This document shows, piece after piece, positions 1 through 37,479 of a DNA stretch of 37,479 nucleotides; positions within the stretch are counted from its first letter, which is position 1; the number at the start of each line of letters is the position of its first letter. A program made the translations under genes and the position numbers. A model generated the notes under the pieces. It was given only the letters and a program-made list of their open reading frames with translations, searched no databases and was not told the origin of the DNA. The DNA comes from a virus (lineage: Duplodnaviria; Caudoviricetes): positions 1-37,479 of IMG/VR virus record IMGVR_UViG_3300017912_000738. One strand, given 5' to 3'.

Positions 1-141
1 AATGACTTTGTGGTCAATCTGGCTAACGCAATGGACATGAACGCTGACACGTTTAAGGTTGCGCTATCTAACACAGACCCAACATCAGGCACAAATGCGG
101 CGGCTGATGGAAATGGTGTATTAGCAAATATTACAGAAATT
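1..141. repeat. Terminal direct repeat, left copy (circular-assembly overlap)
   Basis: Bases 1-141 are identical to 37339-37479, and the repeat falls inside a CDS. Confidence 0.97.
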
Positions 142-411
142 TCATACACAAACCTATCAGCAAGAACATTGCAAAATGTGACTAGCACCCAGACGTCAGG
201 CACATATAAGTTATCTGCCGATGACTTAGTGTTAACAGCATCAGGTGGTTCGGTTGCACCTTTTAGATATGTTGTGATCTACAATGATACACCAACATCA
301 CCTGCCGATCCTATTGTTGGTTATTACGATTATGGTTCATCATTAACACTGAACGATGGCGATACATTTACAATAGATATTGGAACTAACGGTATCTTAA
401 CGCTTACATAG
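1..411 (+). CDS. Virion structural/tail-associated protein, 3' part (true start ATG at 37318 across the circular junction)
   Basis: Frame continues from MASFTKVNDFVVNLAN at 37318. Beta-rich phage structural-type sequence (TFKVALSN...RYVVIYNDT...GYYDYG...GILTLT), next to the adaptor gene. Confidence 0.8.
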   Translation, partial: NDFVVNLANAMDMNADTFKVALSNTDPTSGTNAAADGNGVLANITEISYTNLSARTLQNVTSTQTSGTYKLSADDLVLTASGGSVAPFRYVVIYNDTPTSPADPIVGYYDYGSSLTLNDGDTFTIDIGTNGILTLT

Positions 412-425
412 AGTAGGAGCGCATC

Positions 426-2123
426 ATGGCAAAACTTTTTAACAGAGCCAAGATGAACACCGCCACTACTGGTGCAGGAACTATTACACTAGGAACGGCT
501 GAAACAGGCTTTCAAACTTTTGCTGATGCAGGAGTTGCTAACGGCGATGTTGTTCAATATGTCATAGAAGAAGGTTCTAATTGGGAAATAGGAACAGGAA
601 CTTATACTGCTAGTGGCACAACTTTAACACGTTCCCCAAGTGAAAGCAGCGGTGGCGGTAGTGCGGTATCTCTTGGCGGTGGCGCAAAAGTTTCAATTAC
701 AGCCATTGCGGATGATTTCAAAAGACTGCAATTAGCAGGGTCTACGAAGGCAGAGGCTACTTCTGGCGGTTTAACTGTAACTGGAAATATTGTTGTAAGC
801 GGCAATGTTGACGGTAGAAATGTTGCATCTGACGGTACTAAACTTGATGGTATTGAAACAGGTGCAACGGCTGACCAAACTAAAGCTGACATTGATGCGC
901 TGAATATAAATGCTGACCAAGTAGATGGCTTAGAGGCTTCTCAGTTTCTTAGAAGTGATGCACATGACAGTACAAGCCACAATTTAGACATAAATGGCGG
1001 TTCATTGCGTGTTGGTGGAACTAGCTATGCGATGGCTATAAGTACAAACGGCAACCAATCAAACGGATCTATCGACCATACAGCAAACAATAAAGAAGGG
1101 ATTTTTTGGCACACAAGCAATGATTATTCGATTGCTAGAACAGCGGGTTCTTGGACTTCGCCTGCGTATCAAAGATTAGAAATAAATTGGCCTACTGGTA
1201 TTGTACTTAGCACTAGCGCAGCGGGAACTCATACAAACTCTCATACAGAATTTCAGTCCACAATCAAATCAAACATAACGCAAGATGAAAAAATAGTTTT
1301 GTCTGGATCAACTAACCCTTTCATTCGTTTTAAACAAGGCACTACAGATAAGGGTTATTTGCAATGGCACTCAAGTAGTGGAAGTATGTTCTTGAGAAAC
1401 CAAGACGATGGGTCTGGTATTAGAGTTCACGATGCCTTTGAATTTACGCCAGATGGGACAAACTTTTATAGCATTTGGCACGCTAATAATGATGGGTCTG
1501 GCTCTGGCCTAGACGCCGATACTGTAGATGGTATTCAAGGAAGTAATTTTTTAAGAAGTGATACTGGCGATACCGCATCTGGAGACATAGTTTTTAATGG
1601 TGGCGCGGGGGCAGCAACTATTGCCGCTGCTTCTGATCTTAGGTTGAATAATGGAAATTGGACAGGGGAAGCTACTTGTAAAATACAACATCATTCAAGC
1701 TCTTTGTATTTTCAATACAGTAACAGCGGCCAAATCATTTTTAGAGATAGTGGAGCTACTAATAATTTTTATTTTGATGCAAGTGGTAATTTTACAGCCA
1801 ATGGGAACGTAACGGCCTACTCAGATATAAAATTTAAAAAAGATATTGTTACCATTGATAATGCCGTTGATAAAATAAAAAAAATGCGTGGTGTTTACTA
1901 CACGGAGAAAAAAACTGAACGTGCTAGAACTGGTGTAATTGCTCAAGAGCTTGAAAAGGTTTTGCCTGAGGTCGTTTTAGATGTTGAAGATACAAATGTA
2001 GAAACAGGCGAAACAACCACAAACAAAGCTGTTGATTACGGCAACATGGTTGGCATACTTATAGAAGCAATTAAAGAGCAGCAAGACGAAATAGAGCGAC
2101 TAAGAGCAATACTTGAGGGCTAA
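426..2123 (+). CDS. Tail fibre protein 1 with C-terminal peptidase S74-type intramolecular chaperone
   Basis: [15 protein letters not shown] cleavage motif, [30 protein letters not shown] coiled coil. Repeated ADxVDGxxxSxFLRSD fibre motifs. AGGAG RBS. Confidence 0.9.
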
Positions 2124-2125
2124 GA

Positions 2126-3109
2126 ATGACACTTCAAAGCAGTGGATCAATATCATTATCCCAAATTGCAGGTGAATTTGGTGGCTCTACACCGCACAGT
2201 TTAAGCGAATATTATGGAGTAGCAGCAGGTGTGCCTTCAAGCGGCGCAATTAGCATGAGCCAATTCTATGGCACTAGCGCACCTTCATATGTTTATGCTA
2301 CTGGCGGCAGTGTTTCGCAAAGTGGTAATTACAGAACGCATTACTTTTATAGTTCTGGTTATTTCAATGTAACAAATTCTGGAAATAGCGGCGGCTCTAA
2401 TAGCGTAACAGCTCTTATTGTTGCAGGTGGCGGCGGCGGCGCAGGTATCGGTGGCGGTGGTGCAGGGGGCTATAGATACCTCTCTTTTGGTATAGGAACA
2501 GGCAACCATTATGTCGGCGTTGGCGGCGGCGGCGGTGGTTCTTACTCAACTTATGACACAGCGGCAGGTTCAAACGGTGGTAATAGTTCATTTTATGGCT
2601 ATACATCAACTGGCGGTGGTGGCGGTGCGGCAACAGAAAATTGGTACGGAACATATCCTTTTGCGGGTGCAAAAAGCGGTGGCTCTGGTGGTGGTGCAGG
2701 GTTTGCGACTTCTGTAACAACAACCTATGCAGGTGCTAGCGGAATAAGTGGTCAAGGTAATAACGGTGGTTCTGGTTCTAGACTAGCAGGTGGCGGCGGT
2801 GGTGGAGCTGGTGCGGCAGGTCAAAACGGTCACGCAAGAGCAACCCATCATGGCGGTAATGGCGGTTCTGGCTCTTATCATTTTGGTGCATACAGAGGCG
2901 GTGGCGGTGGTGGCGTTACTTGGTCTTACAATGCTCCAAGCCCTGCATCTGGCGGTTCTGGAGGTGGCGGTAATGGTGGAGCTATTAATAATACCCAACA
3001 TAGTGGCGGTGGAACTAATACTGGCGGCGGCGGCGGTTCTGCTTGGAGTACGGCAGGCTCTAAAAATGGTGGCTCTGGCATTGTCATTATTCAATATAGG
3101 TTTCAGTAA
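2126..3109 (+). CDS. Glycine-rich fibre-tip adhesin / receptor-binding protein 1
   Basis: N-terminus LQSSGSISLSQIAGEFGG...SLSEYYG is typical of adhesins that follow S74 fibres. Many GGGGG loops and a GGSGIVII end motif. Confidence 0.8.
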   Translation: MTLQSSGSISLSQIAGEFGGSTPHSLSEYYGVAAGVPSSGAISMSQFYGTSAPSYVYATGGSVSQSGNYRTHYFYSSGYFNVTNSGNSGGSNSVTALIVAGGGGGAGIGGGGAGGYRYLSFGIGTGNHYVGVGGGGGGSYSTYDTAAGSNGGNSSFYGYTSTGGGGGAATENWYGTYPFAGAKSGGSGGGAGFATSVTTTYAGASGISGQGNNGGSGSRLAGGGGGGAGAAGQNGHARATHHGGNGGSGSYHFGAYRGGGGGGVTWSYNAPSPASGGSGGGGNGGAINNTQHSGGGTNTGGGGGSAWSTAGSKNGGSGIVIIQYRFQ

Positions 3110-3514
3110 ATGGCACATTTTGCTAAATTAGAAGATAATATTGTTACAGATGTTGTTGTGATAAGTAATGACGAAATACTTGATGATGATGGTAATGAGA
3201 GTGAAGCGATGGGTGTTTCGTTCCTACAAACGGCTTTCGGAGCAGATACTGTCTGGAAGCAAACAAGTTACAATAGAAACTTTAGAAAAAACTATGCGCA
3301 GATAGGCGGCACTTACGATGCTGATAAAGACGCATTTATTCATATGAAACCTTTTGCTTCTTGGCAATTAAACGCAGAAACTTGCCAATGGGAACCTCCT
3401 GTTGCAAGGCCAGATGACCACGAAACAAATCCTCACCGTTGGGACGAAGAAAATCAAGAATGGGTTGCTTTATTTCCAGTAGGCGATGAGCCAGATTTAG
3501 GAGAAAAACCGTAA
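3110..3514 (+). CDS. Conserved phage hypothetical protein, tail-fibre associated
   Basis: MAHFAKL...WKQTSYN...FRKNYA.IG.TYD...DAFI...SW.LN...C.WEPPV pattern seen beside glycine-rich adhesins. Abuts both neighbours. Confidence 0.75.
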   Translation: MAHFAKLEDNIVTDVVVISNDEILDDDGNESEAMGVSFLQTAFGADTVWKQTSYNRNFRKNYAQIGGTYDADKDAFIHMKPFASWQLNAETCQWEPPVARPDDHETNPHRWDEENQEWVALFPVGDEPDLGEKP

Positions 3515-4147
3515 ATGCTAGGCTTTGCACCATTAGCAGCAACTGCGTTAGGCTCACCATCGGCCAATGAAGCGTATTCAATACAAGTCACAAGCGGTAC
3601 GTTTACGCTTTCGATGCAAGGCGCAGGTAAATTAATTACAGACATTTACCCAAGTGGAGTATTTACGCTCAGTGGTCAACCTGTTTCAATATTTGCAGGG
3701 CGTCCAACTGAAATCTTTGCCGGTTCCTTTACTTTAACTGGTCAAAATATAGACTTGGATCAAAACTTTGGCTTAATTATAGATAGCGTTTATAATAGCG
3801 CAACATTTACATACACTGGACAAACTGTCGTTTTTGATACTGGTTTTGGCATGGTGCTTGATAGCGGCACATTTGCTTCAACTGGTCAAAGTGTAAATTT
3901 CAAAAAAGACATGAATATATCGGCTGTGACAGGTATTTTTACCTTAACAGGCCAAGACGCATTTAAAGGTGTAGGTGAGGTATTTAGCCAAGGAACTTTT
4001 ACTTATACTGGTCAAGCTGTAGAGTTTACCGTTCAACGACATTTCGACGCAAATGCAGGGGCATATATATACACATTTCAAGATTTTAAAATTAGAGGTT
4101 GGTTTAGCCCGACAGTACCGGCTGAAATATGGACGGATGCAGCCTAA
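3515..4147 (+). CDS. Virion structural protein with internal G-x-F-T-x-T-G-Q repeats
   Basis: MLGFAPLA start and about 7 copies of a GTFTLTGQ-like beta repeat, in the tail module. Confidence 0.7.
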   Translation: MLGFAPLAATALGSPSANEAYSIQVTSGTFTLSMQGAGKLITDIYPSGVFTLSGQPVSIFAGRPTEIFAGSFTLTGQNIDLDQNFGLIIDSVYNSATFTYTGQTVVFDTGFGMVLDSGTFASTGQSVNFKKDMNISAVTGIFTLTGQDAFKGVGEVFSQGTFTYTGQAVEFTVQRHFDANAGAYIYTFQDFKIRGWFSPTVPAEIWTDAA

Positions 4148-4222
4148 TATGTTACCATTAAATAACGCAAAAACATTAACATTAACTCCTGGATATAACC
4201 TGCTGAAAAGAAAGGAAAAATT

Positions 4223-5047
4223 ATGGCTATAAGTCTCACGAAACCAACAGTGGGTGGATCTGAGGGAACTTGGGGTACTACCATAAATACGGCTCTAGAT
4301 GACGTTCAGAACGCTCTTAATGGCACATCTGGAACGGTAGCACCCGACTTAACAACGCTAACTATTAATGGAACAAACGTCACATCTACAGCATCAGATT
4401 TAACAAATGCTATTACTGGCTTTGTCTTAGAGGATGGCGATGGTACGGAAGTAACTATTGCCGGAGGAAAAGAAGTTAAATTTGTTGAGGGAGGTGGTAT
4501 TGATATAGATTGGACAGACACATCGACAGGTTCAGATGCAGATCCATATGATTTAACTTTTACTTTAAATACAGATATGCGTAAATCTGGAAACGTAGAT
4601 GTATACACCGGCAATACTTCCGATTATGTTTTTTATGATGCAGATGTTGGTATGCGTTTTTACACCGCCGGATCTGAAGATATGAGACTGACAGACGGTG
4701 GAGACTTGCACGTTGATGGCAACATTATTGGTTATTCTTCAACAATTTCTGACCAAAGGTTGAAGGGCAACATAAATAAAATAGACAACGCATTAGACAA
4801 AGTTATGCAGATAAATGGTTACACATTTACTTATAATCATGACGGAAAGCAAAGCGCAGGAGTAATAGCGCAAGAAATTGAAGATGTTTTACCAAGTGCG
4901 GTTCAAAGCACTAATTTAGTTTTCAATGATGATAATGACGTTGAGTTTAAGACAGTACAATATGATCAACTTACTGGACTGTTAATCGAAGCAATAAAAG
5001 ATTTAAAAGCAGAAATAGAGGAACTAAAAAATGCCTCTGCCAAGTAG
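4223..5047 (+). CDS. Tail fibre protein 2 with peptidase S74-type chaperone
   Basis: N-terminal LTKPTVGGSEGTWGTTIN anchor-type motif, SDQRLKGNI cleavage site, AGVIAQEIEDVLPSAV, LLIEAIKDLKAEIEELK. Confidence 0.88.
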   Translation: MAISLTKPTVGGSEGTWGTTINTALDDVQNALNGTSGTVAPDLTTLTINGTNVTSTASDLTNAITGFVLEDGDGTEVTIAGGKEVKFVEGGGIDIDWTDTSTGSDADPYDLTFTLNTDMRKSGNVDVYTGNTSDYVFYDADVGMRFYTAGSEDMRLTDGGDLHVDGNIIGYSSTISDQRLKGNINKIDNALDKVMQINGYTFTYNHDGKQSAGVIAQEIEDVLPSAVQSTNLVFNDDNDVEFKTVQYDQLTGLLIEAIKDLKAEIEELKNASAK

Positions 5048-5846
5048 TGGCCAGATAACGATAGATCAAATACACGTTGAAGCAGGTGGCGGTAGCGGCT
5101 CACAAGCCGCAATAAATGATGCTGATATTCGTGATATGATTGGCAAAGGCTCAACAGCGCAAAATGCCTTTAATGAATATTATGGAGTTTCTGCCGCCGC
5201 TCCTATTGCTACTTTCAAAGGCCGCACACTTACAACTGGCAATGGATTTCCAACTGGTAACGTGACATTAAGCTCTGGCTCAAAGCTAGTTGTTGTTACT
5301 CTTCAACTGGCAGGGAGCGGAAACACATATGTAAATGTCGGCGGTGTAAGTGCTACGCTTGCCGCAAAAGTAGATACTGCGCCAACTGGCGGCGTTTGGG
5401 GTGCGGCACTTACATCAGCGGTTTACTATTTAGTCACTTCTGCCTCTGGCTCTACGCAAATAACTGGTAACGGTGGCAGTGGCAGGTCAGTAACACATGT
5501 ATGGGAAATTACTGGTTATAATAGCTCTACGCCAACAGCTACCGCCACCGCCCAAAATACTGACAATACAAGCTTTTCAAAAACGATTTCGTTGTCAACT
5601 CAATATAACGGAGTTACTATAGGTTCTGGTATAACGGAAGATACTAATCCTGCGGGTTCGGTTACTGTAAGCAATTCTGACACGATACAACAAATCGATT
5701 TAGAAAGTGCTACAAATCACTTTTGTTGGGATGACGAAGGAACTGCGTCAGGAACTACAAGTTACAACTGTGTTCAAAATAACCCTGCTTCTAATATTGT
5801 TGCAGGGTCAACAATTATGCAATTAGCCGCCGCACATTGGAAATAA
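5031..5846 (+). CDS. Fibre-tip adhesin / receptor-binding protein 2
   Basis: N-terminus LPSSGQITIDQIHVEAGG...NEYYG is homologous to adhesin 1. The S/T/G-rich C-terminal domain is unrelated. Confidence 0.75.
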   Translation: MPLPSSGQITIDQIHVEAGGGSGSQAAINDADIRDMIGKGSTAQNAFNEYYGVSAAAPIATFKGRTLTTGNGFPTGNVTLSSGSKLVVVTLQLAGSGNTYVNVGGVSATLAAKVDTAPTGGVWGAALTSAVYYLVTSASGSTQITGNGGSGRSVTHVWEITGYNSSTPTATATAQNTDNTSFSKTISLSTQYNGVTIGSGITEDTNPAGSVTVSNSDTIQQIDLESATNHFCWDDEGTASGTTSYNCVQNNPASNIVAGSTIMQLAAAHWK

Positions 5847-5847
5847 T

Positions 5848-7674
5848 ATGCCACTTGTACCATTAGATTTAAAAGCAGGTTTTTATCGGAACGGAACTGA
5901 ATTTGACGCATCAAACAGGTGGCGTGATGGCAGCCTTGTTAGATGGCGTGACGGCTCTTTGCGTCCTATCGGTGGATGGCAAACTTTTAAAGACGGATTT
6001 TGTACCAATCCAATTAGAGGCGCACACGCATGGGAAAGCTTAAATGGAACAGCGTATTTTGCGGCTGGAAGTCATAACGAACTCACGGCAATGGTAGGGT
6101 CTGGTACAACTTACGACATTACACCAACATCAATGACAACTGGTCGTGAAGATGCAGGTCTTAACCTTGGTTTTGGTGGTGGGTTTTATGGAACAGGTTA
6201 TTTTGGTACACAAAGACCCTCAACTGGCACTTATTCTGAGGCGAGCAGTTGGAGCCTAAGTAACTGGGGTGAATACCTAGTTGGGGTTCATTTCGACACG
6301 GGAACTCTAGTCGAGTGGCAGCTTGGGTCTTCAGCCGTAGCTGCCCCAGTAACTAACGCTCCACTAAATAATCTTGGATTAGTTGTTACTGAAGAGCGTT
6401 TTATATTTTTACTAGGCGCAGGGGGAAACCCTCGTAAGGTTCAGTGGTGTGACTTTGAGGATAATACACTTTGGACCGCCGCAAGCACGAACCAAGCGGG
6501 GTCTCAAATCTTACAGACAAGTGGCCAACTGATGCAGGGAGTTAAGACAAGAGGGCAGACGTTATTGATAACAGATACCTCAGCCTTCACAGCGCGATAC
6601 GTGGGCCCACCCTATATTTATCAATTTGATCGTGCCGGTGCAGCTTGTGGAGCTGTTTCCAGAATGAGCGCCGTTGACACTGATATGGGCGTATTTTGGA
6701 TGGGGCAAAAGGGCTTTTTCGTATTTGATGGTAACACAGTAAAAGAGCTGCCATGCGAAGTTCATGACTATGTTTTTGACGACATTAACGTAAACCAACA
6801 ATCAAAAATTTGGGCGTTTAGCAACACAGAATTTAGTGAGGTTTGGTGGTTTTATCCGTCTGCAAATAGTTTAGAGATAGATAGATATGTTGCATACGAC
6901 TTATTGGAAAACCATTGGCTGATTGGTAACTTATCAAGAACTGGTGGCGTTTCTAGAGGTGTATTTAGAACACCGATTATGAGTGGCGAAAATCCAGAAA
7001 GCTTTACTTATAATGTAACTGTGGCCAACTCAGGAGGTAATAAATATTTTATATCTAGCTTCTCAGGAGCAGCGCCAACGTTAACTTTTAAAAAAGGCAA
7101 TACTTACAGATTTGATCAGTCCGACAGTTCTAATATTGGGCATCCGTTTCAGTTTTCTACAACGGCAAATGGAACGCATGGCGGTGGGTCAGCGTACAAT
7201 ACCAACGTTGTTTCAACAGGTTCGGCAGGAAATGCAGGAAGTTATGTTGAAATAACTGTTACAGATAGCACTCCTTCTACGCTTTATTATTACTGCACAA
7301 ACCACAGTGGAATGGGCGGAACTATTAACGTAATAGAGCCTGTTTCAGTGTATAACCATGAACAAGGCTTAAATTATGATAGTGGCTCTATTTTTTGCGA
7401 AACAGGGCCTATATCAATAGGTAACGGAGACCAGATAGCAAAAGTTACGTCTGTTATTCCTGATGAGCTTACACAGGGTGACGTTGATTTAAAATTTAAA
7501 ACACGATTTCATCCAAACAACACAGAAACAACGCATGGCCCATTTAATCCAAGTAACCCTACTTCTGTGCGTTTTACTGGAAGACAAGTAAGGATGAGAG
7601 TTGAAGGTGATCAAGCTACAAATTGGCGCGTTGGCACTATGAGACTTGAAACTAAAGCAGGGGGGCGTAGATAA
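5848..7674 (+). CDS. Podovirus tail nozzle / head-stabilisation protein with an inserted cupredoxin-like domain
   Basis: Size, beta-propeller-like repeats, EVWWFYPS and RFTGRQVRMRVE end motifs, and position upstream of the ejection proteins. Insert carries H...CxxHxxM. Confidence 0.7.
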   Translation: MPLVPLDLKAGFYRNGTEFDASNRWRDGSLVRWRDGSLRPIGGWQTFKDGFCTNPIRGAHAWESLNGTAYFAAGSHNELTAMVGSGTTYDITPTSMTTGREDAGLNLGFGGGFYGTGYFGTQRPSTGTYSEASSWSLSNWGEYLVGVHFDTGTLVEWQLGSSAVAAPVTNAPLNNLGLVVTEERFIFLLGAGGNPRKVQWCDFEDNTLWTAASTNQAGSQILQTSGQLMQGVKTRGQTLLITDTSAFTARYVGPPYIYQFDRAGAACGAVSRMSAVDTDMGVFWMGQKGFFVFDGNTVKELPCEVHDYVFDDINVNQQSKIWAFSNTEFSEVWWFYPSANSLEIDRYVAYDLLENHWLIGNLSRTGGVSRGVFRTPIMSGENPESFTYNVTVANSGGNKYFISSFSGAAPTLTFKKGNTYRFDQSDSSNIGHPFQFSTTANGTHGGGSAYNTNVVSTGSAGNAGSYVEITVTDSTPSTLYYYCTNHSGMGGTINVIEPVSVYNHEQGLNYDSGSIFCETGPISIGNGDQIAKVTSVIPDELTQGDVDLKFKTRFHPNNTETTHGPFNPSNPTSVRFTGRQVRMRVEGDQATNWRVGTMRLETKAGGRR

Positions 7675-8021
7675 TGCCAGTTACACCTCCAGTTATCGGT
7701 GTTGATGTACGTCAATGGGGTAGAGATCTTAATTTATTTTTAACTAGAAATTTAGGTAAATTATTTTTTAAGACTTCCGACGACAACCCATCTGTAGATG
7801 GTATTTTTTTATGGGATGATGTTAATAGCTATCCAGTGGTTAGCCATAACGACGCTTTTCGTCAGATTGCTATGAAGCACGCAACCCCTCCGGCTAATAC
7901 GGGATCTGCGGGTGACGTCACGGGTATGATTAGTTGGGACACCAACTACATTTATATATGCGTTGCTGATTACGATGGATCTACCGCAATATGGAAAAGA
8001 GTGGCTTTATCAACATGGTAA
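7674..8021 (+). CDS. Small virion/tail-associated protein
   Basis: C-terminal G.ISWDTNYIYIC...WKRVALSTW motif common in phage tail proteins. TAATG coupling. Confidence 0.65.
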   Translation: MPVTPPVIGVDVRQWGRDLNLFLTRNLGKLFFKTSDDNPSVDGIFLWDDVNSYPVVSHNDAFRQIAMKHATPPANTGSAGDVTGMISWDTNYIYICVADYDGSTAIWKRVALSTW

Positions 8022-8039
8022 ACGTGGGGTGGATAAATA

Positions 8040-8489
8040 TTGGATAATGTTGTAAAGTTTTCGTCAAAGTCGAGCGTTTTTGTCAAGCCGATACTTGGAG
8101 ATGAGATAGAAGAGTTTTTACCGAAAATAATTCCTATCCTCAAACCGGCGATTGATAAAAGCCAAAGAAACGTATCGATGGATGATGTTATAGAGGATAT
8201 TATGACTACACGTTCACTCATGTGGGCAGTTTACATAGGGGACACGCTATCGGCTGCTTTTACTACAAGCATAGCTGAGCATCCTCAGAGAAGAACTTTA
8301 TTCATAGAGTTTATGGGTGGTGTAGCAATGGCGGCTTGGATGAGAGCTGCTTTGAGAGTTTTAAAGGAGCTTGCTAAAAAAAGTAAGCTAGATGGTATTG
8401 AGGCACACGGACGGATCGGGTTTTCTAAAATGGCCAAAGAGCATGGCTTCAAAGAAATGCACCGACATTTTGAAATGGAGATAGCGTAA
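8040..8489 (+). CDS. GNAT-like protein (position of T7 gp13-type genes)
   Basis: Alpha/beta pattern with LFIEFMGG and IEAHGRIGF, immediately before the ejection proteins. TTG start. Confidence 0.5.
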   Translation: MDNVVKFSSKSSVFVKPILGDEIEEFLPKIIPILKPAIDKSQRNVSMDDVIEDIMTTRSLMWAVYIGDTLSAAFTTSIAEHPQRRTLFIEFMGGVAMAAWMRAALRVLKELAKKSKLDGIEAHGRIGFSKMAKEHGFKEMHRHFEMEIA

Positions 8490-9274
8490 TGGGCGGTAAG
8501 ACGACAACTACAACAGCAACAATGGACCCAATTCAGGAACAGTTTATCACTGAAGATATTATTCCATTTGCTAGAGATATTAGAGACACCCCATTTCGGC
8601 AATACACTGGTGAAAGGGTTGCCGGATTAACTCCAATTCAGAGAGATGCTTTAGGAGGTTATGGCGCTCTAAGTTTACCGTCTGAAATAGGTGAGGCAAC
8701 AGACGTATATCGAGGAATTGCGACGAGAACTCCTGAGCAACGTCAGCAAAGATTAGGCGAAATACAAGATCAAATGGCGCCATTACTTAACAGAAGGTTT
8801 GCTCAGCAAGGCGTTGGAAGTGAGGCGCAAGCTATTAAGGCAGGGGCTTTTGGTGATAGAAGGGCTGTAGTGGAAGGCGAACGTCAAGCCGCTTTAGACG
8901 CGCAAGCTTATGATCTAGCAAGCAGACAACTAGCTCAAGAAGACGCTATGGCTATGAGATCTGCGGGTGCTTTGTCAGGTAGTGGCATACAGGGATTGAA
9001 GGCTCAGCAAAACATTTTAGGCGCCCAAATGACTGCGGGTGATACCGAAAGACAGCTACAGCAACAGCAATTAGATGCAGATTTCAATCAATACCTAGCA
9101 GAAATGCAATATCCTCTAACTCAGTTTGGCGTTCTTACTGGCGCCGGACAAGCTTTCCCTGCGGGTATTGGAACAACGACCGGAACTGAAAGAGATCCGA
9201 TGGGTAGTTTTGGAAGAGTATTATCTGGCTTAGGCTCATTTGGTATGGGCGGCGGCTTTAAGATGTTTGGTTAA
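8489..9274 (+). CDS. Internal virion (DNA ejection/pilot) protein
   Basis: MGGKTTTTT start, YTGERVAG and AGAFGDRRA motifs, Q/A-rich helices, G-rich hydrophobic C-terminus. Confidence 0.65.
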   Translation: MGGKTTTTTATMDPIQEQFITEDIIPFARDIRDTPFRQYTGERVAGLTPIQRDALGGYGALSLPSEIGEATDVYRGIATRTPEQRQQRLGEIQDQMAPLLNRRFAQQGVGSEAQAIKAGAFGDRRAVVEGERQAALDAQAYDLASRQLAQEDAMAMRSAGALSGSGIQGLKAQQNILGAQMTAGDTERQLQQQQLDADFNQYLAEMQYPLTQFGVLTGAGQAFPAGIGTTTGTERDPMGSFGRVLSGLGSFGMGGGFKMFG

Positions 9275-9286
9275 TAGGGGTTAAAA

Positions 9287-10318
9287 ATGATTGTTTTAAC
9301 AGAACAAATGATAAGAGACTTTGGACTTACCGGCGCTATGGCGGGTGAGATAGCTACTCCTGAAGACATTGCCATAATGAATATGAACGCAGCGCCTCAG
9401 ACCACAAACCCAACGTCAGCTTCTTTACGGCCTAAGATTAGACCTGAAGCTGCTACGGGGGGTCAGACGGTTCCTACCCCTCCCCCAGTTACAGGAACAG
9501 CGCCAACTGCGCCGACACCGCCTGACCCTTCAAGTATGTACAATGACGACATGAGAAGAATTTTAAGATTTGCGGCGATTAAAGACGCGGGTATGGCTTT
9601 GCAGGGTAAAGAAGGAAATACTGTAGCGACCATAATGGGAGACTTTACCAAAAGAGCGGATATGGCTCGTAAAGCGTCGGCTGCTAAAGCTAGTGCGGCT
9701 GCAAGCGCCGCATTAATGCAACAAGCTTTTGGCGGTGCTTCTGGAATGTCTATGAGCGGAGCGACCCCGCAAGCGTTAAGAGCGCAAATAGATACATTAT
9801 CTCAATTAGCATTTACAAATCCGACTATGGCTCCCGCAATATCTGCTAGAATAAAAGTTTTACAAGCTGAGGCTGAAAGGCTTACAGACGCAAATAAAGA
9901 AATAGCTAACAGTGAAATGATGCTGACAAATATTGATAATCTTTTAAATGACCCCGCTTTAGGACAAGCATTAGGCATCGAAGGATTTTTGAGAGAACCT
10001 TTTGTTAAGTTAAAATTAGATACTGAAACTGGCAGAGTAAAAGGCCGTTTAGATCAAATAAAAGGCGCTGTATTCTTACAAGCTTTTGAAAGTCTAAAAG
10101 GTGGTGGTCAAATTACAGAGCTAGAAGGTATAAAAGCTGAACAGGCAAGAGCTAGATTATCAACCGCAGTTAGCGAGGAAGACTTTAGAGAAGCCTTACA
10201 AGAATTAAGATTTTATACAGAGCAAGGTATAAGACGTCTTAAAGGGGAACAAATACCAGACGATACGTTTTATGAAGACTCTAAAAAACAAAGTGATCCT
10301 TTAGGAATACGGGGATAA
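9287..10318 (+). CDS. Internal virion (ejection) protein
   Basis: Helical with P/T linker and an FLQAFESLKGGGQITELEG motif. Middle gene of the ejection cluster. Confidence 0.6.
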   Translation: MIVLTEQMIRDFGLTGAMAGEIATPEDIAIMNMNAAPQTTNPTSASLRPKIRPEAATGGQTVPTPPPVTGTAPTAPTPPDPSSMYNDDMRRILRFAAIKDAGMALQGKEGNTVATIMGDFTKRADMARKASAAKASAAASAALMQQAFGGASGMSMSGATPQALRAQIDTLSQLAFTNPTMAPAISARIKVLQAEAERLTDANKEIANSEMMLTNIDNLLNDPALGQALGIEGFLREPFVKLKLDTETGRVKGRLDQIKGAVFLQAFESLKGGGQITELEGIKAEQARARLSTAVSEEDFREALQELRFYTEQGIRRLKGEQIPDDTFYEDSKKQSDPLGIRG

Positions 10319-10321
10319 AAA

Positions 10322-12580
10322 ATGGCGTCAAAAATTGAACAGCTAAGAAAACAATATCCTCAGTATAATGACATGAGCGATGATGAATTTGCTAAAGCTT
10401 TTCATAAAAATTTTTACAGCGATTTAGAATATGACGACTTTGCTAAAAGATTAGGAGTAGCTTCGGCTATAACGCCGTCTGGAACTGAGCTTGTAGAAAC
10501 TTATGGAGATGGCGGTCGTATCGTAAGAAATATTAAGACCGGAAAAGAGTCCTACGTCTCTGATGCTTTTGCCACGAGTGATCCTGTCAGGATTGCAGAG
10601 ATAAGAGCCGCAGAAGGAAAAGCCGGTGGAGCTTCACGAATTGGCTTTGCTCAAGATATAATTGATCAAGCCGGAAAATTTAAAATTGGCAATTTAAATG
10701 TAAATTTAGGCGAAATACCCGCAAGAGCGGCAAGCGCCATAAAAGGTGTGCCGTTTATTGGATCATATGCTGATGAAGCTATCGGCGCCCTTTTTGGCCA
10801 AGATGCGGCGTCAGCTACAAGAGCTGCACAAGAAGCTAGAGAAATAGTAGCTCCAAAGACTGTTATGGCATCGAGGGCAGCTACAGGTTTAGCTACTGCG
10901 GTTCCGGCGGCTTTAGCAGCGCCATCAATGGCGCTTACTCCCTTGGGTACTTCATTAACTTCTAGAATGGTTGCCGGTGCGGGTTTAGGCGCAGCCGGAG
11001 GAGCTTTAGAGGGCGCCATCTATGGCTCTGGCGAAGGGCGAACTGCACGAGAAAGAAAAGATCAGGCAATTAGCGGCGGTAAAGTAGGCGCCGCATTTGG
11101 TGGTATTTTAGGTCCGGCGCTTCCCGCAGCCGGTGCAGCAATAGGTGCGCTTCGAGGTAGCCGTGTAGCAGCTCCCGCAAGAGCCACGCAGAGAGAGCTA
11201 GGCATAAAAGGTCAAGCGACAGATCTCCTAAGCGCTGCGGCTCGAATGGATGAGCCTATGGCGGCTGCTAACATGGCAAGAGCCGGTCAATACGGGTCAC
11301 TTGGTATGATGGGGCCATCAACCAGAAACTTGCTCGACCTAGCCGCAGCATCCACAAGCGAGGGCGCAGCAAGAGCTAGGCAGAATATAGAAGAGTTAGC
11401 GGGTGATGCCGGTAGGCAGTTTGATGAGCTTTTAGATGATACTTTTGGCGGGGCTGAAGCAGCGTTAAAAGTTCAAGATAACTTAATGTCGTCAACAGCC
11501 GGAGTAAGATCTGATGCTTATGATGCAGCGTATGAGAAAGCTATTGATTATGCGTCGCCTAATGGGATTGAATTAGATAATTTACTCAAAAGAGTAAAAC
11601 CTTCTGTTTTAAAAAATGCAGAAGACTTGATGAGAATGGAGGGAAGAGAAAGTTCTCAAATATTTGTTAAGCTTGATAAAAATGGTAATGTAAAAAGTTT
11701 TACGCGCAAGCCTGACGTTGAACAAATTGATTATATTACTCAAGCATTAAATAATGTTAGCCCGACAGCTCCTCGACAAGATATTGCCGCCGCTAGAAAC
11801 TTAGCGAGTAAAATTAGAAAATCTTTAGACAAGCAAATACCTGAATATGCTGCGGCTAGAAATATAGCCGGTGATGTAATTAGCATTAGAGAAGCTATAG
11901 ATCTTGGTACTGATGTATTTACCAAAAAAGTAACTCGATACGATCTAGAGAAAGCCGTTTCAGATATGGGCGGGGCAGAGCTTAACGGCTTGAGGCAAGG
12001 TGTTCGAAGCTACATCGATGAGCTTATGGCCAATGCTAAGGCGTCATTAACAGATCCTAATCAAGATGCTAGGGAGCTAATTGCACCAATTAAAAATCTT
12101 ATGTCTAGAAGTAGCCGAGAAAAACTTCAAACAATATTAGGTGAAGATGCTGCAAAAGAATTTAACAGGCAGCTTGACGAAGTATATTCAGTAATGAATA
12201 TGCGTGCCGGAGTAGCTCAGCAAACAAAAACAGCCGTTAGGCAAATGGCCAAAGAAACCGCCGAAGACGCAACAGATCCAAGCTTGCTAGGCTTAATGGG
12301 AGAAAGAGGCTTAACAGGTGGAATAGCTGAAAAGTTCAGACGTCAGCTTGGCGATCAACCATCTAAGAACGAACAATTTAGGGCGTTGATGGGCGAGATA
12401 GCTGAGCCTCTAACAAGGCAAGCAGATCTAACCACGCTCACACGTCAGATGGAACAATTAAGAAGAGCCGCGCCTCAGCTACAGAGAGCTGATGATATAT
12501 ACGAAACTGGTAAAAGTCTCGGAACTATCGGCGCGACCGGCTTAACTCCGGCTATGCAGTCCCTTCTGGGGTATCGCTAA
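10322..12580 (+). CDS. Large internal virion (ejection) protein
   Basis: LRKQYPQYNDMSDDEFA N-terminus, G/A-rich hydrophobic segments, long helical C-terminus. Last gene of the virion operon. Confidence 0.7.
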   Translation: MASKIEQLRKQYPQYNDMSDDEFAKAFHKNFYSDLEYDDFAKRLGVASAITPSGTELVETYGDGGRIVRNIKTGKESYVSDAFATSDPVRIAEIRAAEGKAGGASRIGFAQDIIDQAGKFKIGNLNVNLGEIPARAASAIKGVPFIGSYADEAIGALFGQDAASATRAAQEAREIVAPKTVMASRAATGLATAVPAALAAPSMALTPLGTSLTSRMVAGAGLGAAGGALEGAIYGSGEGRTARERKDQAISGGKVGAAFGGILGPALPAAGAAIGALRGSRVAAPARATQRELGIKGQATDLLSAAARMDEPMAAANMARAGQYGSLGMMGPSTRNLLDLAAASTSEGAARARQNIEELAGDAGRQFDELLDDTFGGAEAALKVQDNLMSSTAGVRSDAYDAAYEKAIDYASPNGIELDNLLKRVKPSVLKNAEDLMRMEGRESSQIFVKLDKNGNVKSFTRKPDVEQIDYITQALNNVSPTAPRQDIAAARNLASKIRKSLDKQIPEYAAARNIAGDVISIREAIDLGTDVFTKKVTRYDLEKAVSDMGGAELNGLRQGVRSYIDELMANAKASLTDPNQDARELIAPIKNLMSRSSREKLQTILGEDAAKEFNRQLDEVYSVMNMRAGVAQQTKTAVRQMAKETAEDATDPSLLGLMGERGLTGGIAEKFRRQLGDQPSKNEQFRALMGEIAEPLTRQADLTTLTRQMEQLRRAAPQLQRADDIYETGKSLGTIGATGLTPAMQSLLGYR

Positions 12581-12884
12581 CCCAAGCTTCGTTTTCAGGA
12601 GTATTAGGGTCGTCTCCTATGAGGCGCCCTTTTTCGTCCCTAGCTCGCTTTTTTTTTGAGCCTGTAGCTTTTGCCTTTTTAGGCATTTCTTTTTTTAGCT
12701 TTTCAATCATTTCTTTAGGATTATTGGTTTTTGGCGATGCTAACCTAAGCTTTTCTAGTTCAGCTTTTTGTTGCTGCAACAGCGTAGCCGCTTCTTCGCA
12801 ATGTCTAAAAAGCGCAAACACATTTTGAACTCTGTGCGGTTGCGTAAGAATACGAATCAATTCTTTAAATTCTGGTTCTGTCAT
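12552..12884 (-). CDS. Hypothetical protein with C-terminal RARDEKGR...DDPNTPENEAW motif
   Basis: AAGGAGG RBS and its own sigma70-like promoter. Converges on the virion operon. Confidence 0.75.
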   Translation of the reverse strand: MTEPEFKELIRILTQPHRVQNVFALFRHCEEAATLLQQQKAELEKLRLASPKTNNPKEMIEKLKKEMPKKAKATGSKKKRARDEKGRLIGDDPNTPENEAWVSDTPEGTA

Positions 12885-12909
12885 AATGACCTCCTTTTAA
12901 TATTTTTTT

Positions 12910-12938
12910 AGTTTAGCCAGATAAGTCTTGCGTATCAA
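12910..12938 (-). promoter_or_regulatory. Sigma70-like promoter for the 12884 gene
   Basis: TTGATA-17 bp-TAAACT on the minus strand. Confidence 0.65.
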
Positions 12939-12960
12939 GTCTGTGTTAGTTAACAGTTAA

Positions 12961-13035
12961 GTTACATAGTATATGCTTTTTTACATATATACTTCTCCGA
13001 ACTTGCCCCGTCGTTTTAGGCGGGGTATTTTTTTT
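12961..13035 (+). ncRNA. Candidate small RNA with anti-SD/anti-start tract
   Basis: Non-coding stretch after TTGCGT-17-TAACAG (12928-12956), ending in an intrinsic terminator. Contains ACATATATACTTCTCC. Confidence 0.4.
13004..13035 (+). terminator. Rho-independent terminator
   Basis: GCCCCGTC/GGCGGGGT stem followed by A and a T8 tract. Confidence 0.8.
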
Positions 13036-13088
13036 GTTGCGATAATGTTCACTTGCTGTTAACACTTTCACACGGAAGGAGAATAAAT

Positions 13089-13277
13089 ATGTTAATCGTA
13101 GCAAAAAAAGAAGAAGCTGAAATGCTTCTAAACTCTATTCGTGAGCTTGAAGTAACTATCGCTGAAATGGATGGAGAAGAAGAGGGAAGCCACGGTTTTA
13201 TGCCCTCACAATTAATCGCTTTAAAAAATATAAAAACTGAAATTGAAAAGGAGTTGAAATCAAATGAGAACGGTTGA
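13089..13277 (+). CDS. Hypothetical protein (small, helical, acidic)
   Basis: ATG 13089 follows AAGGAG, which fits better than the TTG at 13053. Confidence 0.65.
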   Translation: MLIVAKKEEAEMLLNSIRELEVTIAEMDGEEEGSHGFMPSQLIALKNIKTEIEKELKSNENG

Positions 13278-13353
13278 TTATATATATTTATATGCACTAG
13301 CTATATTATGGATTATATTCGAGGTAGTTCAGTTTGGAGTAGCTAATGGATGA
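13264..13353 (+). CDS. 29-aa single-pass membrane peptide (not in ORF track)
   Basis: MRTVDYIYLYALAILWIIFEVVQFGVANG. AAGGAG upstream and overlaps both neighbours. Confidence 0.5.
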   Translation: MRTVDYIYLYALAILWIIFEVVQFGVANG

Positions 13354-13531
13354 CAGGCAAAACATTGACGCTGTTATTGTTAGAATAAAGCGCAAGCTTA
13401 GCAATATGCAGAAAGATCAAATAAAATCGGGCAGCTTTCGGTCACATGACACACAAGAATTGTTAGGACTGACAGATATTTTAGAAGCAAAAATAAATAA
13501 ATTAATCGGAGAAGAAAATGAAACAGTTTAA
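13346..13531 (+). CDS. Hypothetical protein
   Basis: GGAG RBS, part of an overlapping operon. Confidence 0.65.
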   Translation: MDDRQNIDAVIVRIKRKLSNMQKDQIKSGSFRSHDTQELLGLTDILEAKINKLIGEENETV

Positions 13532-13817
13532 CTGGCCAAAAAATATGGCGCCAAATGAAAACTTATGGCTTACAATTATGCCGCTCATGAAGGAGGACGC
13601 ACACATATGCAATGTCCGTTTATCCAAAAAGCATGGCATGACATTACCAAAAAAGACGAAACAAAAAACCGAACCCGAAGAGCCTAAGCTAGACGCTATG
13701 GCTCAAAAAATAAAAATGTTGATCGATGAGGGTCTGGACGTAAAGGTAATATCTAAAGTTGTGGATCTTAGCCGCTACAAAGTATCCGAATACATTTCAA
13801 AGCATAATATGAAATGA
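13518..13817 (+). CDS. Hypothetical protein with C-terminal helix-turn-helix
   Basis: IKMLIDEGLDVKVISKVVDLSRYKVSEYI HTH pattern, GGAGAAG RBS. Confidence 0.6.
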   Translation: MKQFNWPKNMAPNENLWLTIMPLMKEDAHICNVRLSKKHGMTLPKKTKQKTEPEEPKLDAMAQKIKMLIDEGLDVKVISKVVDLSRYKVSEYISKHNMK

Positions 13818-14056
13818 TCGAATATTTTACAGCATTAGTTCTTTCTTACACTTTGCACACGCACCAGATCAATACGGTCGTGTGGTTCGAAAGCGAGAAA
13901 CATTGCATCAAAGCTATAAGCAGCCGCACATTCGATAATATGTATGACCACATTTACGAGCTGTACGGCAACGAAATATCTATGTACTGCGTTGTATCTG
14001 AGGTTCGATCAAAATTAGTTAGGCCGCAGCTTAAACCGCTTACAAAATCCAACTAA
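13814..14056 (+). CDS. Hypothetical protein (CX...C, possibly exported)
   Basis: ATGA overlap, hydrophobic N-terminus, F.S...C motif. Confidence 0.6.
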   Translation: MIEYFTALVLSYTLHTHQINTVVWFESEKHCIKAISSRTFDNMYDHIYELYGNEISMYCVVSEVRSKLVRPQLKPLTKSN

Positions 14057-14660
14057 AAATCTTGTTCGTTTGTTCGATACGATCATCTATACCATGATAC
14101 CCGCCGTTGATCCGGCGAGTAATTTTACGGATGTTGTCCTCAGATAATCCTTTATCAGCCATTTCAAAAAGCTTGTTAGCTCTGAAAAACCAGACTGCGC
14201 TTTCAAAAGCATACTCTTTTTCTAGCAACATCGGATTATCCAATACCTCTGGCAATCTCATATCACTAGCGAAAGATCTTACGTTGTCACGTCCGGTTAC
14301 CTGTAAAAATCCTCGACCCAAAAATTTTGCGGCTTCGGCTTCGTCACGATTCCCCATACGACCAGAGTAAACCTTACCGGCGAGCTTCTCAGGGTTCTTA
14401 GCGTATGGCTTAGCATCTTCGACAGTAGGAAAACGTGACGGCCAGACCGCCTGTATTCGCTCAGGAGTGCTGTAGTAGAGACTTTCCTTAGTCTTCCTAA
14501 AGCCGCCACTTTCGTGGTGTACTTGGCCAAGCAGATGGGCGCCACGAAACGCAGACAGATCATAATGCTCTACAATCTTTTTGGCGGTGTTCGGTCCAAA
14601 GCTGCCATCGATAGAATCGCAACCGACTTTTTCCTGTAAATGTTTTAGTGCTTCACTCAT
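14040..14660 (-). CDS. Endolysin, glycoside hydrolase family 19, with N-terminal peptidoglycan-binding motif
   Basis: LQ..VG...DGSFGPNT, HESGGF...E, GRGFLQVTGRDN, TRRINGGYHGIDDR. Confidence 0.92.
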   Translation of the reverse strand: MSEALKHLQEKVGCDSIDGSFGPNTAKKIVEHYDLSAFRGAHLLGQVHHESGGFRKTKESLYYSTPERIQAVWPSRFPTVEDAKPYAKNPEKLAGKVYSGRMGNRDEAEAAKFLGRGFLQVTGRDNVRSFASDMRLPEVLDNPMLLEKEYAFESAVWFFRANKLFEMADKGLSEDNIRKITRRINGGYHGIDDRIEQTNKIFSWIL

Positions 14661-15049
14661 TTTTTGCCTCCGAAAAACTTAGTAGCTGACCTTACGGCGA
14701 AGCTACTCGCCACGATTACACCCAAGGTGTAACTATACCACTCCGGCATTTGCTCCAAAGCAGCGAAGCCATCTGTCACGGCTTCCTTTGCCCATTCGAA
14801 CGGCAAGAACGAAAGTATAAGCGGGATTGAAAAAAGCAAAACTAGGTACTCGTCCTTCCACGAATTAGCGCTTGCGTTAGCCATAATGCGATCCCACTCG
14901 GCCTCGCTTGTAGCGGCTGACACCATTATGGCTGCTTCCGCTTCTGCTTTAGCAACCTTGACTTTATTCTGTGCGGCTTTCTCTTCAACTTTTCCATTCA
15001 GCCATGTACCGGCCAAATTAGCTACTGGTCCTAATAATTGTCCTATCAT
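14657..15049 (-). CDS. Holin-like membrane protein
   Basis: Amphipathic N-helix, SWKDE then two TM helices with MPEWY, basic C-terminus. Adjacent to the endolysin. Confidence 0.75.
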   Translation of the reverse strand: MIGQLLGPVANLAGTWLNGKVEEKAAQNKVKVAKAEAEAAIMVSAATSEAEWDRIMANASANSWKDEYLVLLFSIPLILSFLPFEWAKEAVTDGFAALEQMPEWYSYTLGVIVASSFAVRSATKFFGGKK

Positions 15050-15351
15050 TCCTTTTTACCCATGTTTGTGAAACCGTAGTAAGCTGCGACTATTGCAGCA
15101 ATACTGACATAATATATGTTACTCATGCTCGATAGCATCTCTGACGCTCTGGGTAGCTCCATCCACTCCGTAAAGACTACGCCAAATGGAAACAACAGCA
15201 TACCTGTCAAACTAAACCACGCCATCCGACGTTGAGCGTCGCGTTTGGCATCGGCGTCAATCATGATTCTGCGTCTGTCTTCGAGCATTATTTCGCGCTC
15301 TTCGGGGTCGATCTTTCCGTTGTCATTTAAATCATACTTAGCTTTCGGCAT
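15046..15351 (-). CDS. Two-TM membrane protein with N-terminal EF-hand-like loop (holin/antiholin-like)
   Basis: DLNDNGKIDPEE loop, RRMAWFSL then two TM helices, AGGAGG RBS. Confidence 0.65.
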   Translation of the reverse strand: MPKAKYDLNDNGKIDPEEREIMLEDRRRIMIDADAKRDAQRRMAWFSLTGMLLFPFGVVFTEWMELPRASEMLSSMSNIYYVSIAAIVAAYYGFTNMGKKE

Positions 15352-15454
15352 CTAAAAACCTCCTTGCTACTCTTAGGTCACTTGTCTGTATAACGACTTT
15401 ACCACTTTCTGTATATACGACAAACCTATTTCGCTTAACCTCAACAAGTCTCAC
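15338..15454 (-). CDS. 38-aa hypothetical protein (not in ORF track)
   Basis: GTG start overlapping the upstream stop (GTGA). MRLVEVKRNRFVVYTESGKVVIQTSDLRVARRFLDAES fills the operon gap. Confidence 0.55.
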   Translation of the reverse strand: MRLVEVKRNRFVVYTESGKVVIQTSDLRVARRFLDAES

Positions 15455-15906
15455 CTAAACCAATCTCTAACGTCAATCCAATCCATATAATGCAAATAGG
15501 CTGTAGCACCGACTGCGGAGAACACCAAAAGCACAACTATTCCGACTATGGTAATCATCATTTCCTGACGTTCTATCGCGTCACGCCTCGCCTGAGCCTC
15601 TGCCTCGCGCTTTTCTGCGAGAACTTCTCTACGAATTTTTAAAAGCTCCAAGTATTTTGATCTGCCATACGTCTGCGTAATCCACTCCTTGAGTTCTTCC
15701 TCAGCCTCCGCAGCCTGACGTAGTTTAGCCCATCTATCCATAGCAGTGGCGTTTGTGCTTTTAGCAGACACGCCTTTTTGTTGCAGCGTTTTCTTGGCTG
15801 CATCGGTTGCGTCAAAAAACTTGCCAATATCTTTCGATAATGCGCTGATGGTCTTGCCGGTTTGGAGGCCTAACTTTATTCCGCTAAGAATTGTAAGAGG
15901 GTCCAT
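15451..15906 (-). CDS. Coiled-coil protein with C-terminal TM helix (lysis cassette)
   Basis: MDPLTIL start, heptad region, hydrophobic C-terminal helix. Confidence 0.7.
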   Translation of the reverse strand: MDPLTILSGIKLGLQTGKTISALSKDIGKFFDATDAAKKTLQQKGVSAKSTNATAMDRWAKLRQAAEAEEELKEWITQTYGRSKYLELLKIRREVLAEKREAEAQARRDAIERQEMMITIVGIVVLLVFSAVGATAYLHYMDWIDVRDWFR

Positions 15907-15907
15907 T

Positions 15908-16312
15908 TTACATACCGTCTTTGCGGGTAAACTCTACTGTCTTCTCTAATATAGCGACCCTCGATTGCAGCTTGATAATCTCCATCATTTGTCCGGCCAT
16001 TGATCCAGTGTCCTCGTGGATTGTATCGATCTCCGACCATAGCTCCTGATCAGCGTCATCCATGTCTTCGTACACCTCCGACAGTATATCCATCATTTCC
16101 TGTATATGCTCTTGGTTGCGCTCAATATCTCTAATCATGTTTACCTTATCAGTCGTATTGCTCTGGGCATCGAGGACAGCCACAGTCTCTTCGAGGTTAG
16201 CAATGATCGAAGCTTGCTCACTGGCATACCACACCATACCGCCCAAACTTGAACAGATCACTCCAATGACGGCAATATTAACTTTTGGCAATTTATCCAT
16301 AATAAACTCCAT
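15908..16312 (-). CDS. N-terminal TM plus acidic coiled-coil protein (lysis cassette, start may be the second Met)
   Basis: TM segment IAVIGVICSSLGGMVWY then coiled coil. GGAG precedes the MDKL start. Confidence 0.65.
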   Translation of the reverse strand: MEFIMDKLPKVNIAVIGVICSSLGGMVWYASEQASIIANLEETVAVLDAQSNTTDKVNMIRDIERNQEHIQEMMDILSEVYEDMDDADQELWSEIDTIHEDTGSMAGQMMEIIKLQSRVAILEKTVEFTRKDGM

Positions 16313-16355
16313 TTTCCCTTTTTTAACATACTTTAGCTTATATTGAAATAAGGGG

Positions 16356-16409
16356 TTGACGTTAACAACTTGTTAACGCATTATACTTGTATAACGAATC
16401 AAAGGAGAA
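16356..16409 (+). promoter_or_regulatory. Early promoter cassette 1 with TTAA-N7-TTAA box
   Basis: TTGACG-17-CATTAT, box at 16362-16376, leader ATAACGAATCAAAGGAGAA. Confidence 0.85.
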
Positions 16410-16700
16410 GTGAAAATGCAAAGCATCAAAGAAATAAACGCTCAGTTAGTAAAAATCGGCGAAGAGATTAAAGCGGAGATGCCATCTTATATGTTAGATA
16501 GCAAAAACTATAATTCGCAAAAAACACTTATCAGACTTGCAGTTCGTTGCATCGAGCAACAAGAATACAGTTCATCGATAATTGGCAAAGACTACGATGG
16601 TAACTGGAGAGAAGGTAAAACTTTACGTTTTCCTGCTGCAAGAAATGATGAATTGTTTGCTTTGCTAAAAAGCTACAAAGCAGCAAACTTTGAATTTTAA
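16410..16700 (+). CDS. Early hypothetical protein
   Basis: Follows cassette 1 and its RBS. Start is GTG 16410 or ATG 16416. Confidence 0.75.
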   Translation: MKMQSIKEINAQLVKIGEEIKAEMPSYMLDSKNYNSQKTLIRLAVRCIEQQEYSSSIIGKDYDGNWREGKTLRFPAARNDELFALLKSYKAANFEF

Positions 16701-16712
16701 GGAGAAGTAAAA

Positions 16713-16889
16713 ATGTTAGAAGTAAATACAAAAGTTATGATTAAAAGTAGTAGGTTACACAGAGGATTGCATAACGGACAAATAGGTACAATCGTACAAA
16801 TTCATGATAACAATGTTTTTGTTCGTATTAACTATGAATTAGGAGATACCATAGCTTGGTTGTTCGCTGATGAAGTGGTGGGGGCTTAA
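16713..16889 (+). CDS. 58-aa SH3/KOW-like small beta-barrel protein (not in ORF track)
   Basis: MLEVNTKVMIKSSRLHRGLHNGQIGTIVQIHDNNVFVRINYELGDTIAWLFADEVVGA, AAGGAGAAG RBS. Confidence 0.7.
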   Translation: MLEVNTKVMIKSSRLHRGLHNGQIGTIVQIHDNNVFVRINYELGDTIAWLFADEVVGA

Positions 16890-16900
16890 CAGCCCCTTTT
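16881..16900 (+). terminator. Rho-independent terminator
   Basis: GGGGCT-TAAC-AGCCCC-TTTT. Confidence 0.7.
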
Positions 16901-16904
16901 CTGC

Positions 16905-16960
16905 TTGACGTTAACAGATTGTTAACGTATTATAATTGTATAACGAATCAAAGGAGAAAT
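16905..16960 (+). promoter_or_regulatory. Early promoter cassette 2 with TTAA-N7-TTAA box
   Basis: TTGACG-17-TATTAT, box at 16911-16925, same leader as cassette 1. Confidence 0.88.
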
Positions 16961-16964
16961 AAAA

Positions 16965-17555
16965 ATGGCATATAATCCCTCACACGAATATGAGCATCTA
17001 TATGATCCGGCTATCAAGCGTTATAAAATTGAAAATGCTCGAAAGGGCAGACTTCAAAGATGGAAAGCGAGAGATGACCGCGCTCAAGAAATTATTGATT
17101 TTCTTAATGATAAAGTTGGCATTTGGACAAGCGCAAACACTGAAGCGAAAAACTTTTTAGAAAGTATGTCAAAAGCTATTTTTGTCTGGGGTCACTTAAC
17201 TGACGGTCAGCGAAATGCGATGGTCAAAATTCTTGACAAAGAAATAGCTCGTAAGGCTGAGTGGGCTTCCAGAGATGGTAAGTGTGAGTTTGTTGGCACT
17301 GTAGGCGAGCGTCAGGCTTTTGAAGTTACAGTAAAGCACGTCGTAGAGCTTGAGGGCATTTATGGTATCTCATACCTTCACATTTGCCGTGACGCTGATG
17401 ACAACGTAATCATCTACAAAGGCACACAACACTGGGAGAAAGGCGCTCAAGTGACTTTCATGGCCAAAGTAAAAGATCATGGCGTTCGTGATGGTGTGAA
17501 GCAAACTATCATTCAGCGCCCCACAAAAGTTAAAATAAATGGGGAGGATTACTAA
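16965..17555 (+). CDS. Early protein with OB-fold-like C-terminal domain
   Basis: FVGTVGER...V.V...YG.S......D...N....K...G..V...A.VK.H....GVKQT...RP pattern. Confidence 0.7.
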   Translation: MAYNPSHEYEHLYDPAIKRYKIENARKGRLQRWKARDDRAQEIIDFLNDKVGIWTSANTEAKNFLESMSKAIFVWGHLTDGQRNAMVKILDKEIARKAEWASRDGKCEFVGTVGERQAFEVTVKHVVELEGIYGISYLHICRDADDNVIIYKGTQHWEKGAQVTFMAKVKDHGVRDGVKQTIIQRPTKVKINGEDY

Positions 17556-17561
17556 TCGCAG

Positions 17562-17581
17562 AGGGGTTTAACAACCCCCTT
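17562..17581 (+). terminator. Hairpin / weak terminator
   Basis: AGGGG..CCCCT stem similar to the one at 16881, short T tail. Confidence 0.45.
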
Positions 17582-17615
17582 GCACTTTTCTCACAATCTG
17601 TTAACGATGCGTTAA
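17580..17615 (+). promoter_or_regulatory. Promoter of the RHH/replication operon with TTAA-N7-TTAA box
   Basis: TTGCAC at 17580. TTAACGATGCGTTAA at 17601-17615 covers the -10/+1 region. Confidence 0.65.
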
Positions 17616-17626
17616 AGGAGATATAA

Positions 17627-17812
17627 ATGAACACGCAAAAACAGGAACGAAAGATCGGTCAGGTCGGCCCTCGAATGGAGGAGGAGCTGATCGAGCTTGC
17701 TAAGGACAAAGCCAATCGTATGGGGATTTCTCTCAATACATACTTTCGGTCGTTGGTACTCAAGGATCTGAAAAAAGATAAGGTGAAGTTCAAGCATGAT
17801 TATTGGCATTGA
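17627..17812 (+). CDS. Ribbon-helix-helix (Arc-like) DNA-binding protein
   Basis: QVGPRMEEELIELAKDKANRMGISLNTYFRSLVLKDL, AAGGAG RBS. Confidence 0.75.
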   Translation: MNTQKQERKIGQVGPRMEEELIELAKDKANRMGISLNTYFRSLVLKDLKKDKVKFKHDYWH

Positions 17813-18251
17813 TTGTGGCTACCGCACTGGCGGTGTAGGCTTTGTTAGCGACGAATGGTCAGATGTAGAGGATCTACCAGTATTCACAGAAGGCGGCGTT
17901 GACGTCGCTGTTCTTATGGATCTGATCAAAAGCGTTGGCGATGTAAAGCACATCTACATCGAGAGGCAGCAACCCATGCCGAAGCAAGGTGTCAGCTCGA
18001 CTTTCAAATTAGGTTACGCGTTTGGACAAATTATTTCTACTTGCGTCTTATCGGAGTTTCCACATACGATAGTCGCACCCTCAGCTTGGAAGAAAGCTCT
18101 GGCACTACCAAAAGATAAAGACGCAGCAAGACGTCTGGCGCAGCAATGGTATCCACATCTGACGCCACAACTACAAAGAAAAAAAGACGAACATCGGGCA
18201 GAAAGTATATTGATAGCACACTATGGAAGGACAAGGACTTGGCCAAAATAA
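17796..18251 (+). CDS. RuvC-like Holliday junction resolvase
   Basis: IIGID.G..GG, YIERQ.PMP.QGVSSTFKLG, PSAWKK, E..AESILIA. Confidence 0.85.
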   Translation: MIIGIDCGYRTGGVGFVSDEWSDVEDLPVFTEGGVDVAVLMDLIKSVGDVKHIYIERQQPMPKQGVSSTFKLGYAFGQIISTCVLSEFPHTIVAPSAWKKALALPKDKDAARRLAQQWYPHLTPQLQRKKDEHRAESILIAHYGRTRTWPK

Positions 18252-19033
18252 AAAGCATTTCAAATGCGGAGTACCACAGTAGCCCCGCATTGAGCGCTTC
18301 CGGCGGTAAGGTAATAGCTTACGAAAGCTTAGCAGATTTCAAGCATGGCGAGAGAGAAACGACGCGAGCGATGCTTCAAGGAACCGCAACACATACTTTC
18401 GTGTTCGAGCCTGATAAAGCTGACACCGTGTTGCACACCGATGCACGCGCTAACTCAAATGCATACAAGGAGCTACTAGCCGAGGCTGAGGAGGCCGGAG
18501 GCGTGCTTCTAACGACCAAAGAGTACGATGTAGCCCGTAGGTCAGCCGAAGCGGTTCGAGCTAATCCTGACGCGGCTGAGCTGCTTAGCGGAGATCTTTT
18601 AGTCGAGCAAAGTATTTTTGCACACGACGCCATTTACAATGTAGACGTGCGTATCCGTCCAGACGGATGGCGCAAGGACATAGCAACACTCCTTGACCTA
18701 AAAACGACGGTCGATCCATCACCGGAGGGTTTTGCTAAAGCTACAGCAAATTTTGCCTATCATTTTCAAGACCAGTTTTATCGGCGGGTCATGATGATAG
18801 CAGAGCAAGAGGTAGATAGATTTGTATTTATCTGCGTAGGAAAGAAAGCCCCGTTTAAAGTTGGGGTCTATGAACTTAGCAGCCAATCGCTCAGAGAGGG
18901 CGCTGCGGCTGTCGAGTATGCACTGGAGAAGTATTCCAATGCATTAAAAACTGACGTCTGGGACTATGAGTTCGGCAAAACGCAAACTGTCGAAATCCCC
19001 CGTTGGGCGTTTAAATTTACACAAGGCGAATAA
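18239..19033 (+). CDS. RecE/exonuclease VIII-like PD-(D/E)XK nuclease
   Basis: SNAEYH...LSAS, M.QGTATH...EP, RIRPD...DLKTT, YHFQ..FY. Start uncertain (TTG 18239 preferred over 18146). Confidence 0.85.
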   Translation: MAKIKSISNAEYHSSPALSASGGKVIAYESLADFKHGERETTRAMLQGTATHTFVFEPDKADTVLHTDARANSNAYKELLAEAEEAGGVLLTTKEYDVARRSAEAVRANPDAAELLSGDLLVEQSIFAHDAIYNVDVRIRPDGWRKDIATLLDLKTTVDPSPEGFAKATANFAYHFQDQFYRRVMMIAEQEVDRFVFICVGKKAPFKVGVYELSSQSLREGAAAVEYALEKYSNALKTDVWDYEFGKTQTVEIPRWAFKFTQGE

Positions 19034-19048
19034 GACAAGGAGTCAATT

Positions 19049-19636
19049 ATGCCAATATCATTTACTGAAGAAACAACTGGTGCAAATCAATACATCAGGG
19101 TCCACACCCCGCAAAATAAATGGAGCGTGGTTACGACCGAAAAGGAAGTCGTCGAGTTTGACGTGTCAAAAGGCATGGCAATCGACATCAAAAACGTGAC
19201 GTTTGGATGGCTTGCAATCGACAAGGGGTTTCGCGATTGGCAGCCGTGGCCGTCACCATCTCAGAGAACGACTAAGCCTGAAGGCTCGGTCGAATATAAA
19301 AACGGCTTCGAGGTAGAGGTCTATGTTCCTAAGCATGGTCACGCTACCTTCTCAAGCAACACAATGGCTGTTGGTAATTTTATAGCAGCCGTGTACAATA
19401 GAGTAGAAAACGAGGCAGAGTTTTCTACAGGTAAGGTTCCTGTCGTTAAGGTTACTGGGTCATCTCCCATTGTAACAGCGACAGGTAACACTACTTATGA
19501 TATTGGGTTTGTCGTCGATAAATGGATCGAGATGCCCAGTAGGGAAGAGTCCGAATCAACCCCTGTTTCCCAGAAAGCCGAAGAAGCCAAATCGGTTCCC
19601 ACTTCTCCGGCTGACAAAGACGAGGACTTTTTCTAA
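19049..19636 (+). CDS. Single-stranded DNA-binding protein (putative)
   Basis: Beta-rich core, disordered linker, acidic-aromatic tail DKDEDFF. Lies between the exonuclease and the primase. Confidence 0.6.
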   Translation: MPISFTEETTGANQYIRVHTPQNKWSVVTTEKEVVEFDVSKGMAIDIKNVTFGWLAIDKGFRDWQPWPSPSQRTTKPEGSVEYKNGFEVEVYVPKHGHATFSSNTMAVGNFIAAVYNRVENEAEFSTGKVPVVKVTGSSPIVTATGNTTYDIGFVVDKWIEMPSREESESTPVSQKAEEAKSVPTSPADKDEDFF

Positions 19637-19641
19637 ACACT

Positions 19642-19682
19642 TGGCGCTCCGTTTTGTCATGGTAACGGGGCGCCATTTTTTT
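19642..19682 (+). terminator. Rho-independent terminator
   Basis: TGGCGCTCCGTT/AACGGGGCGCCA stem plus T7. Confidence 0.8.
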
Positions 19683-19699
19683 CAAACAGGGGTTTATAA

Positions 19700-21901
19700 A
19701 TGAGCGAAGCATATTTTAACAAAGTTAGGGAGAGCGCCGTTAGCGACGTTATCGCAGCCTTCAAAGGTGGCCGTAACGAAACGCTCAATAAGGCAGCTTA
19801 CACGCTAGGAAGGCACGCGCATCTGGGCGCAAATGTCATCGATTTAGCTATCACAGATTTACATACCGCAGCCAAAAGCATCGGCTTAAACGAGGTCGAG
19901 ATCAAAGCAACAATTGGATCAGGTTTCAAACGCGGCGGCGAAAATCCAAAGATATTAGAAAACAGCGATACCGTCCCATATACATCGAGCGAGTTCGATA
20001 GGCTTGTGGGTCGGTTGGCGCAAAAGGAAATGCTTGTCCGTGACGAGGAAACACGGCAAGACAAAATTAAAAAGGCAAGAGAGGTATGGGAAAGAGCCGT
20101 ACCGATTAGCCGAGAAAATAAAGACGCAATCAGACCGGCGCTACTATATCTAAACTCTCGGTCGCTCAGAGCGTCTACAGCCACGAATATAGCGAGGTTT
20201 AGTCCAAACGTATATGACGGACCCGCAATCATCTTTCCCGCTCTGAACGAGCTTGGAGAGGTTCAGGGCGTGCAATCCGTATTGCTAACGATGGACGGCA
20301 AGAAGCGCGAGCATAACGGCATCAATAAATATAGCCGAGGCGTCATAGCGGGTAACGTTATGCGGATCGGCGACGAACATGATGGAGCGGCTATCATTAT
20401 GGTCGAAGGACCGGAAGACGCTCTATCGATACATCAGGTTACCAAAGACCACGTCGAGGCTGCTATCGTGTGTACATTTGGTAAGGCGGGGATGCAGACG
20501 TACAACGTCCCACGAGCCTCAGACGTAACCATTTGTGCAGATCCCGACCTTGACGTCGAGAAATGTGCAGAGGTTCTCAGGGGCGACGGTAGCACGTCTG
20601 TGTCGGTAGTCAGGTTTGATAGCTTAGGCGTCGAGAACGTCAAAGATGCAAACGACTACTTAAAGGAAGCCGGAGAGGACAAGTTGAGGCAAGCCCTCTC
20701 CGGCGCCAAAAGCGTAGAACAGGTAAAGCAAGAAGCTATCGAGTCGGAGCGTCAGTGGCCGACGCCGTTCGATCCAATCGATCCGGCGAGCATACCTAAG
20801 CGGCGTTGGATCTATGCTAGGCACTACATCAGATCAAATGTCAGTGTATTAGCGTCAGCCGGTGGCGTCGGTAAGACATCGATGCAAACGGTCGAAGCGC
20901 TTGCCATTGTGACAGGTAAACCGCTACTTGAGGAACGCGTTGTAGAGCCTTGTAATGTCTGGCTGATTAACCTCGAAGACCCTATGGAAGAGATGCAGAG
21001 ACGGCTCGCTGCGGCGATGATACATTACGAGATCAAAGCCGACGAGGTTCGAGGTAAGCTGTTCCTCGATGCCGGTCGAGACTTGCAAATTATTTTCGCA
21101 AAGCAATCGAGAGACGGGCTAGACGTTGACGAAGAGCTGCGAGACTACATGGCCAATAAAATAAAAGATAATAATATTGGTCTGGTCATTGTGGACCCGT
21201 GGGTCGGCGCCAATCACATCAACGAAAATGACAATATGGCAATGAACGCGGCGGTGGCAAGCGTCAGAAAGATAGCCGACGAAACGGATTGCGCGTTCGT
21301 CTTAACACATCACATCCGTAAGGGTAACGGCGACGACGCGACCGTTGATAGTATCAGGGGCGCAGGGTCGCTCATCGGTGCAGCTCGTGCGGCGAGGGTC
21401 ATTAATAAGGTAACTCAGGAAGACGCATTGAAACTGGGCGTCAGCGAAAGCGAGGCGTTGGGTATATTCAGGATAGACGACGGCAAAGCTAACCTAGCTC
21501 CTCCCGCAGAAAAGGCTCTGTACAGGCGCATGGTGGGCGTGCAGCTACCTAACGAGGAATATGTGGGTGTAGCTGTACCGTTTAAAATGCCTGACTTGTT
21601 CGACGGCGTGACAACAAAAGATGCTCGCAAGGTTCAGCAACTGGCAGCCGAAGCCGAGAAAAACGAAGACCCGTATCGTCAATCGATGCAAGCTAAAAAC
21701 TGGATCGGCGTGGCCGTCGCTGAGACGCTCGGTCTGGATCTCGAAAAGCGTCACGAAAAAGCTAAGGCGAAAGCTATCGTCAAGCAGTGGATCGAGACAG
21801 ACGTGCTAAGGCTCGATCAATTTATGAGCAAGCGTCACGGTCGAGAGGTTCCGGTCGTTATTGCCGGTACAATCATAACAAGAGAGGAAGCGGGGCTATG
21901 A
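19700..21901 (+). CDS. Primase-helicase (TOPRIM plus RepA/AAA_25-type helicase)
   Basis: VEGPEDAL, ICADPD, KDAND TOPRIM motifs. Walker A GGVGKT, Walker B LVIVDP, THHIRK, RGAGSL...AR. Confidence 0.92.
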   Translation: MSEAYFNKVRESAVSDVIAAFKGGRNETLNKAAYTLGRHAHLGANVIDLAITDLHTAAKSIGLNEVEIKATIGSGFKRGGENPKILENSDTVPYTSSEFDRLVGRLAQKEMLVRDEETRQDKIKKAREVWERAVPISRENKDAIRPALLYLNSRSLRASTATNIARFSPNVYDGPAIIFPALNELGEVQGVQSVLLTMDGKKREHNGINKYSRGVIAGNVMRIGDEHDGAAIIMVEGPEDALSIHQVTKDHVEAAIVCTFGKAGMQTYNVPRASDVTICADPDLDVEKCAEVLRGDGSTSVSVVRFDSLGVENVKDANDYLKEAGEDKLRQALSGAKSVEQVKQEAIESERQWPTPFDPIDPASIPKRRWIYARHYIRSNVSVLASAGGVGKTSMQTVEALAIVTGKPLLEERVVEPCNVWLINLEDPMEEMQRRLAAAMIHYEIKADEVRGKLFLDAGRDLQIIFAKQSRDGLDVDEELRDYMANKIKDNNIGLVIVDPWVGANHINENDNMAMNAAVASVRKIADETDCAFVLTHHIRKGNGDDATVDSIRGAGSLIGAARAARVINKVTQEDALKLGVSESEALGIFRIDDGKANLAPPAEKALYRRMVGVQLPNEEYVGVAVPFKMPDLFDGVTTKDARKVQQLAAEAEKNEDPYRQSMQAKNWIGVAVAETLGLDLEKRHEKAKAKAIVKQWIETDVLRLDQFMSKRHGREVPVVIAGTIITREEAGL

Positions 21902-22149
21902 GCAAGCACAGTCTAAAGTCTAAGCGCAGACATCCAGACGCTCCACGAGAGCGCATTACAGTGGGTCACATAACGTTCGAGATGTGTCCGGTTAACGCAA
22001 CATTTGCGCTCATAGCCGGTGATGCTGTACAATCAAAAGATAGGCGACCGCTATTCTCAGGGTTTATAGAGCCAGATATGGAAGCAGAATTACGACGGGT
22101 AGCCTTTAGATTTAAATCAATACTTGAGGCTAAAAATGAACGAAGCTGA
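21898..22149 (+). CDS. Hypothetical protein
   Basis: ATGA overlap with the primase stop supports a start at 21898. Confidence 0.65.
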   Translation: MSKHSLKSKRRHPDAPRERITVGHITFEMCPVNATFALIAGDAVQSKDRRPLFSGFIEPDMEAELRRVAFRFKSILEAKNERS

Positions 22150-22360
22150 AGAAAATATTATCGGTCAAATCGTTTTCGACGAAGAGGCGGGGTTCCTTAT
22201 CGAGTGGAACAAAAACGAAATAAAGCTAGACGATCCAGATAAGTGGGAGGAGATAGCCTACGCTCTGGACGTCTGTCAGTCGGTCATGGAGGAGCTTATT
22301 GTGATGCACAACTTGCTCAAAGTTATGATGGAAAAGGGTAGCAATGTTACAATTCATTAA
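22136..22360 (+). CDS. Hypothetical acidic protein
   Basis: GAGG RBS before ATG 22136. Confidence 0.65.
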   Translation: MNEAEENIIGQIVFDEEAGFLIEWNKNEIKLDDPDKWEEIAYALDVCQSVMEELIVMHNLLKVMMEKGSNVTIH

Positions 22361-22361
22361 T

Positions 22362-22500
22362 CTTCCACACTTCCGCACTACAGGTGTGGAAAGGTGTGTA
22401 AGGTGTGGAGAATATGCGATAAAACCTTCCACCACACCACTACGCCTATATAGGGCGTGGTGTGGGGGTGGTTCGCATCGTGGTCAATTTAAAGTGTGGA
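22362..22500. repeat. Iteron-like GTGTGG repeats plus hairpin, candidate replication origin
   Basis: TTCCACACT/TTCCGCACT, AGGTGTGGAA/AGGTGTGTAA/GGTGTGGAG, and a CACACC..ACGCC-TATATAG-GGCGT.GGTGTG inverted repeat in the intergenic gap after the primase operon. Confidence 0.6.
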
Positions 22501-22507
22501 GAAAGAT

Positions 22508-23101
22508 ATGAAAAAAAGAATAACTACTAATCGAGCAAAGCGTCAGAGGAGAGATGTCCTTGGTAATGTTGAGGAAGAGGGCGACACAATCAACGCAGCC
22601 GTCTATGGTCAGCTTCTACCTCTGGATAAGATAGCAAGAGATAAGGTCGAGAAATGGGGCGATAGATTACCGTCTCTCGTTAGCCCAGAAACAGCCGGTA
22701 AGTTTGAGGCTGCTTACGAGGCTCTCGGTGAAGCTGTAAAAAGTAATGACGTTATGAGAACTCACAAGTTAGCCGGTCAGCTCATGAGAGGTTGGCAAGT
22801 GTTGGAAGACGAAGCAATGGCTAACGGTCATGAGCCTCTACATGGAGACGCCTATTGCGTCGAGATGGAAGAAGGTGACATCGTTTGCTTCGCTCTTAAT
22901 GAGGTCAGAAAAATACGAGAGCAAAATCCAACGTGGACAGTTTACAGCTTCGAAGACGCTGCGAGAGTTCTTCGAGAGGACTTTACGTCAAGGTTCCTCG
23001 ATAATGCTTTCAATACTTTTCCCAATGCAAAAGTAACAGAAGTAATTAGAAATGGTGAGCCAGATTTAAACTGGGCAATAGGAGATGAAATACCGTGGTA
23101 A
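22508..23101 (+). CDS. Conserved phage hypothetical protein (replication-associated), ends GDEIPW
   Basis: KWG..RLP.LVS.E...KF motif, FP.AKV, SSB-like DEIPW tail. GGAGG RBS. Confidence 0.75.
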   Translation: MKKRITTNRAKRQRRDVLGNVEEEGDTINAAVYGQLLPLDKIARDKVEKWGDRLPSLVSPETAGKFEAAYEALGEAVKSNDVMRTHKLAGQLMRGWQVLEDEAMANGHEPLHGDAYCVEMEEGDIVCFALNEVRKIREQNPTWTVYSFEDAARVLREDFTSRFLDNAFNTFPNAKVTEVIRNGEPDLNWAIGDEIPW

Positions 23102-23103
23102 AA

Positions 23104-23373
23104 ATGAATAGAGATGAGATCCTGAAAGAAGCAATGCGGATCATTAACACTGATCGAAACGCTGATTATGGAGACGCTAAAGAGAACTTCGATAATACAG
23201 CTCAATTCTGGTCGGCTTACACTGGCCACGAATACAATGCGGTCGATGTTGCAGTTATGATGATGCTTGTTAAAATATCCAGAATTAGAGTATCACCGGA
23301 TAAAGCGGATCACTTCGTTGATCTGTGTGGATACGCAAGCTTATGTGGAGAGATTAGTTCCAATGGTGGGTGA
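23104..23373 (+). CDS. DUF6378-like protein (dATP/dGTP diphosphohydrolase-like helical family)
   Basis: IL.EA..II..DR...YGD...NF...A..WS.Y...DVA.MM.L.K.SR...D..VD.CGYA. Confidence 0.75.
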   Translation: MNRDEILKEAMRIINTDRNADYGDAKENFDNTAQFWSAYTGHEYNAVDVAVMMMLVKISRIRVSPDKADHFVDLCGYASLCGEISSNGG

Positions 23374-23797
23374 AGTAGGAAAAGCTAAGATAGCTGCAAT
23401 GGAAGAAATGGGAGAGGATAAGATCCTCGAACGTGTATCAACTGGAACATCAATTAGGACTTTGATGAAAGAGTTTGATGTTGGTTACAAGCTTTTTGGT
23501 ATTTGGCTTGATAGCGCTGAAGGTAGGCGAGGTCGCTACGAAGCAGCGCAACACGAAGCCGGACATTTTTACGCTGAGCGTGCCGTTGATACGGCTCAAA
23601 ACGCTCAGCCCGAAGACGTCAATGTTTCGCGTCTCAAGGTCGATACCGATAAGTGGATGGCGTCAAAGATGAACGCAAAGTATGACACGAGACAGAGAGA
23701 CGTCGCAATCAATATCAGTGTTAACGATTTGCACGCTCAAGCGGCGCAGTTACTTGAGAATGTTATCGAAGGTGAGGCGGAAGAAGTTGAACGTTGA
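23363..23797 (+). CDS. Terminase small subunit-like protein
   Basis: HTH-like N-terminus and RLKVDTDKWMASK....Y motif, directly upstream of terL. GGAG RBS at 23347. Confidence 0.7.
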   Translation: MVGEVGKAKIAAMEEMGEDKILERVSTGTSIRTLMKEFDVGYKLFGIWLDSAEGRRGRYEAAQHEAGHFYAERAVDTAQNAQPEDVNVSRLKVDTDKWMASKMNAKYDTRQRDVAINISVNDLHAQAAQLLENVIEGEAEEVER

Positions 23798-23818
23798 TTT
23801 TACAGATCAATTCACAGT

Positions 23819-23843
23819 CGCGTGCGTGCGCGTGCGCGTGCCG
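23819..23843. repeat. GC-rich alternating purine-pyrimidine tract
   Basis: CGCGTGCGTGCGCGTGCGCGTGCCG in the terS-terL gap. Confidence 0.7.
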
Positions 23844-23917
23844 CAAAGCAGCGATTCTGTCAAGTTTTTTCGTAAATTCTTTCGCAAGTGCAGCAAAATA
23901 AGGGAAAACGGCTCAAT

Positions 23918-23945
23918 AATTAACATAATACGTATTATGCGAATC
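23918..23945 (-). other. dif-like XerC/XerD recombination site
   Basis: Minus strand GATTCGCATAA-TACGTA-TTATGTTAATT versus E. coli dif GGTGCGCATAA-TGTATA-TTATGTTAAAT. XerC arm 9/11, XerD arm 10/11, exact 11-6-11 layout, intergenic. Confidence 0.8.
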
Positions 23946-24048
23946 CGATTATTCTGCGTTGCAGCATTTGACCCCCCCCTTTTTCTAGCAAGTCGGTGCA
24001 AAAGCCAATGACCTCAAAACACACACACGCCCCCAAATGGAGAAAAAC

Positions 24049-25467
24049 ATGAACGCCCCAATAGACAACCCGTTTTTAAAATTGATGAAACGATACCGCT
24101 CCGATCCTGTTTTATTTTCCAGAGAGGTGATCGGAATAAATCCTGACGATTGGCAGTGTGAGCTGCTTCGAGCGGTAGCAGATCCAGAGATAAGACGTGT
24201 CAGTTGCAGGTCGGGCCACGGGGTCGGGAAGAGTACGGCTGTAGCTCTTGCGGCCGTGTGGCACGTTTTGATGCGGGTTCCTTCGAAGACGGTTGTAACG
24301 GCCCCTACGTCGGCTCAGCTTTTTGACGCTTGTTTTGCTGAAATGAAAAATATCGCCAAGCGCCTGAAAGCCCCTTTTGACGATTTACTGGAGATTAAAA
24401 GCGACCGCATTGAGCTGAGAAGTCAGCCAGAGACGACGTTTATTTCGTGTAGAACTTCGAGACAGGAGCAGCCGGAAGCGCTTGCGGGAGTCCATGCGGA
24501 CTCGGTGCTTTTGTTGGCTGACGAGGCGAGCGGAATTTCACCGAATATATTTGAGGCGGCAAGTGGTTCGATGTCGGGGCATAATGCGACGACCGTTTTG
24601 ACGGGCAACCCGACGCGTAATACGGGCTTTTTTTATGATACTCATAATCGGCTAAAAGATGACTGGTATACGATGCATGTGAGCTGCGTTGATAGCCCCC
24701 GCGTTGCTGACGATTTTGTCGAGGACATGAAAAAACGATATTCCGAGGATAGCCCCGCGTATCATGTTCGCGTGCTTGGAAATTTTCCTCCGTCCGAGGA
24801 GGACACTGTTATTCCTGTTGCGTTGATCGATCAGGCAATGAACAACGACATTAAGGTTCACGAGGACACACCGGCCATATGGGGGCTTGATGTGGCTCGA
24901 CAAGGCTCTGATAGCTCGGTTTTAGCGAAGCGACAGGGTCCGATTGTGCATCCGTTGACGGTTTGGCGTAACCTCGATTTGATGCAGCTCACTGGCGCTG
25001 TAAAGGCTGAATATGATGCTATAGATAATCCGGCCAAGCGACCTGTTGAGATAATCGTCGATTCAAATGGTTTTGGCGCCGGTGTGTTGGATCGATTGCG
25101 CGAGCTAGATTTACCGGCCAGAGGTTTAAATGTGTCTGAGCGTGCGCTCCAGAAGGAGACGTATTTAAATTTGCGAGCTGAGCTATGGTTTAAGATTAAG
25201 TCGTGGTTAGAGGGTATGGACGTTAAGCTGCCCAAAGATGATGCGTTGTGGGCTGAGCTTGCGGCGCCACGGTATCATTTCACAAGCTCTGGCAAGCTTC
25301 AGGTTGAGAGCAAGGAGGCAATGAAAAAGAGAGGCGTTGCCTCTCCTGATAGGGCTGATGCTGTCGCGCTGTGCTTAGCTAACGTCCACACGACAATGGC
25401 TTATGGATCGAGCGCCACAAGTTCTTGGAGTAAGCCCTTGCGACGCGAGATCCGAGGTATTGTTTAG
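24049..25467 (+). CDS. terL: Terminase large subunit
   Basis: Walker A SGHGVGKS, Walker B LLLADEA, TGNP, nuclease GLDVAR.G.D and SPDRADA. Confidence 0.95.
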   Translation: MNAPIDNPFLKLMKRYRSDPVLFSREVIGINPDDWQCELLRAVADPEIRRVSCRSGHGVGKSTAVALAAVWHVLMRVPSKTVVTAPTSAQLFDACFAEMKNIAKRLKAPFDDLLEIKSDRIELRSQPETTFISCRTSRQEQPEALAGVHADSVLLLADEASGISPNIFEAASGSMSGHNATTVLTGNPTRNTGFFYDTHNRLKDDWYTMHVSCVDSPRVADDFVEDMKKRYSEDSPAYHVRVLGNFPPSEEDTVIPVALIDQAMNNDIKVHEDTPAIWGLDVARQGSDSSVLAKRQGPIVHPLTVWRNLDLMQLTGAVKAEYDAIDNPAKRPVEIIVDSNGFGAGVLDRLRELDLPARGLNVSERALQKETYLNLRAELWFKIKSWLEGMDVKLPKDDALWAELAAPRYHFTSSGKLQVESKEAMKKRGVASPDRADAVALCLANVHTTMAYGSSATSSWSKPLRREIRGIV

Positions 25468-26762
25468 TTTTGCAGACCTTTACGCCTCCTGTCTTTCTGG
25501 ACTTGTAAAACGTATTCGTGATTGATGATCCCTAGCTCTGGGTTGCCTACCACTTTAGGCTCGATCCAGATCTTTTTGATGACTTTACCTGTTTCGTCTC
25601 GATAGCGTCTTGGGTGACCTCTTCGAGCGTGTTGGCGCTTTGGAGATCCGTGGCCGGTAAATAGTTGGCCGTATACGTTTACGCCTTTTTTCGGTAGATC
25701 GATCTCGACAACTTTGATCTCGTTGCGAGGAACTCTCCGGCCCCATCTGATAGTGCTAACCTTTTTAGGCGCCGGTAAGACTGCGCTAACGTATCGAGGA
25801 TAGTTAAGCAGCGAAAACACGGCTACTAAGAAGCGCAGATCTCCGTCCATGCCGTGACCAAAGTTTTCTTTTATTTGATATTGCTCTTCTGGGGTAAACC
25901 TTGACACATCTCCCCACATACCAAAGCCGGACTCTGACGGGTAAAATCTGAAGTTTCTTGCGAAACGTTGAAGCGTTGGCATCCCTTCGTCGTCTTTGTG
26001 GAATTTGCTGTATGCGGTTCCTAAGCCGTATAAAAAATAGTCGTCGTGTTCTTGGCTTAGTGGATTTGCGTCGTTCAGGAAGCTCCACTCGTAAGCCGGA
26101 ATACCTATTTTTGCTGTATGCTTTTTGCCAGTTTTTGTGTCTGTCCTAGCGTCGCAAACGAAATTTACATAAGAGAAGCCATTATTGACGCGCTGAACAT
26201 GGTATCCAATGCGAGACGCGCAGTTATCTCTATTTGTGTCGGCTGCCAGTCCAAGCTTAGCAAACTCCTCCTGTAGAGCGTCAAATCGAGCAAGCTCGCT
26301 CCATTCGATCCATAGATTATCGAAGCATGGTATTGCTTTGGGCATGAGCTGCGCGAGGTATCGAGGATACGAAAACGATAGGGATACAGCCATTTTTACG
26401 AAGTTGTCGCTTAGCGTGAATTTCTCGGCGCTGATAAGCTGACGCTGTAGCTGCTTGATATTGAACTCTCCCTTTTTAGTTCTTTCGTAAGATAGAAAGC
26501 TAGACGATGGTACGGATAGACCGGCGACTATTTCGTTGTAGAGCGGTATGTCGGCTTTTGTTCTATCGACAATGTATCTGTGCTGTACGTCGTCGTAGGC
26601 GTGATCGACTAGGGTTCTCTGGTTGCCGTAGCCGAACTTTGGCGTTTCGTTTCTATCGAATAAACCTTTTACGGCATCTACGTTAAAAGTCGCTTTAGTA
26701 TCTTGCTTTTTGCCATGTGCTAGTTTTCTGCCTGAAAAATTTTTAGATCTTGGCTTAGCCAT
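25464..26762 (-). CDS. Early hypothetical protein with C-terminal H-x-R-R-G-H-x-R motif
   Basis: SPKRQHARRGHPRRY...IWIEPKVVG, strong AAGGAG RBS. Last gene of a leftward early operon. Confidence 0.8.
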   Translation of the reverse strand: MAKPRSKNFSGRKLAHGKKQDTKATFNVDAVKGLFDRNETPKFGYGNQRTLVDHAYDDVQHRYIVDRTKADIPLYNEIVAGLSVPSSSFLSYERTKKGEFNIKQLQRQLISAEKFTLSDNFVKMAVSLSFSYPRYLAQLMPKAIPCFDNLWIEWSELARFDALQEEFAKLGLAADTNRDNCASRIGYHVQRVNNGFSYVNFVCDARTDTKTGKKHTAKIGIPAYEWSFLNDANPLSQEHDDYFLYGLGTAYSKFHKDDEGMPTLQRFARNFRFYPSESGFGMWGDVSRFTPEEQYQIKENFGHGMDGDLRFLVAVFSLLNYPRYVSAVLPAPKKVSTIRWGRRVPRNEIKVVEIDLPKKGVNVYGQLFTGHGSPKRQHARRGHPRRYRDETGKVIKKIWIEPKVVGNPELGIINHEYVLQVQKDRRRKGLQN

Positions 26763-26853
26763 CTTTTTTCTCCTTCTCCTTTTGTTCGAAATACTTTTTT
26801 AGGCTAATTTTTTGTAGAGGAGCTTGACGCTCCTCCGTTTCTTCTTTTGACAT
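26755..26853 (-). CDS. 32-aa charged peptide (not in ORF track)
   Basis: MSKEETEERQAPLQKISLKKYFEQKEKEKKDG. GGAGG RBS, TAATG coupling, overlaps the next start. Confidence 0.45.
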   Translation of the reverse strand: MSKEETEERQAPLQKISLKKYFEQKEKEKKDG

Positions 26854-27050
26854 TACTCCTCCAATCCGAATAGTCTGCTTTCTGTAGCGGCCTTTTCTTC
26901 CAGAAGTCCTACGCCCCCGCTAATAACGTATGACTTTATAAAGTCTCTGAAGCTCTCCTCTTCGTCAACTTTTTGCTCTTCGAAGTAGAGGCGCATAGCC
27001 TCCACTTCTCTGTTGCTAAGCTCGAAGGTATGTTCGATTTTAAATTTCAT
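26853..27050 (-). CDS. Early hypothetical protein (acidic, possibly RHH-like)
   Basis: GGAGG RBS, strand-helix-helix pattern. Confidence 0.65.
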   Translation of the reverse strand: MKFKIEHTFELSNREVEAMRLYFEEQKVDEEESFRDFIKSYVISGGVGLLEEKAATESRLFGLEE

Positions 27051-27051
27051 C

Positions 27052-27240
27052 TTACTCCTCCTCTCTGAGCTTTACGTTTTGAGGAACGTAGTATCCTACG
27101 CCTCGAACATCGTTATCGACCTTTACGCGCTTAGCTGTAGTGCCGAGAACAGTACCGGTGACCCAACAATCTGAGTCGACCCACGGAAGGTGAACTATGC
27201 ACTTTTGACCTTCCTTGAATTTTTTTGATAGATCTTCCAT
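27052..27240 (-). CDS. Early SH3-like small protein
   Basis: FKEGQKCIV...W..GTV....AKRVKV...Y.PQNVK, AGGAGG RBS. Confidence 0.7.
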   Translation of the reverse strand: MEDLSKKFKEGQKCIVHLPWVDSDCWVTGTVLGTTAKRVKVDNDVRGVGYYVPQNVKLREEE

Positions 27241-27456
27241 TTACGCCTCCTCTCTTTGATGCTGCAAAACAACCTCGGCTGCTTTCATGCAGAGATCCAC
27301 TTCCTTGTCGCTTAGTTGGTTAGCGATACCCATAGCCATTTTTTTAACTTCCTCAGCCTTCTCTTCGCTAGGAGCGGTAGCCATTAAGACAAGCGCTAAT
27401 GTTAGCGCGTCTTCTTTGCTTTTTATTTTTTCGTTTTCAAATAATGCTATCTGCAT
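27241..27456 (-). CDS. Early hypothetical helical protein
   Basis: First gene after cassette 3. GGAGAAG RBS supports ATG 27456. Confidence 0.7.
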   Translation of the reverse strand: MQIALFENEKIKSKEDALTLALVLMATAPSEEKAEEVKKMAMGIANQLSDKEVDLCMKAAEVVLQHQREEA

Positions 27457-27459
27457 TTT

Positions 27460-27514
27460 CTTCTCCATTGATTCGTTATATATCTAGAATAGGTTAACAA
27501 TCTGTTAACGTCAA
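27460..27514 (-). promoter_or_regulatory. Early promoter cassette 3 with TTAA-N7-TTAA box
   Basis: TTGACG-17-TATTCT. Box at 27494-27508 is identical to that of cassette 2. Leader ATAACGAATCAATGGAGAA. Confidence 0.88.
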
Positions 27515-27518
27515 GCGG

Positions 27519-27537
27519 AAAAGGAGCCGAAGCTCCT
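27519..27537 (-). terminator. Rho-independent terminator
   Basis: AGGAGC-TTCG-GCTCCT-TTT on the minus strand. Confidence 0.75.
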
Positions 27538-27541
27538 AATC

Positions 27542-27745
27542 CTATACATCGTTGAGTTTCAAACAATGTTCGAGAACTCGACGTCGTTCACTTTGGGACA
27601 GCTTCGATACGACGGACATCACGTTAAGTGCATTTGTTCGAACCTGATCTTTAGTGAACTTGTATTCCCTCGGCTTTGCAGCCTCCTTTCCTAAGCCGAG
27701 TTTGGTTATCATTTCTGGGTCAAGATCGCTAAGTTGTAGTGGCAT
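27542..27745 (-). CDS. Early hypothetical protein
   Basis: In the operon and ends before the terminator. Confidence 0.7.
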   Translation of the reverse strand: MPLQLSDLDPEMITKLGLGKEAAKPREYKFTKDQVRTNALNVMSVVSKLSQSERRRVLEHCLKLNDV

Positions 27746-27893
27746 CAGCTTTGACCTTTTCTATGTTCACGCAATCTAACTGGAACTTGACGTGGACGTT
27801 GCCGCCTTGCATCGAGCTTACCGTGTATTCGCATGGGCAAGTTCGAAGCCAATCTAGGATCGGATCTAAGTCCTCTGCTTTGACTATCAGCAT
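27729..27893 (-). CDS. 54-aa hypothetical protein (not in ORF track)
   Basis: MLIVKAEDLDPILDWLRTCPCEYTVSSMQGGNVHVKFQLDCVNIEKVKADATTT. TGATG coupling, fills the gap. Confidence 0.6.
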   Translation of the reverse strand: MLIVKAEDLDPILDWLRTCPCEYTVSSMQGGNVHVKFQLDCVNIEKVKADATTT

Positions 27894-28306
27894 CACGCGA
27901 CCCCCCTCTGAGCTTTGAGACCCTTCTTGAGCATATCGATTGCCTCAGCTTTATCGCCCCTGATCAAAGTATCTAGCGACCACTGCACCCAACTTTCGGC
28001 GCTCTTAATGAGCCTGACGTCTTCAAAATCGTCGTCGTCGGGATGACCTAGATGGTCTGGATACTCAGGAACATTTTCTGGGCAATCAATATCAACATTG
28101 TTTCTCAATGCTTCTTCGAGCCAATCATCGTTTGTAGTTTTTACCGGCTTGTCGTAGCCGCCTCCAACCTGATTGGCGTTGAGCCAATTAATCAGATCTT
28201 GCTTTGAGGTCGGTACGTCAACCTCGACCCAGTTTCTTGGAGCGCCTTTCTGGGCGTCTCTCTGAGTGCCAAACCACTGGCCATTTTTATTGGTGTAAAG
28301 TCTCAT
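27893..28306 (-). CDS. Early hypothetical protein
   Basis: W.GTQ.DA...W..V.VPT.K..L..WLN N-domain, acidic linker, ATGA overlap. Confidence 0.75.
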   Translation of the reverse strand: MRLYTNKNGQWFGTQRDAQKGAPRNWVEVDVPTSKQDLINWLNANQVGGGYDKPVKTTNDDWLEEALRNNVDIDCPENVPEYPDHLGHPDDDDFEDVRLIKSAESWVQWSLDTLIRGDKAEAIDMLKKGLKAQRGVA

Positions 28307-28611
28307 TGATCGAACTCCTCATATTCGAAATCTGTTCTGTCATAAATTGACGGAACGCTTAGCTTACCATCGTCTTCGATGTATCGAAAAGCTGCGCTTG
28401 TGGCGCCATGCACCATTACCCACTGATGAATTATAGCGATTGCGTGCTTAACATCGACGGCGTCAAACTCGTAAAATCTTTCGTCCACGTCCATTCTTGG
28501 ATGGATCTCTACATGAACCACCAATTCAGCCTTCTTGGTAATTCGACCTACTCTTTTCAGTCTAAGCTCGGCAGCTTGGTCTGATGTTAAAAATTTAATT
28601 GAATGTGGCAT
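28303..28611 (-). CDS. Early hypothetical protein
   Basis: AAGGAGAAG RBS. Confidence 0.7.
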   Translation of the reverse strand: MPHSIKFLTSDQAAELRLKRVGRITKKAELVVHVEIHPRMDVDERFYEFDAVDVKHAIAIIHQWVMVHGATSAAFRYIEDDGKLSVPSIYDRTDFEYEEFDQ

Positions 28612-28628
28612 TACACACTTCTCCTTTC

Positions 28629-28648
28629 TGGGGGGACTAAGCCCCCCT
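28629..28648. terminator. GC hairpin between early genes (attenuator or stabiliser)
   Basis: GGGGGG-ACTAAG-CCCCCC with no clear U tract. Confidence 0.4.
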
Positions 28649-28656
28649 GTTGATTA

Positions 28657-28914
28657 TCAATAAGCGATGTCAGCTTTTTCTACTCCGGCGTAGAACATTT
28701 TTTTTGCATCGCCATCGTTAAGAAAATTTTCTTCGGTAGCAAAATCCATGTCGGATGAAAAATGCGCGATTGAGCTTAGACCATATTTTTTAACAAACTC
28801 TGTTACGTCTTGCTCGTTGTCAGCTCTTCTTTTAATTTCTCCTTCAGGAGTATTGATTGTTAAAAGAAGTCCTGCGTTATCTGCATTTACAAAATTAATT
28901 CCGAACTGTTTCAT
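28657..28914 (-). CDS. Early hypothetical protein
   Basis: First gene after cassette 4. GGAGAAG RBS supports ATG 28914. Confidence 0.7.
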   Translation of the reverse strand: MKQFGINFVNADNAGLLLTINTPEGEIKRRADNEQDVTEFVKKYGLSSIAHFSSDMDFATEENFLNDGDAKKMFYAGVEKADIAY

Positions 28915-28917
28915 TTT

Positions 28918-28973
28918 CTTCTCCATTTCATTTCCTATACATTAACAATACGCTAACATGATGTTAACGTCAA
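28918..28973 (-). promoter_or_regulatory. Early promoter cassette 4 (degenerate) with three phased TTAAC/CTAAC half-sites
   Basis: TTGACG-17-TATTGT. Plus strand TTAAC-N6-CTAAC-N6-TTAAC at 28942-28968. Confidence 0.8.
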
Positions 28974-28992
28974 CATCAAAAAAGTCCAGGCA

Positions 28993-29005
28993 AATCAATG
29001 ACTTA
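28993..29005 (+). promoter_or_regulatory. IHF-binding consensus site
   Basis: AATCAATGACTTA matches WATCAANNNNTTR, with an upstream A-tract, between divergent promoters. Confidence 0.55.
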
Positions 29006-29055
29006 CAAGATGGACATTTTTTAAAAAGTTAAAAATAAGAATCAATTTATACAAA

Positions 29056-29084
29056 TTGAAAAAATGATTCTTTCCTGTCAGACT
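29056..29084 (+). promoter_or_regulatory. Sigma70-like promoter for the candidate sRNA
   Basis: TTGAAA-17-CAGACT with an extended -10 TG. Confidence 0.5.
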
Positions 29085-29087
29085 AAG

Positions 29088-29182
29088 CTTAGCGGTTTTT
29101 CCCTTCCTTTTGCCGCTAGAGCATCGATAACATTGGTCGCTCCCCCACGCGTATCTTCTCTCTTACGCGTGGGGTTTATTTT
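29088..29182 (+). ncRNA. Candidate small RNA with two hairpins carrying CU-rich (anti-SD-like) loops
   Basis: TAGCGGT/GCCGCTA stem with loop TTTTCCCTTCCTTTT. Perfect 11-bp CCCCACGCGTA/TACGCGTGGGG stem with loop TCTTCTCTCT and a T-rich tail. Confidence 0.55.
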
Positions 29183-29229
29183 GCTAGAAAATCCTGTATT
29201 ATGTAGCAAACATTTATGGAGGTTTTGCT

Positions 29230-29346
29230 ATGCCTATGGTCGGCGGAAAAAAATACGCATACAACACTAAAGGAATGAAAGCTGCAAAGAAAGCAGCCAA
29301 GAAGTCAGGCAAGAAAATCAGCTACAAGAAAAAGGCTAAAAAGTAA
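29230..29346 (+). CDS. 38-aa lysine-rich protein (not in ORF track)
   Basis: MPMVGGKKYAYNTKGMKAAKKAAKKSGKKISYKKKAKK, GGAGG RBS. Confidence 0.75.
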   Translation: MPMVGGKKYAYNTKGMKAAKKAAKKSGKKISYKKKAKK

Positions 29347-29516
29347 TGGCTGTAAAAGGAGCTAGAAAAAAGTCTTCAAGTCCGAAGCCTAAAAATCCTA
29401 AGCTTTACTCTCGCGTAAAGTCTGAGGCTAAGAAAAAATTTAAAGTTTATCCGTCTGCATATGCCAACGCTTGGCTCGTGAGAACGTACAAAAAGCGTGG
29501 CGGAACTTATGCCTAA
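29346..29516 (+). CDS. 56-aa basic protein, DUF5872-like (not in ORF track)
   Basis: PKNPKLYSRVKSEAKKKFKVYPSAYANAWLVRTYKKRGGTY, TAATG coupling. Confidence 0.75.
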   Translation: MAVKGARKKSSSPKPKNPKLYSRVKSEAKKKFKVYPSAYANAWLVRTYKKRGGTYA

Positions 29517-29736
29517 AACGAGAGGCGGATTAACGAAGTGGTTTAAAGAGGATTGGCGAGACGTCAAAACCGGCAAGAAGTGCGGTCGAACCAAATCCAA
29601 GAAAGACAAGGGTAGACCATATCCCGCCTGTCGTCCCGCAAGTCAGGCAAAATCAGCCGCAGCTAAAAAGGCTGCAAAACGTAAAACTGGGCCGAAGCGC
29701 ATAAGTTGGAAGCCAAAGAAGAGGTCGAGCAAATGA
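29509..29736 (+). CDS. 75-aa basic protein with GLTKWFKEDW...CGR...YPACRP motif
   Basis: Overlaps the previous gene. Motif usually associated with DUF5872-type proteins. Confidence 0.75.
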   Translation: MPKTRGGLTKWFKEDWRDVKTGKKCGRTKSKKDKGRPYPACRPASQAKSAAAKKAAKRKTGPKRISWKPKKRSSK

Positions 29737-30368
29737 TATTAGGTTTATTAGGAGGCGCAGCCAAGGGGATTGGTAGAGATCTCAGCATGGGTTTTGGGCT
29801 TACTGAGAGAGATCAGGATTATTACGATAGAACCAAAGAAACTTTACGGCGTCAATACGGCGACGCAAGAGCTGACTTGTATGAAAGACAGACAGCCGCT
29901 CAGAGAGCTGCGGCCCCTGAAGGTAGAGTTGAAAATCCGAGACGATCCGAAAAAGGAATACTCTCAACAATTATTGGCGACCTAAAGCTAGGGCTGCCAA
30001 ATCAAGGCAGATCAACGAGAGCGACAAGTAGCGGTTCTACTTCTGGCTCCGATATGTCGTCAATCCCAAGGCCGAGGATGCGCCCAATGATGAGCGGTTA
30101 CGACGACGCTCCGTTGCAAATGATGCAGCGCAATATGATGCTCGGACCATTTGCCTCAGATCCTAGACTTAACATGGCGCCATTTTCAAACGACGTAAGA
30201 GGCCCAGATCGGGGTATTATTGGCGTTCCAGACCCAGAGCCGGTTACATCTGGTTTAATCCCAAGAATACCAACTTTCGAAGAATTTTTGGATGCTACAG
30301 GCCTTGAGGATACAGAAGAAAACAGAGAGGTCTATATTGAAACTTATGTTAGGGCTATGGGTGGTTAA
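29733..30368 (+). CDS. Hypothetical protein (low complexity, likely virion-internal)
   Basis: ATGA overlap and GAGG RBS. M/P/S-rich disordered middle. Confidence 0.65.
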   Translation: MILGLLGGAAKGIGRDLSMGFGLTERDQDYYDRTKETLRRQYGDARADLYERQTAAQRAAAPEGRVENPRRSEKGILSTIIGDLKLGLPNQGRSTRATSSGSTSGSDMSSIPRPRMRPMMSGYDDAPLQMMQRNMMLGPFASDPRLNMAPFSNDVRGPDRGIIGVPDPEPVTSGLIPRIPTFEEFLDATGLEDTEENREVYIETYVRAMGG

Positions 30369-30622
30369 TGCCGACTAAGAAGCGTAAAAAGGGTCCAAGC
30401 CTATCCGTTGGTCGAGGTGAAAAGCTTTCTGTTAAGCGTGGAGGCGGTTTAACCGCTAAGGGTCGGGCTAAGTATAATCGGGCAACCGGATCAAATCTCA
30501 AGGCTCCGGCGCCTAATCCTAAAACTAAAAAAGATAAAGCTCGAAAAAAATCTTTTTGCGCTCGAAGCCGTGGTTGGACGGGCGAAAGAGGTAAAGCAGC
30601 TCGAAGACGTTGGAAGTGCTAA
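30368..30622 (+). CDS. Basic protein, DUF6321-like
   Basis: GGLTAKGRAKYNRATGSNLKAP...RKKSFCAR...RRWKC. Confidence 0.75.
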   Translation: MPTKKRKKGPSLSVGRGEKLSVKRGGGLTAKGRAKYNRATGSNLKAPAPNPKTKKDKARKKSFCARSRGWTGERGKAARRRWKC

Positions 30623-32011
30623 ATGAATATTCTTGACTACGTTATGGCAAATCCAAACACGAATATTGCGCGTCAGTACGGCGTGCAGCCTGTTAATGTA
30701 AATACGGATATGACTTTTCGAGATCTGGGGTTGCTCGGCTTATCGATGACGCCTGTTATTGGCGATGCTATGGCAGCCAAAGAAGCTTACGACGAATTAT
30801 CAAAAGCAAATCCTAATTATCTAGCCGGAGGTTTACTTGCCGGTGCAGCGCTTGCCGGAGCTGTTCCGCTTGTCGGAGATGTCGCCGCTCAGCCTCTCAG
30901 AGCTGCGGGGCGTAAAGTAGCCCAGAGACTAAATCAGCGTGGCGAGATGCCAACGGTTTATAGTAACCCGATTTTAGCGAGAAAGCCTAAGCCTCCAACA
31001 AAGGAGGAGCTTGATCCTTTAGGGTATCAAAAAACAAAAATGCGGGACTATTTATCTAACACTGTCGTTAAAACAAAAGATCTAAAAGAAAAGGCTCCAA
31101 AGATACCCAGAACTTGGGAAGAGATGGAAGGTAAAGTAGTTTTGCCTTTTTATGGTGATAGAACTAGCGGCGGTCTTTTAGTTCAAGGCGTTGATGATAT
31201 AAAATTTAAAAAACCTGTTAGGACTGAAGCCGGTACTGATTTTATGAGAATGAAGGCTAATCAAGATCAAAGAGCTATCTGGGCTTCAGACAGTGGTATA
31301 ATAAAAAGACTTGCTGACGAAGCTGATAAGGCTAGAAAAGATTTTGACGGTAAAGATGTTTATGCAATGACTGGAAGCATGGCGCCTAACGCAAATGACT
31401 TTGCTACTTTTACCGGTGAAATTTTTGCAGAAATGGTTGATCCTTCAAAAATTACTAAAAAAGCTAAAAAAGCATTTGATAAAGAAATGAAGTTTAACGA
31501 CCCAACTTTTGTTGGATTAGATTCTCCCAAGTTGAGAGAATGGGTAAAAAATGCTTCTCCAGAAAAAAGAAAGACTTTTATTAGATTGGCTGACAGTAAT
31601 CCAATGCAAGCAGCCGGTATGCCTAGCCCCGCTCAGGCTCGTTATGCTGCCACAGACATTATTCAAAGAGATTTAAAATCTGGTATGTTTGGGTTAGGTG
31701 TTTCTAAAATTGATGAAGTTTCGCCAATTTTAAGAAAAGATCCTGTTGGAAACAATCCGGCTATCATGCACCCTCACTCAACATATAACACGCAATTAAC
31801 AGGGGATTATTTTGGATCTCTTCCTCCTGTTCCGCAAGGATTAATATTTAAGGACTTATATGACTCTATGGCAAATAAGCTTACTAAAGCGGGAAAGCCT
31901 TTTACTGAGTCTCACAAAACTTATTCAATGACAAGACAACTTCCGGCTCAAGAAATTAGACCGGAAATTTTAGATGGAATTTTAGATTACTTGGCTAAGA
32001 AGGATCGTTAG
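30623..32011 (+). CDS. Hypothetical protein with pre-toxin-TG-like N-terminal repeats and an unassigned globular C-terminal domain
   Basis: MTPVIGDA...AVPLVGDV hydrophobic hairpin repeats. Directly upstream of the portal. Confidence 0.6.
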   Translation: MNILDYVMANPNTNIARQYGVQPVNVNTDMTFRDLGLLGLSMTPVIGDAMAAKEAYDELSKANPNYLAGGLLAGAALAGAVPLVGDVAAQPLRAAGRKVAQRLNQRGEMPTVYSNPILARKPKPPTKEELDPLGYQKTKMRDYLSNTVVKTKDLKEKAPKIPRTWEEMEGKVVLPFYGDRTSGGLLVQGVDDIKFKKPVRTEAGTDFMRMKANQDQRAIWASDSGIIKRLADEADKARKDFDGKDVYAMTGSMAPNANDFATFTGEIFAEMVDPSKITKKAKKAFDKEMKFNDPTFVGLDSPKLREWVKNASPEKRKTFIRLADSNPMQAAGMPSPAQARYAATDIIQRDLKSGMFGLGVSKIDEVSPILRKDPVGNNPAIMHPHSTYNTQLTGDYFGSLPPVPQGLIFKDLYDSMANKLTKAGKPFTESHKTYSMTRQLPAQEIRPEILDGILDYLAKKDR

Positions 32012-32013
32012 GA

Positions 32014-34125
32014 ATGAAAAACGAAATAAACGAATTAGCGAATAGCTTGGAAGCAGAAATAGATCCTAACGTAATGAGCGAGGAGGAGCTTCAAGGGATT
32101 GTCGGCAAGGAGATCGAAGACGCGGTCGATTATGCTGATAATACAGTTTCACCTATCAGAGCTTCAGCAACTGAGTATTATCGAGGTGATCCATTTGGCA
32201 ACGAAGAAGACGGTCGCAGCCAAGTCGTCAGTATGGACGTTCGAGATACCGTTCAAGCGATTATGCCGTCTTTGATGCGTATTTTTAACTCTACTGAGAA
32301 TACGGTTGAATATGCTCCACATGGACCGGAAGACGTAGCTAACGCAAAGCAAGCTACAGAATACGCTAATTTTATTATTAACAGAGACAACAACGGGTTC
32401 CTTGAGATGCACGCTGCTTTCAAAGACGCGCTAATTCGCAAAGTCGGCGTGCTTAAATGCTATTGGGATGACCAGACGCGTTACGAGACATTAGACTTTA
32501 CAGGGCTAGACGATAACGCTCTGTCGGCGCTTATGGCAGATCCAGACGCAGAAATTGATATTTTAGCGTCTGAGGCTATGGGCGAACCTGAAATGGACCC
32601 TATGACCGGCGAGATCATGGAGCCGCCAATGATGCACTCTGTGCGCGTTACCTACACGCATCCAGACGGACGCGTAAAATTAGAGGCTGTACCGCCAGAA
32701 GAATTTATCATTTCTCGTGAAGCTAAGTCTATCGAGACGGCTGATTATTGCGCCCACCGGCGTATTCTTACCGTGTCCGAGCTTGTGGCTATGGGCTATG
32801 ACTTTGATGTCGTGTCGAAAATGTCCTCAGCTCATGAGGATATGCTTACCAACATTGAGCGACATACGCGTAACCCGCACCTTCAAAACGAAATGAACGA
32901 GCGCAACGACCCTGCTATGAAAAAGGTCATGTATATAGAAAATTACATCAAGGTTGATTACGACGGAGATGGCATAGCGGAACTTAGAAAAATATGCACC
33001 GGAGGCGACGGTAACGAAATTTTAATGAACGAGCCTTGCCACATGGCGCCATTTGCATCGTTCTGCCCAGATCCAGAAGCACATGATTTTTACGGCATGA
33101 GTATTGCTGATACGGTTGCTGATATACAGCGTATCAAGTCAAGCATTATGAGAAACACGCTTGATAGCTTGTCTATGTCTATTCACCCAAGAATAGCTAT
33201 CACGGAAGGAATGGTAAACTTAGATGATGCCATGTCAACTGAGGTCGGCTCCGTGATCCGCCAGAGGGCAAACGGTTCGATTCAACAGCTTGTTTTGCCA
33301 TTTGTTGGTAAAGAAGCTTTTCCAGTATTGCAGTATATGGATCAGCTAAAAGAAGCTCGTACAGGCATTTCAAAGGCTTCTGCGGGGCTAGATGCTCAGG
33401 CGTTGCAGTCTACAACCGCCTCAGCCGTTGCCGCTACTGTGAGCGCAGCTCAGCAACACATAGAACTTATCGCACGCATATTTGCCGAGACAGGCATGAA
33501 GCGTCTTTACAAGATTGTTTTACATCTAATTACCACGCACCAAGACCGGCCTCGTATGGTCAGGCTAACAAATGATTTTGTCGAAATAGATCCCCGCGTA
33601 TGGAACGCAAACATGGATGTATCTATAAAAGTCGCTCTTGGGCGTGGTACGGACACAGAGCGTATGCTGATGCTTAGACAGATTGGTGAGATGCAAAAAG
33701 ATGCTATGCAAACTATGGGCGCGATTAATCCGCTCACAGACATGAGCAAGCTTGCAAATACTCTTAAATCGATGACAGAGCTTGCCGGATTTAAGGATAC
33801 ATCTCAATTTTGGAGTGATCCGGCGCAGTTTAACCCACCGCCTAAAGAGGATAAGCCAGACATCAACGAACAGCTTATCGCGGTTCAGATCCAACAGATA
33901 CAGGCAGATATTCAGAAAAAAGCCGCAGAGCTTGAGCTAGAGCGTGAAAAAATGATCATGGACGATGATCGTAAGCGCGATGAGCTTGACGCAGATCTAT
34001 TTGTTAAGGCTGAAGAAATGAAAGCCAAATATGGAACGCAGCTAAACGTAGAGCAAATCAGAGCTGATCTGGCTATAAACAGAGAAGTTCTAAAAGGTCA
34101 GGTTGACGTAATAAATGAGGGATAG
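32014..34125 (+). CDS. Portal protein
   Basis: 703 aa with YYRG...GRSQVVS.DV.DTV, FKDALIRKVG..K.YWD, E..TG.S....G and a C-terminal Q-rich coiled coil. Precedes scaffold and capsid. Confidence 0.93.
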   Translation: MKNEINELANSLEAEIDPNVMSEEELQGIVGKEIEDAVDYADNTVSPIRASATEYYRGDPFGNEEDGRSQVVSMDVRDTVQAIMPSLMRIFNSTENTVEYAPHGPEDVANAKQATEYANFIINRDNNGFLEMHAAFKDALIRKVGVLKCYWDDQTRYETLDFTGLDDNALSALMADPDAEIDILASEAMGEPEMDPMTGEIMEPPMMHSVRVTYTHPDGRVKLEAVPPEEFIISREAKSIETADYCAHRRILTVSELVAMGYDFDVVSKMSSAHEDMLTNIERHTRNPHLQNEMNERNDPAMKKVMYIENYIKVDYDGDGIAELRKICTGGDGNEILMNEPCHMAPFASFCPDPEAHDFYGMSIADTVADIQRIKSSIMRNTLDSLSMSIHPRIAITEGMVNLDDAMSTEVGSVIRQRANGSIQQLVLPFVGKEAFPVLQYMDQLKEARTGISKASAGLDAQALQSTTASAVAATVSAAQQHIELIARIFAETGMKRLYKIVLHLITTHQDRPRMVRLTNDFVEIDPRVWNANMDVSIKVALGRGTDTERMLMLRQIGEMQKDAMQTMGAINPLTDMSKLANTLKSMTELAGFKDTSQFWSDPAQFNPPPKEDKPDINEQLIAVQIQQIQADIQKKAAELELEREKMIMDDDRKRDELDADLFVKAEEMKAKYGTQLNVEQIRADLAINREVLKGQVDVINEG

Positions 34126-34371
34126 ATGGCCAAATCAAAACAGGAGATCATCGACGATGGTAATCAGGCAGAGAGGTTATTAAAAGATACAGATCTAATA
34201 AGATTTTTAGATGAAATGAGAGCGAATTGTTGGGTTGAGTTCGAGGCAACTGAACTTAATGATAAGGAAGGGCGCGAAGCTATTTATCTTAAACTAAGAG
34301 GCGTCGAATATGTTCGACAAAGTTTAAAAGTAATGGTTGATAATGCGTCTATTGAAAAAAAAGTAAAATAG
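34126..34371 (+). CDS. Small conserved head-module protein
   Basis: A..LL.D...RE..Y pattern, between portal and scaffold. Confidence 0.75.
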   Translation: MAKSKQEIIDDGNQAERLLKDTDLIRFLDEMRANCWVEFEATELNDKEGREAIYLKLRGVEYVRQSLKVMVDNASIEKKVK

Positions 34372-34392
34372 ATACATAATAGGAGTTAAAAG

Positions 34393-35397
34393 ATGTCAGA
34401 ACCCAATAACCCAAACGGGATTGATCTAGGCACTGCACAAAATGCCATAATGGACATGATTGCACCCAAAGAGGATACTGCAAGTGAGCCAGAGGCGCTT
34501 GAGGCTGAAGCTGAAGAGGTAATCGAAGCAGAAGCCGAAATGCCAGAAGAGGAAGCTACTGATGAGGAAGTGGATACAGACGGCGACCTCGAAGCTGCGG
34601 ATGAAGCTGAAGAGCTTGAAGAAGAATCTTTCGACATACTTGCACAGACTGTGGAAGTAGAAGGCGAAGAGATTACAGTCGAAGAGCTAAAACGCGGAAA
34701 TCTTAGGCAGAGAGATTATACTCGCAAGACTCAAGAACTGGCCGAGATGCGAAAAGATATTGAGGCGCAATTTGATTCTGTTACGCGAGAGCGGCAACAA
34801 TATGCTCAACTTCTACCCGCTTTACAGGAGAGGATTGAGTCACAAGTGGTTGAAGAGCCTGATTGGGATACCCTGTATGATGCAGATCCTAACATGGCCA
34901 GAAAAGCCGAGCGGCAATTCCGAAAACAAAAGGAAGAGCGCGAAAATTCATTACAGGCAATCCGTCAGGAGAAAGAGCGTGTACAAGCTTTAGAAGTAGA
35001 AAACCAAGAGCGAATGAAAGCTGAATTTACTGCTAGGCAACGCGAAATGCTCCCAGAGATTATTCCAGAGTGGCGAGACACGAAAGTCGCCCAGAAGGAA
35101 GCCTCAGACTTGAGAAGCTTTTTATTAAAAGAAGGTTTTCTCGAAGCTGATATTAATGAGTTGAGACACGCCGGTTTAGTTAAACTAGCTCGTATGGCTA
35201 TGTTATTTGATCAAGGTCAGTCTAAGGCTGTAAAAGCGAAAGCGAAGCCTAAGCCAAAAGCCAAGACCATGAAGACAGGCACACGAGGAACGCAACCGCG
35301 ACCCAAAGCTGCAAGTGAACAAGCGTTACAACGCGCACGACAAACTGGCCGTGTCAGAGATGCTGCGGCTGCAATCAATACATTAATAGGAGGCTAA
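34393..35397 (+). CDS. Capsid scaffolding protein
   Basis: Acidic N-terminus, V.GEE.T.EELK.G..RQ.DYTRKTQELA, coiled coil, TG...DAA end. Confidence 0.88.
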   Translation: MSEPNNPNGIDLGTAQNAIMDMIAPKEDTASEPEALEAEAEEVIEAEAEMPEEEATDEEVDTDGDLEAADEAEELEEESFDILAQTVEVEGEEITVEELKRGNLRQRDYTRKTQELAEMRKDIEAQFDSVTRERQQYAQLLPALQERIESQVVEEPDWDTLYDADPNMARKAERQFRKQKEERENSLQAIRQEKERVQALEVENQERMKAEFTARQREMLPEIIPEWRDTKVAQKEASDLRSFLLKEGFLEADINELRHAGLVKLARMAMLFDQGQSKAVKAKAKPKPKAKTMKTGTRGTQPRPKAASEQALQRARQTGRVRDAAAAINTLIGG

Positions 35398-35398
35398 T

Positions 35399-36352
35399 AT
35401 GGCCATTGTAGCAAATACATTTACAAGTTTCGACGCGAAGGGTATTCGTGAAGAGCTTTCAGACGTGATCAATTCGATCTCACCAGAAACTGTCCCATTT
35501 CAAAGTAACGTTGGATCACAGAACGTGTCCAATACTTATTTTGAGTGGCAGACCGACAGCTTAGCTGCGGTAGACAAAACAGCTAGAATTGATGGGGACG
35601 ACGTGTCTTCATTTGACTCTACTGCGGCGACTACCAGAGTTGGTAACTACACACAGATCCTACGCAGAACTGTGATCGTAGCTGACAACCTTGAGTCTCA
35701 AGACCTTGCAGGAAGAAATTCTGAAATGGCGATGCAAATCGCAAAACGAGGCAAGGAGCTAAAGCGAGACCTAGAAGCGGTTCTAACGGACAATAACGCT
35801 CAGGTGGCTGGAAATACATCAACAGCTCGAGAGACTGGCGGTCTAGGTGCTTGGATTGCATCTAACGACGTTTTCGCGTCAGACGGTGCAAGCCCAACAG
35901 GTAACGGGACCAATGCTCGTACCGATGGTACACAAGCCGCGTTTACAGAAACCATGCTCAAGAGCGCAATGCAAAACGCTTTCACAAACGGCGGAACTCC
36001 ATCAATCTTAATGGTTGGTCCTTACAACAAAACTGTTGTATCGGGATTTGCGGGTATCGCAGCTCAGCGTTACATGGCGCCGACAGATGCTCCAACCACA
36101 ATTATTGGTGCGGCTGACGTCTATCTATCTGATTTTGGGACACTTTCTGTGACAACTAACCTCTTTCAAAGGGAAAGAGATGCGTTCTTGCTCGACCCAG
36201 AATATGCTTCTGTTGCTTATTTACGTCCGATCCAGAACGTAGAACTTTCCAAAACCGGTGACGCTTCTAAATCGATGCTTCTAGTCGAAGCCGGACTCGA
36301 GGTAGGTAATGAGGCGGCCCATTCAGGTGTGTTCGACCTAACTACATCATAA
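35399..36352 (+). CDS. Major capsid protein (DUF5309/SU10-like)
   Basis: REELSD.I..ISP.T.PF, EWQTD.L, NYTQI, ELKRDLE, Y.SDFG, L.KTGD. Confidence 0.93.
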   Translation: MAIVANTFTSFDAKGIREELSDVINSISPETVPFQSNVGSQNVSNTYFEWQTDSLAAVDKTARIDGDDVSSFDSTAATTRVGNYTQILRRTVIVADNLESQDLAGRNSEMAMQIAKRGKELKRDLEAVLTDNNAQVAGNTSTARETGGLGAWIASNDVFASDGASPTGNGTNARTDGTQAAFTETMLKSAMQNAFTNGGTPSILMVGPYNKTVVSGFAGIAAQRYMAPTDAPTTIIGAADVYLSDFGTLSVTTNLFQRERDAFLLDPEYASVAYLRPIQNVELSKTGDASKSMLLVEAGLEVGNEAAHSGVFDLTTS

Positions 36353-36359
36353 TAGAGTT

Positions 36360-36384
36360 GGGGCGGCTTCGGTCGCCCCTCTTA
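36360..36384 (+). terminator. Hairpin terminator after the capsid gene (cUUCGg loop, weak U tract)
   Basis: GGGGCGGC-TTCG-GTCGCCCC-TCTT. Confidence 0.7.
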
Positions 36385-36397
36385 CTTGGAGATAAAA

Positions 36398-36700
36398 ATG
36401 CAGAAAAGACTTTTTGACAGAGACCCTGAGCTTGGAATTACCAAGTATTGGCACGTCAAAGATAACGGAGAGTTTGTTGTAGAGACTGTTCAAGATATGA
36501 CAGGAATAGCTGAATACAATAAAAGAGCGTACAACGGTACAGATAAAAAATGGAAAGACGTTAATAAGGTAGCTTCGATACCTCTTTCCGTGTATTATGA
36601 TTTAAAAAGGCGAGGGATTGCAGACGATCCCGTAGCTTTCAGGAAATGGATGAACGATTCTGATAACCAAGTATTTAGAACAAGACAGGGTGTATTGTGA
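36398..36700 (+). CDS. Conserved head-module hypothetical protein
   Basis: VASIP...W.ND.DN..FRT..G motif. GGAG RBS supports ATG 36398. Confidence 0.8.
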   Translation: MQKRLFDRDPELGITKYWHVKDNGEFVVETVQDMTGIAEYNKRAYNGTDKKWKDVNKVASIPLSVYYDLKRRGIADDPVAFRKWMNDSDNQVFRTRQGVL

Positions 36701-37317
36701 GCATTTCAAATTTTACTGACTTAAAAAGTTCAATAGCTGATTTTTTAAATCGTGACGATTTAACGTCAGTAATTCCTACGTTTATCAAGTTAGCTGAAGC
36801 CGACATGAACAGGAAGCTTAGGCATTGGAGAATGGAATCTAGAAAGGTTGCTCTTTTAGATACTCAGTATACTGCTTTTCCCCTCGATTTTATTGAGGGT
36901 ATAAGATTGATGCTTACCGGTACAAATGAGCATAGATTAGAGCTTATTAGTTTGAGCGAGCTTATGGATAAACGAGCGGCTGATAATACAGCCGGAACTC
37001 CAAAATTTTATGCACCGGTTGACGGTTCTTTTGAAGTGTATCCAACGCCAGACCAAGATTATACGATAGAGATGCTTTATTATGAAAGAATAGAATCTCT
37101 CAGTAGCAGTATCACGACAAATTGGGTTTTAACTTATTACCCAGACATTTATCTTTATGGGGCGTTGACGCATAGTGCGCCGTATCTAGGTGAAGATCAG
37201 CGCACATTGGTGTGGGCAGAGTTGTATCAAAACGCAATAGATGGTACAAATAGTGAAGACAAACAGGCCAAGTCTAGTGGATCAGGCCACAGAATGAGAA
37301 TTAGGAGTTTTGGATAA
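36697..37317 (+). CDS. Head-tail adaptor / tail tubular protein A-like
   Basis: L...IA..LNR.DLT..IP.FI.LAE....R.LR, GTP..Y, YPTPD, NW.L...PD.YLYG.L. Confidence 0.8.
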   Translation: MSISNFTDLKSSIADFLNRDDLTSVIPTFIKLAEADMNRKLRHWRMESRKVALLDTQYTAFPLDFIEGIRLMLTGTNEHRLELISLSELMDKRAADNTAGTPKFYAPVDGSFEVYPTPDQDYTIEMLYYERIESLSSSITTNWVLTYYPDIYLYGALTHSAPYLGEDQRTLVWAELYQNAIDGTNSEDKQAKSSGSGHRMRIRSFG

Positions 37318-37479
37318 ATGGCAAGTTTTACAAAAGTAAATGACTTTGTGGTCAATCTGGCTAACGCAATGGACATGAACGCTGACACGTTTAAGGTTGC
37401 GCTATCTAACACAGACCCAACATCAGGCACAAATGCGGCGGCTGATGGAAATGGTGTATTAGCAAATATTACAGAAATT
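37318..37479 (+). CDS. 5' part of the structural gene that continues to 411
   Basis: ATG directly after the adaptor stop, AGGAG upstream, MASFTKVNDFVVNLANAMD... Confidence 0.85.
   Translation, partial: MASFTKVNDFVVNLANAMDMNADTFKVALSNTDPTSGTNAAADGNGVLANITEI
37339..37479. repeat. Terminal direct repeat, right copy (circular-assembly overlap)
   Basis: Identical to 1-141. Confidence 0.97.

Follow-up and report, generated by a model that had tools for sequence, protein, structure and literature searches.

A dif-like site beside the terminase genes of marine tailed phages and its possible role in joining genome ends

Use of the Xer system has so far been described for chromosomes, plasmids and integrating small phages. 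The circularisation and concatemer formation of phages with short terminal repeats are usually put down to homologous recombination or annealing, and phage P1 cyclises its terminally redundant DNA with Cre at loxP, a phage tyrosine-recombinase site near the packaging start. The IMEXs CTXphi, VGJphi, TLCphi, a gonococcal island, enterogokushoviruses and dif-type tailless prophages insert at chromosomal dif; they are islands or filamentous, tailless or ssDNA elements (PMC5357621, PMC9226527, PMC7062461, PMC11630473). CTXphi and ColE1 are known to use an exchange that XerC begins and replication completes (PMC9226527).

Here we analyze a dif-like site in the IMG/VR virus record IMGVR_UViG_3300017912_000738 (Duplodnaviria; Caudoviricetes), whose full 37,479 nucleotides we call the window. 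In the literature searched, we found no report that places a dif site within the terminal repeat of a tailed phage or next to its terminase genes. The site studied here is conserved and, as far as these searches reach, a new form of Xer exploitation.

The window phage and its site

The window phage is a marine tailed phage, a complete SU10-like podovirus of 37 kb. A 141-bp assembly end overlap, together with the IMG/VR class “direct terminal repeats” and a completeness of 100, bears out the initial annotation, which had called the genome apparently complete. Comparisons with PHROGs and Pfam identified an SU10-type portal, capsid and adaptor, ejection proteins, and a primase-helicase without a DNA polymerase, while the closest cultured phages share at most 56% identity in TerL and at most 54% in the capsid protein. 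Upstream of terS lies a conserved 201-aa gene whose look-alikes are all unnamed. The terS start in Table 1 is an ATG chosen by hand; the ORF caller gives a TTG at 23267.

Table 1 Features of the window discussed in the text.
Feature	Coordinates	Strand	Remarks
RuvC-like Holliday-junction resolvase	17796..18251	+	PHROG 1770, E 2e-24
RecE-like exonuclease VIII	18146..19033	+	PHROG 412, PF12684
terS, small terminase	23366..23797	+	PHROG 1482, E 4.7e-16; PF20901, Sf6-type
GC-rich alternating purine-pyrimidine repeat, terS side of module	23818..23843	+	in 51/66 relatives
dif-like site	23918..23945	minus	28 bp, 11-6-11 layout, non-coding terS-terL gap
XerD-type arm TTATGTTAATT, terS-facing	23918..23928	minus	10/11 against E. 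coli dif
6-bp centre TACGTA (strand-exchange region)	23929..23934	minus	
XerC-type arm GATTCGCATAA, terL-facing	23935..23945	minus	9/11 against E. coli dif
C-run at 23972-23979, followed by conserved words; predicted packaging-end element	23970..24013	+	C-run family-wide
terL, large terminase	24037..25467	+	PHROG 2 and 5902, PF03237; 48% to phiM5 TerL

We reproduced the dif-like match of the initial annotation with the same arm scores and in the same place, the non-coding gap between the terminase genes (Table 1). Two 11-bp arms show partial dyad symmetry about a 6-bp centre, the arrangement that marks a dif-type site; the E. coli arms used as reference were checked in an E. coli chromosome (L467) and in PMC3603311. 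The window contains no other dif-arm match at three or fewer mismatches, and 100 dinucleotide shuffles of the window gave no match, placing the site above chance. The core is a perfect 16-bp palindrome in the window, but near-identical relatives carry TCTGTA or TGTGTA rather than TACGTA at the centre, so the palindromic centre is incidental. The dif-like site is confirmed as real and not a chance look-alike. A promoter role was considered and set aside, with no sigma-70 match in 23300-24200. A second, weak arm-like match at 16321-16348 on the minus strand has a poor XerC side and is probably due to chance.

The phage appears to encode no recombinase of its own, as first annotated. A six-frame search of the window for the tyrosine integrase family PF00589 gave no match, and the same search was positive in 14 of 14 control genomes; no recombinase family, PF00239 included, was recognized among its 55 ORFs with PHROGs and Pfam. 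PF00589 was likewise absent from 27 IMG/VR relatives (0/7 of those at least 90% complete), with phiM5 positive in the same search, and PF00239 was found neither in the seven relatives at least 90% complete nor in phage C72C1. The 55 ORFs also include no match to a repressor or partition family.

Two further ORFs deserve mention. Directly after terL, a 432-aa ORF on the minus strand (25464-26762) has look-alikes at 0.97-0.98 in clusters of which 41-48% of members carry PF26125 (AcrVA2-like), making it a possible anti-CRISPR-family gene; one contig in run X5 skips it. A 61-aa ORF (17627-17812, plus strand) looks by eye like a ribbon-helix-helix regulator and has no match in the PHROGs and Pfam libraries.

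Conservation and host type of the arms

We compared the terminase region across relatives, defined as the best 80 of 207 loci from a TerL search; 69 are informative, and the other 11 loci do not reach the terS-terL gap. The canonical site lies directly upstream of terL in 64 of the 80, always on the strand opposite the genes, while four carry a variant XerD arm at the same place and one has lost the site. Positional conservation next to terL, which the initial annotation had raised as a test of its proposal, is thus borne out: the site, canonical or variant, is kept in 68 of 69 informative relatives, with one orientation in the 64 canonical cases. The exception, L057, has cleanly lost the site (about 2700-2900) while its otherwise almost identical sisters L047 and L050 keep it. 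Since this natural knock-out exists, the site is not essential in every lineage. One clade (L020, L021, L023 and L025) combines a divergent XerD arm with an HNH-like gene, recognized by eye, between module and terL; the divergent arm may reflect another host or a TLC-like mode. In a separate locus (L044, 3244-5139), what appears by eye to be an intein-like insertion interrupts TerL.

Per-position conservation, computed on 39 dereplicated sites, is asymmetric. Information content is 1.60 bits in the inner XerC arm, 0.88 at the centre, and 0.24 and 0.39 bit in the flanks, with the outer four bases of the XerC arm varying across the family; the 2.0 bits of the XerD arm are circular, the scan having demanded those bases. 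The arms are kept and the 6-bp centre drifts: 14 different versions of the centre occur in the 39 relatives, with an invariant last base and about 0.5 bit at the inner four, and nine relatives with at least 95% TerL identity have three different centres.

The site is also found beyond the window's TerL clade. In a quick TerL tree of 59 hand-picked rows, some of them picked for carrying the site and hence not a source of frequencies, a more distant clade has the site and a run of C residues (C-run) upstream of terS. In nine other phages (L327, L334, L339, L379, L391, L392, L394, L400 and L404), the same dif module stands between terS and an unrelated TerL; their upstream genes resemble those of the window family, five of them via tblastn or shared ORFs. 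Because the pair persists both upstream of terS and beside an unrelated TerL, the site travels with the C-run and not with one gene. We estimate about 1,100 IMG/VR matches to the strict site pattern, and in 20 of 80 sampled long loci the window's TerL family lies beside the site. The canonical site is absent from the cultured capsid relatives RHph_I1_23, phiGT1, Octadecabacter DB virus 2, Venkman, three Manatee Spring genomes and phiM5. Phage C72C1 (L203, GenBank) carries the full module with a dif variant at about 15500-15600, a stretch also covered by two short ORFs annotated as “hypothetical” and perhaps spurious.

The arms were compared with bacterial chromosomal sites. The window's XerC arm is identical to that of Rhodobacteraceae chromosomal sites L448, L454 and L458, and the same 11 bases as in its XerD arm occur in Rhodobacteraceae sites L297, L300, L305 and L452. 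We surveyed this family, that of bin G001, as the only one covered widely, and found sites in 35 of 151 genomes with a loose pattern and in 16 of 401 with a stricter one; the sites within one shared chromosomal neighborhood include several with exactly the window's XerC arm and others with its XerD arm. The window's own centre is absent from the 40 and 16 Rhodobacteraceae sites listed, and two centres from relatives do occur there (L305, L306). One relative, from freshwater and binned with Polynucleobacter, shows the arm type of its bin together with a different centre. Overall, arm types track presumed host (Rhodobacteraceae, Burkholderiaceae, Enterobacterales) and not terminase type, with arms matching the host dif for Vequintavirus against E. 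coli and for one bin-level pair (Polynucleobacter). A host of the window phage in the Roseobacter group is plausible. Opitutae, suggested by binning, was rejected as host: the closest MAG match (L209) is an all-phage contig. A side finding is a 12.5-kb island at L311 (G004:C11, 2208-14751), which lies between a dif-like site and a canonical dif and carries, by eye, a Xer-like recombinase and heavy-metal efflux ORFs.

Given the positional conservation, the asymmetric arm conservation and arms that follow presumed host type, its identification as a host XerC/XerD site is well supported by sequence comparison. The initial annotation had set against its own reading the possibility that TerS or another phage protein binds the palindrome. 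A phage-protein site would suit the location between terS and terL and the palindromic core of the window, and a chance look-alike is the other form of this objection; however, the shuffles, the retention of the site in 68/69 relatives, a palindrome that is not conserved, arms that track presumed host rather than terminase type and survival of the site through a swap to an unrelated TerL all stand against it, and we regard it as scarcely credible.

Genome ends and the possible partner of the site

The site sits in a non-coding block of roughly 200-300 bp that comprises, in this order, the GC repeat, an optional IHF-like word or palindromic box, the site and the C-run. A C-run of at least six within 160 nt of the XerC arm is present in all 69 of 69 loci with the site. 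The other elements are patchier when counted in the 66 relatives whose sequence reaches 200 nt or more beyond the site on its upstream side: an IHF-like word, scored by the IHF consensus, is found in 25/66 loci, and a 14-bp palindromic box, which presumably resembles the NrdR operator, in the terS-terL gap of 33/66 (for example, L004 at about 2740), the window not among them. IHF as a required accessory was rejected, the window itself having no IHF-like word.

The nearest relative with annotated ends is phiM5 (MF074189; 48% identity in TerL, 50% in MCP). According to its GenBank record, its 357-bp direct terminal repeat spans the 3′ part of terS (PHROG 2538), an IHF-like word and the C-run, and stops 34 nt past the C-run, just before terL. 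Transferring these offsets, we predict that the right edge of the window's terminal repeat lies near 24013, with the site inside the repeat. In the quick tree phiM5 falls outside the window's TerL clade, and it has an integrase and no dif. A second geometry is offered by Bruynoghevirus fHoPae04, whose 183-bp repeat starts with a C-run; were the C-run the left end in the window as well, the genome would have only one copy of dif, beyond the repeat. Ochrobactrum phage OH has no such C-run at its genome end. Logan contigs bridge the site intact, and those listed have no joint or loose end there, contigs being unable to show ends. Contigs L010, L041, L353 and L401 begin at the GC repeat, 81-113 nt ahead of the XerD arm, with other contig ends scattered, and the complete linear record G413 breaks about 50 nt past the C-run at what we take to be a library adapter. 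We discarded contig ends for end mapping as uninformative.

We put at about an even chance a model in which host XerCD recombines two end copies of the site to give a circularized or concatenated genome, like P1 loxP without Cre. Here a host-type dif would be kept in a conserved non-coding module that is the predicted terminal repeat of packaged DNA, with the genome ends of the window family predicted, from phiM5, to flank the site. XerC and XerD would bind and cut it after infection, with a second phage copy as the likely partner; the centre could then drift and depart from that of the host. XerC would start the reaction, and replication or the phage RuvC-like resolvase, which could finish an XerC-made junction, would complete it; alternatively, FtsK might activate it independently of KOPS. 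Dimers of the circle would be resolved at this site as well, and RecE-type homologous recombination in the repeat could serve as back-up end joining, which would explain the clean loss in L057.

In favor of end joining, the site and C-run stay together across a gene-order change and a TerL swap. Against it, we detected no activator, and the ends of the window family are represented only by contigs. Six-frame searches of the window for FtsK-gamma and for DUF3653, the domain we take to be that of XafT-type activators, were empty. The window has one KOPS against 1.9 expected, 14 kb from the site and none close to it; KOPS are likewise missing close to the site in G407 and G411, and show no polarity across the family.

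A second reading is a cer/psi-like role with one site per circle, in which host XerCD would resolve dimers or multimers of a circular replicating or carrier-state genome and the position by the terminase genes would simply mark the one tolerated non-coding gap. Recombination of phage by phage explains the free centre equally well, and a primase-helicase without DNA polymerase is accompanied by RecE-like and RuvC-like genes that would create dimers. The Bruynoghevirus geometry would put dif just outside the repeat, and 11/39 relatives have an IHF-like word no more than 60 nt away on the XerD side, against 0/39 on the XerC side, as might be seen with an accessory site. However, this reading leaves unexplained why the site is kept with the C-run when gene order or TerL changes, and why Vequintavirinae hold dif inside a repeat of a far larger genome (see below), and the absence of a partition or repressor family from the 55 ORFs also counts against it; we consider it rather unlikely.

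A cultured parallel to end joining comes from the Vequintavirinae. A short blastn search with the window site matched 133 phage records, 99 of them Escherichia phages and mostly rV5-like, and the rV5 site as query matched 217 records, mostly Vequintavirinae. In EdH4, the arms at 170-197 are exactly those of E. coli dif and fall, at either end of the genome, within an exact terminal repeat of 459 bp (458 bp in PMC6563267), and in Gotham and Hena1 dif likewise falls within the annotated terminal repeats. Vequintavirinae with dif have repeats of 459-519 bp and genomes of 136-149 kb, and the site is also carried by Vequintavirus phages of the BASEL collection. Each of the four Vequintavirinae centres seen departs from that of E. 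coli in its XerC-side and its XerD-side half, a mismatch that, judging from PMC5357621, should block exchange with the chromosome by either pathway. Three of 17 KOPS in EdH4 fall within 550 nt of the right repeat, and two of these point away from the site. The searched text of PMC6563267 and PMC8594841 does not mention a dif or Xer site, and our literature search found no relevant link between rV5 and xerC. Intergenic dif-like sites also occur in Seuratvirus WildeMaa (L322), Rheinheimera phage Barba8S (L323) and Pseudoalteromonas phage H101 (L324), and a sequence search matched 17 Rheinheimera records.

We then consider integration, the first of three uses offered in the initial annotation: as an integrase-less IMEX, the phage would be inserted by host XerCD at chromosomal dif, parting terS from terL, and excision would restore the packaging operon. 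The arms equal Rhodobacteraceae chromosomal arms, two relatives' centres occur among the sites of that family, and the near clade has the XerD-side GTA in common with many of them. On the XerC side, the centre of the relative binned with Polynucleobacter agrees with that of its bin, a match of the kind seen in VGJphi (PMC5357621), and because integrating gokushoviruses also vary in the centre (PMC7062461), centre drift is compatible with integration. The junctions that integration predicts, however, were not found. Among 118 metagenome loci with the site and C-run pattern (of an estimated 880; 21 with the window's TerL family), no phage-host junction was recognized, several flanks being 300 nt or shorter and some ORFs judged by eye; the other flank, where long enough, holds phage genes, and reverse candidates have phage on both sides. 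None was found in 80 of 157 genome_contigs loci either, and the family TerL is absent from 401 Rhodobacteraceae genomes, searched without a positive control. The integrated relatives in isolate genomes (L218, L241 and L286) are without the site, centres differ between near-identical phages, the window centre is missing from the Rhodobacteraceae sites listed, and the 55 ORFs include no repressor family.

The E. coli genomes give the same picture. With the EdH4 repeat as query, 5,274 of 5,426 genomes match, and the best-ranked matches listed cover only query positions 155-202, 46-48 bp around dif; on that basis no E. coli genome of the 5,426 holds the rV5-like phage repeat. Integration at dif is thus left unsupported, and we hold it to be improbable. 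Of the annotation's other suggestions, P1-like circularization is the best supported, by the phiM5 geometry and by dif within Vequintavirinae repeats.

Finally, XerC and XerD might bind without recombining, capping the DNA end, stopping a translocase (FtsK or the packaging motor) or bending DNA for terminase cutting. The site lies in an end module beside IHF-like words and the C-run, no activator was detected, and XerCD-dif is reported to stop FtsK translocation (PMC2800217). Yet the spacing is held at exactly 6 bp and the last base of the centre never varies, which would be anticipated for a site that is cut, an argument that is partly circular since the scan required the spacing. We judge non-productive binding decidedly improbable.

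Bringing the lineages together, namely the window's marine podovirus family, its freshwater kin and the rV5-like myoviruses, we propose, at a little short of an even chance, that unrelated lytic tailed-phage lineages have placed host dif with a non-host centre in their terminal repeats, and that XerCD closes or concatenates their genomes without chromosomal insertion. If so, these phages would use a host-supplied solution to the linear-end problem, XerCD would be a host factor of lytic infection, and the arms of the site would be a readable tag of host identity.

Comparison with known systems

A host site-specific recombinase that joins phage ends would be a new use of the Xer system. Arms following host type may help to assign hosts of uncultured marine phages, and a dif-like site alone is poor ground for calling a phage temperate. 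For end joining by Xer, direct tests are within reach: the layout recurs in E. coli phages that are in culture, and xerC and xerD mutants of E. coli K-12 are available (PMC7062461).

The phage site shares the 11-6-11 layout and identical or nearly identical arms with the chromosomal dif/XerC/XerD/FtsK system (PMC5357621), but it stands on a tailed phage beside terminase genes, with no KOPS nearby and a centre that varies among near-identical genomes. The window phage resembles the IMEXs in being mobile, in carrying a dif-like site and in having no recombinase gene that we could find; unlike them, it has yielded no integrated copy. Nor does it follow the TLCphi type, which pairs a strongly degenerate XerD arm with XafT: 64 of 68 sites have a canonical XerD arm, and DUF3653 is absent. 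With cer (ColE1) and psi (pSC101), it would share self-by-self use of host XerCD on extrachromosomal DNA (PMC5357621). However, the centre of cer measures 8 bp and its accessory DNA for PepA/ArgR extends over about 180 bp (PMC5357621), whereas the phage site has 6 bp, its flanks carry 0.24-0.39 bit, and the only accessory-like signal of the window family is the patchy IHF-like word on the XerD side.

Parallels also lie among phages. phiM5 has a related TerL, portal and capsid and the same order of terS, IHF-like word, C-run and terL, but it encodes an integrase and a DNA polymerase and lacks a dif-like site. As with P1 loxP, the window site would be a target of tyrosine recombinases, placed near the packaging start and expected at either end of the virion DNA; unlike P1, the window phage has no recombinase of its own and would borrow two host enzymes, and the arms are asymmetric. 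Position within the virion's terminal redundancy is seen in EdH4, Gotham and Hena1, while for the window the phiM5 geometry speaks for it and that of Bruynoghevirus against it. The Vequintavirinae are unrelated 136-149-kb myoviruses with annotated ends and a repeat that is not beside terS-terL, yet they share with the window phage host-type arms, a non-host centre and a location in a non-coding end region.
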